64,000 nucleotides of DNA from a virus (IMGVR_UViG_3300010224_000001:96001-160000), one strand, 5' to 3'. Counted from the stretch's first letter, positions 1 through 64,000 are shown. The notes: a model not told the origin generated them from the letters alone. Numbers and translations are program-made.

Positions 1-1707
1 GTGATTCACATGCGTTTTGGTGTCGAGCAGTATAACACCATGACCCAGTTCTTTACTGGTTTCTACAATAGCACAGCTGGTCAGTTAGCGCGTACTGGTC
101 GTGCTAGCGATGCATTCTACTACATGGGTAAAGCTGCAGGTTATGTGGTTCAGTTAGCCTCATGGAAGCTGTTAGCGGTGCACTTTTTAGGCGCTGCAAT
201 TAACTTCTTTGCGGCAAAACCATCGTCTAAGTTTTATTATCTAAAACCGACGATGCCGTTGTACTGGAATGCCGTGCAAACCATGATGAACCACTTGGCT
301 GTGAATCGCGGTATTGTTCCCCGTGTATTTAACAATACCAATCCCGACACCATTAAGATGTTGGATCAGTATCAGTTTGATGCCGAAGGTATTTCGACGT
401 TACACAGCAAGATGCCAAATATCTTTAATGAGAATGGCACTATTGATGTTTATGCGATAGCGAATCGTGCTAAACGACTTGAGCGTAAACGCATGAAGAA
501 GCTTGACGAAGTCTTCAAAGCAGCCGATTCAATGGATGTAAAGAACTTAAGAGATTATATCCGACAGATTTATACTTCACCACTAACAGATAACACGCCA
601 GGTACAATGGGGGATTACCTTGACAAGTGGTTACAGACCGATCAATCGAAGTCGAAATCTAGCAACAACGAATCCAGTAACACGACTGAGAATCTCGACA
701 GTAACAAGAGTAATCTCAATAAGTTCTCTGAATTCTTAGAAGCAGAGATGGACGATGGTTCCCAGTTCGCTTCATTCCGCGTCAACGCTACTGGCCCTAT
801 TCATAGTTCGTTTAGTAATACTGCGGGTCCTTCTGAATTGGTTGAGAAACTCAACGGTATCTCGAGTCAGGCGCGTAGTGCTAACTTTAGTTTTGCCAAT
901 GGTAATTTAATTGGCGGAGCAGTCGGTGCGATTGCTGGTAAGGCAATTGATGCTGTTAAGAGTTTTACGATGGGGGTGCTTGATTCGGTTGAGTTAACTG
1001 GTTTGGCGACGTTAGCAGGTGCGGCTTTTGTGGATATCCCAGATACCTACAAGAATTCGATTGCTAGTCTACCGTCAATGAGTTACACCATTGATTTGAT
1101 CTCAGCTTACGGTAATCCGATTTCACAATCCATCAATCTGGATCTACCGCTGTGCATGCTGTTAGCCGGTGCATTACCGAAGTCGACTGGTAAACAATCC
1201 TACACAGGTCCGTTCCTGGTTGAGCTGTATGATCAAGGTCGTTGCCAGACTCGTCTGGGTATGATTGACTCGTTATCGATCACACGTGGTACAGGCAACA
1301 TTGGCTTTACGCAGGATGGTAAAGCTCTTGGTATCCAAGTGACCTTCACCGTGAAAGATATGTCAAATATCTTACACATGCCGATTGTGGAAAACTTTAG
1401 TTTAGCTGACGCGGCAATTCAAGGTGCAGCTTCGTTAACTAACAGTGATACGATCCGTGCCGCAGCTGCTGGTTTGACGGGTGGCGCCTTTGACGAAGAC
1501 ACGGTCTATTCCGATTACTTGGCCACCTTAGCAGGCATGTCGTTATCGGACCAAATCTATTCGTTCAGAAAGCTCAAACTTAACTTAACGAAGAAGATGG
1601 TGGCTTTCGATAGCTGGCGCAGCGTATCACACATGGCAAGCTTTGCAGGTGATACCTTCCCCATGAAGTTAGTCAGTGCATTCTACCGCGGTACGGACAA
1701 AGATTAA
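1..1707 (+). CDS. virion structural protein, possibly T4 gp48/gp54-like tail tube initiator (probably 5'-truncated by window edge)
   Basis: 568 aa ORF open from base 1; C-terminal half (SYTIDLISAYGN...GMIDSLSITRG...GIQVTFTVKD) resembles a tail-tube-type fold; phiKZ-like context. Confidence 0.5.
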   Translation: MIHMRFGVEQYNTMTQFFTGFYNSTAGQLARTGRASDAFYYMGKAAGYVVQLASWKLLAVHFLGAAINFFAAKPSSKFYYLKPTMPLYWNAVQTMMNHLAVNRGIVPRVFNNTNPDTIKMLDQYQFDAEGISTLHSKMPNIFNENGTIDVYAIANRAKRLERKRMKKLDEVFKAADSMDVKNLRDYIRQIYTSPLTDNTPGTMGDYLDKWLQTDQSKSKSSNNESSNTTENLDSNKSNLNKFSEFLEAEMDDGSQFASFRVNATGPIHSSFSNTAGPSELVEKLNGISSQARSANFSFANGNLIGGAVGAIAGKAIDAVKSFTMGVLDSVELTGLATLAGAAFVDIPDTYKNSIASLPSMSYTIDLISAYGNPISQSINLDLPLCMLLAGALPKSTGKQSYTGPFLVELYDQGRCQTRLGMIDSLSITRGTGNIGFTQDGKALGIQVTFTVKDMSNILHMPIVENFSLADAAIQGAASLTNSDTIRAAAAGLTGGAFDEDTVYSDYLATLAGMSLSDQIYSFRKLKLNLTKKMVAFDSWRSVSHMASFAGDTFPMKLVSAFYRGTDKD

Positions 1708-1711
1708 AGAG

Positions 1712-1760
1712 ACGTCATAAGGCCAGCTACCCCTTTCGGGATAGCTGGCTGTTATGATGT
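1712..1760. terminator. intergenic stem-loop between convergent genes (CATA...TATG family)
   Basis: ACGTCATAA-GGCCAGCTACCCC-TTTC-GGGATAGCTGGCT-GTTATGATGT. Confidence 0.7.
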
Positions 1761-1793
1761 TTATTCAACGCCAATGACATCTAAGAAGTGTTC

Positions 1794-2999
1794 TTACATT
1801 CTTACTTCATTTGGTACTGTTTGACTCGTTACTGAAGTCGCAGCATACGGGAAGGTTCGCTTCAGTACCAATTCAGGTGATTCCGATGGAAATGCATTTG
1901 CCAACGCATAGTACTTCTCATCCGGCACCGTTGAATTCAATGCACCGGTTTCCATAGTCGCTAAGAAATCAGGACTACCGTTTTGAATCGTAGTGATATC
2001 AATCACACGATCCGTTACCGTAGCACCTGGTGTTGGATTTCCAATGTCTGGAATCTCCCTTACCTTAGCTGCCCAGTCAGGATCAATTTCTTGATACGAG
2101 TCACGAATCAATGCGTACTCGTTGACCATATTGTCCGCAGTTGCATTCGATGGTTTCTTGTAATTCGAGGCAGTATTCTTTAGCACGCTACTACCCAGCG
2201 AAGTCAAGACTTTCACACCAGCGGTTGTACCAATGTCTTTTAAAGCAGCCACACTACCTGTGCTCATCGCTGCTCTGACAGCATTGTTCGCAGCCGCAAT
2301 GATAATGTCTTTATTAGCACCGGCTAACACAGATGTTGCGCTAAATGCATTCGGCACACCATTTCGGATAGCCGCACTCGACACACCACCAATCAAATTT
2401 GTGGTTGCGTCTTTATCCACAACTGTTGAATTCGTATTGCTGATCGAATTAATCAGACTAGATAAAGCTAAGCTGGTATTGATGTTGTTAGGACTGATGC
2501 GAGATTGTACACCATTCACGCCCGTAATGTACGAACCTAACTGATTGGGAACGTTTTGATTTAAAACGCCATTCACGCCAGGTACTTGCCTTAACACGTT
2601 ACCAAGGTTACCAGCTAATGCTGGAGGTAAACCAGGAATGCCAGTTAACCCACCCCCAGAATTTAAACGTGACAGCACACTTGGACCGGCTACTTGGGTA
2701 GCAATCTTTACCGCACCCTTCAAGCCACCAATTGCATCAAAGCCTGTCTTTAAAAACTTAGTACCTTTTTCTAATAGACCACCACCATCAGCAGGTACGA
2801 CTGATTTTGCTAAACCACCGCGTAAGTCGTCTGCAATCGTTTTATCTGCCGATGAGAAGTCAGCTGTGGTGTTTAAGTCTACTGATGGAAAACTATTGAT
2901 GACATTATCACTCTGCTCGGTATATACGTCTGCAGTGATCAGCTTCTCATCAGGGCCAGCTGAGAATGTCGTGGGTGATAGAGACCGATCGACTAACAT
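1794..2999 (-). CDS. probable virion (baseplate/tail) protein
   Basis: 401 aa G/A/S/N-rich ORF adjacent to a structural gene. Confidence 0.5.
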   Translation of the reverse strand: MLVDRSLSPTTFSAGPDEKLITADVYTEQSDNVINSFPSVDLNTTADFSSADKTIADDLRGGLAKSVVPADGGGLLEKGTKFLKTGFDAIGGLKGAVKIATQVAGPSVLSRLNSGGGLTGIPGLPPALAGNLGNVLRQVPGVNGVLNQNVPNQLGSYITGVNGVQSRISPNNINTSLALSSLINSISNTNSTVVDKDATTNLIGGVSSAAIRNGVPNAFSATSVLAGANKDIIIAAANNAVRAAMSTGSVAALKDIGTTAGVKVLTSLGSSVLKNTASNYKKPSNATADNMVNEYALIRDSYQEIDPDWAAKVREIPDIGNPTPGATVTDRVIDITTIQNGSPDFLATMETGALNSTVPDEKYYALANAFPSESPELVLKRTFPYAATSVTSQTVPNEVRM

Positions 3000-3016
3000 G
3001 AGATGTCCTTTTCAGC

Positions 3017-3050
3017 AAAAAAAAAGAGTGACCCGAAGGCCACTCTTTAC
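3017..3050 (-). terminator. intrinsic terminator
   Basis: AAGAGTG-ACCCGAAGGC-CACTCTT stem with A run on + strand (U tract on - strand) just after the 3056 stop. Confidence 0.6.
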
Positions 3051-3055
3051 GGCAA

Positions 3056-3616
3056 TCACTTGCCGTGTTTACGTAATTCAGCGTAGTCGTACTTGAATGG
3101 TTCCAGTTGTTTATTACCGCGGAAGACTTCACGCAACTCAGTGAAGATTTCAATCAACCATTCCGAACCATCTGGCATAGTTACCACTTTACCAGGTCCA
3201 TACACGAAGTAATGGTCAAACGGTAAAGTCGATTCGATTAAGGCTTTCTTGATATCTTCGTTCTGATCAATCTTTGCGAAGTTAGCATGAAGCAGTACAT
3301 CTTTCAGATGTGGGACTTTGCATTTCTCGTAAGTACCGTCCTGCTCGCCACGTTTAGCGCGCTCCTTTGCACGATAGCCATTCAAGTTACGAAAACGATC
3401 GTCTTTGCAACCGCCACGGATGTAATACCAAAAGCCTCTAATACATTTGAAGCGGCCAAAGTACGGGTGTATAAAAGGCGCTTCGTAGTAGTCGGACAGC
3501 ATACGACCTAAAGGGTGTGCGCCCTTAGTGTGCGTGTTGATGTGCGTGATGCCGTCTTGTTTCCAGTAAGGCTGATCTTCCGTGGGCTCAGTCACTTGCG
3601 TCTGGTGTTGGTTCAT
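3056..3616 (-). CDS. NADAR-like (T4 gp30.3-like) protein
   Basis: LGRMLSDYYEAPF...GFWYY and AKIDQNEDIKKALIESTLPFDHY resemble NADAR motifs. Confidence 0.5.
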   Translation of the reverse strand: MNQHQTQVTEPTEDQPYWKQDGITHINTHTKGAHPLGRMLSDYYEAPFIHPYFGRFKCIRGFWYYIRGGCKDDRFRNLNGYRAKERAKRGEQDGTYEKCKVPHLKDVLLHANFAKIDQNEDIKKALIESTLPFDHYFVYGPGKVVTMPDGSEWLIEIFTELREVFRGNKQLEPFKYDYAELRKHGK

Positions 3617-3649
3617 AGCTCTAAGCCTTTAATTACTATCATTGCACAC

Positions 3650-4144
3650 TTATTGGTCTTCTTTGCGCTCGTGCTCGTAATCGAGATAAGGCACGTGCGG
3701 GGAATCCTCAGGAGGAGGAAGTGTGCCGTCATCTTCAAAATCATCCAGGGACGGATCATGCATTTCCAGGTTCACTTCGACCGAGTGGCTCGTGATGCGA
3801 CCATTGGCGCGTCGCGCTTCAATTGTCAGCTTAAAACCACGAACTTGCAAGAAGCGCATGGCTTTGCAAAACACCTTCCAGGTCATCGTGCCTTTCTGAA
3901 ACTCTTTGTTCAGATTGCCGCGATTACTGGTTTGATCACGTTTGTTTTCAGGAATCTTGTTTTGGGGGTCGTTCAAGAACTTAGCCATCAGCATGTTAAA
4001 TTGATAGCCGCCGATATCTAAGTCTTTTAGCATAGTGCGAAACAGGCGTGACAACATGCCTACTGCGCCGAACGTATGATGGATGCCTTTGTTAGGATCG
4101 TCCAACATTTTGCTAAGTGGATTGGTCTTGCGTTTAGCAGTCAT
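3650..4144 (-). CDS. hypothetical protein; shares a domain with 42123..42989 and 44988..45674
   Basis: ORF; ATG at 4144 preceded by GAGG. Confidence 0.7.
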   Translation of the reverse strand: MTAKRKTNPLSKMLDDPNKGIHHTFGAVGMLSRLFRTMLKDLDIGGYQFNMLMAKFLNDPQNKIPENKRDQTSNRGNLNKEFQKGTMTWKVFCKAMRFLQVRGFKLTIEARRANGRITSHSVEVNLEMHDPSLDDFEDDGTLPPPEDSPHVPYLDYEHERKEDQ

Positions 4145-4214
4145 AATTAAAATACCTCGAAGAGAGGCTTTCAAATGGGGGTAATTGGAATTACCTGGAA
4201 AATGCTGAGTAAAC

Positions 4215-4733
4215 TCAGCTGGAAAGTTCCTTGATCTCCATTAAGGTTAATGTCACAACTTTAATGTTGTCGAGCAAAGGGGTTAAAAGACGCAGGTTGT
4301 AATTTCCTAGTGCGTTAGAGAAATCTTTGCAAGCGCGTACCTGCAAGCAAAGTCGGCTGATCGCATCACGAAATGCTAGCACATTATCGTGTACGTTTTC
4401 ATAATACCCATCTGGGCTTAAGAAGAATCGATTGACCGGCATCGTTAAAGTCTGATGATGGCAACGCGATTCTAAGATTGGTTGATGACTGCGCATCGAT
4501 TCAATGTGCAATTCCAACAGATTAATGTAGTCATGAAAACTGGGATAGAATGTTTCTATCACCATCCCTTGACCCATTTGTTGGGTATATTGCATGAACC
4601 AATTCACATCCACAATATCTACGAGTGTCTCAACTTGTTCAAGTAAAGGTCTCTCCTTTTCTTCCTCAACGGTGGGTGACGGAGAAAACAATGAAAGCCA
4701 AGTTTTGGATAACCTTTCTTTCCAATTCTTCAC
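4215..4733 (-). CDS. hypothetical protein
   Basis: 172 aa ORF with AAGGAG RBS, downstream of promoter-like motif. Confidence 0.7.
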   Translation of the reverse strand: MKNWKERLSKTWLSLFSPSPTVEEEKERPLLEQVETLVDIVDVNWFMQYTQQMGQGMVIETFYPSFHDYINLLELHIESMRSHQPILESRCHHQTLTMPVNRFFLSPDGYYENVHDNVLAFRDAISRLCLQVRACKDFSNALGNYNLRLLTPLLDNIKVVTLTLMEIKELSS

Positions 4734-4775
4734 TGCTACTCCTTATTTAAAAGACTACTTCTTCCACGTCTCATT

Positions 4776-4796
4776 TTAATGATATGTGTTTAAAAG
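4776..4796 (-). promoter_or_regulatory. putative early phage promoter
   Basis: minus strand TTTTAAACACATATCATT; similar to motifs at 47640 and 63030 and to the phiKZ early TATATTAC element. Confidence 0.45.
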
Positions 4797-4851
4797 AAAC
4801 TAGAGGTCATGCCTCTAGAGCCAATATTTCATGCAAGAGAAGGTGACTGCT

Positions 4852-5283
4852 ATGTCAACAGAAACTAAATCATCCAATCTTGATTTGGATGTCACACTGG
4901 ATTATACCCATAATAAACGGCTCGAGTTAGTTGAAGCACTCGCTCCGAACATTGCCAAAGACGATCCAAAAGTTATTGGCCACTACTTAAAAGCCCTGGG
5001 TGATATGGACAAGGCTGCCATGGGTAAACGCCGTCTGGGCATTGAAGAAGCTGCTCAGGAAAGTAACGAAGCCGAAGCCCGTGCTTCTGCCGAATTGCTG
5101 CGTGCAATGAAACGCGATATGTTTGCATTACCGGTCGGTGAAGCCCCGCCTCGTGCTGCGCCAACTCTGAGTACCGATATTCCGATTCCGGAACTCGTCC
5201 CAGGTGAAACCGAGATCGGTGTGGAAGCCATGACGTACGACGGCTTCAAAAAGAAAATGCAAGAAAATCACGAAGACTCATAA
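4852..5283 (+). CDS. hypothetical protein
   Basis: ORF; AAGGTG upstream of ATG at 4852 (alternative start 4831). Confidence 0.7.
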   Translation: MSTETKSSNLDLDVTLDYTHNKRLELVEALAPNIAKDDPKVIGHYLKALGDMDKAAMGKRRLGIEEAAQESNEAEARASAELLRAMKRDMFALPVGEAPPRAAPTLSTDIPIPELVPGETEIGVEAMTYDGFKKKMQENHEDS

Positions 5284-5284
5284 T

Positions 5285-5344
5285 CCATTATTATTACCTA
5301 CTCCTATCTGCCTACATTAGCAGATAGGAGTAGACTTGTTATGG
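5285..5344. terminator. intergenic stem-loop between convergent genes
   Basis: CTACTCCTATCTGC...GCAGATAGGAGTAG perfect 14 bp stem followed by TTATGG. Confidence 0.7.
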
Positions 5345-5356
5345 CGGTCGTTATGA

Positions 5357-6100
5357 TTAGTTTTGGTCAGTTATAATGCTGAAAGTTTCAACCTGAAGTA
5401 AATCGAGTTTGATGAAGCCGGATGCGCGAGCCTCAATTGCTAAAAAGGGGTGATTAAAATCACGGAATGCTTGTTTCAGTTGTTCTTCGGTTGGCGTTTC
5501 AACAGTATAAAGTGCAGGGGCGTATAACGTGATGCCCGGTATCGGGCATTTCATGAAGCCGTCCACATGCATGCCAAACCAATCGTCGTATTCGTACATC
5601 AACATTGCAGAGAAATTTTCTGAGCAATACGATGGAGTGAGTTCCTGTTTGGAGATACAGATGGTTTCCGTTACGTGGACAAGGTCCAATTCGGAATAAT
5701 CACCTATCCAAGTGGTAATCGACTCCTTGAGCGCTGAAATCTCTTCTGGCGTCAGTGAGTACGGATGCGTGTTAATAACGAGTCGTGTGCCATTATGGTA
5801 GGGCCTGGTAATAGCTTGCTTCGTCAGTTCGCCGATAATCTCCTTAAGTAGGGGCACCGCATTGGTGATCCATGCACGGTGGAGCGTCTCGATGTCACGA
5901 GCTTCATACAAGCGTTTATAGGCAGCCATATCAACACCTACAAAGTCATCATTTAAACGCGAATGATAACCCGCCGATAACACTGCTACTGCTATGTCGT
6001 CTCCCATCAGTCGGGCGACGGTGGCAATTCTGGTGTCGTAGAGTACGTCAAGATCGACGTACACTCCTGTTGGTTTTAGAGCAGATTCACTACTACTCAT
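5357..6100 (-). CDS. hypothetical protein (HAD-like VYVDLDVLYDT N-terminal motif)
   Basis: 247 aa ORF in RNAP operon. Confidence 0.65.
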   Translation of the reverse strand: MSSSESALKPTGVYVDLDVLYDTRIATVARLMGDDIAVAVLSAGYHSRLNDDFVGVDMAAYKRLYEARDIETLHRAWITNAVPLLKEIIGELTKQAITRPYHNGTRLVINTHPYSLTPEEISALKESITTWIGDYSELDLVHVTETICISKQELTPSYCSENFSAMLMYEYDDWFGMHVDGFMKCPIPGITLYAPALYTVETPTEEQLKQAFRDFNHPFLAIEARASGFIKLDLLQVETFSIITDQN

Positions 6101-6131
6101 GGTGTCTTTTCAGTTCTTGTTAGTATTGGAA

Positions 6132-6707
6132 TTACTTCTTTGTTGGTTTATTTCGATCAGCAAGCTTGTCCAGAATGTCAATGTTCAAGTATTGCTGAAA
6201 CAGTAACAAGCAAATAATCCATGGATTCGACTTCACGATTTTAACTACGTCGCTATAAGTCGCCAAGCTTTGTCTGACATCTGTCGGAATAAAGCAATAA
6301 TCCTCTTGCCTATTACTGGTGTTACCCATACCTTGGGGTTGTACAACGAGATTCGCATCTGTTGAAATTGCGCGCGCTAAGTCCTCAGCCAAAGCGTTTA
6401 CAACCTGACTACCGCGGCCTTGCACCCAACGACCAAGAAAGACAGCTTGGAAGGTAAGAATAAAGTCACGGAGCAGATCCGAATCAAAGACCACGTTTAC
6501 TAAACCAGGCAATTCATCCGGTGTGAAACGTGAGTAGAGGTTGAAGTTACTGATGAGATTGCTTAAGAAAACCATCACTTCAGCCTCTTTCCCATCCTCA
6601 TTGGACAAGTTACTGTAAACATGCATAAAGGATTGAGTGAATACTTCCTTTAGCTGTTCCTCTGAGTATACGGGTAAAACAGTTTGTTGCAGGTTATCCA
6701 TGGACAC
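6132..6707 (-). CDS. hypothetical protein
   Basis: 191 aa ORF, GTG start, tightly packed in operon. Confidence 0.65.
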   Translation of the reverse strand: MSMDNLQQTVLPVYSEEQLKEVFTQSFMHVYSNLSNEDGKEAEVMVFLSNLISNFNLYSRFTPDELPGLVNVVFDSDLLRDFILTFQAVFLGRWVQGRGSQVVNALAEDLARAISTDANLVVQPQGMGNTSNRQEDYCFIPTDVRQSLATYSDVVKIVKSNPWIICLLLFQQYLNIDILDKLADRNKPTKK

Positions 6708-6719
6708 TTTCTCGTTATA

Positions 6720-7391
6720 TCAAGTCAGGGTGTTATCTAAGTGCATGCAGCGCAAGAAGGTCGCTAACGTCCGAGTGGATTCTACTTGACCAGTTAAGTG
6801 ATCAATTGCTTTCGTCGAGACAGCGCCATGTTTATCAATAGCGTCATTCATCGCATCGAATGCTTTGGTGTCACCACCACGGAACTTTAACTTCTCCGTA
6901 AGACTCTCAGGCAAATTCAATGCTGCCAGAATCTGCACTTCCGGATAAGAAATCTTACTACCTTTAGACGCACCCGAAGGCTGGCCGGTAAGTTCGTCGA
7001 TTGAACGATTATTATTCGGAATACGAATCTTCTTCTCCAAGTGCTGAGCCTGACGGCGTAACTGCAAATCAAGCACGAGGTATTTCTTAGGCGTCAAATA
7101 AGTCGGTAAGTCCTTACCAGGCGACATCCAAATGCGCTGGAAGAATTCATGACCCAATTCTTTACCCAATTGAAGATTTCTTTCAATCGAGATCTTAGCT
7201 TTATTCATGTTCGGAATAATAATCGCTAAGCGTTTACGATCGCTCCCAATGTCTTCAATGAACGATTCAAATTCTGCCTCATTCATTGCTGCAAACATAT
7301 CACGATAAATCTGTGGTGTTTGTCCACCAGGAGCAATCTTCTCGATGTATTCCAAAATAACAGCTTCTGCAGCAGCTCTATTACCAGCCAT
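6720..7391 (-). CDS. virion RNA polymerase beta subunit, C-terminal part (phiKZ gp149-like)
   Basis: RSIDELTGQPSGASKGSKISYPEVQILAA corresponds to the RpoB C-terminal TxQP..G..G.E motif; synteny with uvsX. Confidence 0.85.
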   Translation of the reverse strand: MAGNRAAAEAVILEYIEKIAPGGQTPQIYRDMFAAMNEAEFESFIEDIGSDRKRLAIIIPNMNKAKISIERNLQLGKELGHEFFQRIWMSPGKDLPTYLTPKKYLVLDLQLRRQAQHLEKKIRIPNNNRSIDELTGQPSGASKGSKISYPEVQILAALNLPESLTEKLKFRGGDTKAFDAMNDAIDKHGAVSTKAIDHLTGQVESTRTLATFLRCMHLDNTLT

Positions 7392-7403
7392 AACCCACTC
7401 CGT

Positions 7404-7898
7404 CTATGATTGCTGAACTAGGATAGTCCGCACCGAAAGTTTACGCCTTCGCATGCGTGCTAACATGTCTTTGGTGCCTGAAGATGCACCATCATAGAAA
7501 GAGATACCTGCAGTCGATAACTCAGCCATCTCAGCGTTTCGAGAAAAGCCAGCTACCATGTTAAAGGGCTTACCACTTTTGGTATAACGAATCACTGCAC
7601 CAGCATGATCGATGTCGGTCCAATCAGCTGGATGTTCGGTCCATGGAAAATCATTTTCTTTACACCACTTGATGATAAAAGCGTCAGCGCCGATTTGTTG
7701 ATCGTCAGCTTTCTCCATATTTGCCATACCACTTAAGAAGATAACGTCACCCTTCTTAATGTTGTTGTCCTCTAAATATTGAAACATGTTTTCAGAGAAC
7801 AACTTGTAGTCGTCAAAATTTCGACTGCCAAACACAACAATACGGTGCTCGTAATTCTTTAGTTCATCATGGGAGGTACTGCAAATTTGATCGCGCAT
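7404..7898 (-). CDS. SLOG/YspA-like (DUF2493) nucleotide-binding protein
   Basis: VVFGSRNF, LSGMA..GAD, HPADW, AGFSRNAEM, SSGTKDM motifs. Confidence 0.75.
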   Translation of the reverse strand: MRDQICSTSHDELKNYEHRIVVFGSRNFDDYKLFSENMFQYLEDNNIKKGDVIFLSGMANMEKADDQQIGADAFIIKWCKENDFPWTEHPADWTDIDHAGAVIRYTKSGKPFNMVAGFSRNAEMAELSTAGISFYDGASSGTKDMLARMRRRKLSVRTILVQQS

Positions 7899-8194
7899 GG
7901 GATGACGTAAAGCCGGAAGAAACGCAGATAATCAATAGGCTCGCACAATGTATCAACTAAGCACGAACGAGCCTCACGAGTTTGATCAGCATATTCCATC
8001 GGCAGACTCAAAAGAATCTGTCGCCATACACGATTGATGTGGAAACGCTGTACGTTGAGATCGCCAACATTTAAACATGCTGGAGGAATCTCACGCTTCC
8101 AACCCTCAGAATCATGATGGCCAAGTTCAACCATGATCTTCGAAATTTCATCAGCCAAGCGGGAGTAATCTAGAACTACATTATCGGTGGTCAT
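7859..8194 (-). CDS. hypothetical protein
   Basis: 111 aa ORF in operon. Confidence 0.6.
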   Translation of the reverse strand: MTTDNVVLDYSRLADEISKIMVELGHHDSEGWKREIPPACLNVGDLNVQRFHINRVWRQILLSLPMEYADQTREARSCLVDTLCEPIDYLRFFRLYVIPCAIKFAVPPMMN

Positions 8195-8249
8195 AGTAAA
8201 AAATGGAAGAAAATATTGACAAGAGTAAATATTGTTTGCGAGAAAACAA

Positions 8250-9167
8250 TTAGAAAAGATTGTTCGAACCAGCTACCAGAACAAAACGTTCTGGATCTTC
8301 TACTTCTGCTTGAGCGCGATGACAAACGCGACCGTCAGGCATTTGGAAGCTATAAGCAGGTTCACGGGTGTTTTCAAGCACACCTTTATTTGGTAGCATT
8401 ACGATGTCATATTGCTCACCAGACTTGATGTGTTTAATGGTATCACCCAATCCATACTTAATTTCAGTAACCGGCGTGGAAGGTGTTTGCAAACTGACTA
8501 AGGTAAAATTATTAGCAAGTTCACGTTTGGTAAAACTTACTATTTCGTCAGAAGCCACACCTTTGGTGATCATACGGCCATAAATGTAGAAGTTAGCATT
8601 CCTGCATTCTACTTTAAGCACATACAGTTGTTTCTTAAGCTCAGGGAACAAACGACCATTAAGAATGTCACCGCGAATCAGATATGGAGCAAAGTCTTCT
8701 AATGACGGAATATACTTCTCAGGGTTATCAACCACACTCATCAACACTTCAGCCGTGACTTGAGGTAGTGTGAACTCTTCATAGCCGCCGGGATTAAAGG
8801 CAGGAACAAATTTATAACCCGGAATCATCTTACCTTCATATTCCACCATCGGCTTATCTACAATGATGGAATAACGTTCTGTACAAACGGTGTATACCAC
8901 ATCACGAATCTTAAACTTCGCAGTATCTTCATAAGCGTGGACGTTCTGCTGGATCGGATGCGGTGGCGTGTCCGTAAAGCTCGTTTCAACGTAATTCTGA
9001 CTATACGTTTCTTCCCAATGCGGTGGGTTGTTTCGCTTAAGCTTATAACACGATACCCCATCAAACTGATGTTCGTCGGGTGTGTTCATCACAACAAAAG
9101 CGATACCTTGTGCTCCTGAATAAATCAAGCGATCTTTCGGGAACTTAAAATTAGTTTTCTGGTCCAT
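8250..9167 (-). CDS. hypothetical protein with several small SH3/KOW-like repeats
   Basis: repeated segment starts KFPKDRL / KFKIRDVV / LIRGDIL / KYGLGDTIKHIKSG. Confidence 0.6.
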   Translation of the reverse strand: MDQKTNFKFPKDRLIYSGAQGIAFVVMNTPDEHQFDGVSCYKLKRNNPPHWEETYSQNYVETSFTDTPPHPIQQNVHAYEDTAKFKIRDVVYTVCTERYSIIVDKPMVEYEGKMIPGYKFVPAFNPGGYEEFTLPQVTAEVLMSVVDNPEKYIPSLEDFAPYLIRGDILNGRLFPELKKQLYVLKVECRNANFYIYGRMITKGVASDEIVSFTKRELANNFTLVSLQTPSTPVTEIKYGLGDTIKHIKSGEQYDIVMLPNKGVLENTREPAYSFQMPDGRVCHRAQAEVEDPERFVLVAGSNNLF

Positions 9168-9603
9168 TGAAAATGTATTCTAGAACACCACGACGATACA
9201 TGCCTTTCTCAACCCGTGTAACATTAAACTTAAACAGGTTAAAGAAAGGGCGACTATAAAGATGGAGCATTTCTTCAGCGACTGTGACCAAAGGTTTATC
9301 GTCATCTAACTCACGCAACATCTTTTCAGTGAGATGTAAACCAACCCCACGGTTCTGATATTGCGGCATCACACGGATACAGCGTAGCTTGGTTTCCTCT
9401 TCCGACTTCTTACCCAAAGCCACGCCAATGATCTGTCCGTGTTCACGTGCAACGATTAAACTATCAGAACCTGCCACAACACCTGGCATGCACTTATTAA
9501 CGTACCAATAGCTAAAGTCCGGATAATACTGCTCCAAGGACTCTAGCATTGGTTTTGCAAGCATCGCGTCAGCAAGACGCTTTGTGTTTTGATATTCGAT
9601 CAC
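9151..9603 (-). CDS. GNAT family N-acetyltransferase
   Basis: acetyl-CoA motif A VMPQYQNRGVGLHL. Confidence 0.8.
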   Translation of the reverse strand: MIEYQNTKRLADAMLAKPMLESLEQYYPDFSYWYVNKCMPGVVAGSDSLIVAREHGQIIGVALGKKSEEETKLRCIRVMPQYQNRGVGLHLTEKMLRELDDDKPLVTVAEEMLHLYSRPFFNLFKFNVTRVEKGMYRRGVLEYIFNGPEN

Positions 9604-9794
9604 AGTTTAGAAAGTGGGAGAGGATACCACTGATCACAACCAGCCATCTTTGGATTGCCGTCAAAGAAGCCAGCCCAGAGTGCGCCATTCTTCCATCGCT
9701 TAACAATGAAGCCAGGTCGCACAGGTTCTACCGCAGGATCTTTCCAACCCTTCTCTGCGATATTGGTGTTAAATGTTGCGTCAACAGTATCCAT
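9600..9794 (-). CDS. small hypothetical protein
   Basis: 64 aa ORF, ATGA overlap with next gene. Confidence 0.55.
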   Translation of the reverse strand: MDTVDATFNTNIAEKGWKDPAVEPVRPGFIVKRWKNGALWAGFFDGNPKMAGCDQWYPLPLSKL

Positions 9795-9827
9795 CCCTAG
9801 TCTCTTTTATTTACGTTGACGGTAGCT

Positions 9828-10427
9828 CTAACTTACGTGCAATAAAGCTTCATTTCTACGTTCTCGATAAAGCCTCATTTGGGCGTCTACAATTTTCGTA
9901 CGGATAATGTTCCGTTGTTGCATTGTGAAGTTAGAACCGTCGGAATCTAGGAAAAGGTTAACGGCGTCATTGACAACTTTCCGCAATGTGAGTTCGTCTG
10001 GGGTGTCCTTAGGGAACACAACGTCAAGCACATGTTGCGGTACATCTTTAACCGGTAGGTCGTACTTACTGAATTCACGGAAGACATCCTTGAACTGACC
10101 GTAGTACACATCGTGGTCGATGAACAGAACATTGTTAGCGCGATGATCGGTTAACTTCATGGTGTTCCAGTTAACATAATTCTCACGCATATTCATCCAG
10201 GTAATTTCCATACCAGGAACTGACCAGCCACGAGCAATCCAGTCATCAGCAGAACGCTTATCCTTCATCAGAACAGTGACTGCTTGACCGGACTGTGCAG
10301 CGGCTTTCGCCGCCTCCATCATGCGAGTAGTCCGGCCACTTTGACGCTTGTAGTAATCCATACCGAAATGTTCAAGTTTATCCTTGATCTCGGTAGGTGT
10401 TTTAGATTCTGGAAAATCCATCATCAT
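9828..10427 (-). CDS. hypothetical protein with degenerate P-loop
   Basis: KRQSGRTTRM followed by VLFIDHD. Confidence 0.6.
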   Translation of the reverse strand: MMMDFPESKTPTEIKDKLEHFGMDYYKRQSGRTTRMMEAAKAAAQSGQAVTVLMKDKRSADDWIARGWSVPGMEITWMNMRENYVNWNTMKLTDHRANNVLFIDHDVYYGQFKDVFREFSKYDLPVKDVPQHVLDVVFPKDTPDELTLRKVVNDAVNLFLDSDGSNFTMQQRNIIRTKIVDAQMRLYRERRNEALLHVS

Positions 10428-10439
10428 GTTGATTATCCT

Positions 10440-11939
10440 TTATGCGCTCAATGTAATTGGCGTGCCTTTAGTCAGGACGTACGGTGCAGCTTTGTCAACG
10501 ATCTTAGCAGCAGCTTCTGCACCAACCAGTTGATCATACCAGTACGGATGATACAGACCACGACGCATCTTCAGAAGGTCCATCGTCGACAGATAGGGAA
10601 CTGGATGCTCACCCAGCGTCCACCAGCCACGAGTATCAAGCAGAACGTCCCAGTCGTAACCTTTGGCTTTCAGATCATCGTAGAGCTGCTTAGGCGAGCA
10701 CAGAATGTTCTTACCATCCAGCTGTGGCCAATGTTCTTCCATCTGCTTCATCTGGCAAGTGATCTCGATCGCACGACACAGGCGAGGATCGGCATCGATC
10801 TTACCGCGGATAGTCGGACGAGTCAGTTTCAGAGCCGGGTAGATAGCTAGCCAGTAAGTAACGTTGTTACCTTCAAAACCATAGTCACGTTCCGAGATGT
10901 AGTGGAATTCCGTCAAAACTGGCAGAACACCTTCGGACTGCGAGCAAATGATTTGGTGGCTAATGCCGGATTGACCATTCTTACTACGCAGCTGTTTGAT
11001 CTTAACCAGAGTCAGGTCAGGATCAAGTTGACCATCTTGTTCTGATGCATTACGCGGGTACTTAGGCGATTTATCCGAACTGCTGTTAGTCAGGATAGTC
11101 GAGCTTTCGCACCACCAGCAATCGTGCATCGCAAAGGTAAAGCGAGCAGTCACGCCTTTCAGAGCACTGTCAGAACTCATGTGACGCAGCTGTTGCGGCG
11201 GCGGGGCGTGCGGCGAAGCACCAATCGTTTGATTTTGACCCACCTGAGCGACCAGCGACATGTAGTTATTCGCACCTACAGTCACACGCGGCATTTCCGA
11301 GATGAAGTTGGACTTCACCAGACCCAAACGCATGTTGATGATGTTTTGGTCTTTATTGCCCAGTTCGGTTTTATCACGCACCGCATCAACGTCATCAGTA
11401 TCGAATTCAGTGAAGCTGTCGACAATGGTGAACGTCGGTTTGAGCATCTTAAACATCGACAGACCGTCACGATCCACGAATGGCGAAGCAACATAGTTGC
11501 TCTTGTCTTTGCGCTTAGCTTCCATCCAAGCTTTGAACATGTCGAACCACTTGTTACCAGTATGCTTCTCTTTGTCAGTAACAATAAAGCGACCAGTTTC
11601 CATCGGATGGTTCAAACCAGTCATGGATGGGATCTTATCCACAGCTTGGTCAATCAGACGACGCACACGAGATTCACGGATGTTAATCTCAGTATCGTAC
11701 AGGCTACCGCCAAATTCACTAAACCGGCTCATGGCCGTGAAGTTCATCCAGTAAAGAATCGTTGATTTAAACAGGTTACCTTTACCAACGAACGACATAA
11801 TGTGCGACAGGCCGCCTGAGAGAATCTCCTCGCCATGTTTGCCAATGTAATACGTGCCGTTCAGGATATCGAATCCTGCTCCGACATTGATGCTCGGTTT
11901 AATGAAATCTACCGGCTCAAAAGTGGGCATTAAACTCAC
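10440..11939 (-). CDS. uvsX: UvsX/RecA-like recombinase (phiKZ gp152-like)
   Basis: Walker A GKGNLFKST, YDTE, Walker B TIVDSF; size and synteny. Confidence 0.8.
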   Translation of the reverse strand: MSLMPTFEPVDFIKPSINVGAGFDILNGTYYIGKHGEEILSGGLSHIMSFVGKGNLFKSTILYWMNFTAMSRFSEFGGSLYDTEINIRESRVRRLIDQAVDKIPSMTGLNHPMETGRFIVTDKEKHTGNKWFDMFKAWMEAKRKDKSNYVASPFVDRDGLSMFKMLKPTFTIVDSFTEFDTDDVDAVRDKTELGNKDQNIINMRLGLVKSNFISEMPRVTVGANNYMSLVAQVGQNQTIGASPHAPPPQQLRHMSSDSALKGVTARFTFAMHDCWWCESSTILTNSSSDKSPKYPRNASEQDGQLDPDLTLVKIKQLRSKNGQSGISHQIICSQSEGVLPVLTEFHYISERDYGFEGNNVTYWLAIYPALKLTRPTIRGKIDADPRLCRAIEITCQMKQMEEHWPQLDGKNILCSPKQLYDDLKAKGYDWDVLLDTRGWWTLGEHPVPYLSTMDLLKMRRGLYHPYWYDQLVGAEAAAKIVDKAAPYVLTKGTPITLSA

Positions 11940-12089
11940 TTTGTTTCTCCGCGTTAGGTTGTTTGTATTAAAAAAAGACTAAAAACTTGTGTACTGCACC
12001 AGACTATTGGTGAGGTTGATTTAATTTTATGTGATTCTGTTATAGGCGAATCATTGTTACTAACACATTCTTCTGACGGACGAACGACC

Positions 12090-12941
12090 ATGCGCCCAAA
12101 ATTTAAAATTCAACACGATCCGATGTCGGAACTGGATCGTCTCCGTAACAACGTAAGTATGGAAGCCATTAGCTTTGACGGTATCAAATCCGCACTCGCT
12201 GATTTCTTACCCGCAGTCAAAGAGAATTTCGAACGCTTTGCGAATAAGTTTTCGTCGCGTGAATTACCGATCGCACTGAAAGCTAACGAACGTGAGTTTA
12301 TTCAACTTCTGAATAAAACACAGTATTTGAAGATGACGTCATACGCAGTTTTCGTTCCGGAAGGTTTAGCTGTTCCTTATCTGGTTTATCTGGAAACTCT
12401 GAAAGACGCTGTTGATCACTGCTTCCAAACGACGGAAAAATCGCTCAACGAATTTACGACGTCGCTCGCACAAGTGATCACCAACCGCGAAGTTAAGTAC
12501 TACGTGGCTCCCATGAAGTCGAAGTTTGACGCAATGGAAAAGACTCGCGCTCTGTTAGTGAAACGTTTGGGCGAATGCTTTAACCAAACTTCTAACACGA
12601 CCGCAGCTTATGAAGACGTAGTTGCTCGTAACACTGAATGGTCACAAATCTTCTCCTTACTGGATGTGGTGTCGAACACGACTAACAAAATCAGTCACGA
12701 TCACCTGCATAAGAAGTCGGAAGAATGTAATATGTTACTCTCGACCATTATCCGTCAAATCCAAAATGGTGAATATACGGATGCGGGTCCTGAGGTAACA
12801 AACAACCTGTCCAATGGCGCCTACCAAGTCGCTTCTGAACTGGAATTCTTCTCGATGGTGTATTACCGCGTCATGACACTCAGCACAGCTATCGCTGATA
12901 CGGTCAATAAAGTTTCTGAGCAAGTTACGCAAGATAATTAA
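12090..12941 (+). CDS. virion (head) structural protein, phiKZ gp153-like
   Basis: divergent from uvsX; VSME|A prohead-protease-type site; TTTTATGT late-type motif upstream at about 12025. Confidence 0.65.
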   Translation: MRPKFKIQHDPMSELDRLRNNVSMEAISFDGIKSALADFLPAVKENFERFANKFSSRELPIALKANEREFIQLLNKTQYLKMTSYAVFVPEGLAVPYLVYLETLKDAVDHCFQTTEKSLNEFTTSLAQVITNREVKYYVAPMKSKFDAMEKTRALLVKRLGECFNQTSNTTAAYEDVVARNTEWSQIFSLLDVVSNTTNKISHDHLHKKSEECNMLLSTIIRQIQNGEYTDAGPEVTNNLSNGAYQVASELEFFSMVYYRVMTLSTAIADTVNKVSEQVTQDN

Positions 12942-12945
12942 ACAT

Positions 12946-13006
12946 ACGTCATAAATCCCCTAATGCCCTATTCCTTAAGTGGAGTAGAGTATTAGGGGAT
13001 TATGAG
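12946..13006. terminator. intergenic stem-loop between convergent genes (CATA...TATG family)
   Basis: ACGTCATAAATCCCCTAAT...ATTAGGGGATTATGAG. Confidence 0.7.
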
Positions 13007-13008
13007 CA

Positions 13009-13410
13009 TTACACGCCAAGTGTGGCGCGATTATTAAGGATGACAGCAACGTCTTTTTCCACGTCTTCAGTTTTACCATACACCATCCATTTAGGCGTAT
13101 TCTTAAGAATATTGCCGACAAGGCTGGTAATGGTTTCAGCGCTAAACTTGCAATCCACAGAAAGGTCTTGTTGACATACCTCCGATGAACTCTTGCCATT
13201 CCAAATGACCTTAGACAAGATAGCAGGAACAGCCAGAGCTTTATCGGTGGATTCTGATAGACTCAGCACCTGATTGAGCTTTTGATAAGTTTCTTGATCA
13301 AAATTGGTAACATCATTTATCAAAGCGACAAAAGAAACCACAAACATTTGGCGCTTTGTTTTCGCTGGTAAGGTGTCGTCGAGCATAGCTCCAATCAAAC
13401 GCCTGAGCAT
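13009..13410 (-). CDS. hypothetical protein
   Basis: 133 aa ORF with AAGGAG RBS. Confidence 0.7.
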   Translation of the reverse strand: MLRRLIGAMLDDTLPAKTKRQMFVVSFVALINDVTNFDQETYQKLNQVLSLSESTDKALAVPAILSKVIWNGKSSSEVCQQDLSVDCKFSAETITSLVGNILKNTPKWMVYGKTEDVEKDVAVILNNRATLGV

Positions 13411-13508
13411 GAGTACTCCTTCTGTAACATCCCAATATACTTAGCCAGAGGTCTTAGAACAATAGCTAAGGACAAAAAAATAGACTCCCATTACTGAGAG
13501 TCCGTTTT

Positions 13509-15026
13509 TCATGCAATGTCTGCTTTCTTCGGAAGGATGATCTTAAGGTTACTAAAATAACCGGCCCAGATCCCGATACCATCTTTAGTTTCAATGATGG
13601 TGGCGTGACGGAATGCTTGTGGCTCTTCAGACCAGGTTACTACTTTCACCACAGGTTCATCATCTTCGAGGCGACGCAGTGCGTTACGATCTAGCAGGTC
13701 AATGCCGAGAGAGAGTTTGATGTTGACTTGATCCAGCGTACCGTCCGGTCGCACAAACGAGATATCCGCTGGCAGGTCAGAATAACCTACCTTGAATTCA
13801 GGTTTTAGCTTCGTAATACGCTTCTCAACATCCTTCTTCGTCTCGATCGTCGTCTCATAAAGTATGGGAGTCAGGTCAGTGACAGTCAGGTAAGTTTCCT
13901 TAGCCAGATAGTCGTCAAGAGTCATACCCAAGGCACGGATTGCATCAATAGCACGCTGCGCAATGATGGGCTCACGCAGTTCTTTCATCAACGGTTCTTC
14001 ATCATGACCATGTAAGTCAAGACGATCCGAACGCGGACGCACCATGGTGAGTGGTCCCCAGTTGGTGATTTGCTTATGGATATCCGAACGATACAGGTAA
14101 TCCAGTCGTGCCAACATGATGCTATTTACGCCGTTAGCGATATCGCAGGTATAACGACGCAGGGTTTCCAGTGCTGGATCGACTTCTTTCATCCGCACTA
14201 ACGAGAAGGCACCATCTGCCATGCGCTTACCGCACATGTCGTCGTCTGTACCATGTTCGCCAAAGTAATACTCGCCTGCTGCAAAGTGTTCGATCTGGCT
14301 ATTGAAATACATACGACGATGGTTAAAGAAGGCGTGACGATTTGTCTCGTACTTCCAGTAACCTTGCGCATCAGTCAGTTTGATTTCTTTCTTCTCAATC
14401 CGGTTAGAAGAATGACGCATGCCGATGTAGGCCATCACGTCAGCCATCTCATTGCCGAAGTTACCATTGTGACCACGGTTCCATTCCAGCGATACTGCTG
14501 CGCCTTTAGCTTTCAAAGACTCGTATGCGGTCAAGAAACGTTTCCACAATTCGACGTTACCAGGTGGTCGACCGTCGCTCTTTACCCAGTTGTTCTTACG
14601 CCAGTTAAATGCAAACTGCAGGTTCTTGCAAACATACTCACTGTCCGTGCGGATTGTAACCAGCATCGCATCTTGTTCTAGCGCTAATTCCAGACCTTCA
14701 CAGGCGCCGCACAGTTCGCCGTAGTTATTCGTTAACTCTTGGTTAAACGAACCCCAGCCGTCGACGTATTGCAGTGGTGTGACAATCTTAACGTTCGGGT
14801 TTAATGCTTTCTCTGCTTTAGAAAGATAATCTTTAGCAGTCAGCACGTAGTCAGGATTACCCGTACCTTTTGTCGGTTCGACATCTTCAAAAATGTATCC
14901 ATGCATGCCCCAACCAGTAAACCCTGGATTTGGTCTTGCACTACCATCTGAGTGAAGCATTATTCCCTTAACTGCTTTGGGCTTTTCCTCATCAGTTTTG
15001 ACATCATTCTTTTCTTTGTTTGCCAT
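13509..15026 (-). CDS. ribonuclease H (phiKZ gp155-like); C-terminal part of the 743 aa fusion ORF, possible internal start at 15026
   Basis: HSDGSARPNPG, TNNYGEL, RTDSEY, NVELWK, WNRGHNGNFGNEMAD RNase HI motifs. Confidence 0.9.
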   Translation of the reverse strand: MANKEKNDVKTDEEKPKAVKGIMLHSDGSARPNPGFTGWGMHGYIFEDVEPTKGTGNPDYVLTAKDYLSKAEKALNPNVKIVTPLQYVDGWGSFNQELTNNYGELCGACEGLELALEQDAMLVTIRTDSEYVCKNLQFAFNWRKNNWVKSDGRPPGNVELWKRFLTAYESLKAKGAAVSLEWNRGHNGNFGNEMADVMAYIGMRHSSNRIEKKEIKLTDAQGYWKYETNRHAFFNHRRMYFNSQIEHFAAGEYYFGEHGTDDDMCGKRMADGAFSLVRMKEVDPALETLRRYTCDIANGVNSIMLARLDYLYRSDIHKQITNWGPLTMVRPRSDRLDLHGHDEEPLMKELREPIIAQRAIDAIRALGMTLDDYLAKETYLTVTDLTPILYETTIETKKDVEKRITKLKPEFKVGYSDLPADISFVRPDGTLDQVNIKLSLGIDLLDRNALRRLEDDEPVVKVVTWSEEPQAFRHATIIETKDGIGIWAGYFSNLKIILPKKADIA

Positions 15027-15740
15027 TACTTTTTTCCATTCAGGGAATTTATCATTGTTTAGACGGTAAGTAACCGCCGTAGTGGTCATTTGCAATTGAC
15101 GTGCAGCTTCAGCTATAGAAGGGTAGATAACGCCTTTTATAGATACAGGCATAGATGTTGCTTCTATACCCTTCGCTAAATTTGGTAAGCATTTTTCAAT
15201 CATAACGTCGCGATGTTCTTTCCATTGCTTCGTTATCATTTCCTTAAGAGCCGTCTTTAGATGAGGATTTTCATCTATTTTCTTCTTACTAGCTGCCGAC
15301 ATCTTAGCTAGCCTAGTTTCGTCGTACTTAACACCCAAGCTAGGCTTTCTAGCATCTGTTCCATAATTACATAAACGAGGATCTCCCTGAAAGGTGTCTA
15401 TGCATCTTTGTTCTAGATCGAAAGCTTCCTCTCGATTATTAGTCGGAATATAAAGGAATATAAACTTTCGAATCGCTGACGCATTAAATGCTTTTTGTAG
15501 TTTAGGGCATTCGTGTACGTCATTTTTTAGATCAGCAATGTGTTTGATTCTACGACGGTAGATATGATTGCTACTGCCGAAATACAAAGCTGGGTTATCT
15601 GGAATATAGATGGCATAAAGACCATCTGTTCGAACAAATTTTTTAAGATCACCAAAGCCGTAGGGATTTTCAGATTGTTGCGCTTTAACAATTTCCGAAA
15701 GCACCCAGGCTTTGATGTCTTCCGGGTATGATGAGATCAT
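15027..15740 (-). mobile_element. GIY-YIG homing endonuclease with NUMOD1-like HTH, in frame with RNase H
   Basis: GLYAIY...LYFGSS...RR..H...EQ catalytic domain; IKGVIYPSIAEAARQL DNA-binding motif; no stop before RNase H. Confidence 0.85.
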
Positions 15741-15811
15741 CTAGGTTTCTACGTAAGTGTAATACGACTACACAATTACGGAGTCACGTAAAAAACCTTT
15801 TTAGGACTAAA

Positions 15812-16225
15812 CTACTGCCTGCATAGAGCTTTATGTTCAGATTGTGCTTCGATCAACTCACGTCTAGTCTTACTAATGAATAGACGCAAGTCATCGATAT
15901 GCTTTCTTTCAATTCGTTCGATTGCAACTGCATTACCATTTGCAGCAATAATCTCTTTTAGCGGTAGCTCAGGCGCCGATCCCATTGCGGGATAATTAAA
16001 GTTCTTACACTTATCATCGTCAGCAGCTACCGCTACTGATTCCGTGTGCGGTTTAACGTCGTCGTCTGTGATACCAATAGTTGATGCTGCCAGGTTACCA
16101 GTATTGGCTGTTGCGGCTGGAAACTGATACGTGTTGAAGCTGTTATTAAAGCTGCTGCAACCGGCAATCAGTACCACAAAAAGAGATGATTGAATTAAAA
16201 AGGTGCGTTTCATTGATGTCCTCAA
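15812..16225 (-). CDS. lipoprotein (possible o-spanin)
   Basis: signal peptide with lipobox LIAG|C; 4 nt overlap with upstream membrane protein. Confidence 0.65.
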   Translation of the reverse strand: MRTSMKRTFLIQSSLFVVLIAGCSSFNNSFNTYQFPAATANTGNLAASTIGITDDDVKPHTESVAVAADDDKCKNFNYPAMGSAPELPLKEIIAANGNAVAIERIERKHIDDLRLFISKTRRELIEAQSEHKALCRQ

Positions 16226-16704
16226 TCGGTAATGGGATTGCGAAGTTCCTTTTCCTCACGCTGACGAATCTTTTCAAACTGTTGTTTGATCTGATCTACA
16301 TCAGCTTTTGAAGCGGGTCCTTTGTCCTCTTCCTTTTTAGGGCTGGGTTTTTTCTCTGTAGCCGGAGACTTTTCTTTGGCTCGTTCTTTATTGGTTTCTT
16401 TAATCTGAATCTGCTGTTCAAGACCATTTGCATTCGGATACTTGGAAGAACTCGTCACACGGTTGTAGCGTGCTTCCAGTTCTTTGTATCTCTTGTCTAA
16501 TGTCACGTATTGCACCGACATTGACACGAGACGTGGTACAGTGAGAAAGTTCAACCCGAACGAAACGATGATTAGAGTAATAAAGAAAACCTTCTTCTTA
16601 TTGTCTCTCAGTGCAGCAAGAAGAGATTTTCTTCCCAGGACCATTTCTCTAATGAAAGGCCACATGTAGGGAAGAACTTTCAAAAAGATTTTAAAAGCAA
16701 CCAT
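16222..16704 (-). CDS. membrane protein with coiled coil (possible i-spanin)
   Basis: TM segment VFFITLIIVSFGLNFLTV followed by coiled coil; AAAGGA RBS before ATG 16704. Confidence 0.6.
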   Translation of the reverse strand: MVAFKIFLKVLPYMWPFIREMVLGRKSLLAALRDNKKKVFFITLIIVSFGLNFLTVPRLVSMSVQYVTLDKRYKELEARYNRVTSSSKYPNANGLEQQIQIKETNKERAKEKSPATEKKPSPKKEEDKGPASKADVDQIKQQFEKIRQREEKELRNPITD

Positions 16705-16828
16705 TCGTTTTCCTTTTGGGTTATTGTATAGGCATGAGACCATTCTACTACCTTTTTGTCCATCTTACCAAATAGACAAGAGGTGATTTTTTTGATTATT
16801 ACCACGTCATAGACGGTAGGAGATTTCG

Positions 16829-18133
16829 ATGTACGTGATGAAAGGGTTCATTAGTAACACCGCTCTTACGAACAACACCCCCGGTGTCGTTGCTCGTATG
16901 GGTGAGTTGTCTCCTAAATCGAATACATACGCTCGAGAAAAAGGCGTATATGCAGATAAGGATCAAGCACCCAACCTAATGCTGACCAGTTTCCTCTCCA
17001 ATGATGGAACTTCGTCGGTCGCTGTTCCGCCTTTGATTGTCGCACAGATTTTGACAGTGGCAAATTTCGTCTACAGCACAACAACAGGCGCAGTTGATAC
17101 ACCTGCTACTGTATTGCTGGAGAACTTGATTGTCTCGTTCACAGGGAAAGCCGAAAATTTCCAATGTGGTACGATGATTGCTGATGATACACGTGCTTTG
17201 CCAGAGTGGATTTCCTGGAAGAGCGATGTAGACTCTAATAACCCGGATAACTTTATTAAGATCTGGTTTACCGACGATGCTTTCAGTGCTCAATATGACG
17301 AGTATGAAATCGTTGTCGTGCCACCTACTGATGTCTTAGATAACTTCTTTGGTTCCGGTACATCTGTTGGAACGTTCTTAAAAGCGCTGACGCCTACGAT
17401 CCACACGCAACGTTTGCAAGCGGCTCGTCAAGGTTATCCTGAGACAACGATTCGTACCGAGTCGTTCAATTACATTGACCCGGCAAATAGCGGCAATATC
17501 GTAGCATCGTTATGGGGTATTATCATCTACGGTGTTTCTGGTAATAATGATGACTCCATCAAAGATGCTTTGATGAATTACATCTTAGCCAATAGCACCC
17601 ATACTCGTGATGAGTGGATTAATATCCTGCCCGACATTTTCAAGCGGACAGAGTTCTTACTCATTCCGTTATGGGAGCAAGTCGCTATCTCAGGATTGCT
17701 GGTGAACGTTGGTATCTATTCACCGCAAATAAAAGTGACCACCGCTCTTGCCAAAGCAAAAGAGGTGGCTAATCTATACCCTGCGTCTCATATTGATTCG
17801 CATCTTACAGTCATGGTTCACCCTTACAAGTCGATTTCGATCCTCTGTATTGGTAGTCCGGACAATCGTGATGCGCTATATGAGCTGCCGCAAATCTTCC
17901 CTGATTTGATCGCAGTGGCTTCCACCAGTGTTGACTTTAACCGTATGGAAGCAGATACGCAGACCTGGGCGGAAGACTTAGAGAGCATGCTGTATGTGGC
18001 TGAAGAGATGGGTCAATTCACCACGGTGCCGGAAGATATGACCAAAATCAAACGTGGTAATATCCTCTACCTGGCAAAGAACTTTGGCAACATCAACTAC
18101 CTGGTCGCTGCTAAATCGAACTTCGATGCATAA
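16829..18133 (+). CDS. virion structural protein (phiKZ gp157-like)
   Basis: 434 aa ORF with AGGAG RBS; position relative to RNase H as in phiKZ-like phages. Confidence 0.65.
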   Translation: MYVMKGFISNTALTNNTPGVVARMGELSPKSNTYAREKGVYADKDQAPNLMLTSFLSNDGTSSVAVPPLIVAQILTVANFVYSTTTGAVDTPATVLLENLIVSFTGKAENFQCGTMIADDTRALPEWISWKSDVDSNNPDNFIKIWFTDDAFSAQYDEYEIVVVPPTDVLDNFFGSGTSVGTFLKALTPTIHTQRLQAARQGYPETTIRTESFNYIDPANSGNIVASLWGIIIYGVSGNNDDSIKDALMNYILANSTHTRDEWINILPDIFKRTEFLLIPLWEQVAISGLLVNVGIYSPQIKVTTALAKAKEVANLYPASHIDSHLTVMVHPYKSISILCIGSPDNRDALYELPQIFPDLIAVASTSVDFNRMEADTQTWAEDLESMLYVAEEMGQFTTVPEDMTKIKRGNILYLAKNFGNINYLVAAKSNFDA

Positions 18134-18147
18134 TGCGGGGTGATTAA

Positions 18148-18777
18148 ATGACCTACCTTAATCCTCCAGTTGGGATGGTCGGGACAATCTCATTAAACGC
18201 TCCGTTTACTAATGCGGTTGTTGCTAACCTTCCCTACACAGTTCGTTCTGTCTCATCGCTTAAGGCGCTTGCTGCTGATGGTAAGGATCCCTACGCGCTG
18301 TACTATCAAGACGCTGGTATCAGTGAAGATAAGTACCAAGAAGACTTAACGAACAATGTTTGCATTGTCTCATTAGAGTCGTCCTCTGGTGTGTGGGTGA
18401 ACGTTCCTAACAGTTATCTGGCAAGTTTGCCTTTGACTGGCGGCGTCCCTTACACGACTTATCTGGTAGCTGTGAACCTTGGCCTGTTGCCTGACAATTT
18501 AGATTTGAGTTATTTCAAATCTCAGTTGACTCAATTAGCCCACGACCTGATGGGTGTGGATAATGCAGAAGTAAAAGTGGTTGCTGCTTCTGCTACTCTG
18601 CATTTATCGCAAGCCGATGCTAGCACGATTGAAACTGCGCGTCAGACGGTGATGTCGAATATCACAACTGATCGTGCTTTGTATCTGCAAGAGAAGTCGT
18701 TACGTGAATCTGCGATTCAGCGCATTCAGATATTGGAACAGTACATTACTGACAACATCAGTAAGCTTACGGCATAA
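18148..18777 (+). CDS. probable virion structural protein
   Basis: 209 aa ORF co-oriented with previous gene. Confidence 0.6.
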   Translation: MTYLNPPVGMVGTISLNAPFTNAVVANLPYTVRSVSSLKALAADGKDPYALYYQDAGISEDKYQEDLTNNVCIVSLESSSGVWVNVPNSYLASLPLTGGVPYTTYLVAVNLGLLPDNLDLSYFKSQLTQLAHDLMGVDNAEVKVVAASATLHLSQADASTIETARQTVMSNITTDRALYLQEKSLRESAIQRIQILEQYITDNISKLTA

Positions 18778-18828
18778 CGTCATACACCCACTACTCTCCG
18801 GTACATTGGAGAGTAGTGGGTGTTATGC
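18777..18828. terminator. intergenic stem-loop between convergent genes (CATA...TATG family)
   Basis: ACGTCATACACCCACTACTCTCC...GGAGAGTAGTGGGTGTTATGC. Confidence 0.7.
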
Positions 18829-18837
18829 TGCTAATTG

Positions 18838-19626
18838 TTAGGAATGAGTCGAAGCATAAATAGCGATGCGACGCAATTCGTCATTAAGATCGGTGAAAAT
18901 CTTATCAAAGTAAGATGAGCTAAACTGAGTGACATTTTTACGAATATAAAGCGTAACGAAATCTTTCTCAGTTTTTGCACCTAAGTCAAAGACAATACGT
19001 GCTTCGTCATTTACGCGTACCGAGTACCATAAACGAGTCGAGGGATCGTCGTTGAACTTATAGGTAAAGAATGATGTACCATACATGCCTGTTTTTGCCA
19101 ATACCCAATCGTTATTTACGTCGATTGTTTCGGAAGATAACGAATTAACAGTAATTGGATAATCGCTAGATTCAATATCACCATCTCTTGTAATTGGTTT
19201 AATGAAACCACGGCAGATAATGCCAAATTCCATTTTGCCAGCAACACTTGGCGACATGTAGTTACCGAACAGTTTCGTTATGATGTCAGACAACAGTTGT
19301 GCTTGAGAGGTATCTTCGATTTTACGCCATTCTTCGCCATGTTTATCCTGGATGCTTTTACTACTGAATAAACCGAATGATGGTAAGACCTCATAGGGAG
19401 CAGAATTGATTATCTCCTTAAGTCTAGTCACCGCAGGACTGTCAACTTTACTTTCAATTGCAACCGATTCCTGTTTAGCTAATGCTGGGTGTCGTGCAAA
19501 TACATCCTTAATGGTTGCATAGCTTGCCAGGTTTAGCGCATTGAGATTCTCAATTTGCAAAGAGCGTTCCGCAATGGCTTTGAGTTCTTTTTGCAGAACA
19601 TTATTAAAAGCTTCGACATCACTCAT
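18838..19626 (-). CDS. hypothetical protein
   Basis: 262 aa ORF with AAGGA RBS. Confidence 0.65.
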   Translation of the reverse strand: MSDVEAFNNVLQKELKAIAERSLQIENLNALNLASYATIKDVFARHPALAKQESVAIESKVDSPAVTRLKEIINSAPYEVLPSFGLFSSKSIQDKHGEEWRKIEDTSQAQLLSDIITKLFGNYMSPSVAGKMEFGIICRGFIKPITRDGDIESSDYPITVNSLSSETIDVNNDWVLAKTGMYGTSFFTYKFNDDPSTRLWYSVRVNDEARIVFDLGAKTEKDFVTLYIRKNVTQFSSSYFDKIFTDLNDELRRIAIYASTHS

Positions 19627-19791
19627 TTGTTATTCCTTTTAATTGATGACAACATGCTCGTTAAATTTCGTACCATCTGGCAGCATGATGTTACGTTTAT
19701 CCAATACGCAAATTTCAGCAGTATTGAACGAACCATAACTGACAGCATAGTGAAAGATATATCGTATAGATAAACTAACACTTATTACGAA

Positions 19792-20595
19792 ATGTTAACG
19801 ATTGATAGATTTTTGAATCAATACCCTCTGTCCATTGATAAAGTTCTTCACGACGAGCATAGTCGAGTTTGTTCTGCTTATGCGATCTTTCACGTCGCTT
19901 CAGGAAAGGTTTACGTCGGCAGCACTAGCAATACCTACTATCGACGCAAGGCGCATTTAAATCATCTTACTTGCGGTACTCATCCCAATCGTCACCTTCA
20001 GAATGCCTACAACTTAAATAAAGAATTAAAGCTCCGATTCGTTCTCACAGATACACGCGAGGAAGCATACGAGATTGAACAACGTATGATCGACGAATAC
20101 ATGAACAAAGGTATTCTCTTTAATGTAGCTAAAGATGTTCGTTATTCCGGAGTAGAGTTTAAACATAAACCTGAGACTATTGAACTTCTTCGAAAGTTAT
20201 CTACAGGTCGCAAGTTGTCAGATGAAGCTAAAAGAAAAATAGGCTTGGCTAGTAAAGGACGATCAGTAGGTCTGAAACGCAGTCCGGAAACTATCGCTAA
20301 AATGCAAGAAGCTCAAAGGAGACAACCCTCTCCTACTAAAGAGAAACTTGATCAGTTGAAAAGAATGGCGTTAATTAGCGCTCAACGACGCCTTGGAAAT
20401 AAGCTTGCTGAAAATACAATTCAAAAATGCAAACTCCACGGCCAGCGAACCGCCAAGCATGTTGAAATAGATGGTGTTACTTACAACAGCATTACAGAAG
20501 CATCAAAGGTATTAAAAGTTGAACGTTCTGTAATAAGAAACCGTATTGCAAGTAACACCCCAAAATTCCAAAATTGGAAATACGCCGAACGATAA
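19792..20595 (+). mobile_element. free-standing GIY-YIG homing endonuclease with NUMOD3/NUMOD1 motifs
   Basis: SAYAIF...KVYVGST...RR..H; HKPETIELLR, LSDEAKRKIG, RSPETIAKM repeats; IDGVTYNSITEASK. Confidence 0.85.
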
Positions 20596-23166
20596 CTATT
20601 TCATTTCCACATGCTTGTTATAAACTACACCGTCCATTAGAGCCAAGTTCCTCCGGTCCAGAACGCATATCTCAGCGGTTTCAAAGCTACCGTATGCGAT
20701 CTGGTGGTGGCTTACCATGAAGAGCTGAGTGTGATTATAGTTATCCATCAGTGATTTGATTGCGTGAGTAGCCGCGCTACGATGAGCGTCGTCAAAGGTA
20801 CGACCAAACTCATCAAGCAGAAGAGGAGCGTGTGCTAAGTGAAGATAGTTAATTGCCGTGATCTTAAACGACAGATTGACAATCTCACGAATGCCATCGC
20901 TACCTTTACTAACGTCAGGTACAATGTTGTTATAGTCACCCACTACCATCTTGAACTTATAATCCAGTTCCGTCAAATGGTCAGCATTATCGGCGTTGAA
21001 ACCAGTCGGAATAATCTTAAGCGGATAGGTCCAAATCTTCTTGATAAAGCTATTCATCTTAGCGACAAACACTTTGATGAAACCAAGCAGACCTTCTGCA
21101 ATTAAACCATTCACTGGGGACAATTCACGTTCCATCGACGCTAACGCTTCTTCTTCAACAATGAGTTCATCCACATGTTCTTGCAGCTTAGCGACAATAG
21201 CTTTCTGGGTCGTAGCTAAACGCAAAGACTCATGTTTCAAGACTAACGCTTGTTGGATTTGACCGATGCAATGGATGATACTTTCACGACGCAGTGCTTC
21301 GACATAGCCGTCTTGCAGCGTATGTGCGTGATCGTGCAACTCTTTAACTCTGTCAGCCATCTGTTGACCTGCTATCAGATGACGTCGATACTCGCTATAC
21401 TCGGAAATGGATTGTCTCAGTCTTGCAATCTGACCAGTTAAGAAACCTAGCTTACTCGAGAGAACATCCATCTCATCTTTGATGTCTTGTAGCTTAACAT
21501 CACCGACTTGTTCAGCTGCAGCCCGCAGCTTAGAGATCTCGTCCATCTTAAGCAGAATCTCATGCGCTTGAACTTCATACTCGAGATCACGCTGAAAGAT
21601 TCTGACTTGGTTGAAAGCTTCCTTAGGAACATCTGTGACAAACTTGCTTTCCATCAGATGTAACCAGAACGGTTCAAGGATTGCGACATTCCGCACAAAT
21701 CCCATGAACTCACGATACTGGTTAAAGTAAGATTCCATCTCTCGAGTTTCTTCACGATTCTTTTCGAGTTGTTTCGTCAGATCGTCTTCTACCTTACCTA
21801 AGCGAGCAATGATTTCCTTAGCACGAGCATACTCATCTTCACGAATACCAGCAACCCAGCCATGACCACATTCAGGGCAAGTCATCTTACCCGAGCGACG
21901 ATGATGGTCAGCATGCTCGACTTGAGCTTGTAGCTTAGTCATCTCGTCTTTGGCATTGGCACGCTTAGTTTCTAACTCAACTGTCGACTCTTGCAATACC
22001 CGCATGCGTTCACGTCCGTAACGACGATCAGCATTGGCTGGTATATTTTCAAGCAACTCTTGAAGATTCGGCAGAATCGATTCAAATGCTTTCAATGCAG
22101 CAGTAGGATTCTCGATATCGATCCGAAGCTTACGACGCTCAAGTAAACTCAAACGTTCCACTTCTAACGCTTGGAATTGCTTAGCCAAGTTTTGCACGCC
22201 ATCTTGACCAGCTTTGAGAAGCACCTCGTAGTTATTGTTGAGCTTATTGAACTGTTCAGTGCATTGGTGTACAACGGCTTCACTCGCCACCAAACGATTC
22301 TTCAGTTCGCTAATCCCACCATCGACTTCTTCAATCGACTTGAATGATGTACGGCGTGGTTCGCCCCATTCGTCCCGCAGAATCTCACCGTCTGCAAACA
22401 GTAATGGAGCGATGATCTTGTTACGCAATAAGCGCATCGAGATATCTTCAAGCTCACGCAGTACACGAGTCTTCCTGTCCTCAAAGCTTTGTACCGGCGC
22501 TTCCAAAGGCATCCGCTCTGCATTGAGGATATTTAATTCTTCTTGTAGTTCAGAGACTTCCTTTTGCAGACGCACTTCTTCGTCTTGCGAAATGATCTTG
22601 GCTGTCTCCACTACCAAGTGTGCATTGTTGCGTTTTAAGGCACCGGCAGTTTCACGATGACGTGTACGAATCTTATCGTAAGCCTTCATCGCAAAATCAT
22701 AATCGGCTACAGACAACCTGGTAATCCACTCACGTCGTGCAGTAGGACCCATCTCGGTAAACTTATCCGCATCCCGCATCAGGTCATGGATTTGCTTATC
22801 CATGTGAAAGATCTCTCTGATCTTTTCCATCTGCACAGGCAGCGTGCCGCCAGGGTTTAACTCTACATGTTCGTCACCCACAACTTTAACAAAGCTGTGC
22901 TTATTCGGATGGAAGTAATTAGTGAGAATGTATTTAACGTTGTCTAAAATAGCAACGAAGCGTTTAGAACCACCTTTCAAGAAGTCATTCTTATCTCCAG
23001 GCATCGGAGACATCTCTGACAGGATGGAACTCTTACCACTACCATTGGTGCCAAGAATGATTTGAATCATCTCATGCGGAGTAATGGTGAACTCGCGGAT
23101 GTCGTTAAGCATCAGGCGTTTATAGCCGACTAACGTGAGTGATTCGTAAAATAGTTTATGGGACAT
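20596..23166 (-). CDS. sbcC: SbcC/Rad50-like SMC ATPase (phiKZ gp165-like)
   Basis: Walker A GTNGSGKS, zinc hook CPECG, long coiled coils, LLLDEFGRTFD Walker B/D-loop, MVSH. Confidence 0.9.
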   Translation of the reverse strand: MSHKLFYESLTLVGYKRLMLNDIREFTITPHEMIQIILGTNGSGKSSILSEMSPMPGDKNDFLKGGSKRFVAILDNVKYILTNYFHPNKHSFVKVVGDEHVELNPGGTLPVQMEKIREIFHMDKQIHDLMRDADKFTEMGPTARREWITRLSVADYDFAMKAYDKIRTRHRETAGALKRNNAHLVVETAKIISQDEEVRLQKEVSELQEELNILNAERMPLEAPVQSFEDRKTRVLRELEDISMRLLRNKIIAPLLFADGEILRDEWGEPRRTSFKSIEEVDGGISELKNRLVASEAVVHQCTEQFNKLNNNYEVLLKAGQDGVQNLAKQFQALEVERLSLLERRKLRIDIENPTAALKAFESILPNLQELLENIPANADRRYGRERMRVLQESTVELETKRANAKDEMTKLQAQVEHADHHRRSGKMTCPECGHGWVAGIREDEYARAKEIIARLGKVEDDLTKQLEKNREETREMESYFNQYREFMGFVRNVAILEPFWLHLMESKFVTDVPKEAFNQVRIFQRDLEYEVQAHEILLKMDEISKLRAAAEQVGDVKLQDIKDEMDVLSSKLGFLTGQIARLRQSISEYSEYRRHLIAGQQMADRVKELHDHAHTLQDGYVEALRRESIIHCIGQIQQALVLKHESLRLATTQKAIVAKLQEHVDELIVEEEALASMERELSPVNGLIAEGLLGFIKVFVAKMNSFIKKIWTYPLKIIPTGFNADNADHLTELDYKFKMVVGDYNNIVPDVSKGSDGIREIVNLSFKITAINYLHLAHAPLLLDEFGRTFDDAHRSAATHAIKSLMDNYNHTQLFMVSHHQIAYGSFETAEICVLDRRNLALMDGVVYNKHVEMK

Positions 23167-23242
23167 GTTTGTCTTTTCATGAGAGACTTCTTCAGAACAT
23201 ATTGAAGCCGCGTCTTTTTTGACTTATCGTTAGGATAACCCT

Positions 23243-24145
23243 ATGAAAGTATCACAACTTAAACCTTATTCCATCGGAATTGTCGCTGAGAATAAGCCGC
23301 TTAACAGTAAGATGGTAGACGTGGTTCCTAGCGAAGACGTACCTTTTGTCAATGGTGAACTTAACTCAGATACGAAGAACGATACAGTTGATTCATCTGA
23401 TCAAGCAGGCAGTAGCTACCAGGTATCCTTAACTTCAGCCAATGTGGTGAAAGCTGAGTGGTTACCAATGGGTGGAAGTAACCGTGTGACCGCGCCTGAT
23501 GTACGGCGTGGTGAAACCGTTGTATTGTATCGTTTTGCGGATGTCGATAAGTTTTACTGGATAACACTTAAAGACGATATGAATCTGCGTAAGTTAGAAA
23601 CTGTGATTTACGCATTTAGCGCGACACAAGATGAAAGTTCTACTGAAGTAGGTCCGGATACTTACTACTATTTAGAAGTATCGACTCACCGTAAGTTGAT
23701 TCACTTTCATACTACCAAAGCCAATAAAGAACCATTCGGTTACGATATTCAAATCAATACGGCTGAAGGCTTTATTAAGTTTCAAGATGATGCGGGCAAC
23801 TTTATTATTCTTGATTCAAAAGAAAAGCAAATTGCAGCGAAGAATACCGATGGTTCTTACATCGATCTTAATAAGAAGAACCTTACCATTAGTGTGCCTG
23901 AAACAGTAAAGATCATTTCCAAAGATCTTATCCATGAGATCGCAGAAACGATTACCACCGGCGCTGGTAAGAGCATCACGGAAAACACCAAAGACCACAC
24001 CACGAATGCGAGCGGTGCTCTGAAGGAACAAGCAGGTAGCATTGATGTGAATTCCAGCAGTACGCTGAATGAGACTGCTAGCGGTACAATTATGATTAAT
24101 GGTAATGGTGTGACGATTACTAAGGGTGTTAAACTCTTAGGTTAA
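23243..24145 (+). CDS. baseplate central spike protein (gp5/gpV-like; phiKZ gp164-like)
   Basis: OB-fold-like N-terminus (WLP...PDVRRGETVVL), beta-helix-like C-terminal repeats, followed by a PAAR gene. Confidence 0.75.
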   Translation: MKVSQLKPYSIGIVAENKPLNSKMVDVVPSEDVPFVNGELNSDTKNDTVDSSDQAGSSYQVSLTSANVVKAEWLPMGGSNRVTAPDVRRGETVVLYRFADVDKFYWITLKDDMNLRKLETVIYAFSATQDESSTEVGPDTYYYLEVSTHRKLIHFHTTKANKEPFGYDIQINTAEGFIKFQDDAGNFIILDSKEKQIAAKNTDGSYIDLNKKNLTISVPETVKIISKDLIHEIAETITTGAGKSITENTKDHTTNASGALKEQAGSIDVNSSSTLNETASGTIMINGNGVTITKGVKLLG

Positions 24146-24156
24146 GGACGAATAGC

Positions 24157-24417
24157 ATGAAACAAATTGTTTGTTTAGGCGACACCAGCGATCACGGTGG
24201 TGTAATGGTGACTGCGACTGGTAACTTTACAGCGAACGGCATAGAAGGTTGTGTCCATGGTGATATGCATCAATGTCCCATTCAAGGACACGGTACAACG
24301 CCAGTCACCTCTACCTCCAGCAGTCAAGCCGAAGGTAGAGGTCTTTTGCGTACAGGTGATCAAGCGGGATGCGGTGCAACAATTATAACGGGTGCTTCTG
24401 GCATCGAATCTGACTAA
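24157..24417 (+). CDS. PAAR-repeat spike tip protein
   Basis: LGDTSDHGG, HGDMHQCPIQGHG, RTGDQAGCGATI. Confidence 0.9.
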   Translation: MKQIVCLGDTSDHGGVMVTATGNFTANGIEGCVHGDMHQCPIQGHGTTPVTSTSSSQAEGRGLLRTGDQAGCGATIITGASGIESD

Positions 24418-24452
24418 ACTAAAGAGAGGGTAATTCCTCTCTTTTGTGACGT

Positions 24453-25688
24453 TTAGATGTCAGTACCGATTAATAAGAAATGTGCATGCGCGTTACGTGA
24501 AGGTAAAGCAATCACTTTACTTTCTGACACACCTTCTAAGTCTTGCGCAGCAGCCGTAGTATACACACGACGTTTACGAGCTGTCTCATTCATGTGAATC
24601 GAATACTGGCCATCTTCGACCCGATACCAGTATGCTTCATGACGACCAGCTCCCACGACTGTAGGATAGATCGGTTTCGTAAAGCTCGTGTAGACGCCAG
24701 CATACGGACTCGTGCGTAAGTACTGTTCTTCCGTAAAGATGTCAGGATTGTCAAGCACAACAAAGAACGAATTCTCTAACGTCAAGTAACGCTTTAAGAC
24801 ATCATCGCTATAAATGTCTTCCACACTGATCTGTGAAGTATTCGCCTTGGTTGACTGTAATTGTAACGATGACAGATCTAAGATCTCATACGACTCGTAG
24901 TATCGTTCAATTAAAGGCAAGTTACTAAAGTCAAGACTAAACGCTGACGGACTGACGCGGAAGAATGTGGTTTTATCTAACACATGCAAGTAACCACCTA
25001 ACACCAACATGACTGCTTTGTTAGAGAGATCAACGCCAGTGTCAATATAACAGTTAGCGCTCAACGATTGCAGGTTCGATTGTTTATAGATCATATCGGT
25101 AGTGATCGGAATAAACGATAACTTACCTAATGATTCGAAATTCAGAATGCCGAGTTCATTCCGATTAGCCCGTCTTGCCGTTTTCATACCGTTGACAACG
25201 AAGGCGCCATCAGCACTGTAGTCCGTCTTATGGTAGAAACCATTCACAGAGACTAAACAGCTTTCGTAGAAGTGCTGGTAAACCACACCATCTTTAGTTA
25301 AGCGTAACCAATCCTTGTCACCGTTAGGAATATCCGCTGTAAATGAATAAGCGGGATTGATTGGTTCAATCGAATAACCTGCATGGAAACCATCAGCATA
25401 ACGTGCAAAGCGTGTATTGATTACCGGAATGGTATCATACGTCGGCAAAGTCGCACTGCCGTTTTCTACTAAGAACTCATTGAACGTTAACGGACTCGCG
25501 CCAAAGGTAGGGCGAATCATTTCAATGTTGAAACTCACATTGTGATCAAGGAAGTTGTTCGACAACGTAACGATGACTTTACGAAACTGGGAGAATATCT
25601 GGTTCAAGGGAAGATTCCCAATATCTAGATCAGTCCATCGACCATCTCCCGATAATGGTTTTACGATAGCAGAAACAAATTGGTACAT
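24453..25688 (-). CDS. probable virion structural protein
   Basis: 411 aa ORF between spike and tail-fibre genes. Confidence 0.6.
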   Translation of the reverse strand: MYQFVSAIVKPLSGDGRWTDLDIGNLPLNQIFSQFRKVIVTLSNNFLDHNVSFNIEMIRPTFGASPLTFNEFLVENGSATLPTYDTIPVINTRFARYADGFHAGYSIEPINPAYSFTADIPNGDKDWLRLTKDGVVYQHFYESCLVSVNGFYHKTDYSADGAFVVNGMKTARRANRNELGILNFESLGKLSFIPITTDMIYKQSNLQSLSANCYIDTGVDLSNKAVMLVLGGYLHVLDKTTFFRVSPSAFSLDFSNLPLIERYYESYEILDLSSLQLQSTKANTSQISVEDIYSDDVLKRYLTLENSFFVVLDNPDIFTEEQYLRTSPYAGVYTSFTKPIYPTVVGAGRHEAYWYRVEDGQYSIHMNETARKRRVYTTAAAQDLEGVSESKVIALPSRNAHAHFLLIGTDI

Positions 25689-25784
25689 GAGATTTTTACC
25701 TTTACCAGTAGGGAAAAGCTACGAGATAATATAGCTAGTTGGACTTAACATATCATATCCTTACCCAAGGAAGGTGCATTACAA

Positions 25785-27026
25785 ATGACAACCGTTATTA
25801 CAAGCCCGGCTTATCCGGTCGATTATAGCGGCAGAAATGCTGCTAATTTAATCACAAACGAACAACAAGTTCTCACTGGTGTAACCGGACATGACTACTA
25901 TTTCATCATTCCGAGATATGCACCTTACTTTGAGAGTTCTTTAACAATTTCATTCAAAGCATTAAGCGGCGAAGTACGTGTCTTAAAATCTGGTATTGAT
26001 TACTACCCGACGCACTACTTCTTAGGCGCATCCCGTGCTTGTGCTTCCCAGATTTACAGCTCTATCACTTTCTTGAATCAAGCCTTAGTGGGTACGGTTA
26101 CGATGTCGTATCAAACCTTGGGTGGCGAGTGGGTGGAAGATACCGGTACTATTGCTGAAGTCTTAGCGGACCGTGTTCGCAATCCTCGCATCACGACTTG
26201 GGAGCAGGTGGTAGACCTGCCTGGTTTATTCCCTGTGGTCGATCACGCTTGGAATCTGGTTGACATGGTGGGTATGTCGGCTGTTGTGGATGCCTTAGGT
26301 CGAGTCAGTGATGCGATTGCGAATGCTGCTAGCGCATTGGCTGTGCAACACTTAAACGATATCAGCAACCCGCACAAGGTCACGGCTGAGCAAGTTGGTG
26401 CGGTTACGCCTTCTCAGCTGACTGCTGCGGTTAGTAGCGCTTTAGCTGAGGCAGGTGCTGCGAATACCGATAACTTAACTGAAGGTACGAGGAATCTGTT
26501 CTTTACTGAAGCCCGTGTGCTCGGTACCGATCTGGCTTCTTTACCTGACGCTGGTCAAAATATTGCGATTACTAAAACCGATACCATTATCTCGGCTTTG
26601 GCAAATCTGCAAGCTCAGCAAGTTGCTGCTAACTCAAGTATTGCTAAATGCGCCCCCTCAGCTAATCCGACCTTTACCGGCTTGACAGCAGAACATTTAG
26701 AAACCATCAGTGCCACGACGGCATTAACGAGTCTGGATTTATCTCAAGCGTCTGCATGGTTAATAAATATTAACGTTAGTACTAGTATAGCGTTTAATCT
26801 GAACAACGTTAAGAATGCAACCGGTAATGTGCTCGAATTTGCCATCACTACGATTAACGGTGCAACGGGTAATCAAGCGATCTCTTGGCCGAGTAGTGTG
26901 CGTTGGGCAGATGGCGTAACACCACCGCGTACAGTTGCTGCGTATGCTCGTGACGAGTATTATTTCTATTCCATCGACGGTGGCGCGACATGGGTTGGTT
27001 CGCTTTCGAATCTCAACGTTAAGTAA
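25785..27026 (+). CDS. tail fibre anchor/adaptor protein 1
   Basis: N-terminal YPVDYSGRNAANLITNE domain of phiKZ-like fibre anchors; HLNDISNPHKVT motif; C-terminal WPSSVRWADG..DEYYFYSIDGG domain. Confidence 0.75.
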   Translation: MTTVITSPAYPVDYSGRNAANLITNEQQVLTGVTGHDYYFIIPRYAPYFESSLTISFKALSGEVRVLKSGIDYYPTHYFLGASRACASQIYSSITFLNQALVGTVTMSYQTLGGEWVEDTGTIAEVLADRVRNPRITTWEQVVDLPGLFPVVDHAWNLVDMVGMSAVVDALGRVSDAIANAASALAVQHLNDISNPHKVTAEQVGAVTPSQLTAAVSSALAEAGAANTDNLTEGTRNLFFTEARVLGTDLASLPDAGQNIAITKTDTIISALANLQAQQVAANSSIAKCAPSANPTFTGLTAEHLETISATTALTSLDLSQASAWLININVSTSIAFNLNNVKNATGNVLEFAITTINGATGNQAISWPSSVRWADGVTPPRTVAAYARDEYYFYSIDGGATWVGSLSNLNVK

Positions 27027-27042
27027 GTAAAGGTAGAGTGCT

Positions 27043-28722
27043 ATGTCGAGACTCGTAAAACGGCTTCGGCGTGAACCTACAACGCCGGGCATAAAGGCAG
27101 GTCAACAGATCTTTAACTCACCGGGTGCATACCAGCCGAAGTTTGGTAAGGTTAAGGTCTACGTATCAGGACGCGGTGAGAGTGGTAACTCACCTACTCC
27201 TGGTACAATTGCTAACTACAATCCGCCAACCCCAGGCAATTATGTTAGTACGAACCCTTCATCGGGTGGCACCTACGCAGGAACCAATCCGAGCACGGGT
27301 GGCAATTACGCAAATACGAATCCAAGTACTGGCGGTAATATCGTTGGGTATAACTCACCCACTCCCGGTAACTACGCTGGTACTAATCCGCCTACTGCTG
27401 GTAATGTTGCTGGTTACAATCCGGCGTCACCTGGTTACACAGTAACGACACCTGGTAACTATGTTCCAGGTAATCCTTACACGAACCCGTATTACTCACC
27501 AGCGGTGCCAGGGACTGCGTATTACAATCCTTCGATTACTACACCTGGTTATTACGTAGCGCCTTCGTATCAAGAGCTGAACATTGCTATGACACAGACG
27601 TGTCCGGTAGGTTGGGTGACTGGGTATGACTATGACGACAACGGTCATCCGTTTAAAGTCTGTGATGTGTATACAGCAGGATATACCAACACCCCAACCA
27701 CAACACCAGGCAATTACGCAGGTACTAACCCGACAACCCCTGCTGTGTATTATCCTGGTAATTATAACCCTGGTACTTACACTCCGGGTAATTACGTTCC
27801 GGGCACATCCAATCCTGGCACGTATAGTCCAGGTAACGCCAATACCGCTTATAGTAACCAAGGAACGTATACGCCAGGTAACTATGTAGCGGCAACGAAT
27901 AATCCTGGAACATACACCCCTGGTAATACCAATACGGCGTACACGGCTCCTGGTAACACCGTTCCAGGCTATCAAGATGTAATGGATGGTACGGCAGCAG
28001 GTGCGTGTCCAGCTGGATGGACAACTTGGACAACGTGGCAAGCTGATGGTGCAGAAGGTCCGTTCTTAACGTGCACGATTACGTATAGCCCTTACACGAA
28101 TCCGCCGACGTATGTGCCTGCATCGACTAACCCTGGTACGTATACACCGGGGAATACGAATACAGCATATACCAACAACGGCAGTTATACGCCTGGTAAC
28201 TATGTTGCGTCGTACACCAACCCGGCAACATACACACCTGGGAATACGAATACAGGTTATACTAACCCAGGTACATACACACCTGGAAATATTACGGGCG
28301 CTTACACCAATCCTTCTACGGTGTATTATCAGTCAGGTACACCTGGTTATGCCAACTATAACCCGAGTACGCCAGGTAATATGTATTACAACCCGACAAC
28401 TCCTGGTACGGCTATTTATAGCCCGACTGTTCCTGGCACCGCCAATTACAATCCAGTGGTTCCGGGGAATGCATTCTATAACCCGATTGTTCCGGGGACT
28501 GCTAATTATAATCCAGCAACTCCTGGTACAGCGAATTATAATCCTACGATTCCTGGTAACGTAGGTAGAACATACTCCACGCTTGGAGTCACCTTCCCTG
28601 GCGGACCTGTGGGGCAACCTGCGCCGCAAGTGGGTGACACCTTAACCACGATTGCTTACTCAAATACTGCAGTGCCTGTTGAAGTGCGCTACGGTGGAGT
28701 GGTTATCGTCAAAGAACAATAA
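27043..28722 (+). CDS. Pro/Gly/Asn/Thr/Tyr-rich repeat fibre protein 1 (putative receptor-binding protein)
   Basis: 10-, 11- and 5-residue PG/NP repeats with two CPxGW...C inserts; paralog of 32722..34284. Confidence 0.7.
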   Translation: MSRLVKRLRREPTTPGIKAGQQIFNSPGAYQPKFGKVKVYVSGRGESGNSPTPGTIANYNPPTPGNYVSTNPSSGGTYAGTNPSTGGNYANTNPSTGGNIVGYNSPTPGNYAGTNPPTAGNVAGYNPASPGYTVTTPGNYVPGNPYTNPYYSPAVPGTAYYNPSITTPGYYVAPSYQELNIAMTQTCPVGWVTGYDYDDNGHPFKVCDVYTAGYTNTPTTTPGNYAGTNPTTPAVYYPGNYNPGTYTPGNYVPGTSNPGTYSPGNANTAYSNQGTYTPGNYVAATNNPGTYTPGNTNTAYTAPGNTVPGYQDVMDGTAAGACPAGWTTWTTWQADGAEGPFLTCTITYSPYTNPPTYVPASTNPGTYTPGNTNTAYTNNGSYTPGNYVASYTNPATYTPGNTNTGYTNPGTYTPGNITGAYTNPSTVYYQSGTPGYANYNPSTPGNMYYNPTTPGTAIYSPTVPGTANYNPVVPGNAFYNPIVPGTANYNPATPGTANYNPTIPGNVGRTYSTLGVTFPGGPVGQPAPQVGDTLTTIAYSNTAVPVEVRYGGVVIVKEQ

Positions 28723-28762
28723 GAGTCAATCTTATTTTTAGTCTTTTACCTTCTCTTAAGGA

Positions 28763-29398
28763 ATGGCAGTCATGATTCAACATTATCCTCTTCCCGATTA
28801 CTCGCCGGTTACTGAATTCTTTTGCATCTTAGAAGGTGCATTTTCAGCAGAACAGGTCGGTCAAATCATCACTCACGCTGAAACGCAAGACTTCTATGCG
28901 AAGAGCCGTGGTGGTGGCGGTAGCAAGGAAGGGACGGTGGGCGATGGTCGTGTTGATCCAAACATTCGTAAATCAGAAGTGACGTTCTTGGAAATTAACC
29001 AAGGTACGGAAGGTCTGTTTGAACACGTGGGTCAAGTTGCAGGTCGTGTTAACTATGATAAGTTCCGTATGGATCTTGACTTTATCGAGGCCCTGCAGTT
29101 TACTCGATACAAGGAAGATGGTGGACATTATCACTGGCACATCGATTCGCATCAAAACGATCAACGCACGCTGCACCGTAAGCTCTCGCTGGTGATCATG
29201 TTAACTGATCCTGACGAATACGAAGGTGGTGATCTGTTGTTGAATAACAACGGCAATCAAGATCATCCGACTGTGATTCGTGCTAAGAAAGGTGACGCAA
29301 TCTTCTTCTATTCGAACATCCCGCATACCGTTACTCCAGTGACGAAGGGGGAACGGCTGTCTCTGGTATCGTGGTTCCTGGGTCCGAAAGTTCGTTAA
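28763..29398 (+). CDS. 2OG-Fe(II) oxygenase, prolyl-4-hydroxylase/PKHD type
   Basis: YHWHID, RKLSLV, YEGGDL, PHTVTPVTKGERLSLVSW (HxD...H...R). Confidence 0.9.
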   Translation: MAVMIQHYPLPDYSPVTEFFCILEGAFSAEQVGQIITHAETQDFYAKSRGGGGSKEGTVGDGRVDPNIRKSEVTFLEINQGTEGLFEHVGQVAGRVNYDKFRMDLDFIEALQFTRYKEDGGHYHWHIDSHQNDQRTLHRKLSLVIMLTDPDEYEGGDLLLNNNGNQDHPTVIRAKKGDAIFFYSNIPHTVTPVTKGERLSLVSWFLGPKVR

Positions 29399-29407
29399 GG
29401 AGACGCT

Positions 29408-30307
29408 ATGAAAATTAGCAATAGTGCTCTGAAACGCGTTCTGACTCCGGAACGTTTAGCTGAACTTAATTTGCGGCCAGCTGAACTTTCCAACGAAGAT
29501 ATTCTGGCTCTCTTAACGCCTGAAAAGCAAGCAGAGTTAAATCTGCGCGCCCCGCGAGAAACAGATGAGAATTACGATCATATTCCTCTGATCGAATTCT
29601 TCTGTGAGTCACATCTCTTTGATGTGATTCCTAAACCCGTGCAAGCGTTTAAGAAGATTGCCAAGTGGTTTACCCATTCTCCCGCGCATCTGAAGTTAGA
29701 AGACAATCCACCCCGTGATCATTTCGGTGCCGGAGTGATGACCGTGAAAAGCTGCTTACCGCTACTTGACGGTATGTCACTGGGTTACGTGATTTCAACT
29801 GCTGCTGACTTTACAGTTCGTACCGGACCGAAAGGTTCAGATCTGTTTGAGATCATTAACCCACCACTGTTGTCGATGGCAGGTACGCACAATCCTATTC
29901 AATTAGGTGGTGCAAAGAATAGCCCTACCGGACCTCGTCCGTTAATCAAGTTTCATAATCCTTGGGTTGTCAAGACACGTCCAGGTTGGTCCACCCTGTT
30001 TGTTCCTGTGTTAAACCACATGGAGAAACGTTGGACCTGTCTGGCTGCGGCGGTCGATACTGACACGTATCCCAAACAAGTCAACTTCCCAGCAGTCTTC
30101 CATGCAGATAACTTCGATGAAGTCATTCCTGCTGGTACTCCGCTGATGGTAGCTATCCCATATCGTCGTCAATTTGTCGAGCGTGATATCAATGTTCGCA
30201 CGATGACGAAAGAAGAACAGGATGAAATCTCGCGCATCACTCGGGTGCAAGATTCTCGTTCCCATTACTATACTTCCGAACTGCGTGAGTCCGGAAAGAA
30301 GGACTGA
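29408..30307 (+). CDS. DUF6065-like protein A
   Basis: KSCLPLLDGMSLGY...NPWVVKTRPGWS...VDTD...IPAGTPLMVAIPYRR. Confidence 0.6.
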   Translation: MKISNSALKRVLTPERLAELNLRPAELSNEDILALLTPEKQAELNLRAPRETDENYDHIPLIEFFCESHLFDVIPKPVQAFKKIAKWFTHSPAHLKLEDNPPRDHFGAGVMTVKSCLPLLDGMSLGYVISTAADFTVRTGPKGSDLFEIINPPLLSMAGTHNPIQLGGAKNSPTGPRPLIKFHNPWVVKTRPGWSTLFVPVLNHMEKRWTCLAAAVDTDTYPKQVNFPAVFHADNFDEVIPAGTPLMVAIPYRRQFVERDINVRTMTKEEQDEISRITRVQDSRSHYYTSELRESGKKD

Positions 30308-30313
30308 AAACAA

Positions 30314-31099
30314 ATGAGTAACTTCCACCTGATACGGACTTTGAAAGACACAGTTATTAAACTGCTGACACGCTCTACACCTTCGTTGATTAAATTCGCT
30401 TGTAGCCGGGGCGGTTATTATGTAGCCACTCCAGTTACTACTGCGCGCGAACTCGTTCCTAACTTTGTTAAGGAGCAGATTCGTAATGCAAAGGCAGCGA
30501 ATAACGGCACTGGTAAAGCGATAGCTAAGTTTGTGCGTTGTCCAGGCATGCATGACTTATCTCAGCAAGGTTATTTGGTCTACGCCCATACCGACATCCA
30601 CATCATGGCTAGTAAACACACCGTCGTGGTGGATACGCCATTGGTGCCAGCTGCGGAACTGGGCTGTAAGCCAATGGACTTTGAAGTTGTGGATGGGTTA
30701 GCACCTATTCCCGACAACGTCAAGAAGGGTGTGTTCAAAGTTCCGTGTCCGTGGGGGGTTCATACCGACCCTGGTTACTCAGCACATGTTCTCCCTGCCT
30801 TCTATCACTTCCCGTACTTTGATAAAGTGTATGTGTATCCAGGCACGGTAGACTACGATGATTTCCATACGTTGAATTTCATCATCAGTCCGATCGCGCA
30901 GTGTGATTTCGTTATTCCGGCAGGTACACCTTTATTGCAAATCATTCCGTTTAAGCGAGAAGATTTCCATGGCACTTCAGGTCCGGCTTCGGACATTGAA
31001 CGGGACCGTCTTTTGTTTGGCTTCCCGAGCCGTGTTAAGGGTGCTTATCGTCGACTGTTTTTCAAGAAGAAGACATTCACCATTGAGGTTACTAAATGA
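30314..31099 (+). CDS. DUF6065-like protein B (paralog of A)
   Basis: RCPGMHDLSQQGY...PWGVHTDPGYS...VDYD...IPAGTPLLQIIPFKR. Confidence 0.6.
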   Translation: MSNFHLIRTLKDTVIKLLTRSTPSLIKFACSRGGYYVATPVTTARELVPNFVKEQIRNAKAANNGTGKAIAKFVRCPGMHDLSQQGYLVYAHTDIHIMASKHTVVVDTPLVPAAELGCKPMDFEVVDGLAPIPDNVKKGVFKVPCPWGVHTDPGYSAHVLPAFYHFPYFDKVYVYPGTVDYDDFHTLNFIISPIAQCDFVIPAGTPLLQIIPFKREDFHGTSGPASDIERDRLLFGFPSRVKGAYRRLFFKKKTFTIEVTK

Positions 31100-31551
31100 C
31101 CACCATTATTTACTTCTACACTGACCGTACGTTAAAGACGGCGACGTGGGCGGGTCCAATGCCTGAAGTGTGGGAAAAGATTTCTGGCTTAACGCCGGAT
31201 AACTACAACGACGCCCGTGAGCTGAGCTGGGCCGGTGCTGAGTACGCGGGTAAAGGTTTCATGACGCGTCAAGATGCTCTCGACCAAGGCGTTATCTCAA
31301 ACGTTCTGGACGACCTGACTCAGACCGCCTACGACTTTGAATGGTCGCGCCTGGATCCGATCCGTCAACAACTGATCAGCGACATCCAATGGCGTATTGA
31401 TCGTTACAATAGTTACGTCCGTCAAAGCTTGACTCCTCCGGAACCCGTCGAACCTTTGGATGCGTATGTGCAAGCAATTCGTGACTTGAGTACCCTTTAC
31501 ACGAATCCGTTTGACATCGTATGGCCTACAGTGCCTCCGCTTCCGGCATAA
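31096..31551 (+). CDS. tail fibre assembly chaperone (Tfa-like)
   Basis: R..L...W...YVQAIRDL...FDIVWPTVP C-terminal motif. Confidence 0.75.
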   Translation: MTTIIYFYTDRTLKTATWAGPMPEVWEKISGLTPDNYNDARELSWAGAEYAGKGFMTRQDALDQGVISNVLDDLTQTAYDFEWSRLDPIRQQLISDIQWRIDRYNSYVRQSLTPPEPVEPLDAYVQAIRDLSTLYTNPFDIVWPTVPPLPA

Positions 31552-31569
31552 TAGCAAAACATACCTTGC

Positions 31570-31602
31570 GCCAGAGCGATTGTGGTCGCTCTGGCTTTTA
31601 TG
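31570..31602 (+). terminator. intrinsic terminator overlapping TATG late-type motif
   Basis: GCCAGAGCGA-TTGTGG-TCGCTCTGGC-TTTTATG. Confidence 0.65.
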
Positions 31603-31650
31603 CGATCTGTTTATAAATATTTTTTTACTTTAGCGGTAGGAGAGTTTTAG

Positions 31651-32712
31651 ATGGCACCTGTCCCAATTAAATACCCTCTTGATCCGACTGGCATTTCTCC
31701 GGCTAACTTAGTGCAGGGAGAAGCAAAGACACTTAACAATGCCAAGATCAGGGTGTTTGGAACGCTATACGGTCCGTTCTTTACCGAGTCATTAGTAGTG
31801 AAAGATGCTGCTAACGGTCGCGTATTGACTCGGGATGTGGATTACTACGCAACAGAGATGTATCAATTGCCGACAGAAATGTACGGTAAAGAAATCTGTG
31901 CAATTATCATTATCACCAATCAAACGGTCAGTCCCAATGTGACTGTTGATTATCAAGTGTTAGGCGGTGAGTTCAGTTATTCGTACGATGCAATCGTGCA
32001 GTTAATCACCAAACTGAATCTGGATAACCGTCCTGTCGCTTGGGGTAACTTGATTGACAAACCCGACGCATTTGAACCGGCTCCGCACTTACATGACGCG
32101 GGTGACGTTTACGGTATGGAATATATCGTCACGGCGTTAGAACGGGTAGCGCAAGCAATTCAGATTGGTTCACTGCCGGGCGAATCGAAGATCTACGGGT
32201 ACATGGATTCGCAAATCCAAGCATTGTACAAAGCACTGAATGACTTTGCAACCTCGACCCAAACCAAAGCTTCTGTTCTCAGAGCGCTTGGTTATACCCC
32301 GGCTGATAAAGCAGGCGATACCTTCACTGGTGCCGTTACCTTGACTAAAGGTCTGAACTTAGCCAGTTACTTAAAAGAATCAATCGTGCAGGTGGAAGCA
32401 CGTGGTTCGGAAACAGTGCTGGACTTAAGCGCTGGTAGTATCTTCTTCATCAAAGTCTACGCAAGTAGCGGTATTCGTTTCGATACCTCCAAGATCACTG
32501 GTATTGGTCCGAACGATTCGATCAGCTTTACGGTGGTGATTGTCAATGCTGTCGCCAATGCTGGTATTTCGTTTGTGAATACCGTGGCTTGGTCAGGTGG
32601 TAACATTCCGCCTCGTACAGTAACTTTGAATGGACGCGATGAATACTACTTCAGTACCTTCAATAGCGGAGCTAGCTATACTGGATCGCTGTCTGATCAA
32701 GACGTGAAGTAA
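31651..32712 (+). CDS. tail fibre anchor/adaptor protein 2
   Basis: YPLDPTGISPANLVQGE N-domain; ALGYTPADKAGDTFTG; C-terminal domain paralogous to that of 25785..27026. Confidence 0.75.
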   Translation: MAPVPIKYPLDPTGISPANLVQGEAKTLNNAKIRVFGTLYGPFFTESLVVKDAANGRVLTRDVDYYATEMYQLPTEMYGKEICAIIIITNQTVSPNVTVDYQVLGGEFSYSYDAIVQLITKLNLDNRPVAWGNLIDKPDAFEPAPHLHDAGDVYGMEYIVTALERVAQAIQIGSLPGESKIYGYMDSQIQALYKALNDFATSTQTKASVLRALGYTPADKAGDTFTGAVTLTKGLNLASYLKESIVQVEARGSETVLDLSAGSIFFIKVYASSGIRFDTSKITGIGPNDSISFTVVIVNAVANAGISFVNTVAWSGGNIPPRTVTLNGRDEYYFSTFNSGASYTGSLSDQDVK

Positions 32713-32721
32713 GGAGTCATT

Positions 32722-34284
32722 ATGCCAACTCTCGCTGGTAGAAAGCGCAGGGAAAGAACCAATGCCTCTTCGGTGAATCCGTCCATGGTGTATAATTCAC
32801 CGGGTGTCTATCAACCAAAATACGGTAAGATAAAGATCTACGTATCAGGTCATGGCTCACCAGGCAATTCACCAACACCGGCAACGATTGCTAACTACAA
32901 TGCACCGACGCCTGGAACTGTCGCTGGTTATAATCCAACGACACCAGGCACAGCAGTCTACAACTCGCCAATCCCTGGCAATGTTGCGTACAACCCACCT
33001 AGTGGTGGTAATTTAGCAGGAACTAATCCACCTACTGAAGTACCGCAAACAGCAACCGCTGTGATTAACTATTCCACTGGTAACCCAACCAGCTATGATA
33101 GTTATACTTACGTAGTGCCTACGCAATGGCCACCGTATACGGTGTATCAGCAACACAACACGAATACAGGTAGTCCCGCAGGTGGTTACGAGTATCAGAT
33201 CTGGACCTTAAGTCAAAGTCCAGTGCCTGGTAATGCGTATTACAATCCAGTTGTGCCTGGAACGAAATATACCAATCCGCCAACTCCTGGCACGATTGCG
33301 TATAATCCACCGACACCTGGTAACGCGTACTATAACCCGGCCACTTACACTCCAGAAAGTTACTCGCCTGGATATGTGGTGCCTGGTAATTACGTGGCTG
33401 GTAATACTAACCCGCCGACGGCTGTACCTGGTAACTATGTGCCTGCGTCGTACACGCCTGGTAATACTGTTCCTGGTAACACGAACCCAGGAACCTATAC
33501 CCCTGGTAATACTGTGGCGGGCACAACTAACCCCGGCACTTACACCCCAGGGAACACGAACGCGCCCGTGTATTCGCCAGGTAATTATAATGGTTACCCA
33601 GGGTACAACGGTCCTGTGTATTTGTCGCAGGATATGTCCACCTTTGCTAATCAAACCTGTCCGATTGGTTGGTCATATTGGGTGCAGTGGGATCCTGAAG
33701 GTGGCAACTATAACCAAGAGATTTGCCGAACATACATCGAGGGCAATACCAATCCGCCGACGTATAGCGCAGGTTATGCGAATCCAGGTACGTACACTCC
33801 AGGTAATACCAACAATGCGTACACCAACCCGGCCACCTATACACCAGGTAACACGAATCCTACTACGATGAATTCGAGTTACTACGTTCCGGCTTACACC
33901 AATCCGACAACGTATACTCCCGGCACTACAAATAGTGGTTACAACAATACCACTTACGTGCCACCGACGTACGTAGCTTCCAAGTACACTCCAGGTAACT
34001 TGACGTATAACCCTGCAACACCGGGTAACGCTATGTATAACCCGTCAACGCCGGGTACTGCATACTACAACCCGACATCACCGGGTAATGCCAACTACAA
34101 TCCGGCTATTCCTGGTAACGCTGGTGCTGACTTTACTGCTATGGGAGTGACCTTCCCAGGCGGTCCAGTTGGCACTCCGGCGCAGGTAATCAGTGATACT
34201 TTGGTAACAGTGCCGTATACCAATACGACTGTGCCTGTTCCGGTTGGACCTGGTGGACAAGTTGTTGTTAAAGAAACATGGTAA
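32722..34284 (+). CDS. Pro/Gly/Asn/Thr/Tyr-rich repeat fibre protein 2
   Basis: same terminal segments (NSPG.YQPK.GK.K.YVSG.G; GVTFPGGPVG) and repeat types as fibre 1. Confidence 0.7.
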   Translation: MPTLAGRKRRERTNASSVNPSMVYNSPGVYQPKYGKIKIYVSGHGSPGNSPTPATIANYNAPTPGTVAGYNPTTPGTAVYNSPIPGNVAYNPPSGGNLAGTNPPTEVPQTATAVINYSTGNPTSYDSYTYVVPTQWPPYTVYQQHNTNTGSPAGGYEYQIWTLSQSPVPGNAYYNPVVPGTKYTNPPTPGTIAYNPPTPGNAYYNPATYTPESYSPGYVVPGNYVAGNTNPPTAVPGNYVPASYTPGNTVPGNTNPGTYTPGNTVAGTTNPGTYTPGNTNAPVYSPGNYNGYPGYNGPVYLSQDMSTFANQTCPIGWSYWVQWDPEGGNYNQEICRTYIEGNTNPPTYSAGYANPGTYTPGNTNNAYTNPATYTPGNTNPTTMNSSYYVPAYTNPTTYTPGTTNSGYNNTTYVPPTYVASKYTPGNLTYNPATPGNAMYNPSTPGTAYYNPTSPGNANYNPAIPGNAGADFTAMGVTFPGGPVGTPAQVISDTLVTVPYTNTTVPVPVGPGGQVVVKETW

Positions 34285-34339
34285 TAAATGCATGATGTTT
34301 ATGTAGAGCAACTTTTATTAACGTTTTAAGGACCGCAAA

Positions 34340-34537
34340 ATGAGGTACGGACTCATGTACGAAGGCGAGGTAGTCTCAATCTTTAAGCCTCCCGCCGGAC
34401 GGACTATCAACGACGTCATGACTGATGAGCGTGCGGAGGAGTACGTGAGTATTCCTGACCACGTTACAGTCGGTTATAAACAAACCCTGGATGGGAAGTG
34501 GGTTCCTCCCGATAGCACACTTCCTGATCCAGCTTAA
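34340..34537 (+). CDS. small tail-fibre-associated protein
   Basis: 65 aa with AAGGA RBS; YGLMYEGEVV...VTVGY...DGKWVPP pattern typical of fibre accessory proteins. Confidence 0.55.
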   Translation: MRYGLMYEGEVVSIFKPPAGRTINDVMTDERAEEYVSIPDHVTVGYKQTLDGKWVPPDSTLPDPA

Positions 34538-34552
34538 GAATAGGAGTGAAGA

Positions 34553-34933
34553 ATGGAATCACGATTCTTTGGTATTCGTCAATCCACCTGGCAAGAGATT
34601 CGCTACATGGCACTGCGTAGCATCTTCCTAGGCTTCTTAACGATTGCTGGTTTCGCCCTACTGGACTATCTGGTAGAAAGCGGTGCTGCTGATCGTTTCG
34701 CCCTGGTGCATCGTTTCCCTGAGTTCATCCTGATGATGAGTGCGGCTGCTAAGCTGACCTTTATCAAGATGTCGCTCTACTGGATTCGTTTAGGTACGCA
34801 AGTGCGCAATGTTAAGCAAGATGCAATTGAATCTGCGAACAGAACGCCGCTGAGTGCTGCAATTGTGTATGCTACCAATACTGTTGGCGCGTTAGCACAC
34901 ATTGCCGTATTCCTCTTGCTGATGTATCTGTGA
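34553..34933 (+). CDS. putative holin
   Basis: 126 aa, about 3 hydrophobic segments, overlaps the endolysin start. Confidence 0.55.
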   Translation: MESRFFGIRQSTWQEIRYMALRSIFLGFLTIAGFALLDYLVESGAADRFALVHRFPEFILMMSAAAKLTFIKMSLYWIRLGTQVRNVKQDAIESANRTPLSAAIVYATNTVGALAHIAVFLLLMYL

Positions 34934-35628
34934 TGGGTAAGTTCTTCGACAAGCTCATTATAGGGTTGACGCTCTTCTTCCATTTGACTATGGTGTTCGG
35001 AGCGTCAACCCTACCGGGTGACTCGGCAAGACTCCTGCCAGTTTTAAATAACGAAATCACAACCTTCTGGCCTACTCTTACACCCCGCACTTTTCCTGCT
35101 GGTGTGATCGATCAAGAAAGTAACTGGAAGGTCAGAGCGACTCTGAAAACTTCCCGTGAACTTGGTTGTGGATTAGGTCAATTTACGATTGCGTATGATG
35201 CGAATGGTAAACCACGCTTTGATGCTTTAACAGAAACCAAACAACTTAACTCTAATTTGAAAGGGTGGAGTTGGAGTGACTGTTATAACGAAGAGTATCA
35301 GATGCGTGGTGTACTAACTAAGCTTCGTGTAAATGACCGTAACTGTACCGGACTCATGCGTGATAATCGCGAGATTAAAGCGTGTGCAGCTGCGCAGTAT
35401 AATGGCGGCGCAGGAAGTGTCGCAAAACGCATCAGAACGTGCCGTATGACGCCTGGATGCGATTCCCGTGTATGGTTTGACAACTTGGACAAACAGTGCC
35501 CACAATCGACTGTAAAGGTCGCAGGGTACGGTGAGTCGTTTTGTGAAATCAACAGTAAGTATCCGTCTCGGGTATTTAATCGCATGACTAAGTTTGAGGG
35601 TTTCTTTTCAAAAGAAACAAAAAAATAA
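34930..35628 (+). CDS. lytic transglycosylase (SLT-type) endolysin with N-terminal signal sequence
   Basis: IDQESNW catalytic ES, GLGQF and AQYNGG motifs. Confidence 0.85.
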   Translation: MMGKFFDKLIIGLTLFFHLTMVFGASTLPGDSARLLPVLNNEITTFWPTLTPRTFPAGVIDQESNWKVRATLKTSRELGCGLGQFTIAYDANGKPRFDALTETKQLNSNLKGWSWSDCYNEEYQMRGVLTKLRVNDRNCTGLMRDNREIKACAAAQYNGGAGSVAKRIRTCRMTPGCDSRVWFDNLDKQCPQSTVKVAGYGESFCEINSKYPSRVFNRMTKFEGFFSKETKK

Positions 35629-35634
35629 AGACAG

Positions 35635-35682
35635 CGACATAGAGCCAGCTACCTCCTTGCGGGGGTAGCTGGACTTATGCCG
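35635..35682. terminator. intergenic stem-loop between convergent genes (CATA...TATG family)
   Basis: GACATAGAGCCAGCTACCTCC-TTGC-GGGGGTAGCTGGACTTATGCC. Confidence 0.7.
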
Positions 35683-35683
35683 T

Positions 35684-36058
35684 TTAGTCGATGTTGTAAG
35701 CTTCACGCAGCTGACGCATATGGTGGCCACCGTCACGGTATTCGACAGTGATATCGCGAGCGATCTCGACGTCACTCATGCCTTGCTTGCGGCGTGCTGC
35801 AACGTATTTGGCGCGCGCATCGCCGAACTGTTTGCTGAGAACGCTGATGGTTTCGTCCTCTTCGGTTACCGTTGCATCAGGCTTCAGTTCTGCCACCACT
35901 TTGATCCAGATAGCGGATTTCTTGTCATCGCAGGTATGGCCGATGATTTTCCAACCAGCCATGGTCAGTCTGACGATCTCAGCGTGCGTTTCTTCCAACA
36001 CACCTGGTGGAGATTTGAGATCGGGCACTTCCATGATTTTCATTTCACACAGGGACAT
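35684..36058 (-). CDS. hypothetical protein
   Basis: ORF with AAGGA RBS in leftward accessory block. Confidence 0.65.
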   Translation of the reverse strand: MSLCEMKIMEVPDLKSPPGVLEETHAEIVRLTMAGWKIIGHTCDDKKSAIWIKVVAELKPDATVTEEDETISVLSKQFGDARAKYVAARRKQGMSDVEIARDITVEYRDGGHHMRQLREAYNID

Positions 36059-36082
36059 GATACTTTCCTTTCTAATTGATTG

Positions 36083-36520
36083 TTATTTATTCAGCAGATT
36101 TTTATCGAAGATCATACCGACGAGATTGTCGAGTTCTTCGATGGCGACATTCTTTTCGTTCTTAGCTTTTGTCAATTCTTCCATATGGAAACCGCTAGAA
36201 CTAATAGCCATGCGAACCTCCATACAGAGCACGATGTTCATTCGCACACCGTCGATCATTACTGCCGGTTCAGATTCAACCATACTACCCGGTAAACCTG
36301 GATGTCCGATAAAGAGACCGATGTTAACCAACGGATCCTTATCAATCAACTGAACCAAGGTCATTGCATTCTGACGATAATGGTAGAATACCGTTAGGTC
36401 AGTTGTACCATTATCGCGAATGATGTCGCTATTTGAAGCGATATCGAGGAGTAAGACTTCGCGTAAGCAGTCGAGTTGTTGCTGATTCAGGTCATGTCCG
36501 TTAATACTTACAGAACGCAT
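36083..36520 (-). CDS. hypothetical protein
   Basis: ORF with GGGG RBS; N-terminus resembles that of 37541..38077 (V.ING..L). Confidence 0.65.
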   Translation of the reverse strand: MRSVSINGHDLNQQQLDCLREVLLLDIASNSDIIRDNGTTDLTVFYHYRQNAMTLVQLIDKDPLVNIGLFIGHPGLPGSMVESEPAVMIDGVRMNIVLCMEVRMAISSSGFHMEELTKAKNEKNVAIEELDNLVGMIFDKNLLNK

Positions 36521-36530
36521 ACAGTTCCCC

Positions 36531-36842
36531 TTATTTAACCGTTACATTGTTGAACCAGTAATGCCAGTGAGCAGACTGTGAACACGATGACCATTCGATG
36601 CGGATCACGTTGTCATCATTATCGCCCGTTTTGTTATACTTCGCATCGACTATGCCAGTATCGCCATCGCAACCGACGACTTCCATACCGATCCAAATTT
36701 CATCGTACGGAACTTCGGACAACTTCTTGCCGGAATGAACACTTACCAGTTCCAAACCGGCTTCACGTAGTCCATCACGAAGTTGTTTTGGAGTCAACCC
36801 TTCGATGGTCCTTAAAGCGCGTTGTAAGAAGACGTCGTTCAT
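36531..36842 (-). CDS. hypothetical protein
   Basis: ATGA-coupled ORF. Confidence 0.6.
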   Translation of the reverse strand: MNDVFLQRALRTIEGLTPKQLRDGLREAGLELVSVHSGKKLSEVPYDEIWIGMEVVGCDGDTGIVDAKYNKTGDNDDNVIRIEWSSCSQSAHWHYWFNNVTVK

Positions 36843-37096
36843 GATTTGAGGTCAATCAAAATGTAATCGTCATAATCACTACCATCGTACCGATCGTAAT
36901 AGATCGCGCGGGTGTGGATCTTTTCCGACGTAATGACAAGATCGTCGAGCGTAGCACTCGGCCATTTACGTTTCGCGATATCGAGCAGATCAGCCATCGT
37001 GTTGTCCATACCGCTCAGGACGTAGATCCGGGTATCCGTATCGTCCGGAGTGAAGTCCCAGCACTCTTGCGTACCTTCACGCAATTGTTTACCCAT
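36839..37096 (-). CDS. hypothetical protein
   Basis: ORF with AAGGA RBS. Confidence 0.65.
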   Translation of the reverse strand: MGKQLREGTQECWDFTPDDTDTRIYVLSGMDNTMADLLDIAKRKWPSATLDDLVITSEKIHTRAIYYDRYDGSDYDDYILIDLKS

Positions 37097-37111
37097 GATG
37101 ATGTTCCTTTC

Positions 37112-37537
37112 TTAGTTGTTTAATTGCTGTTCGAGGAGATTGATGAGATGTTCGATGTTGGAGAATTCCTCGCTATCTTCGGCATTGCTATTACGATACC
37201 ACACCAAAGCAGCATGCAATCGCTTTTCATCATCTTTCGACAGACGCATTGCGGTGTCGCCCAGCCAACTCAATACCGAGTTACTTTCATCGGTATCAGC
37301 ACGGATGCCATCAAAGCGTTCCATAAGAACAAAGACAGCCCGTCGTTCTTTGATGGTTTTTTCACGCTGGACCTCCATCACTTCTTTACCAGCAGCCATT
37401 TCGATAGCTGCCGACATTTCCGAGATGTGGCGAATCAATACTGGCCGCATCCGCTTTGCTACTTGCGGCTCAATAATCCAACCATGGATTGACAGCTGAA
37501 TGTTTCCGGAATAATCTTTATCGATCTTAACGCTCAT
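37112..37537 (-). CDS. hypothetical protein
   Basis: ORF with GGAG RBS. Confidence 0.65.
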   Translation of the reverse strand: MSVKIDKDYSGNIQLSIHGWIIEPQVAKRMRPVLIRHISEMSAAIEMAAGKEVMEVQREKTIKERRAVFVLMERFDGIRADTDESNSVLSWLGDTAMRLSKDDEKRLHAALVWYRNSNAEDSEEFSNIEHLINLLEQQLNN

Positions 37538-37540
37538 GCC

Positions 37541-38077
37541 TTACTCCCTTAATTCACGCACCATGCGGCCAGTCGGAACACCTTTCGACACCTCACGTTT
37601 CCAACCATCGTTTGGTGGCGGGTCCGTGTGAATGCGTGACAGATCAGCTTGTGTCATGTGACGATATTCGAAATTCTGTTTACCGTCACCCAGATGGAGT
37701 TTGAAATTCTCCATCACCTTTTTGTGTTCAGGCGGACATTCTTTCATTTTACTGTAGATGTCCCAAGCGACTTCGATTACTGCAACATACTGGTCCGGTA
37801 AATCCAGATCAGCAATTGTGATCTTTCTCCGGCGGTCGTAATTGAGGAAGGTAGTCGCATCTTCGGGAGAAGGTCCTTCAATGCCGGTGTCGAAGAAGTT
37901 GAGAAGATGCAGCAAGCGGCGCCGTTGCAAAGCAGCTTCCAATACCTTCTGCATACCGCTGAAGATCCCGACGTCAACCATCAGAATCAAAGCCAGTACC
38001 TCTTCCAAGGCACGCCGGAATACCGCCCTCGAATTCTCATCGAGAGTGATGCCGTTAATGCGAACAGTACTAAACAT
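37541..38077 (-). CDS. hypothetical protein
   Basis: ORF with AGGAGG RBS. Confidence 0.7.
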   Translation of the reverse strand: MFSTVRINGITLDENSRAVFRRALEEVLALILMVDVGIFSGMQKVLEAALQRRRLLHLLNFFDTGIEGPSPEDATTFLNYDRRRKITIADLDLPDQYVAVIEVAWDIYSKMKECPPEHKKVMENFKLHLGDGKQNFEYRHMTQADLSRIHTDPPPNDGWKREVSKGVPTGRMVRELRE

Positions 38078-38086
38078 TTAACCTCC

Positions 38087-38395
38087 TTAACTGATGTTGA
38101 CAGATACAGCAGTGCTGACAGTCGCTGGATTAACTTCAATCGCAACGAACTCGTCTTTACTGTAGCTGGTAAGACTGGTTTTGGTACGTTTCTCGATTTC
38201 AGTCACCCATTCAGTTTTGTCAAGGAATGCTTGATAACTGATGTAGGAGAACGAAGAAGGAGAATCGCCTGGGTCATAACCTGGCTCGGTGCCAGTGCTC
38301 GTAGTGATGATCGCCCAATGTTTTTCCTTGGGAATGTCTTTCGAATTAGAGCAGTAAAATTTAGTACGTTGAGGTTGTGGATTACTGAAATTCAT
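38087..38395 (-). CDS. hypothetical protein
   Basis: ORF with AAGGA RBS. Confidence 0.65.
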   Translation of the reverse strand: MNFSNPQPQRTKFYCSNSKDIPKEKHWAIITTSTGTEPGYDPGDSPSSFSYISYQAFLDKTEWVTEIEKRTKTSLTSYSKDEFVAIEVNPATVSTAVSVNIS

Positions 38396-38406
38396 GCTTA
38401 ATTTCC

Positions 38407-38910
38407 TTATGCCGCCAGCTCGAAACGCTTTGCGTCGAATTGGAATTGACGACCATTTGCTTTGAGCACGATGATGAATGGACGATTGACGTTAGTGCGG
38501 TCCATCATGGTAACGATGTCTCCCCATTTCAGACCACCATCGCACGGTTCGCCATCTTCTTCCGTAACCCAGACAGCGCGCAGCTTGTCGTCCTTCTTGA
38601 AGACTTGAGGTTGGACAACACGAATGGAATCCGGCTCGTAAACATCTTTGTAACCTTGCGGATACTTCTCGCTCGGATCGTAGTGAACCACGTATGGGCA
38701 ACGCGCACTACTGTAGAAACCCGAAACAAGACCGCCCAGGAGACCAGCCTTACTAGCCAGCTCGATTGCCTCAGCAGGCTTCTCTTCCAGGTACGAATTA
38801 GGTTGCGCACCGTTGTACGCAACGATGACGCCTTTACCATGGGTGTTCGGACCACCGTCGAAGTGAGTGACGCGAGTACCGATCGGAAGAAGTTCGTTAT
38901 TGGTGTTCAT
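38407..38910 (-). CDS. hypothetical protein (SH3-like segments)
   Basis: ORF with AAGGA RBS. Confidence 0.65.
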   Translation of the reverse strand: MNTNNELLPIGTRVTHFDGGPNTHGKGVIVAYNGAQPNSYLEEKPAEAIELASKAGLLGGLVSGFYSSARCPYVVHYDPSEKYPQGYKDVYEPDSIRVVQPQVFKKDDKLRAVWVTEEDGEPCDGGLKWGDIVTMMDRTNVNRPFIIVLKANGRQFQFDAKRFELAA

Positions 38911-38921
38911 GCATGTTCCTT

Positions 38922-39296
38922 TCAGTCGTATTTATAGCCAGTAGGTTCTTTGATTTCGCCATGGATTGGATAGGATTCCAGAGGTTCGAGCACGACCCTC
39001 ATCACCACAGCTTTACCTTCAGCTTTAGGTTTCTTATTGTCGATGTCGAGTGCGCCTTGAACATCAGTGTCGGGGAACAACGTACCACCGCTAAGTACCC
39101 GCGGCGACTGCTTAGCTTTCTCGCTCAAATCAACCGCGACAGCAACGGCATCTTCCTTCTTGTAGTGCACGTCTGCTTGAGACAATCTGCTAGGCCACCA
39201 CGGGCAGCCGCCAGAAGTACGATCGATGGCATGGAAACGTTTGACTTCATTGTTTTCGACGATTGCAACGACGAAGCATTCTTGATTGATATTCAT
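38922..39296 (-). CDS. hypothetical protein
   Basis: ORF with AAGGA RBS. Confidence 0.65.
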   Translation of the reverse strand: MNINQECFVVAIVENNEVKRFHAIDRTSGGCPWWPSRLSQADVHYKKEDAVAVAVDLSEKAKQSPRVLSGGTLFPDTDVQGALDIDNKKPKAEGKAVVMRVVLEPLESYPIHGEIKEPTGYKYD

Positions 39297-39342
39297 GATA
39301 AGTTCCTTGTAATTGATTATTAGGAGAGAGTGAAACTATTGA

Positions 39343-39540
39343 TTAATACCAGCCGTAGTCACCATGACCAGCAGCTTGGTTCCAGCCATCGTTCCAAGCG
39401 CTCGCCATTGCGTCATCCTTACCGATGTAGGGATTCTTACGGTAGTAGTAGCGATAATCGCTCTGGCCTTGTTTACGTGCTTCGTTGAGACGCATTTCGC
39501 GTTGAGTCATGTGAACGCCGTCGATAAAGTGCATTGTCAT
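39343..39540 (-). CDS. Rmf/CrpP-fold-like small protein
   Basis: ARKQG...NPY.......AWNDGWNQA matches the Rmf pattern G...CPY...W..GW..A. Confidence 0.5.
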   Translation of the reverse strand: MTMHFIDGVHMTQREMRLNEARKQGQSDYRYYYRKNPYIGKDDAMASAWNDGWNQAAGHGDYGWY

Positions 39541-39552
39541 GTTACAGTCCTT

Positions 39553-39762
39553 TCAAGTTTTAAAGTTGTTGAGCATCTTTTTGACATCTTCATCGGTGAG
39601 TGGAGTACCATCTCGCCGTTTAAATTGGGTATTGCATTTAATACATTTATAAGTACCGTCGCCATTCTCGGCGCAACTGATGCCTAGTTCAAATATCTTA
39701 AAAGTGGAACCACATTCGCACATTGGAATGTCCAAAACTGTTTTTGACGATCCTTTCGCCAT
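39553..39762 (-). CDS. zinc-ribbon protein
   Basis: CECG...CIKC. Confidence 0.65.
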   Translation of the reverse strand: MAKGSSKTVLDIPMCECGSTFKIFELGISCAENGDGTYKCIKCNTQFKRRDGTPLTDEDVKKMLNNFKT

Positions 39763-39773
39763 GACGATTCCTT

Positions 39774-40694
39774 TCAGTGTTTATTGAAGCGTTCTATTGC
39801 CCACGCACATTTGGAAATAAAACGTTTCTTGTTCTGACGCAGCCAAGCACCGAATGGTTTAACTGGATGCCATAACACATTCTTACGACGCCCAGCCCAC
39901 AGACGAATATTCATCGTACCGAACGAGCCGTTCTTATCAAACCCATCAGCAGTATGGCCGTAGTAGTGCTTGTTGCGATCTTCCTCCGCCACATGCTCAC
40001 CTTGACCGCCAATATCCACTACAGTGCGACCGGCATGCAAGAGAATGGTAGCCCACATGTTTTCATGGTGACCATCCCAGCCTTTGTGGTAATACGCATC
40101 GATGGTGTCGAGTGCTTCTGCACTAACGCGATAAAACGGTAAGAAGATCAACCAGTTGTTATCGGCATCGCAACCAGGGGTATAACGACGCGCAGAGTAA
40201 GTCCAGTCATCATAACCCCGCGCCAGGTGCGTCGCAAGCAGATCACCTTTACGTTTGCTGAGGTCTTTGAACAGATTAGCTGGATCGCCCGAATATTCCA
40301 CATCGTCTTCCAAGAACCAGTAGTTCTCAAATTGCGGCTGGATCTTACGGAACAGGATTGTGATCAGATCACTGTTACCTGGAATCAGACTAAATGGACG
40401 AGCCGCACCTTTATTCGGATAACCCAGCGTCTCAATCGCATCCACACCCAAAACGTAATAATCGAGGATCGCGCCACCCACGTCGATGCGTTTATACTGC
40501 GTCTTAGCTTTACCGTCAAACGTCACTACAACAAAGGAATTATAGGGCTGCGCTTTGAGGAAGGCTGCCCGGAATCGCAACATACGCTTTCGAGCGAGCT
40601 TGACGTCAGTGGTGATGTACAGTAGAACGTCTGGTTTTGCTTGCTGTTGAACAGGGATAAGGCGTGCGATTTCAAACAGATCTTCAAAATTCAT
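39774..40694 (-). CDS. putative GT-A fold glycosyltransferase (DUF3405-like)
   Basis: YWFLEDDVEYSG (ExD/DxD-like metal motif), FLPFYRVS, GHHE..W.T; AGGAGG RBS. Confidence 0.5.
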   Translation of the reverse strand: MNFEDLFEIARLIPVQQQAKPDVLLYITTDVKLARKRMLRFRAAFLKAQPYNSFVVVTFDGKAKTQYKRIDVGGAILDYYVLGVDAIETLGYPNKGAARPFSLIPGNSDLITILFRKIQPQFENYWFLEDDVEYSGDPANLFKDLSKRKGDLLATHLARGYDDWTYSARRYTPGCDADNNWLIFLPFYRVSAEALDTIDAYYHKGWDGHHENMWATILLHAGRTVVDIGGQGEHVAEEDRNKHYYGHTADGFDKNGSFGTMNIRLWAGRRKNVLWHPVKPFGAWLRQNKKRFISKCAWAIERFNKH

Positions 40695-40706
40695 GATACC
40701 TCCTAA

Positions 40707-40964
40707 TTAGTACATGAAGTATTTCGGATGCGCCATTGCACGTCCTACTAATGCAGTGTCGACTTCCGGATTGGATTTCAGACGTAAACCAGTTGATTCG
40801 CCGTAGACCTTTACGTCTTCTGGTTCGAAGTGGCAAAAGCCAGCACTCTTGACTTCGACGAAAACGCTTGCTAGGTTGACATGCTTGATGGTTTCAGAAC
40901 CCACAGCAGCTTCCAGCTCGCCATCGTGGGTTAATCCGACTACGTATTTTGATTTGGTGAACAT
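40707..40964 (-). CDS. hypothetical protein
   Basis: ORF with AAGGA RBS. Confidence 0.65.
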   Translation of the reverse strand: MFTKSKYVVGLTHDGELEAAVGSETIKHVNLASVFVEVKSAGFCHFEPEDVKVYGESTGLRLKSNPEVDTALVGRAMAHPKYFMY

Positions 40965-40990
40965 GCGCTTCCTTAGTTATTCTTGAGGGA

Positions 40991-41548
40991 TTATAGGTGT
41001 TCGTAAGAAACCAGCACCGGTTCTGCTACCGGTTCCTCATAACGGACAACACGAAGCATAACCAAGGGACTGTGCTCAAACACATTACTTTTTGTAGGTG
41101 GTTCGCCTTCGAAATTGAAGAATTGTTGATATGCTCGTTGGGCTGCAACGTTGTCACTCTTCCAGACGCAGTCAATTAAATCGAGCAAACGATGAAAAGG
41201 TTTAGTTGCAGCTTCCATATGCAGTTCATGAAACTTAATGATATTTTCACAAACATCACGCATTTCATACACGTCATCGGGAGTTGCTTGATAATTGGGA
41301 TGAAATGGGTTGGTGGTGAAATCAGGATTGGTACGGTGAGCGGCTTCGTATTTCAGAGCCAGTTGAATAGAAGCGACCACTTTGCTGGCTTCTTCCACAG
41401 TTGCATAGGTTTTAGGCTTACAAGCAGGTGCCGTCTCCGCATAAGCGTCGAGGCGATCACCATTCGGAAACCATACATGTGGACATACAAACATCGGCAT
41501 CAGTTTAGTGTTTTGCGTAGTGTAGGAATCGATCTGGATAGCGTACAT
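40991..41548 (-). CDS. hypothetical protein
   Basis: ATG at 41548 preceded by AAGGA. Confidence 0.65.
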   Translation of the reverse strand: MYAIQIDSYTTQNTKLMPMFVCPHVWFPNGDRLDAYAETAPACKPKTYATVEEASKVVASIQLALKYEAAHRTNPDFTTNPFHPNYQATPDDVYEMRDVCENIIKFHELHMEAATKPFHRLLDLIDCVWKSDNVAAQRAYQQFFNFEGEPPTKSNVFEHSPLVMLRVVRYEEPVAEPVLVSYEHL

Positions 41549-41639
41549 GGTGTTTTCCTTATTGATTATTAAACAAAGCTTCCTAACTAGCATCCTATTG
41601 CTAAGACGCTAGTGAGTGACTTTTAGTTATTTTTCGATA

Positions 41640-41780
41640 TCAGTGTTCGTTTACGATCGATTTGATATCCCAGTCGGTCGCCTTCGTATCTTTCTTGAAG
41701 AGTTCTAAAGCTTCGACCAATTCCATTTGCCGCGGTGCTTTCCACACGGTTCCGTTGTAGAGCGTAATTGTCCAGAGCAT
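41640..41780 (-). CDS. small hypothetical protein (46 aa, not in ORF track)
   Basis: MLWTITLYNGTVWKAPRQMELVEALELFKKDTKATDWDIKSIVNEH; AAAGGA RBS; fills an operon gap. Confidence 0.55.
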   Translation of the reverse strand: MLWTITLYNGTVWKAPRQMELVEALELFKKDTKATDWDIKSIVNEH

Positions 41781-41827
41781 TTCTTTTTATCCTTTCAAAG
41801 AAAAAATGTTATTCCAGGCCGATTTCC

Positions 41828-42109
41828 TTATTTGAGCCCGTGCATCAGTTTATACATCGGACCCGCATTGACTTGAATGCTTTCAAATGGATTACCGTGA
41901 GTATCACATTGTGCTTCAGCCGCAGCCTTACGGAAACGATTGGTTTCCTCCTGAGCACGGCGATCAGCCCATTCCTTACCATGCTTCATATTCGTTTTGT
42001 AAGCATCGCCACCGACTTGATGGCTTATCCATTCCTGACGAATCTTCGAAAGGTTAGCGCGCTTACGTTCAATCGCTTCCTTCTGTTTCTGTTCTTTAGT
42101 TTTGGCCAT
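41828..42109 (-). CDS. hypothetical basic protein
   Basis: ATG at 42109 preceded by AAGGA. Confidence 0.65.
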   Translation of the reverse strand: MAKTKEQKQKEAIERKRANLSKIRQEWISHQVGGDAYKTNMKHGKEWADRRAQEETNRFRKAAAEAQCDTHGNPFESIQVNAGPMYKLMHGLK

Positions 42110-42122
42110 ACTAGTTCCTTTG

Positions 42123-42989
42123 TTATTTATTGGTCTTTGGTTTCTTGAACGGAGGTTTCCAGCCTTTGAGGTCAGTGCCGAGTTGAATGCCCATGCGCTG
42201 CAGCTTCTGCACAATGACAGCCGCAAACACGTGTGCAACGCCTTTCTTTTCCAGTTCTTCACGGGTGAGTTTAGCCAAGTCGCCCACGTAGTACAAACCC
42301 TTCTTATTAAGATCGTTGATCAGGTATGTAGGGAAGCTAGCTTCCAGCAGAGTCTTATCGTAAGCGGTTTGACCCGTACCACCGACAGCTTTGTCTTCTT
42401 CGGAAGGAATCTTCCAGTCAGGGAATCGGCTATTGAGAACAATACCGAATTCGTGCAACGTATCGCAAACCTGAGCGATACTCTTTTCGCCCACACCACT
42501 GATCTGACGCAGTTGATCGACGGTCATTTGAGCGATCTGGCCGATGTAAACGATTTTGTGGTTAAACAATAGCGCACTGACACGATGATTCAAATTGGTG
42601 TCCACAAGTTTAAGGTCGAGGATATTTTTCAATCCCTTCTTGCTCTTGCGGCCTGCCGGAATCGATTTGTCTTCGACTTTTTCCTCCACATGCTCGTAAG
42701 CCGGGTTGGCGGTTTGGATAGGCAGGAACGCAACGCCTATGTTAAACCCGAGTATTTTTGCTACTGGCACGAACTCTTCCCAGCTGAGATGAGGTTGAAT
42801 CAACGTCATTTTGATCTGAGTGATAATATTCTCACGATCTTTATCGGTGTAGAAATCGCCTTTGAAACTTTGTTCAACATGCGACTTAATTAGAAGATTA
42901 AACTGTGCTTTAGACAAGCTGAGGCCGGTGATGAACTGTTCCAACACTGCTGCCAAGCTGCCGTCATTGATCATGATGTCATTGCTCAT
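42123..42989 (-). CDS. protein with two tandem RNA polymerase alpha-CTD-like domains
   Basis: NLNHRVSALLFNHKIVYIGQIAQMTVDQLRQISGVGEKSIAQVCDTL and LNKKGLYYVGDL...GIQLGTDLKGWKPP resemble the RpoA C-terminus. Confidence 0.75.
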   Translation of the reverse strand: MSNDIMINDGSLAAVLEQFITGLSLSKAQFNLLIKSHVEQSFKGDFYTDKDRENIITQIKMTLIQPHLSWEEFVPVAKILGFNIGVAFLPIQTANPAYEHVEEKVEDKSIPAGRKSKKGLKNILDLKLVDTNLNHRVSALLFNHKIVYIGQIAQMTVDQLRQISGVGEKSIAQVCDTLHEFGIVLNSRFPDWKIPSEEDKAVGGTGQTAYDKTLLEASFPTYLINDLNKKGLYYVGDLAKLTREELEKKGVAHVFAAVIVQKLQRMGIQLGTDLKGWKPPFKKPKTNK

Positions 42990-43073
42990 TTTGTTTATTC
43001 CCTTCTTGTGGTTAAAAAATAAAGTTTCCTCGATAACACACCCCGATGTTCCGGGGTGCGCTATCAAGTTGCT

Positions 43074-44927
43074 TTATTCGGCAAAGTTAGTAGCGTCACC
43101 GAAGCCGTAGGTTTCGAGTTCGATAGCGATCTCTTGCACCATGGTTGCGGAGAAGTCTTTGCCTTTGATACGGTAGGTAGCCGAGAACAGGTTGGTGTTC
43201 TCATCGCTAACCGGAACCGTGCGAGCGTCGCCGAAGCCGTGAGCTTTCAGTTTAGCGTGCAGAGTGCGCGCTTCTTCCATCGACATCGAGATGTCTTTGA
43301 CTTGCACAACGAACTTCAGGTACTTACCACCGGCCAGGTTCGGAGTAGCCGGTTTGGCTTCAGGAGTGGTCGTGGTATTGGTTTTGGTCATGGTTGCCTT
43401 TTCATCTTTCGGAGTGTTGATAATGCCAGCTTCACGCGCTGCGTTAGCTGCGATCATTGCGCCAGGCGTGTTAGCTTTCTTGGCAGCTGCGTCCATCACA
43501 TCGGCCAGCATGTCGCGACCTTGTTCGGTAGCGCCAATTTGACGGATGGTTTCTTCGCTAGCTTTGAGAAGGTCGTCACGCGCCCCTTTCAGCGTCGCGC
43601 CGAGCGGAGCCACAGCGCCACCTTTATTGACATGATCCATGTCAGCCGCGATCTGTTTAGCCAGCCCGTGGATTTCAGGCGAAACGAACGGCGTTTTGAC
43701 CGGCTCATTCAGAGTTGCGGCCACAGGAGCTTGCGGTTGCAGGTTCGGCAGTTCTTCCTGTTTCGCTTCGGCAGCTTTCGTTTCGACCACCGGTGCTGCA
43801 TTCGGATCAACCGGACGAGCCACATCGCGTTTCAGGCGATACTTGAAAGAACGAGTACCTTCCATCTTCTCGCGTTCGAACCAGTCGTGGTCCAGGTGCA
43901 GTTTCGAAATCCGCACTTGGGTCGACTTCGGATTAAAGCCGAGATCCGACAACAGCAGGCCGACGTCTTGCGCCGTGTACTGCTTGAAGTCGCGCATCAT
44001 CTTCCAGATAGCCAGGTCCCAGCTATCGCCTTTGCGCACTACCAGATCCTCTTCCAGCGGTGTCAGAGGCAGGACTTGCTTGGCAGGCGTTTGCTCTTGC
44101 ATCGTTTCCTCCTTCACTTGGTGGGTTTGAGTTACAGCCGGAGCGTTCGTATTGACGACACGGTCCGAATAGTCCTTCTCATTACGCGAATGGAAGGTAG
44201 TGGTCGAATTGACCTTGATTTCATTTGCCGGAGTCTTGACTTCTTGATTCTCCGGTTTCGGGAACGGAATGTTCTTCTTGAGAGCATACTTGGTTTTATT
44301 CCCGGTTCCAGTACGGTCGTACCAGTGCTTGTTCGCCAGGAAGATCACCCGATCCCTGACGATGTGCGGTGCGAATCCGAACGTTCTAGCCAGTTCCCCG
44401 ATTTCATCCAGGGACCTATTCTTGCGATCACGCGTGAGTTTCCACAGCGTGCAGTCGAGCCCTTCAGCCGGATCGACCTTCGCCATCGGATCGTATTGCG
44501 AGATCGGCGCCGAGGCAGCGCGTTGTTTGTAATGACGGAAACCTTGTTCTTTTTGGTTATTATTGGGCATTTCTACACCTTTCTTCATGGAGTAAATCGG
44601 ATTCTCAGGACGACCGGTCGTGAGGAAGTAACCGCTGTTATGCAACAGCTTGAGCATTGTAACGACATCTTCGCTTGGGACGAGATGGATTTCGAATACA
44701 CGCTCAACTTCACTTGCTGTACGACCTTTGTAGTCGGCCATGACGCGCCAAATGTTTTCTAATGTGTCACCCTCCGGATCAAGTTGAATCGAGCTGGTCG
44801 GTGCCTTGGGCGCAACCGATACCAACGTAGCGGGCTTCTTGTTTTCTTTCAACAAGCTACCCAATTGGGATAAGTCCTTGATTACTGCTCCTGGACCGTT
44901 CTTATTGTCTTTTTTGGCTGACATCAC
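43074..44927 (-). CDS. protein with three repeated winged-helix-like domains
   Basis: IWRVMADYKGRTASEV / LWKLTRDRKNRSLDEI / IWKMMRDFKQYTAQDV, each ending Y.[ML]K. Confidence 0.65.
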   Translation of the reverse strand: MMSAKKDNKNGPGAVIKDLSQLGSLLKENKKPATLVSVAPKAPTSSIQLDPEGDTLENIWRVMADYKGRTASEVERVFEIHLVPSEDVVTMLKLLHNSGYFLTTGRPENPIYSMKKGVEMPNNNQKEQGFRHYKQRAASAPISQYDPMAKVDPAEGLDCTLWKLTRDRKNRSLDEIGELARTFGFAPHIVRDRVIFLANKHWYDRTGTGNKTKYALKKNIPFPKPENQEVKTPANEIKVNSTTTFHSRNEKDYSDRVVNTNAPAVTQTHQVKEETMQEQTPAKQVLPLTPLEEDLVVRKGDSWDLAIWKMMRDFKQYTAQDVGLLLSDLGFNPKSTQVRISKLHLDHDWFEREKMEGTRSFKYRLKRDVARPVDPNAAPVVETKAAEAKQEELPNLQPQAPVAATLNEPVKTPFVSPEIHGLAKQIAADMDHVNKGGAVAPLGATLKGARDDLLKASEETIRQIGATEQGRDMLADVMDAAAKKANTPGAMIAANAAREAGIINTPKDEKATMTKTNTTTTPEAKPATPNLAGGKYLKFVVQVKDISMSMEEARTLHAKLKAHGFGDARTVPVSDENTNLFSATYRIKGKDFSATMVQEIAIELETYGFGDATNFAE

Positions 44928-44987
44928 ACTCCCTGCGATAAAAAGTACATGTGATAGTTATTCACAATGGTACGGACTAGAAACTTC

Positions 44988-45674
44988 TTAGATCAACTCG
45001 ACCTTGACATGCGTGAAGCCCAACAGCTTTGCGCAGAACAGGTAGTTGCTGTACGACATTTTCTTATCGATAAAGACCTTCATGATTTCGCTGTGTTTCG
45101 ACCACCGCTGGATGTCGTCGTTGCGAGCATTGACAACCAGTTCTTCTTCCAGACGGTCCTTGAATGCGTCGGTAGTAATGTGAAGACGCAACAGCATGGT
45201 TAAGAAAGCTTGGCCCCAGAACGAGTCCTGATCAACTTCATGACCAAGCGTCCACTCGATCGGTTGTTCTACCGAGTAACGACCAGGAATTTCCTCCTTC
45301 TTGTGAATGGGTTCTTCGAGTTTCAGGAGATTCTTGAAGAAGTTTGACAGTTCCGTCGCTGTCAGCGTAGCCACCAAGCCGTTGATGAAATCCACAGCTT
45401 GTTCCAGGTCCGACGACATTTGCTGACGGACAACTGTTTCGACGAGGTCGGTAAATTGCTCGTCTTCCGATTTCCCTTTGAGGAACTCTTCTTCTGCGCT
45501 GAGAATGCAACGCATGTAGAACTTGAAACGGCTGATGGTTTCCGACGGGATCACTTGATCCACCGAAGCTTTCAGAGCGATGACTGCCTTTTCGACGGCA
45601 GCTTCGACCTTCATCATGTCGTCGTTAATTTTCGTCATATCGCTATTGGCCAGAGCTACCAAATTTTTGTCCAT
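44988..45674 (-). CDS. hypothetical protein
   Basis: ORF with AAGGA RBS; C-terminal domain related to 3650..4144. Confidence 0.7.
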   Translation of the reverse strand: MDKNLVALANSDMTKINDDMMKVEAAVEKAVIALKASVDQVIPSETISRFKFYMRCILSAEEEFLKGKSEDEQFTDLVETVVRQQMSSDLEQAVDFINGLVATLTATELSNFFKNLLKLEEPIHKKEEIPGRYSVEQPIEWTLGHEVDQDSFWGQAFLTMLLRLHITTDAFKDRLEEELVVNARNDDIQRWSKHSEIMKVFIDKKMSYSNYLFCAKLLGFTHVKVELI

Positions 45675-45698
45675 TTTACTTTTCCTTGTAATTGATTA

Positions 45699-45995
45699 TT
45701 AGAAGAAGAACCAACGTTTTACTGCACGATCCACCAGCACTACCGGCAGATCCACCTCATCGGCGATCTGTTCGATAGTTTGCAGGTTACCCTGATGATT
45801 GAGCATGCTCACCATCTCATCGAGACGGAAGCGTTTACCTGCCAGCAAGAGCTTACGCAGATTCTCTGCGCGTTCCTTGCGTTTCTGTTCAGCCTGTTCT
45901 TTGGCATCCATGAAGAAGATACCGAAGGTGACTTTGGCGACACCGCTAATTACGTCTGCTAGCGGATTGTTTTCGTAATTATCTTTCGTACCCAT
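45699..45995 (-). CDS. hypothetical protein (possible C-terminal HTH)
   Basis: AGGAG RBS; TIEQIADEVDLPVVLVDR. Confidence 0.65.
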   Translation of the reverse strand: MGTKDNYENNPLADVISGVAKVTFGIFFMDAKEQAEQKRKERAENLRKLLLAGKRFRLDEMVSMLNHQGNLQTIEQIADEVDLPVVLVDRAVKRWFFF

Positions 45996-46052
45996 ATTGT
46001 ACTCCTGCTAGGTAATAATTTAAAGGGGTAACTCGAAGATGCGAATATGCGA

Positions 46053-46274
46053 TTATTTTTTATCGATCGATTCGAGGAAACTGTTGATAGATTGCGAGCT
46101 TTGTTGCATACGTGACAGAATGCCTTGAGTCCTTTCCAAGTACTCACGATTGGCTTCAATCATGCGGTGATTGGTTTCGATCATACGTTGCTGGATCGTA
46201 CTGATGTTACCCAGAGCTTCGGAAGCATTTTGGGTATCTTTGATTTTGTTACGCCAGCCATTAAAAATACTCAT
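46053..46274 (-). CDS. small coiled-coil hypothetical protein
   Basis: GGGAG RBS. Confidence 0.6.
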   Translation of the reverse strand: MSIFNGWRNKIKDTQNASEALGNISTIQQRMIETNHRMIEANREYLERTQGILSRMQQSSQSINSFLESIDKK

Positions 46275-46346
46275 TCGAACTCCCTTGAAGATGCGAACAT
46301 AAGAGATGCATTGGAGAAGGCTTTCGCCCTCTCCAATGCATTCTTA

Positions 46347-46700
46347 CTAGAATGGTAAGATGGTAAACACTTTACCAAGGAATTGGTATAACAATATCCC
46401 TTCAGCAAAGAGCATGATGCTCATGGTAATTCGCCAACGTGGATAAGATATCCAGACGTCACTGGCAAACCAGAAGCATGTTGCAAGAAGTAATAGCGCG
46501 CCCATGTCAGAGAAGTCTTGACTGGTAGTCACACGTTCTGGTGGTAAGAGACCCCATAGATACTCCCGCATGGGAAGTGGGAAGAATCCGTAGATAGTAA
46601 CTAAGAAGCCATCTGTGCCAAAACAGAATAGCCATACAGAGCTACCAAACGATAGAACAGCTAAGACAAGGTCAGAAAACACTACACGTAATGCACTCAT
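46347..46700 (-). CDS. membrane protein
   Basis: several hydrophobic segments; AGGGG RBS. Confidence 0.6.
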   Translation of the reverse strand: MSALRVVFSDLVLAVLSFGSSVWLFCFGTDGFLVTIYGFFPLPMREYLWGLLPPERVTTSQDFSDMGALLLLATCFWFASDVWISYPRWRITMSIMLFAEGILLYQFLGKVFTILPF

Positions 46701-46747
46701 CGCTATTACCCCTTTTGCAACATGGAAGAATTAGTCGATCAACTGTA

Positions 46748-47233
46748 TTACCAGTCTTGTTCAGCAAAACCTTTGTTCTGCAACCACTGAGCGATTGCGG
46801 GATAGTTTCGGATCTTATCCCAATCGGTGTGAGCGATTGTTTTAGCGCCTTTATAATCACCCCAGAGAATCTCAGCAGCGACTTGACGCACGCAGCTTAC
46901 ACCACGACCGTCATTTTCGTTTTCTTGCAGCTTTGTCAGCTCGTAAGACAGCTCGATGTGTTCTTTGATACCACGCAGCTTCTCGAGATTGCGAATGTCG
47001 AAGCATGCTAACGCACTGCCGTGAATACCTGGATTAGCGATCAGGTAGGGATGCTCTTTGATGGAATCCCAGATGTCTTGACATTCGAAGAAAACTGGAT
47101 TACCATCTCGCGGCCATCCTTTTTGAAGTCTGACTGCTTCAGCGGGAGTGGTGCCGCCACATTGTAAACGAAACACTTCTTCGCTAGTAAGGGCGCCGTT
47201 TCTTTGCAACTCCGCCGTTTTCTTACTATCCAT
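46748..47233 (-). CDS. hypothetical protein
   Basis: ATG at 47233 preceded by AAGGAG. Confidence 0.65.
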   Translation of the reverse strand: MDSKKTAELQRNGALTSEEVFRLQCGGTTPAEAVRLQKGWPRDGNPVFFECQDIWDSIKEHPYLIANPGIHGSALACFDIRNLEKLRGIKEHIELSYELTKLQENENDGRGVSCVRQVAAEILWGDYKGAKTIAHTDWDKIRNYPAIAQWLQNKGFAEQDW

Positions 47234-47411
47234 CTTGTTCTCCTTTGATGATATCTGCTTCAAGTTTATTAAGACTGGCGAGATCATTCTGGATAATGAA
47301 GTCAGCAGCCAAACCTTTTTGAACAACCGTTACGTTCGGAGCGCGAATGATGCGATGAAGTACCGCGGCAAAATCACGCGGTACAGGAATCGACTGGATT
47401 ACAGCCATCAC
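47226..47411 (-). CDS. small hypothetical protein
   Basis: GAGG RBS; overlaps next gene start. Confidence 0.55.
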   Translation of the reverse strand: MMAVIQSIPVPRDFAAVLHRIIRAPNVTVVQKGLAADFIIQNDLASLNKLEADIIKGEQDG

Positions 47412-47418
47412 CCACCTC

Positions 47419-47574
47419 TTAGTTGAAGAAGCGGATCAAGGTCCAGACGCAGCCAGCCAGGATCGGCAGCGAGACAATCCAGGTGATCTTAGCATCGCTC
47501 TTCTCACGATTAGCGACTGCGATATTTTTAGCGATGTTCGATTCGTTGAAATTGTTTTGACGGTATTGGTTCAT
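47419..47574 (-). CDS. small membrane protein, first gene after putative early promoter
   Basis: ATG at 47574 with AAGGA; C-terminal TM helix. Confidence 0.6.
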   Translation of the reverse strand: MNQYRQNNFNESNIAKNIAVANREKSDAKITWIVSLPILAGCVWTLIRFFN

Positions 47575-47639
47575 GATGTTTCCTTTACTTGTAATTGATA
47601 AGAGAATTAGTTTGAATGCATTCTTGCTCCATTTCAATC

Positions 47640-47660
47640 TAGTTATATATACCTGAAAAA
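47640..47660 (-). promoter_or_regulatory. putative early phage promoter driving the accessory block
   Basis: minus strand TTTTTCAGGTATATATAACTA, near-identical to the motif at 63030..63050. Confidence 0.6.
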
Positions 47661-47676
47661 ATCTAGCTCCATATGG

Positions 47677-47729
47677 ACGTCATAAAGCCTTAACCTAGCC
47701 CTCGTAAGAGAGCCAGGTTAAGTATGACT
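47677..47729. terminator. stem-loop (CATA...TATG family) separating the structural operon from the accessory block
   Basis: ACGTCATAAAGCCTTAACCT...AGGTTAAGTATGAC. Confidence 0.65.
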
Positions 47730-48499
47730 TAGAGATCTTCGTAGAACTTGGTAATGTGAGCATTCGGCAGACTTAAGAATTGCTTCATCTCTTTCACGAC
47801 CGCCTTCTGTTCTTCAGTTAAGTTCGGATCTTTACTGTCGAACACCTGCTCGAAGCCTTCTGGAAACGGTGGAATCTCAACTGATCTATCAGGCACTTCT
47901 AAATCAATCTTACACCACGGGAAGTATTTCGGTCGATCGTTATATACCTCGCCACCAGGTACAACAAACATATCGACTTCCCAAGTCAGATTCGTTCCAG
48001 AGTAAGCAATGGGTTCTGAACTGCCAGGAATGAAGTAAGGTTTCTTACCACTTTCAGGAATGTCAAACCGATAACGATGTTTTGCCATGCCTGAATCAGC
48101 CAAAATCTTAAAGGCTTTGAAAGCGTCAGAAGAAGATTCATCTGGAATCTCTAAAGCATCACCTTCTTTAGTTTTGATCTTGATGGTTTGGACGTACTGT
48201 GTAGGAGACCTTACAGCGACTAAACCACCATCAATCATCCCTTTAGGTGTAATACGACGAACGCGGATTGAACCAGTGCCTGCATTCTCCTCAGTCTTAT
48301 CGTACCAAAGTCCCCACTGTTCCTGAATCTCAACACTACGTGCATTATTGAGAATATTCTCGTCCTCGAGTTTAGCGTAAAACATATACTCGATTTCTTT
48401 GGTTACCTTACCGTCAGCTTTCTCTTCTTCTAACGCAACCTTCTGTGCAGATTGAAAAATAGAAGTTAGTAACTGAGTACGGTATTGTGCATTAGACAT
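47729..48499 (-). CDS. CYTH (triphosphate tunnel metalloenzyme)-like protein
   Basis: EIEY.FYAK, IRVR, QTIK, KHRY, WEVD, IDLE motifs in CYTH order. Confidence 0.65.
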   Translation of the reverse strand: MSNAQYRTQLLTSIFQSAQKVALEEEKADGKVTKEIEYMFYAKLEDENILNNARSVEIQEQWGLWYDKTEENAGTGSIRVRRITPKGMIDGGLVAVRSPTQYVQTIKIKTKEGDALEIPDESSSDAFKAFKILADSGMAKHRYRFDIPESGKKPYFIPGSSEPIAYSGTNLTWEVDMFVVPGGEVYNDRPKYFPWCKIDLEVPDRSVEIPPFPEGFEQVFDSKDPNLTEEQKAVVKEMKQFLSLPNAHITKFYEDL

Positions 48500-48506
48500 A
48501 ACGGAC

Positions 48507-49103
48507 CTATTTAAAGTTAAACAATACCTTGATGACTTCAGTTACAGATTTTAGTAGCGTGCTTACCACTTCGCCATTACCTGGCATCTTATCGTTTTTG
48601 ATTGCTAAAAAAATCATCGTTACCACAACCATGGCGACTAACACCATCGATGTGATAATGCAGAACTTAATTAACCAGCGTTTGAGTTTTCTATCTTCAC
48701 GTGCAGAGGTTGTCGAATCTTCTTCAGCGTCTTCTTCATCTTCGTCAGTATGATGATGCTGATGATTTTGATGAGAAGGCGAATAAGGTTCTGATGAAGT
48801 AAGAGGCGGTCCAGGCGGAACCATTGTCTCAGACTTATGCAAGTAGAGATTTAAAAGACGATGTTGAGACTTAAGAGGTAGATGCGCCATGCCGTCTTTC
48901 AAAGTGATCCCTAACGAATCGCCTGTAACTGGAAAGACTTCTTCACTTAGCGGAGTAGAACCGTCGTCTAACACATCGTCCATGATGACACTATTGTAAT
49001 TGATAATCAAATCAGCTAAAGCAAGATTACTCGCTAACTGCTTTGATAAAATTACATCATCTAGAACGTTGTTCAATATCCTTCGAATGACAAGCATGAT
49101 CAC
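48507..49103 (-). CDS. membrane-anchored hypothetical protein
   Basis: C-terminal TM helix; His/acidic low-complexity linker. Confidence 0.6.
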   Translation of the reverse strand: MIMLVIRRILNNVLDDVILSKQLASNLALADLIINYNSVIMDDVLDDGSTPLSEEVFPVTGDSLGITLKDGMAHLPLKSQHRLLNLYLHKSETMVPPGPPLTSSEPYSPSHQNHQHHHTDEDEEDAEEDSTTSAREDRKLKRWLIKFCIITSMVLVAMVVVTMIFLAIKNDKMPGNGEVVSTLLKSVTEVIKVLFNFK

Positions 49104-49471
49104 TCCTTCTTCTGAGGAGTGTTAACTTCTTTAATCACTTTGGCTTTCCACTCACGCAGCTTCTTGAACTTAACATTACACGATTGCAGGTTAGTGACTT
49201 GTTTCGTATTGACACGAATCAACAGACCTTCGCGTTCCCGTAAGTTAGCAATCTCGTTGAGCGCTACATCGATTTCACTTGTACCGATCCGTGTGCCATA
49301 GTTAGCTAAATACACTGACTTTGCCGGAGGCGGTTCGATGTCACAATCTTGCAGCAGGCTATCGTCAGGCGTCACAGCAATGAATCGAACTTCAGGTGGT
49401 AACGGTTGCGGTGTTTGGCAAGCAGCCAGCATGAAACACATCAGCAGCATTAAGTACAGATAGTTACGCAT
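49100..49471 (-). CDS. o-spanin-like lipoprotein
   Basis: MRNYLYLMLLMCFMLAA|C lipobox, Pro-rich, LLQDC..PPP and C-terminal LQSCN; AAGGAG RBS; overlaps i-spanin end. Confidence 0.75.
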   Translation of the reverse strand: MRNYLYLMLLMCFMLAACQTPQPLPPEVRFIAVTPDDSLLQDCDIEPPPAKSVYLANYGTRIGTSEIDVALNEIANLREREGLLIRVNTKQVTNLQSCNVKFKKLREWKAKVIKEVNTPQKKE

Positions 49472-49919
49472 GAGAAGCTCCTTGTTCAGTAGTTTGGCAT
49501 TCCGGTGCAGAGTCATTACCGATACAGTAAGACTCCCACAAGCTATCAATTCGAGCAGCGCTAATTTGTTCTTGCTTACTAACCTCATTAGCGACTGTTG
49601 TGGGTTTCGTTGCAAAGGTTTGGTCAATCGCTACGGTCTTTTCTTCTAAGCGTTTCGTAACAGTTTCTTGCTTCTTGACTACCTTAGCAGTTTCAGTAGT
49701 GACAGCTACCTGGGTGTCTTCATTAATAGCCGCTACTTTCTCTTGCGTATCAATCGCTTTGTTTTGCGTGATAATCGTGTGCGCTTGTTGAGCATTCGTT
49801 ACAGTTAAGTTAGTGATCTTCTTATCATTACTGTAGCTGTGCCACATGAACATACCAACAAAAGCTACCAGTAATAAAACGAATACTGATTTTACCACCA
49901 CGTCGACATTCTTTAACAT
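49464..49919 (-). CDS. i-spanin-like protein
   Basis: N-terminal TM, coiled coil, C-terminal Cys pair. Confidence 0.7.
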   Translation of the reverse strand: MLKNVDVVVKSVFVLLLVAFVGMFMWHSYSNDKKITNLTVTNAQQAHTIITQNKAIDTQEKVAAINEDTQVAVTTETAKVVKKQETVTKRLEEKTVAIDQTFATKPTTVANEVSKQEQISAARIDSLWESYCIGNDSAPECQTTEQGASHA

Positions 49920-50494
49920 GATATTTCCTTAAGAGCTAGATAGTCCGCGTAAGCGACTGCTAATGCGTCGATCGCGTGTTCGTCTAAAGCTGTAATTGGG
50001 TAAGGCCCACCCCAGCGTAACTGGGACATGTTCGTTACCTTTTCTTTCATAACGTCTTTATCAGCACCGCCCTTCGCACCGACTGCTTTCTTAACACTCG
50101 GTGGATCGTAAGTCTGAATCCGGCGCCATCTATCGTAATTCCATACCGTGTCGCGAATCGCAGCTAGGATTTCGACAAGCGAACCATAAGCCATCGGCCG
50201 ACGAGGATTGTAAAAAGGTGATTCACAAGCGATGCGAACTGGATTGTAAAAGTTAAAGCAACGATCTAGTTCGGTCATCAAGGTATAAATACGTGCAGCA
50301 CGCTCACCATGCATTTCAATCGCCCATGAATCTTTAGGCATGAATTTCAATGCAGTGACGGTAAATGCAACTGAAGCAAGAATTTCAAACGTACCAAACT
50401 CGACTGTCAGAATACCTACACCCAGGTGATGTGTGCCTGGGTCAATACCTAAAATGTTGAAGTATGGACGAGTGCCTACTGGCATGGTGAGCAT
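49913..50494 (-). CDS. ruvC: RuvC-like Holliday junction resolvase
   Basis: ILGIDPG, IACESPF, PPSVKKAVG..G.ADK, EHAIDALAVA. Confidence 0.9.
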   Translation of the reverse strand: MLTMPVGTRPYFNILGIDPGTHHLGVGILTVEFGTFEILASVAFTVTALKFMPKDSWAIEMHGERAARIYTLMTELDRCFNFYNPVRIACESPFYNPRRPMAYGSLVEILAAIRDTVWNYDRWRRIQTYDPPSVKKAVGAKGGADKDVMKEKVTNMSQLRWGGPYPITALDEHAIDALAVAYADYLALKEISC

Positions 50495-50530
50495 AGTGCA
50501 CCTTTATTTCAAAACACTAAAACTTAGTTA

Positions 50531-51415
50531 TTACGCACCATTAGTAATGGTTTGCGTACCACCGCTACCGCCCACTTTAGTCAACGGTTCGGTCGCGCCG
50601 ATATCTAAGTTCCAGCTAACGTCATTAGTAAATTGCAGAGAAGCCACAGTGTTCACGAAGTCATTGACTTGAACGCAGATTGCTTCCAGCATGTTAAAGG
50701 GGGAACCGCCACTGCTAACGTCAGTGACCTGCACTTGACGATCGACACCCGAGCACAGCGCAATCTCAGAAATCATGGCGTAATCACGATCACCTTGATA
50801 GATGATGTCAATCACGTTCAGGAATTCTTGCACATCGATATCCGACAGGATAATGCCGATGGTAGCTTTCGAGTTGACGTAAGTACCGTCCGTGGTATTG
50901 ACGCCAGTATTGGACAGCAGCGGCGGAGCTGGGTTCAGGCATGATGAGTCAGGCACGAATGGTGTCGTAACCGATTGACCATCTTGTACCGTGGTTAACG
51001 ACATCGACGGTTGCACGTTCGTCATGTCCAGACGACGCAGATAGTAAGCGATGTAGCTCACGCCATTACGTTGTTCAATACGACGCAGTGCGTATTTAGC
51101 ACGGTCGGTCGGCGACAGGTCGTTACCGATTGGACGCAGCACAAACGGCAGGTGACTATACAGCGCAGCAGAAGTTGCATAGAACATTTGCTGGCTCAGC
51201 TTGAAGACACCGTCAGCGCCCACTTTACCCACGTGCCCGCCATTACCGATAGCATAGTAAGTGACATTCGGGTAAGTATTTGCATCCGGCGGAACACCAG
51301 CTTGCACCGCGAACTTTTCATTCAAGGTGGTATTGGTCTTCATGTTGAAGTCTGCGCCAATCTTTTTGCACGAGTCTAAGTAAGCACCGTAAATAGTACG
51401 AGTGGTGTATTCCAC
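50531..51415 (-). CDS. virion structural protein
   Basis: 294 aa, YYAIGNGGH motif, EIALCSGVD; in structural operon. Confidence 0.7.
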   Translation of the reverse strand: MEYTTRTIYGAYLDSCKKIGADFNMKTNTTLNEKFAVQAGVPPDANTYPNVTYYAIGNGGHVGKVGADGVFKLSQQMFYATSAALYSHLPFVLRPIGNDLSPTDRAKYALRRIEQRNGVSYIAYYLRRLDMTNVQPSMSLTTVQDGQSVTTPFVPDSSCLNPAPPLLSNTGVNTTDGTYVNSKATIGIILSDIDVQEFLNVIDIIYQGDRDYAMISEIALCSGVDRQVQVTDVSSGGSPFNMLEAICVQVNDFVNTVASLQFTNDVSWNLDIGATEPLTKVGGSGGTQTITNGA

Positions 51416-51483
51416 GATAATTCCTTTTGCTAAAATGAGATAATCACACTATTAATAAAAAGCAATATTGATTAGCATTTTGA

Positions 51484-53856
51484 TCACTGCGGATAAGTCT
51501 TACCCAAGATCGTATTGCTGATTGCACGACGTAACAGTTCTTTGGTTTCAGATAAATCAAATGGTAACAGTTCAGTGATAACCACCACTTCACGCAATGG
51601 AATCAGCTTACTGATTTCAGGACGGTAATAGTCGCCATTGTAAATATCTTTAAACGTTTGCTGTTGTTCATAAGTCAAACTTAAGAACTTATCCATACCA
51701 ACAATCGGTAACACACCACGCGGCACAGTACCAATTGGGTTGCTTTGCGTAACACGCATCCTTGACATCGGAATGGTTAAGTGATAAATCTCAGGACGCT
51801 TCCCGGCAAAGGTCGCCACCGATCCTTGTGAGACCACATTGTAATGACTACGAATAGTGATCTTCGGATCAATCGGTTCTCGATCAAAGTCAATCGAAAT
51901 ACGATTGTGTTGCGAGAAACGCATCTCGAGCACATCTTGACTTTGTGCTATCCGGTTAAGTTCAGTCAAGTTCATTGTGACTGCGCCTAATCGAATACCT
52001 GGCCAATCTGTCTTACGGATATTCGTGTCATTAATTTCTGTAATAACTTGAATACCGTAGCTAGAGAGTTGGGTAAACATTTTCACCATGGTTTCTTGCA
52101 TTGCTTTCAGCGATTGAGATTGGTGCAGTGACGCACCTGTCGCTTGACTTACAATGTTTTGAAACAATGCACTAAAGTCATCATGCGTGAATTCTGTCAA
52201 GTCAATATTACGATCACTTAACCAGCTATCGTAAGTCGTATCTGCAGGCACCAACTCAACAATATGGTCGCTATAAATACGTGTCACCATGGCTTGCACC
52301 ATGGCCCGTCTTTGGAAGTCTTCTTGTGCAGCAATTAAGAAGCGTTGACGTTGCACAGCGTTGTAAATCGCTACACCCAAATTGTAGAAGGCTTCAATCG
52401 AGATGACGTAATCAATTTTAGGTTGACCCAACAATGCTTCAACAGCTACCGAACGTGGTATTAAGTTATGGTCAACAATTGAATAGATATCATCCACCGT
52501 TGGACCAAAGAGATCATCCACAGTCGGGAATCGCTGCACTCGCGAGACAAACGCATTTGGGATCGTGACAATATCCATCGCTTGTGACTTTAACCAAGCA
52601 TACATCGCTAAGATGAAGGATTCTTTAGCAGTTAAAGGAATCTTCTCACCAGTGCGAGTATTGTCGATATTGATGTAAGCGGTATAGATATCTTGACTTG
52701 CTAAATAGACCCAGTGATTGAACAACACCTCACTTAAGATCCATGGCGAACTATTCGATTCATCCACCATCTGTGATTCAAGAGACTTAGTCGCTACCAC
52801 ATTCGACGGCGAGTTCTTCATTAAAGAACGCACCTTGGTAACAGCTTCATCTACATCAGTACCGTTGCCAACTGCGAGCGGAATCTGCTTATTTAAGAGC
52901 TGTTCGATCGTCGTCTTGTTATCGGGTTCCAACTCAATCCCTAAATTGAGCTGCTTCATTCTGAAGATAACGTCAGCGTAATCGTTCTGTAATTGCTGAG
53001 TTACATCATGGCGCATGGTATATTCCGCAAGAGGGATATACCTTTCAGACATGATATGATCCATTAACGAATTGAACGTGTCGCGTTTGCCGACATTGCG
53101 CTCAATATACGCAATATTCCGATAGAAGTGTAAAGCTTGCTTCTTCGTTAAGGTATCCATGTACTGATCTAAGAATCCATGGCTGCCTAAGTATTGAGTA
53201 ATATGAAAGCTATGCGCTTCACTCGTATTACAAGCACATAAGCGCAGAACCAGAATCGCAGGGACTAAATTCTGGTACATGATCGCCAGCAGAGTCGCTG
53301 CATACAGTTCATCGGTAATATAGAAACCGGGCACTGTCCAACGATTCTTGAAACCATTGATCCATGTTTGAAGATTCGGAATTAAGCTATATTCGTTCTC
53401 TTCAACCAAGTTAGGAGGATATGTGAGGATTGCACCATCGTCAGCATCAATCGCAGTTTGTATATCTACTGGATAAAGAATGCCCAAAATGAGCTGTTCT
53501 TGATTTGGATATTTAGCTACGAGTTCGGTATATTGACGAGAACCGTATTGATAGGCAGCAGCTGTTGCCCGATGGATCGCTAGATTCGGTTTGTTAAACA
53601 CAATCTGTTCCAGCGTATCCATTGAGATAATGGTCATCTCTTGGTCAGTGCTATGATATTCTCCGGACAGATTTAAGTAATACTTCCAGGTTGTTGGATC
53701 GGATGAGACTAAGGTAAGTCCACCACTAGTCGCGTACACCCAGTCATTAAGAGCTTCAGCAGTGTAAGAAGATTTGATAACGATCGTCTCAGCCAGCTGA
53801 AATGTTTTGTTGATGAAGATCTGATAATCATTGGAATAATTCACGACTATCCCCAA
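51484..53856 (-). CDS. virion structural (baseplate) protein, phiKZ gp128-like
   Basis: 790 aa, TWKYYLNLSGEYH motif, divergent from portal as in phiKZ-like phages. Confidence 0.7.
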   Translation of the reverse strand: MGIVVNYSNDYQIFINKTFQLAETIVIKSSYTAEALNDWVYATSGGLTLVSSDPTTWKYYLNLSGEYHSTDQEMTIISMDTLEQIVFNKPNLAIHRATAAAYQYGSRQYTELVAKYPNQEQLILGILYPVDIQTAIDADDGAILTYPPNLVEENEYSLIPNLQTWINGFKNRWTVPGFYITDELYAATLLAIMYQNLVPAILVLRLCACNTSEAHSFHITQYLGSHGFLDQYMDTLTKKQALHFYRNIAYIERNVGKRDTFNSLMDHIMSERYIPLAEYTMRHDVTQQLQNDYADVIFRMKQLNLGIELEPDNKTTIEQLLNKQIPLAVGNGTDVDEAVTKVRSLMKNSPSNVVATKSLESQMVDESNSSPWILSEVLFNHWVYLASQDIYTAYINIDNTRTGEKIPLTAKESFILAMYAWLKSQAMDIVTIPNAFVSRVQRFPTVDDLFGPTVDDIYSIVDHNLIPRSVAVEALLGQPKIDYVISIEAFYNLGVAIYNAVQRQRFLIAAQEDFQRRAMVQAMVTRIYSDHIVELVPADTTYDSWLSDRNIDLTEFTHDDFSALFQNIVSQATGASLHQSQSLKAMQETMVKMFTQLSSYGIQVITEINDTNIRKTDWPGIRLGAVTMNLTELNRIAQSQDVLEMRFSQHNRISIDFDREPIDPKITIRSHYNVVSQGSVATFAGKRPEIYHLTIPMSRMRVTQSNPIGTVPRGVLPIVGMDKFLSLTYEQQQTFKDIYNGDYYRPEISKLIPLREVVVITELLPFDLSETKELLRRAISNTILGKTYPQ

Positions 53857-53877
53857 AAAGAAGCGAAAGAGATTTGT

Positions 53878-56800
53878 ATGTCACAACAACAATATCGAAG
53901 AGCATTTGAGCTGCAAAGTTCTGGCCGTCGTTATCCTGCTACCAACCTGGTGCGTGAAAACCCCAAGGCTGCAGCAGTGATCAGTAAACTTGTTGCCGAC
54001 CCGCGCAATAAGAATTTCAAACCTGATGGTGATCGGAATATTGCACCACCGAACGTTGCACAGTTTCGTAATACGGCAATGCAAACTGCTCAGAACATCT
54101 CTGATGCAGAAACCGTTAACCAGGTTCTTCCCGATACTGACTTAGCTGCGCAGATTTTAGTAAGTTCCATCCTGTCCCCAAAAGACATGATGGCAGTCTC
54201 ACTTAATTACGCATCTGCAGACGGTAAATGGAAATTACCGCACGAACTCAGCACCGCTTTAATTGATGTGGTGCGTACCCACTTTGAACAAGACTATAAA
54301 ATAAAGCCGCTACTGCCCAAGATGTTACGGGATATTTTATTCCGTACCGGTAGCTATGCCTTAGCAGTGATTCCTGAGAACGCCGTTGATGAAATCATCA
54401 ATAGCACCGGTTCCGTAAAAATGGAAAGCTTCTCTGACTTACTGCGCGCGGATGGCAATCTGCATAGCATGGGTCTATTAGGACCGCGTGACGACGAGCA
54501 GCAAAGCAATCCTGCAGCGGCTCGAAATACTCCAGGTCTCGTATTAGAATCCTTGATCAAGTACGAAGTACCAAAAGATACCTCTGGTAAAGTCAAGATG
54601 GTGTTTGAAGGTGAGAACAATGTCAAGAAGACACTCGATCCCTTCATCAACGTCACTGACAACTTCAACTTACTGAAGATCCCTGAACTTAGTCAGCGTA
54701 TGCGGGAAGAACGCACTCGTCAGATTCTGGCTGGCGATAGTACGTTCTCGCTTGAGAGTTTAGTGGAGCGTTACGAAACGTCGCCGACCGTGATTGCAAA
54801 TAATCGCGGTAACGATCCGACTAAGATGGGTGACCGTCAACTGGTATCGCGTATTTATAAAGCACCACGCAATCGCCATCAAACTGTGGTGACGATCAAG
54901 ACGCAAGATAAACTCGCACGTCGTTCGGTCGGTAGTCCGCTTGTGATGCACTTGCCGTCAGAAGCTGTGATTCCGGTACACGTACCAAATCGTCCTGACC
55001 ATCAAATCGGTTACTTTATCCTGATTGACCAAGAAGGTAATCCGATTAGTAAGAATGATAGCGCTGACTATTACAAAGAACTTAACCAGCGGATGCAAGC
55101 TGGCGATAGCTTTGCATCGTCGATGATGGAACGCTCTAAACAACTGCTGAGTGACAGCTTTAATGTGAATAGCCGTAGCACGCTTGACTATTCCGCATTG
55201 ATCTACGGTCAGATGTTGGAAGACGATCTGAATCAACGTCTGCGTAATGGCTTGGTGGGCGGGAACGCAGTTATCGCTAAGAACCAAGAAGTGTATCGCT
55301 TGATGATGGCACGTTCGTTGTCGCAGCAACATACTCAGCTTCTGTATATCCCGGCTGAGTTCATGACGTATATCGCTTTCCGTTACCATAGCAACGGTAT
55401 TGGTAAGTCGCTGCTGGAAGATGGTCGCATCCTGAACAGTATGCGTACGATGCTCTTAGTGGCTAACGTCATGACGAGTCTGCGTAACTCGATTGGTCGC
55501 ACTCATGTGAATCTGAAGCTCGATCCGGATAGTCCTGATCCGATGAAGAATATCGAGCAGATGATTGGCGAGATTATGCGCGTCAATAGCAACAGCTTCC
55601 CGTTGGGTTCCAATAACCCGACTGATATCGTAGAAAGCATGCAGCGTGCTGCCTTCGAATTTAGCTTTACTGGACACCCTGGTATTCCTGACATGGAAGT
55701 CGAGTTTAGCGAAAAGAATAGCAACTACGCTCAGCCTGATACAGCATTAGAAGAACTGCTGCGTAAACGTGCGATCATGATGTACGGCCTAACGCCTGAA
55801 ATGGTCGATGCAGCTGCAGGTTCTGACTTCGCAACCAGTGTGAATGCGAATACGATTTTGCTGTCGAAACGCGTTCTGACGTATCAGCAAGACTTCGTAC
55901 CGCAGTTGTCGGATCACATGCGTAAATACATGATTGCCTCGGCAGACATCATGGAAGAACTGGTCAAGCTCATTGAAGGTTCTTACGATGAGATCATCAA
56001 AGGTATCACGGATAAAGAACAGATCAAACTCGATAGTGGTCAAGCCATTACCAAAGAGCAACTCCAAGAGAATAAACTGTATAAAGCAGTGATTATCAAG
56101 GAGATCTTAGAAGAGTTTCTCGGTAACTTTAACGTGGCTCTGCCTGAGCCAGATGTGACGAAGATCGATAACGAGAATGAATCGTACGAGAAATACGAGA
56201 AGCTCTTGGATTCGGCTCTGAATGCCTGGATCAGTGAAGACATGTTTACCAGTGGTGAACTTGGTGCTGCAACTGAACACATCCGTGCTGTTCGTAACCA
56301 GATGAAAGCTTACTTCCTGCGTGAATGGCAAATTCGCAATGGTGTTATTCCTGAACTGGCGAAGATTACTTCTAAAGGTCCGGATGGTAATGCAGAAATC
56401 AACTTCCAAAAGGCACAGGTGGATCATGTGGAATCCCTGCTCGAAGCTATTCAAGGCCTCTTCAAAGGAATCAAATCCACGAAGGAGAAGACTGACAAGA
56501 TCCTCGAAGACTCTGGTCTGTCTGCTAACTCTGGCGGTGGCTATGGTGGCGGTAGTGACCTTGGCGGCGGTAATGGTGGTAATGACATGGGTGGTTTCGG
56601 TGATTCTGGCGGTTTCGGAGGCGGCGACGATTTTGGCGGATCTGATGGCTTAGGTGGTTCCGGCGATCATGATCTCGGTTTCGGTAATTCCGACGGCGGG
56701 AGTAACTCTGGTGATTTAGGCGGAGATGGGGATAGCGGAGGTGGTTTCGGCGGTGGTGATGATCTTGATCTAGATGCAAAGCAAGGCGAAGGTCAAGGCT

Positions 56801-57099
56801 CTGATGATCAAGCTGAAGCTAAAACCGATACTCCTGAAGAGTTCAATGAGTTAGATGGCTCTCCTGAAGGTGAACACAAAGGTGAACCAGCTGATGAAAT
56901 TGATGCTGCTTTAAAAGACGCTCATCAAAACGAACCTCAATTCGAGGAACCTAAAGATACGCCTCAATCTGAACCTTCCAAGGAAACCACTAAGGAAGAA
57001 GACGATAAGAAGGAACCTGAGAAGGAAGACAAACAGGAACCTGAAGAAGATAAGGAAGAAAAGAAAGACGATGACAAAGAGTCGAAAGACAAAGCGTAA
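53878..57099 (+). CDS. portal protein (phiKZ gp129-like)
   Basis: size and synteny near the capsid gene; GIGKSLLE motif; G/D-rich and acidic C-terminal tail. Confidence 0.75.
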   Translation: MSQQQYRRAFELQSSGRRYPATNLVRENPKAAAVISKLVADPRNKNFKPDGDRNIAPPNVAQFRNTAMQTAQNISDAETVNQVLPDTDLAAQILVSSILSPKDMMAVSLNYASADGKWKLPHELSTALIDVVRTHFEQDYKIKPLLPKMLRDILFRTGSYALAVIPENAVDEIINSTGSVKMESFSDLLRADGNLHSMGLLGPRDDEQQSNPAAARNTPGLVLESLIKYEVPKDTSGKVKMVFEGENNVKKTLDPFINVTDNFNLLKIPELSQRMREERTRQILAGDSTFSLESLVERYETSPTVIANNRGNDPTKMGDRQLVSRIYKAPRNRHQTVVTIKTQDKLARRSVGSPLVMHLPSEAVIPVHVPNRPDHQIGYFILIDQEGNPISKNDSADYYKELNQRMQAGDSFASSMMERSKQLLSDSFNVNSRSTLDYSALIYGQMLEDDLNQRLRNGLVGGNAVIAKNQEVYRLMMARSLSQQHTQLLYIPAEFMTYIAFRYHSNGIGKSLLEDGRILNSMRTMLLVANVMTSLRNSIGRTHVNLKLDPDSPDPMKNIEQMIGEIMRVNSNSFPLGSNNPTDIVESMQRAAFEFSFTGHPGIPDMEVEFSEKNSNYAQPDTALEELLRKRAIMMYGLTPEMVDAAAGSDFATSVNANTILLSKRVLTYQQDFVPQLSDHMRKYMIASADIMEELVKLIEGSYDEIIKGITDKEQIKLDSGQAITKEQLQENKLYKAVIIKEILEEFLGNFNVALPEPDVTKIDNENESYEKYEKLLDSALNAWISEDMFTSGELGAATEHIRAVRNQMKAYFLREWQIRNGVIPELAKITSKGPDGNAEINFQKAQVDHVESLLEAIQGLFKGIKSTKEKTDKILEDSGLSANSGGGYGGGSDLGGGNGGNDMGGFGDSGGFGGGDDFGGSDGLGGSGDHDLGFGNSDGGSNSGDLGGDGDSGGGFGGGDDLDLDAKQGEGQGSDDQAEAKTDTPEEFNELDGSPEGEHKGEPADEIDAALKDAHQNEPQFEEPKDTPQSEPSKETTKEEDDKKEPEKEDKQEPEEDKEEKKDDDKESKDKA

Positions 57100-57138
57100 T
57101 CGTTTCTAATCTCGCTGTATTGAAACAAAAAAAGATTA

Positions 57139-57189
57139 GGTCATAACCCCTCACCACCCCGTAATGGAGTGGTGAGGGAATTATGACGT
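57139..57189. terminator. intergenic stem-loop between convergent genes (CATA...TATG family)
   Basis: GTCATAACCCCTCACCAC...GTGGTGAGGGAATTATGACGT. Confidence 0.7.
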
Positions 57190-57438
57190 TTAGTGAATAG
57201 CTGTCGATGTAGAGGTAGTGATCGGTTGATCTTTACTCAGACTTGTTTCTTGGTTATATTTGTCAACCGCATTCTTATCGGAGTACAGGGTTTCTGTAGC
57301 AACTACAAACACGTTACTAAACCCGCGAGCTGTCAAGCTATCGCTGATGCATTCAGCCAACATAGCTTCTTCTTCCATTGTGGCGCCTTCAATTTCAATG
57401 GCAACACGCAATGGGTCCAACTTAAGATCATTTGGCAT
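57190..57438 (-). CDS. hypothetical protein
   Basis: GAGGA RBS; overlaps previous gene. Confidence 0.55.
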   Translation of the reverse strand: MPNDLKLDPLRVAIEIEGATMEEEAMLAECISDSLTARGFSNVFVVATETLYSDKNAVDKYNQETSLSKDQPITTSTSTAIH

Positions 57439-57862
57439 AAATGCAATCCTCAGTCACACCTTCATCGATATAACGAATGGTATCTGCCAGACGTTCACGC
57501 GGATACACTCGCGGTGCTTCAATCACATGGTTAATACTTGCCATGGCTTCAGCTGACTTTGCTGACACCACCAGAATCGGTACATCAAGAATCGGGTTAG
57601 TAGGTGGCGGTGCAGTAAAGAAGTTGTGGACAGGTTCACCGGTTTTATCCGAAACTTCTTGCACATTCTTGAAATGGTGATCTTTAGTCAAACCATCCAG
57701 AATGCAACGTTCAATGGTCATTATGGTGCTAAGACCATCTAACATATTGTCTTTAGCTTGCTGTTCATTGCTAATAATTCGGGCATGAATGGAAACGTTA
57801 GGTGTGAGTCGTTTCTCCATTACCGCCATGCGAATGATGTTGTCATCCTCTTTATCAGACAT
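57428..57862 (-). CDS. hypothetical protein
   Basis: AAGGA RBS. Confidence 0.6.
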   Translation of the reverse strand: MSDKEDDNIIRMAVMEKRLTPNVSIHARIISNEQQAKDNMLDGLSTIMTIERCILDGLTKDHHFKNVQEVSDKTGEPVHNFFTAPPPTNPILDVPILVVSAKSAEAMASINHVIEAPRVYPRERLADTIRYIDEGVTEDCIYAK

Positions 57863-57948
57863 GATCTATCCTTAATCAAAAAGAAAAAAAAAGAAATTTA
57901 ACTAAGGAAGAGGGAGCTTGCTAACTTCAACAAGCTCCCTACTTACCC

Positions 57949-60042
57949 TTAGTGATACAGGCTGATCAGGATGAAGTCCTGGTTGATGTTACCTTTGGTG
58001 ATCTCGAAGATACGACCATCTTTGGTACGCACCAGATGACGCGACGTGCCCCAGCCCAGTTGCTCGGAAGATTCCAGGATGTTGCGCGCCAGACCCAGCA
58101 GCGAGATTTGGAAATCCTTCAGCAGCACATTGCCGACACCTTCCACACCAGCCACTTGCAGATCGTGCGACAGCACTTCCAGGAAAGTGATGCTGTAGGT
58201 CGATGCCACTAGCGTAATTTCCGGTTTCTTTTCGACGTCTTCGAACGTATCGGCGATGATGTTGCCGGTCAGTGCTTTGTAGACATCGGTTTCACGATCC
58301 ACCGTCTGGAACAGATTGGCGATTTCTTGACGCTGATCCTTCAGGAAGGCTTTCTCGATGTGTTCACCGAAGGTATCACGCAGCCAGGTGGTCAGCTTTT
58401 CCAGATCGTTGACGAAGTCTTCCACCGTTACCGTATCAGCCGTGATCGACATGCGATTACGCAGGATATGGTTGATGTGATTCGTCATGCGCATGTTGAC
58501 CATCGTGACCAGTTCCGGCGAGCAGTACTCGCTGGCAGCCTTCAGTTCTTCACGCAGAGCGATGTAAGAAGCACAGCGAGCAAATACTTCCACTTGCTCA
58601 GTCTCATCTTCCCAGCCCAGGATCGGTTCAGCCACTTTCACGAACCCGCGATAGATGACCGGCTTGCTTTCGTGCAGGCGCAGCATTTCGGCACGCAGCG
58701 TGAGGATCGCCATTTCCAGGTTGGTATCGTGCAGCAGCTTCGGTTTGGTCAGGACAGTCGGTTTGTCTTCCGTTGCCTCGTCCATCTCGCTCTTGATCTT
58801 TGCCACACCCACATCGACACGCGCCATCACTTGCTTGTTGTCTTTTGCCAGATTCAGACCCGGCAGAGGTTTACCAAACAAGCTTGCCACAGCATGGCGG
58901 TCGTAATCGATCATGTTGATACCACTTTGATGAATTTCCGGCACAGTCGAGCCGTCTGGTTGGATCTTGAAGTAGAGGTTGAATTGAACCGGGTTGAACG
59001 CCGGAGGATATGCCAGCTCAGGATGATTGAGCGACATACGCCAGCCAGCTTCGTCCGGAGTTTTGAGCGATGGATCAACCGGGATCGCCGTGCCATTTTG
59101 GTTCATCGGAATTTCCTTTCCTTGTGCAGGACCGAACTGAGTCGGTTGAGTAGGTTGATGTGCGGAAGCGCTTTGTTGGAACGGCGGAACTAACGTCGAA
59201 CCAGGATGTGCAGTGACGCGTTGTTGCTGTACTTGTTGCGTTTGCATCTGCTGCGGTTGTTGCGACGGTGCTGCGCCACCATAATCGCGACCACCGGATG
59301 CCGTGCGTACTTGCGGTCCATAACCAGGCCCAGCAGCCATGGTATTGACACCGCCATTTGCTTGTTGATACGCACTGCCACCTGCAGTGAAAGGCATGTG
59401 ACCTTGCACTCGGTTGACTTGACCCTGCGGCATGTAACCACCACCCATCGGTTGCATGCCCATCGGCATCATACCTGGCTGCATCTGCGGTTGATACATG
59501 ACAGGTTGACCAATCGGCATGTTTGCCATGTTCGCGGTATCTTGACGCATGCGCAGGATACGACCCATCAGCTGCTGATAGTTATTGACTTGCACGTTGA
59601 CAGACGGACGGTCGTTTTCGTTGATGCAAAACCACAGTGCCGGGAAGTCTGCCAGGCAGCCATACACGCGAATGCGCAGGAAGTTAACCACACCATCACG
59701 GACGATGTGTTCGACTTGATGCGGGGGCGGTTGCCAGGTCTGATTCTCGATATAGATGTAATCGACGATGTCCTGAATCAGGCCAGCAAACTGCTGATTA
59801 CGCCAACCATTATCGCTCATCATGTTGTACAGGAACACCGACAACGGACCTTGTTGGGTATTCACCATCAACGTTTCCATTGCCAGACCTGTTGCCAGCT
59901 GAACATACGGCATCATCCACTGCACCGTTTGCACACCACCGACGTTAATCGGAAGGTTGTTATAGTTCACCTGGAAGAACGGATTGGTGATCTGGTTCGT
60001 ACTGAACGGGATCGTGTTTTGTTGATTATAATTAGGATTCAT
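57949..60042 (-). CDS. hypothetical protein with Q/M/P/G-rich low-complexity linker
   Basis: 697 aa ORF downstream of the nvRNAP subunit gene. Confidence 0.75.
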   Translation of the reverse strand: MNPNYNQQNTIPFSTNQITNPFFQVNYNNLPINVGGVQTVQWMMPYVQLATGLAMETLMVNTQQGPLSVFLYNMMSDNGWRNQQFAGLIQDIVDYIYIENQTWQPPPHQVEHIVRDGVVNFLRIRVYGCLADFPALWFCINENDRPSVNVQVNNYQQLMGRILRMRQDTANMANMPIGQPVMYQPQMQPGMMPMGMQPMGGGYMPQGQVNRVQGHMPFTAGGSAYQQANGGVNTMAAGPGYGPQVRTASGGRDYGGAAPSQQPQQMQTQQVQQQRVTAHPGSTLVPPFQQSASAHQPTQPTQFGPAQGKEIPMNQNGTAIPVDPSLKTPDEAGWRMSLNHPELAYPPAFNPVQFNLYFKIQPDGSTVPEIHQSGINMIDYDRHAVASLFGKPLPGLNLAKDNKQVMARVDVGVAKIKSEMDEATEDKPTVLTKPKLLHDTNLEMAILTLRAEMLRLHESKPVIYRGFVKVAEPILGWEDETEQVEVFARCASYIALREELKAASEYCSPELVTMVNMRMTNHINHILRNRMSITADTVTVEDFVNDLEKLTTWLRDTFGEHIEKAFLKDQRQEIANLFQTVDRETDVYKALTGNIIADTFEDVEKKPEITLVASTYSITFLEVLSHDLQVAGVEGVGNVLLKDFQISLLGLARNILESSEQLGWGTSRHLVRTKDGRIFEITKGNINQDFILISLYH

Positions 60043-60088
60043 CTCTTGTTATTTCCTTTCTAAGTTTCCGTAATCTAGTGCACGCTAG

Positions 60089-61744
60089 TTACGGAAGGTC
60101 AATCCACTGTTGAATGCTGTTAAACAGTGGGATGAATCTCGGATCACGCTGAACCACGTTTTCCATGTCAAGCGACAGGTACAGGCTCAGCCTGAACCAA
60201 CCAGACGGCTGGCTCTTCGGAAGGTTTGCGTATGCGCCCACTTCCGCAATCGATACGTGCAGTTGATTGATCGGGTCCGAGAGTTGCAGACTATTGTGCC
60301 CCTTGGACTTCTTACTTGAGGCTTGCTGCGGTACTACCAACGACGTAATCTTCAGTGCTTTGTTATCCCCAGGATAGCTATTGGTCGAGACGGAACCAAC
60401 GTTCTTGTGGATGTTGTAAATCAAGCCAGGCTTAATCGACGAGGTAAAGGCACTGATGATTTCCTTCTCTTCCAGATTGGGCTTCTCCGACAACTTCATC
60501 ATCTTAAAGCCGAGTTCCACAATGGCTCTACTGATGTCATACAAGACAAAGTAGTTAACGTTCAACTCTTTATCGTACATGCTGGACAGTTGGCCAGAAC
60601 CTTTCAACAGCAATTCATCGAAACGTTCTGTGAGAATAGCAAACAGCTGATACACGTTATCCACATGCATGTCGATGTTTGCCAACTGGTCTTGCATAAT
60701 CGCGTCGATATACTCATCCAGCGAACGCATGTGGTCGTCCATTTCTTTGAGCAGCTTACCGAGCGAGGTCGTGCCAGGTGCTACGATGTAACCGAGCAGA
60801 CGAATCCAGATCAGCGTCTTATCAAAGTCCGCTACATTCTTCATCTGTTCTGGGAACAAATCCAACAGGTAATACAAACCACCGATCATCTTCTCAACCA
60901 TCGGCGTAGTTTCGCTCTTACGCACAGCTACGCGGATTGCAGGAGGTTCGTAGAACAGACGATCATTGCGCCCCGAAGGTGGCTGACCGCTGATCACACG
61001 CGAACTCATGAAGATGTTCCAATCACTGGCTGGATACTTCTCAGTCGTGATCGATTGTGCGTCACCCACGATCGGTGTGCAGTTGGCAAACAGCTGGAAA
61101 GCAGCCGACAAGCCATACTTGCAGAACAGATAGTGAGGCATGGTCGAATGTGCGTTGACACGATTCGGGTCGTTCCGATCTTTGACGATCTGCTTTTGGT
61201 AAATCTTAGAGAACACCACATGGGTCGAATGATCTTGACCATTCATTAAGTAGTGTTGACTCATGCGAAGCACCATGAAGCGAGTCTTGATCAGACGCAC
61301 AAACACAGTCTTAGGCAGGATCGAAATCACGCGGTCTGCTAACACCGGAGAGATGGTGTATCGGCTACCACTGATTTTGATATGCCCGCCATCGGTGACA
61401 TACGGCAAGAACATGTAACGTGGAGGCAGATCTTTACCTTTCCACTTGAACGTGTACATCATCATGCGCAGATACGATTCCGCGATATCATAAGTGCTCT
61501 TATTGTTCTTCCGAGCATTCTTCTGATTCTTAGGTTTAGTAATCTGTCTCAGTTCCTCCGATGGAAGGCAAGGACGAAATCCAGTATACTCCAGACCAGG
61601 TGGAAAACTCCTGGAAATCGCCTTGAACAGCATATGGACATACTTGTCAGCCACAGGAATCTGTGAAGTTGCAAAACCGTCGGCTAAGACAGGATTGAAC
61701 TTTGGCATTGTTTCACGAATATGCTCTCGTAATGCTGGATCCAT
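60089..61744 (-). CDS. non-virion RNA polymerase beta subunit, N-terminal part (phiKZ gp123-like)
   Basis: LPYVTDGGHIKISGSRYTISPV resembles RpoB region B (P.MT..G.F.I.G..RV); synteny downstream of the capsid gene. Confidence 0.8.
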   Translation of the reverse strand: MDPALREHIRETMPKFNPVLADGFATSQIPVADKYVHMLFKAISRSFPPGLEYTGFRPCLPSEELRQITKPKNQKNARKNNKSTYDIAESYLRMMMYTFKWKGKDLPPRYMFLPYVTDGGHIKISGSRYTISPVLADRVISILPKTVFVRLIKTRFMVLRMSQHYLMNGQDHSTHVVFSKIYQKQIVKDRNDPNRVNAHSTMPHYLFCKYGLSAAFQLFANCTPIVGDAQSITTEKYPASDWNIFMSSRVISGQPPSGRNDRLFYEPPAIRVAVRKSETTPMVEKMIGGLYYLLDLFPEQMKNVADFDKTLIWIRLLGYIVAPGTTSLGKLLKEMDDHMRSLDEYIDAIMQDQLANIDMHVDNVYQLFAILTERFDELLLKGSGQLSSMYDKELNVNYFVLYDISRAIVELGFKMMKLSEKPNLEEKEIISAFTSSIKPGLIYNIHKNVGSVSTNSYPGDNKALKITSLVVPQQASSKKSKGHNSLQLSDPINQLHVSIAEVGAYANLPKSQPSGWFRLSLYLSLDMENVVQRDPRFIPLFNSIQQWIDLP

Positions 61745-61775
61745 GTAAGACTTCCTCTTATTAGTTTTTAATCAA

Positions 61776-62948
61776 TCAAGTTTTGGCAGGTTCAGGCTTG
61801 AAAGCTTTGACTGCCATGAGTACTGTACCAATCGCTGTGAGAATCACAGGTAGGTACTTGACCATATCGCTTGTTTCTTTGCGATCAATTGAACGACGAT
61901 GATATCCTTCATCAATCCGCATGCGTTCCAAATCCATCAAACGCTTCAGATTGTCTTCAGTATCCTTTAGTCGTCTTTGATGGCTTTCTCTCTCCATTTC
62001 AGATTCACGATTTTTCCTTTCTAGTTCGGCTTGCAGTCGATCGAACTCACTCTTCTCACGTCCCATCTGCAACTGAAGAAGTTTATTCTCGTGCTGCAAT
62101 TTCTCCAACTCTTCTTTTCGATGTAAATTGGGATCGCCATAAGTTTTGGCATGCTCGTAATTTTTATACAAACCTAACCGCTCTTCGGCTTCCCCAAACT
62201 CATACACCTCAGTGATTATTTCATTTGTAGCAATTCTACCGTGCGCAGGCTTGGTGGAAATCACATAGATACCATCTGGTCGCGTATCGCGTTTCGGCGT
62301 AATCATAAACACTTGATTACAGATCGATACAAAGCGCTCACCATGTTTACCGAGCGAATCCACAATCTCAATCATGAACACCATGCCTCGATCGTTTTGA
62401 AACGATTGAGCATAGTTCTCCGTCTGCTCTTTCTTACCAACCAAACTATGCGGATGGTTAGGGATCTCACACCCGTCACCATATGCAAATACACAATCTA
62501 AGTCATGGTGGTAAAAAATGTTTCCAACATCTTGAATATCCTTTTGCAAGAAGTAATATTCGTAGGTGATACGGATGTCACGTTGCATCCTGTTAAGGTT
62601 CTGATAAAGGTGAAAGAACGCTTCACGAATCTCTTGTAACTCTAGAGAATGCTCAGGCGTCACAGTGGAAAGAAACTCCGCAACAGCGGGAAGGTTTTCA
62701 CGTAAGAAAGTATACTCGTGGCGAACGATAAATTCGTAATCTCCAGTAGACTGATTAATCTCACGGCGTCTACCGTTTATTACTGGGAACGTCACTACCA
62801 GACCCGAACGCTTACGCATTTTCACTTCCTGTGAAAAATTGTTGATGTAAGTCGTACGTTGGGTAAACACACTGTCTGGCTCGATTGCTCCGGCTCGAAT
62901 ATTCGCGACGCGTACACGACCGTAGTGAGTAATCAGGTCTCGGGTCAT
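61776..62948 (-). CDS. hypothetical protein with coiled coil and C-terminal hydrophobic helix (phiKZ gp122-like position)
   Basis: 390 aa ORF between capsid and nvRNAP genes. Confidence 0.7.
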   Translation of the reverse strand: MTRDLITHYGRVRVANIRAGAIEPDSVFTQRTTYINNFSQEVKMRKRSGLVVTFPVINGRRREINQSTGDYEFIVRHEYTFLRENLPAVAEFLSTVTPEHSLELQEIREAFFHLYQNLNRMQRDIRITYEYYFLQKDIQDVGNIFYHHDLDCVFAYGDGCEIPNHPHSLVGKKEQTENYAQSFQNDRGMVFMIEIVDSLGKHGERFVSICNQVFMITPKRDTRPDGIYVISTKPAHGRIATNEIITEVYEFGEAEERLGLYKNYEHAKTYGDPNLHRKEELEKLQHENKLLQLQMGREKSEFDRLQAELERKNRESEMERESHQRRLKDTEDNLKRLMDLERMRIDEGYHRRSIDRKETSDMVKYLPVILTAIGTVLMAVKAFKPEPAKT

Positions 62949-63029
62949 AAAAGCGCTTTCTAGGAAATTATCATTAGTGCCTATATTTGTCTGCGATTAG
63001 TTTCTTGTATACTAATCACAATCTCATTA

Positions 63030-63050
63030 AGATGATATATGCCTGAAAGT
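63030..63050 (-). promoter_or_regulatory. putative early phage promoter for the nvRNAP operon
   Basis: minus strand ACTTTCAGGCATATATCATCT. Confidence 0.6.
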
Positions 63051-63075
63051 TTTTTGATCAAAAAACAAAATGAGG

Positions 63076-63195
63076 GCATAGAGCAATACCTCTCCTCCCA
63101 GCCTTGCGGCCAGGAGGAGAGTCAAGCCCCAATGCTTTAGCTACAGAAGAATAGCTTACAGCCATGGCCTGCCTCCGAAGAGGCAGGCTTGGTTG
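63076..63195 (-). terminator. two stem-loops downstream of the major capsid gene
   Basis: GCCTGCCTC-CGAA-GAGGCAGGC and CTCTCCTCC...GGAGGAGAG. Confidence 0.65.
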
Positions 63196-63212
63196 CTCAG
63201 TTCCCTACCAGA

Positions 63213-64000
63213 TTACACGCTATGCATGTTGATCGGCAGTTTGCTGTCGACGACGTCGCTGATACCGGTCACGGTGATGCGACCCAGGACCGGCAGGTTG
63301 ACATGGTGACGGAACGACGGCGACACCGTGATCTCTTTCGAGTACGAACCATCACGGGCGGTCGGCAGAACCACGGTCAGTTCCGGACGATATTGCATCG
63401 TACCGAAATGCAGCACGTTCGGGACACCAGCTTCAGCCGTGGTGAAGTCACCGAAGGTCACGAAGATCTTACCACGCATCTTGATGTTGGTGGTGGAGAC
63501 GATCTTGACCGGGAAGTGATCACCCAGCGTACGCAGGTCACCAGTCACCGTCAGGTAACGAGCGATCTCTTGGTCCGTCGCGATGATGACGGTCGGCGGA
63601 GCCGACATGCCACCGTTCTGCGAGTCAGCAGCCGGTTTGTAGCCCGAGTTCTGATACATCTCGTAAGCCATGTCACGGATCATGTTGACCAGCGAGGCTT
63701 GGATGTCAGCAGCACGTTCGTGCGACTTCACCGAGTCGATCACAGCCGGAGCATCGTAGGTGCGATCATCGAACTGCGGATCAACCAGCCAACGAGCCAG
63801 ACCCAGGACTTCGATAGTGTCACCAGCGCGAGCTTGCGTACCAACGATGCTCTTCAGGATGTCGGCGGTTGCCAGCAGCTTGTCCACAGCAGCGTTCGAG
63901 GTACGGACGTGCGTGGTGAAGATCAGTGCGTTCAGGTCGCGAGCGTCGTTAGCATCACCAGCCGAGTGCGGACGCGGCACCGTGATCGGCGACAGCAGGT
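63213..64000 (-). CDS. major capsid protein, C-terminal part (phiKZ gp120-like); runs off the window
   Basis: frame open to window end; VIIATD..IARYL...GDLRTLG, HFG.M...PEL, V.P.F.H.VNLP motifs; strongly biased codon usage. Confidence 0.85.
   Translation of the reverse strand, partial: LLSPITVPRPHSAGDANDARDLNALIFTTHVRTSNAAVDKLLATADILKSIVGTQARAGDTIEVLGLARWLVDPQFDDRTYDAPAVIDSVKSHERAADIQASLVNMIRDMAYEMYQNSGYKPAADSQNGGMSAPPTVIIATDQEIARYLTVTGDLRTLGDHFPVKIVSTTNIKMRGKIFVTFGDFTTAEAGVPNVLHFGTMQYRPELTVVLPTARDGSYSKEITVSPSFRHHVNLPVLGRITVTGISDVVDSKLPINMHSV

Follow-up and report, generated by a model that had tools for sequence, protein, structure and literature searches.

The window analysed here is a 64,000-nucleotide stretch of a 322.6-kb phiKZ-like phage genome, in which two genes, F1 and F2, specify what is probably a tail-fibre tip protein of a giant phage, of a type not described before (Table 1). 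A third paralog, F3, is encoded elsewhere in the same genome, giving three paralogs in all. The homolog search retrieved 59 relatives, and the family as a whole, a phage family, comprises 285 cluster representatives at E≤0.001, none of which is named. Neither F1 nor F2 matched any Pfam-A or PHROG family at E≤0.01, and no cultured phage in a collection of 50,697 records, searched with the low-complexity filter on, gave a match. T, P, G, N and Y together make up two thirds of the residues. Runs of (G..)n extend to at most 2 in F1 and 3 in F2, short of a collagen-like array of Gly-X-Y triplets, and the Gly content of 13, 11 and 13% in F1, F2 and F3, respectively, falls short of a glycine-rich (PGII) composition, for which a value of 39% is given for the Pam3 domain (PMC9608196).

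Table 1. Positions of F1, F2, their segments and the neighbouring genes in the window (aa, residues of the respective protein; AF2, AlphaFold2).
Feature	Position	Strand	Basis
Fibre protein A, 413 aa	25785..27026	+	phrog_28376, phrog_2163, phrog_13857; C-terminal phrog_9017 tail fiber
F1	27043..28722	+	ORF, 559 aa
F1 base domain, N-terminal half, aa 1-50, incl. basic leader RLRRE	27043..27192	+	AF2 pLDDT 97/90/98 over aa 21-50; conserved block in alignments A1, A2
F1 outer outgoing arm, aa 51-127, 7 × 11 residues	27193..27423	+	lag 11 identity 0.58; 0/10000 shuffles
F1 outgoing segment of branch 1, aa 128-175, units irregular, incl. 10-mer AVPGTAYYNP	27424..27567	+	segmentation
F1 knob 1, aa 176-212, CPVGWVTGYDYDDNGHPFKVC between C187 and C207	27568..27678	+	AF2 strands 191-197, 203-209; pLDDT about 75-80
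F1 branch-1 returning segment, aa 213-243, incl. 11-mer TTPGNYAGTNP	27679..27771	+	segmentation
F1 outgoing arm of branch 2, aa 244-311, 15-mers × 4 (aa 244-303) + linker	27772..27975	+	lag 15 identity 0.56; 0/10000 shuffles
F1 knob 2, aa 312-350, CPAGW...C between C322 and C344	27976..28092	+	AF2 strands 326-331, 341-346
F1 branch-2 returning arm, aa 351-431: 10-mer, four 15-mers (aa 365-424), linker	28093..28335	+	lag 15 identity 0.62; 0/10000 shuffles
F1 outer returning arm, aa 432-501, 7 × 10 residues	28336..28545	+	lag 10 identity 0.67; 0/10000 shuffles
F1 base domain, C-terminal half, aa 502-559, + stop codon	28546..28722	+	AF2 pLDDT 96-98; conserved LGVTFPGG...GG.V block (A1, A2)
2OG-Fe(II) oxygenase, prolyl/lysyl-hydroxylase (PKHD/P4H) type	28763..29398	+	PF13640 78.5 bits vs cut-off 27
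DUF6065-like protein A	29408..30307	+	phrog_7084 4e-43; Pfam DUF6065 21.8 bits < cut-off 26.6
DUF6065-like protein B	30314..31099	+	phrog_7084 3.4e-23; about 20% identity to A
Tail-fibre assembly chaperone-like protein	31096..31551	+	phrog_4912 (tail fiber assembly) 4e-7; 22 bits against Pfam Phage_tail_APC, under the cut-off
Fibre protein B, 353 aa, paralog of fibre A, same C-terminal module	31651..32712	+	phrog_2163 5e-71
F2	32722..34284	+	ORF, 520 aa
F2 base domain, N-terminal half, aa 1-50	32722..32871	+	segmentation, alignment
F2 first outgoing arm, aa 51-103, 5 units of 10/11 residues	32872..33030	+	segmentation, shuffle test
F2 insert 1, aa 104-166, non-repetitive, without Cys	33031..33219	+	segmentation
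F2 returning 10-mers, four units, aa 167-206	33220..33339	+	lag 10 identity 0.60; 0/10000 shuffles
F2 second outgoing arm, aa 207-299, units of 5/15 residues	33340..33618	+	segmentation, shuffle test
F2 knob 2, aa 300-337, CPIGW...C between C313 and C335	33619..33732	+	segmentation, Cys listing
F2 second returning arm, aa 338-431	33733..34014	+	segmentation, shuffle test
F2 final three 10-mers, aa 432-461	34015..34104	+	segmentation, unit count, shuffle test
F2 base domain, C-terminal half, aa 462-520, + stop codon	34105..34284	+	segmentation, alignment

Segmentation coupled with composition-preserving shuffles (n=10000 per array) confirmed the layout of F1 reported in the first-pass annotation, namely seven 11-mers, seven 10-mers and an insert 1 that is preceded by a 10-mer and followed by an 11-mer, while segmentation of F2 bore out the same grammar with other arm lengths. 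The autocorrelation of the F1 arrays at their respective lags was 0.56-0.67 as compared to a shuffle mean of 0.12-0.16, and for 8 of the 10 arrays tested no shuffle out of 10000 equalled the observed periodicity, the other two being tests at lag 5 for which 10/10000 and 31/10000 shuffles did so. The former value pertains to F1 residues 244-303, where lag 5 is weaker than lag 15; the 5-residue period originally described for this arm thus holds for its sub-units, three of which make up the true unit of 15 residues, the best lag being 15. A regular-expression count yields six units for the outer returning arm of F1 because one of its 10-mers ends in SP instead of NP. At the DNA level the repeat units have diverged (65-77% matches), and therefore do not reflect recent slippage. 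The nested order of unit types is common to F1, F2, F3 and the two family proteins of another viral locus, L001.

The first-pass annotation had suggested that co-variation of N-arm and C-arm lengths be sought in homologs, and the outcome was strongly positive (r=0.95 in 90 single-knob homologs). Arm lengths correlated at r=0.954 in the 116 single-knob proteins among 200 unique full-length sequences, and at r=0.949 in the subset of 90 in which neither arm is shorter than 15 aa, for which the median asymmetry was 0.038 as compared to 0.50 for random knob placement and the observed matching was reached in 0/10000 permutations (n=90 proteins); as these sequences are related, r and the permutation count overstate independence, and it is the paired indels that represent independent events. 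The unit counts of the two sides differ by no more than one in 49/70 proteins and by two or more regex-counted units in 21/70, and complementary unit types (11 out and 10 back, or 10 out and 11 back) were found in 63/70. Close relatives differ by paired indels, one in each arm, with two exceptions; these were read from a single alignment, whose gaps are ambiguously placed within arrays. The pairs are P0051/P0055 (+16/+16, 100% identical otherwise), P0004/P0010 (+11/+10), L042/P0034 (+32/+28), L040/L042 (5/5), P0046/P0054 (29/29, adjoining the base on both sides), L039/P0076 (10/11) and L032/L035 (10/6+4), and the exceptions are P0053, with 2 units out versus 3 back, and L031, where the gain relative to L025 is about 66 aa (N side) versus about 30 aa (C side). 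Unit numbers range from 1 to 17, odd and even alike, so each rung looks equivalent. The out-and-back reading of the arms is strongly supported by this comparison of homologous sequences, in which the co-variation shows an equal distance spanned by both arms but is not in itself evidence of arm-to-arm contact.

In an alignment of 61 sequences, conservation proved to be highest in the terminal segments pointed out previously, and their assignment as two halves of one base domain agrees with the AlphaFold2 models of F1 and F3, in which both termini build a single beta-sandwich with pLDDT >90 in each half. Structural comparison aligned both halves jointly onto single TNF/C1q-type sandwiches; the top match of the base in both models was the Pam3 fibre protein gp24 (7ypx_A), at weak Z scores of 5.5 and 5.6 (rmsd 2.8-2.9 over 76-77 residues), with TNF ligands and C1q heads next. 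Neither gp37 nor gp12 had an entry among the structural and profile matches listed, an absence that does not exclude likeness to their collar. Of the repeat units, the opening 11-mer and the two closing 10-mers were modelled at pLDDT 78-96, and the arms of F1 and F3 at low confidence (block mean pLDDT 33-60); the ESM Atlas model of F1 was poor (pTM 0.19). The knobs, as anticipated, appear to be small folded units, with pLDDT values of >90 for the three-stranded knob of F3 and of about 75-80 and 53-68 for those of F1. The type of F1 knob 1 recurs in F3 and both L001 proteins. Most proteins have an even number of Cys residues (none in 99, two in 58 and four in 24 of 200), half of the family (99/200) being devoid of Cys.

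The N-terminal part of fibre protein A is similar to virion/tail proteins (PHROG), and its C-terminal ~110 aa (about aa 300-411) constitute a shared module that is encoded directly upstream of family members; all three paralogs (3/3) directly follow a fibre gene with this common module. Across 58 viral loci, which together contain 68 family ORFs, the upstream position was occupied by a fibre-like gene in 45 cases, another family gene in 8 and a contig edge in 4, nothing being detected in 11, and the upstream matches to fibre A/B, among the matches listed, are located at the C-terminus and cover the ~110-aa module. The downstream gene encoded the oxygenase in 48 cases and another family member in 8, and among the loci listed the oxygenase gene is succeeded by those of DUF6065 A and B, with the chaperone-like gene next in many of them. 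In locus L021 a single fibre gene is followed by a tandem of four family genes, as would be expected of alternative tips. On the basis of profile and residues the oxygenase is of the prolyl/lysyl-hydroxylase type: H126, D128 and R198 are retained in 51/51 homologs and H188 in 47/51 (the HxD...H triad and the 2OG-binding Arg), and its PDB relatives include 3dkq, PiuC, the 5c5t prolyl 4-hydroxylase and 4iw3. DUF6065 (PF19541) was matched by 15/29 cassette homologs (best E 1.8e-13). In addition, 3/29 members gave a weak Pfam dUTPase match, and relatives in haloarchaeal viruses and a cyanophage adjoin nucleotide-metabolism genes, for which two reasons DUF6065 A and B may not act on protein.

We consider it probable that F1, F2 and F3 each form the distal tip of a tail fibre of their own and consist of a base, matched arms and knobs, the most likely role being that of a receptor-binding tip which is possibly enzymatically matured. 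The base would be a small beta-sandwich formed by the first ~50 and the last ~55 residues, with the remainder of the protein as one giant insertion. An outgoing arm, mostly of 11-mers of the type sGGNYAGTNP, would lead from the base to one or more small non-repetitive knobs and a complementary arm, mostly of 10-mers of the type tPGNAYYNP, would return from there, so that both arms would cover the same distance unit for unit. In F1 a stem of about 7 rungs would fork into a short branch with knob 1 and a long 15-mer branch with knob 2, a fork that we infer from, and find consistent with, arm-length arithmetic only. The base would dock on the fibre protein of the preceding gene, at its ~110-aa C-terminal module, and the variable knobs, many of them closed by a Cys pair, would bind the host receptor. 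It is suggested, more weakly, that the prolyl-hydroxylase-type oxygenase would mature or assemble the Pro-Gly/Asn-Pro-rich arms, in which the DUF6065 pair and the chaperone-like protein perhaps participate.

A variant of this explanation, tentative and contrary to the initial view that the proteins differ from trimeric fibres, is a homotrimer with a six-stranded stalk of three intertwined hairpins, comparable to the T4 gp37 needle, in which the matching of the arms would owe as much to packing between chains as to packing within one. The base does have its best structural matches among trimer-forming folds (Pam3 gp24 7ypx_A, TNF ligands and C1q heads), although a Z of 5-6 is in the range of a common arrangement, and the trimeric T4 gp37 D10/D11 shares the topology of base, out-and-back stem and tip (PMC6957217); however, His ladders of the gp37 type for metal sites are absent, F1 having one His, F2 two and F3 none, and gp38-type tip adhesins are described as monomeric (PMC12032242). 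Low confidence of the arms in monomer models would be expected if partners are missing. We regard it as rather unlikely that the arms are instead two stacked layers or side-by-side mini-solenoids in a compact lattice, each 10/11-mer being one short strand plus turn, in which case the 'stalk' would be a few nm long and equal unit numbers would let the layers match. DSSP assigned one 3-4-residue strand to each unit in both AlphaFold2 models, at a spacing of 11 on the N side and 10 on the C side, albeit within low-confidence regions, and a two-unit super-period (22 or 20) was present in 19/48 period pairs, 11/22 in the N arm going with 10/20 in the C arm. Lattices of out-and-back glycine-rich segments are built by Pam3 gp24 and S16 gp38 (PMC9608196), yet the glycine content of F1, F2 and F3 is far below the Pam3 value given there, and single-unit paired indels together with both parities of unit number oppose an up-down meander.

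Low arm pLDDT, the prevalence of T, P, G, N and Y and the adjoining hydroxylase-type gene are also what might be expected if the arms were flexible, largely disordered Pro/Asn/Tyr-rich linkers with no defined pairing, maybe hydroxylated or glycosylated like extensins or mucins; this is very improbable, as equal lengths, complementary unit types and paired indels around a knob would then be needless. The location directly 3′ of a fibre gene, in a cassette that includes a chaperone-like gene, could likewise point to an assembly factor for the upstream fibre which, as T4 gp38, is not in the virion. This we consider improbable, since the extreme variability of knobs and arm lengths, the several paralogs per genome and the tandem of four suit host-recognition proteins better, and a separate chaperone-like gene is already present.

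The receptor-binding tip that we favour, with its base, matched arms and knobs, was compared with known systems, among which the T4 gp37 needle, the gp38 adhesins and Pam3 gp24 come closest in design. The likeness to bovine ultralong CDR-H3 that had been noted at the outset holds as a design analogy, in that both would present a small disulfide-bonded knob on an out-and-back stalk, but not as kinship, scaffold and origin being unrelated: the match to the bovine ultralong heavy chain 6e9q_A (E=0.075) is not significant and derives from a short TGGN-AGYNPG stretch and CPAGY. The TGGN-AGYNPG stretch presumably lies outside CDR-H3. The TNF-like plus glycine-rich domain of ALK (7nx3_A) resembles the base weakly, at Z 4.5/4.7 in the two models. 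Pam3 gp24 (7YPX) contains a TNF-like sandwich whose strands are prolonged into out-and-back loops bearing the receptor-binding tips (PMC9608196). Its weak likeness lies in being the top structural match of the base; a profile search gave no sequence match, and six short glycine-rich loops in a lattice contrast with one enormous insertion of tandem repeats and folded knobs. The gp38 proteins of Straboviridae (S16, T2, PP01) share a separate gene straight after the distal fibre gene, a proposed docking at the fibre end and a conserved repeat scaffold with variable receptor-binding segments (PMC9608196, PMC12032242). They differ in their glycine-rich PGII motifs and compact sandwich, as compared to a Gly content of 11-13% and long matched arrays here, and Pfam, PHROG and profile searches revealed no sequence similarity of F1 or F2 to gp38. 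The last system is the D10/D11 needle of the T4 long tail fibre protein gp37 (PDB 2XGF). Its small base domain is formed by two chain segments, 811-881 and 1010-1026, between which an outgoing (882-931) and a returning (960-1009) stem half surround the receptor-binding tip (PMC6957217), a topology mirrored here by the modelled base and the matched arms. The design is therefore not without precedent, and of the initial interpretation the base domain, matched arms and small knobs are retained. The present proteins are set apart from gp37 by having 0-2 His each instead of His-coordinated iron sites, by tandem 10/11/15-residue Pro/Gly/Asn/Tyr repeats in widely variable number, by several knobs and an apparent fork in some of them, and by being encoded by a separate gene rather than forming the fibre's own C-terminus.

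The repeat proteins F1 and F2 are encoded by intact open reading frames, and the other-frame ORFs that overlap them are taken to be by-products of repeat composition. From its N-terminal side, F1 comprises seven 11-mers (aa 51-127), an irregular stretch closing in a 10-mer, an insert with C187 and C207, a returning 11-mer, four 15-mers, a second insert with C322 and C344, four more 15-mers and seven 10-mers (aa 432-501), followed by a non-repetitive C-terminus. The order in F2 is five 10/11-mers, a Cys-free insert, four 10-mers, 5/15-mer arms flanking a CPIGW...C insert, and three final 10-mers. Segmentation reproduced the repeats of F1 as described in the first-pass annotation, and that observation as a whole is confirmed. 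In autocorrelation, the F1 arrays show 0.56-0.67 identity at the stated lag as compared to shuffle means of 0.12-0.16, and in eight of the ten arrays of F1 and F2 the observed periodicity was reached by 0 of 10000 shuffles. The arm to which a five-residue period had been ascribed is likewise a real repeat, but its true unit is 15 residues, owing to which the two lag-5 tests were weaker (10 and 31 of 10000 shuffles reached the observed value). Threonine, proline, glycine, asparagine and tyrosine make up 65-67% of the residues in the repeat proteins, and the units have diverged at the DNA level. A collagen-like reading of the arrays was ruled out, as long G-X-Y runs are missing. The third paralog, F3, lies outside the window at locus L011, where the fibre-like ORF has a C-terminal module in common with the other two fibre genes of this genome; a 320-aa ORF is located downstream of F3, and the oxygenase cassette is absent from this locus.

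Positions of the genes and loci discussed (window coordinates unless a genome or locus prefix is given)
Feature	Position	Strand	Details
Gene with baseplate assembly PHROG match	23243-24145		E 2.9e-88
Gly/His/Cys-rich ORF	24157-24417		86 aa
ORF with Burkholderia phage FLC9 as best cultured relative	24453-25688	-	41% identity
F1	27043-28722	+	559 aa
F1 knob CPVGW..YDYDDNG.PFKVC	27601-27663		F1 aa 187-207
2OG-Fe(II) oxygenase	28763-29398		PF13640 at 78.5 bits
DUF6065-like paralogs A and B	29408-31099
Chaperone-like gene	31096-31551
F2	32722-34284	+	520 aa
tm126 and slt232	34553-35628		126 aa and 232 aa
F3	G000:307102-308178 (L011 1498-2583)	-	361 aa; seven 11-mers, one CPVGW...DYDDNG...C knob, seven 10-mers
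L011, third fibre and repeat-protein pair	G000:C1:305602-309678	-
Fibre-like ORF of L011	L011 2635-4023	-
L021 fibre gene with four tandem family genes	L021:6191-15200		family genes of 383, 390, 397 and 411 aa

No Pfam or PHROG model matched F1 or F2. A tblastn search of 50,697 phage records with F1 and F3, run with the low-complexity filter on, which may hide matches, gave no match, and neither did megablast of 14 kb. A word-indexed protein search retrieved 59 relatives at E<=0.001, all unnamed or 'hypothetical', while a profile search over 1.84 billion cluster representatives yielded 285 at E<=0.001, of which 79 reach E<=1e-30. Common to the family are an N-terminal block (..RRERTN...FNAPG.Y.P.YGK....V.G.G..GN) and a C-terminal block (LGVTFPGG...AP.V....V...Y...G..I.VP.GGYV.I), between which repeats and inserts vary widely. 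The proposal that the termini are two halves of one base domain is supported by confident AlphaFold2 models built from family alignments, in which pLDDT exceeds 90 for aa ~20-60 and 490-559 of F1 and for aa ~20-50 and 300-359 of F3, and in a structure search with these models both terminal segments co-align onto single-domain beta-sandwiches. The top match of both was 7ypx_A, the cyanophage Pam3 fibre gp24 (Z 5.5, rmsd 2.8 over 77 residues for F1; Z 5.6, rmsd 2.9 over 76 residues for F3), with TNF-family ligands, C1q heads and ALK ranking next; as these Z values are weak, a TNF/C1q-like sandwich is a lead on the predicted base fold rather than an assignment. Foldseek found no match in the PDB at E<=0.001 for the F3 model, and the ESM Atlas model of F1 was poor (pTM 0.19) and gave no usable match. 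The best PDB profile match, obtained with family alignment A4, was the bovine ultralong antibody heavy chain 6e9q_A, which arises from a TGGN-AGYNPG stretch and a CPAGY and was judged to be due to chance (E=0.075).

The first-pass annotation had suggested that each chain folds as an antiparallel hairpin, and the co-variation of the two arms among homologs was determined. The analysis covered 200 unique full-length proteins out of 257 collected sequences, of which 222 contain both base halves; base halves were located by HMMs, with HMMER run with --max (the default bias filter drops F1-F3), and non-repetitive inserts by a self-similarity track. Among the 116 one-insert proteins the N-side and C-side arm lengths correlate with r=0.954, and after removal of 26 proteins with either arm below 15 aa, mostly reflecting repeats missed by the detector, the remaining 90 gave r=0.949 and a Spearman coefficient of 0.913, over arm lengths from ~15 to ~200 residues. 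Median asymmetry, |LN-LC|/(LN+LC), in these 90 proteins was 0.038 as compared to 0.50 expected under random insert placement, a value not reached in any of 10000 permutations. A regular-expression count of 10- and 11-type units covered the 70 proteins that have four or more of them, and the N-side and C-side counts agreed in 21, were one unit apart in 28, two apart in 11 and further apart in 10; 11-mers lead out and 10-mers back in 56 proteins, with the reverse in 7, 11-mers on both sides in 4 and a tie in 3. In other subfamilies 16-mers pair with 14-mers (six and six in family protein P0034), or 8/16-mers with 8/16-mers. This co-variation is strongly positive; as the sequences are related, the correlation statistics overstate independence, and we regard paired indels between close relatives as more telling.

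Such pairs recur across the family, and as gap placement inside the arrays is ambiguous, the positions of the indels are only suggestive. Proteins P0051 and P0055 are identical save for one 16-residue insertion on either side of the tip, P0004 and P0010 differ by +11 and +10, L042 and P0034 by +32 and +28 (two units each), L040 and L042 by 5 and 5 flanking the knob, P0046 and P0054 by 29 and 29 at both base-proximal ends, L039 and P0076 by 10 and 11, and L032 and L035 by 10 and 6+4. P0096, which is 90% identical to P0076, has lost 69 residues from the middle of the insertion through one central deletion, as would be expected from loss of the distal part of a hairpin. The exceptions are P0053, with two units out and three back, and L031, which compared with L025 has gained ~66 aa in its N-side arm and ~30 aa in its C-side arm. 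The order of unit types is nested in F1, F2, F3 and two L001 proteins, with 10/11-mers base-proximal and 5/15-mers knob-proximal on both sides; only three single-knob proteins are informative as to mirror or parallel order of unit classes, which is too few, and none argues against mirror order.

Taken together, the matched arm lengths, the complementary unit types and a base drawn from both termini uphold the out-and-back hairpin path: as the termini meet in the base and the arms are equal and complementary, the chain runs to the knob and returns over an equal distance. An up-down meander is the less fitting arrangement of the repeats, as unit numbers, odd and even alike, extend from 1 to 17 and relatives may be a single unit apart, which fits equivalent rungs better. 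That the N arm would also touch the C arm is the natural reading. Monomer prediction, a check named alongside the hairpin proposal, was confident for the base but not for the arms, which reach block-mean pLDDT values of only 33-60 in both AlphaFold2 models, with one short strand per unit at 11-/10-residue spacing. Three forms of the stalk are conceivable, namely an extended ribbon of two strands, a ribbon of six strands in the case of a trimer, and a compact ladder of rungs; a three-copy prediction of family protein P0061 with alignment A5 (score 0.00, mark 0.42, run without controls) speaks neither for nor against oligomerisation. For the proposed fork, a tree-like path through three arm segments a1-a3 has a stem of (a1+a3-a2)/2, giving (125+151-99)/2 or ~88 residues for F1, whose outer arrays measure 77 and 70, and (53+124-133)/2 or ~22 residues, about two rungs, for F2. 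These values are consistent with a fork in F1 and a nearly base-level fork in F2, although they represent arithmetic and not a test. The structural interpretation of the first-pass annotation is thus partly supported, its hairpin and base being the supported components.

Four proteins of two phages, namely F1, F3 and both L001 proteins, have nearly identical versions of the knob CPVGW..YDYDDNG.PFKVC although their arms differ, and its DxDxNG stretch bears an apparent likeness to a calcium-binding loop. In F3 this knob type is modelled by AlphaFold2 as a three-stranded unit with pLDDT >90, while in F1 knob 1, which is of this type, reaches ~75-80 and knob 2 ~53-68. Cysteine counts per protein are mostly even (0 in 99, 2 in 58 and 4 in 24 of the 200 proteins), which fits disulfide pairs, and half of the family is devoid of cysteine.

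The window derives from a 322,570 bp virus record with terminal repeats, of which it covers bases 96001-160000, and F1 and F2 lie among genes for the tail and baseplate of a phiKZ-like giant phage. Relatives of the ORF related to FLC9 also occur in jumbo phages of Xanthomonas, Ralstonia and Pseudomonas (257 records); FLC9 itself, a single phage, had no match to the repeat-protein family, the DUF6065 profile or the oxygenase, an empty answer of little weight. Directly 3′ of the baseplate-hub-like gene lies the Gly/His/Cys-rich ORF, which is PAAR-like by eye. F2 is followed by a small membrane-protein-like ORF (tm126) and then by slt232, which by eye resembles a lytic transglycosylase, and the position of both is kept in several related loci.

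All three family members of this genome directly follow a fibre gene, and these fibre genes have a C-terminal module of ~110 aa in common. In a survey of 68 family ORFs at 58 viral loci, a fibre-like gene lies upstream in 45 cases and a further family ORF in 8; a contig edge is reached in 4, and no upstream gene was detected in 11. Among the matches listed, the module occupies the extreme C-terminus of upstream proteins that range from 124 to 2092 aa. On the downstream side a 2OG-Fe(II) oxygenase follows in 48 cases and a further family ORF in 8, with one case each of a chaperone-like gene and of a contig edge; no gene was detected in the other 10, which are mostly second copies in genomes having the cassette once elsewhere. 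At the loci listed, two DUF6065-like paralogs come after the oxygenase, and many of these loci then have a tail-fibre-assembly-like gene. At L021 one fibre gene precedes four tandem family genes, the oxygenase, DUF6065 A and B and a chaperone-like gene, as if this fibre could be fitted with alternative tips. From this arrangement we infer that the family proteins are fibre tip proteins functionally resembling gp38 adhesins, in which the base would dock on the C-terminal module of the upstream fibre protein and variable knobs would be presented to the host.

The oxygenase of the cassette is of the prolyl/lysyl-hydroxylase type, its PDB relatives being PKHD-type hydroxylases, a viral prolyl 4-hydroxylase (5c5t) and 4iw3. 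Its catalytic residues are conserved, with H126, D128 and R198 present in all 51 homologs and H188 in 47 of them. The arms are rich in X-Pro-Gly, the collagen P4H consensus, and in Asn-Pro, which together with such an oxygenase makes their maturation by hydroxylation an attractive hypothesis. The two DUF6065 paralogs have invariant C116, D121, S195, N226 and Y288 in common and no invariant His; no PDB relative was found by sequence or profile, the Atlas returned DUF6065 clusters only, and no description of DUF6065 was found in the literature. Relatives are encoded by viruses of haloarchaea (49 records; Halorubrum, Haloarcula, Halophage, Hardygib1) and by cyanophages (6 records), and in HSTV-2 (L073) and S-RIM4 (L074) DUF6065 adjoins thymidylate synthase and DNA polymerase, or ribonucleotide reductase, and not fibre genes. 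These neighbours, combined with weak matches of Pfam dUTPase to 3 of 29 cassette members (best E 6e-4), argue for a DUF6065 ancestry that may be nucleotide-related. No hydroxylated phage fibre protein was found in the titles and abstract openings searched, and no description of a link between adhesin genes and oxygenase plus DUF6065 was found in the literature. The most far-reaching reading, a branched stalk with arms paired rung by rung and interchangeable knobs that would fold or function only after maturation by the dedicated cassette, with the oxygenase acting on X-Pro-Gly/Asn-Pro alongside two co-opted dUTPase-fold DUF6065 proteins, we consider rather unlikely; if true, it would represent the first enzyme-matured tail-fibre adhesin and a new class of host-recognition appendage.

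Tail-fibre tips decide which bacteria a phage infects, and this family, which has no name, Pfam or PHROG model or structure, is widespread in uncultured phages, as evident from the 285 cluster representatives and 58 viral loci. Its repeat grammar is a clean natural experiment, in which the arms on either side of a knob grow and shrink together by units and thereby reveal an out-and-back topology without a structure, and it suggests a modular scaffold of tunable length on which binding knobs are presented. The conserved tie to an oxygenase and two DUF6065 proteins raises the question of whether some phage adhesins are post-translationally matured. Among known systems, domains D10/D11 of T4 gp37 are alike in topology, with a base from two segments, an out-and-back stem and a tip, and differ in their iron-binding His ladders, which the family proteins lack (PMC6957217). 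The gp38 adhesins are alike in gene position and presumed role. In Pam3, strands of the gp24 TNF-like domain, which the family base resembles at weak Z, extend into out-and-back glycine-rich loops with 39% Gly as compared to 11-13% here (PMC9608196). The repeats of collagen are absent, and the likeness to bovine CDR-H3 is one of analogy only. We therefore rate the family as an undescribed one of fibre-tip receptor-binding proteins built as out-and-back insertions, which is set apart by its unusual length-tunable, apparently branched repeat scaffold and its conserved enzyme cassette.
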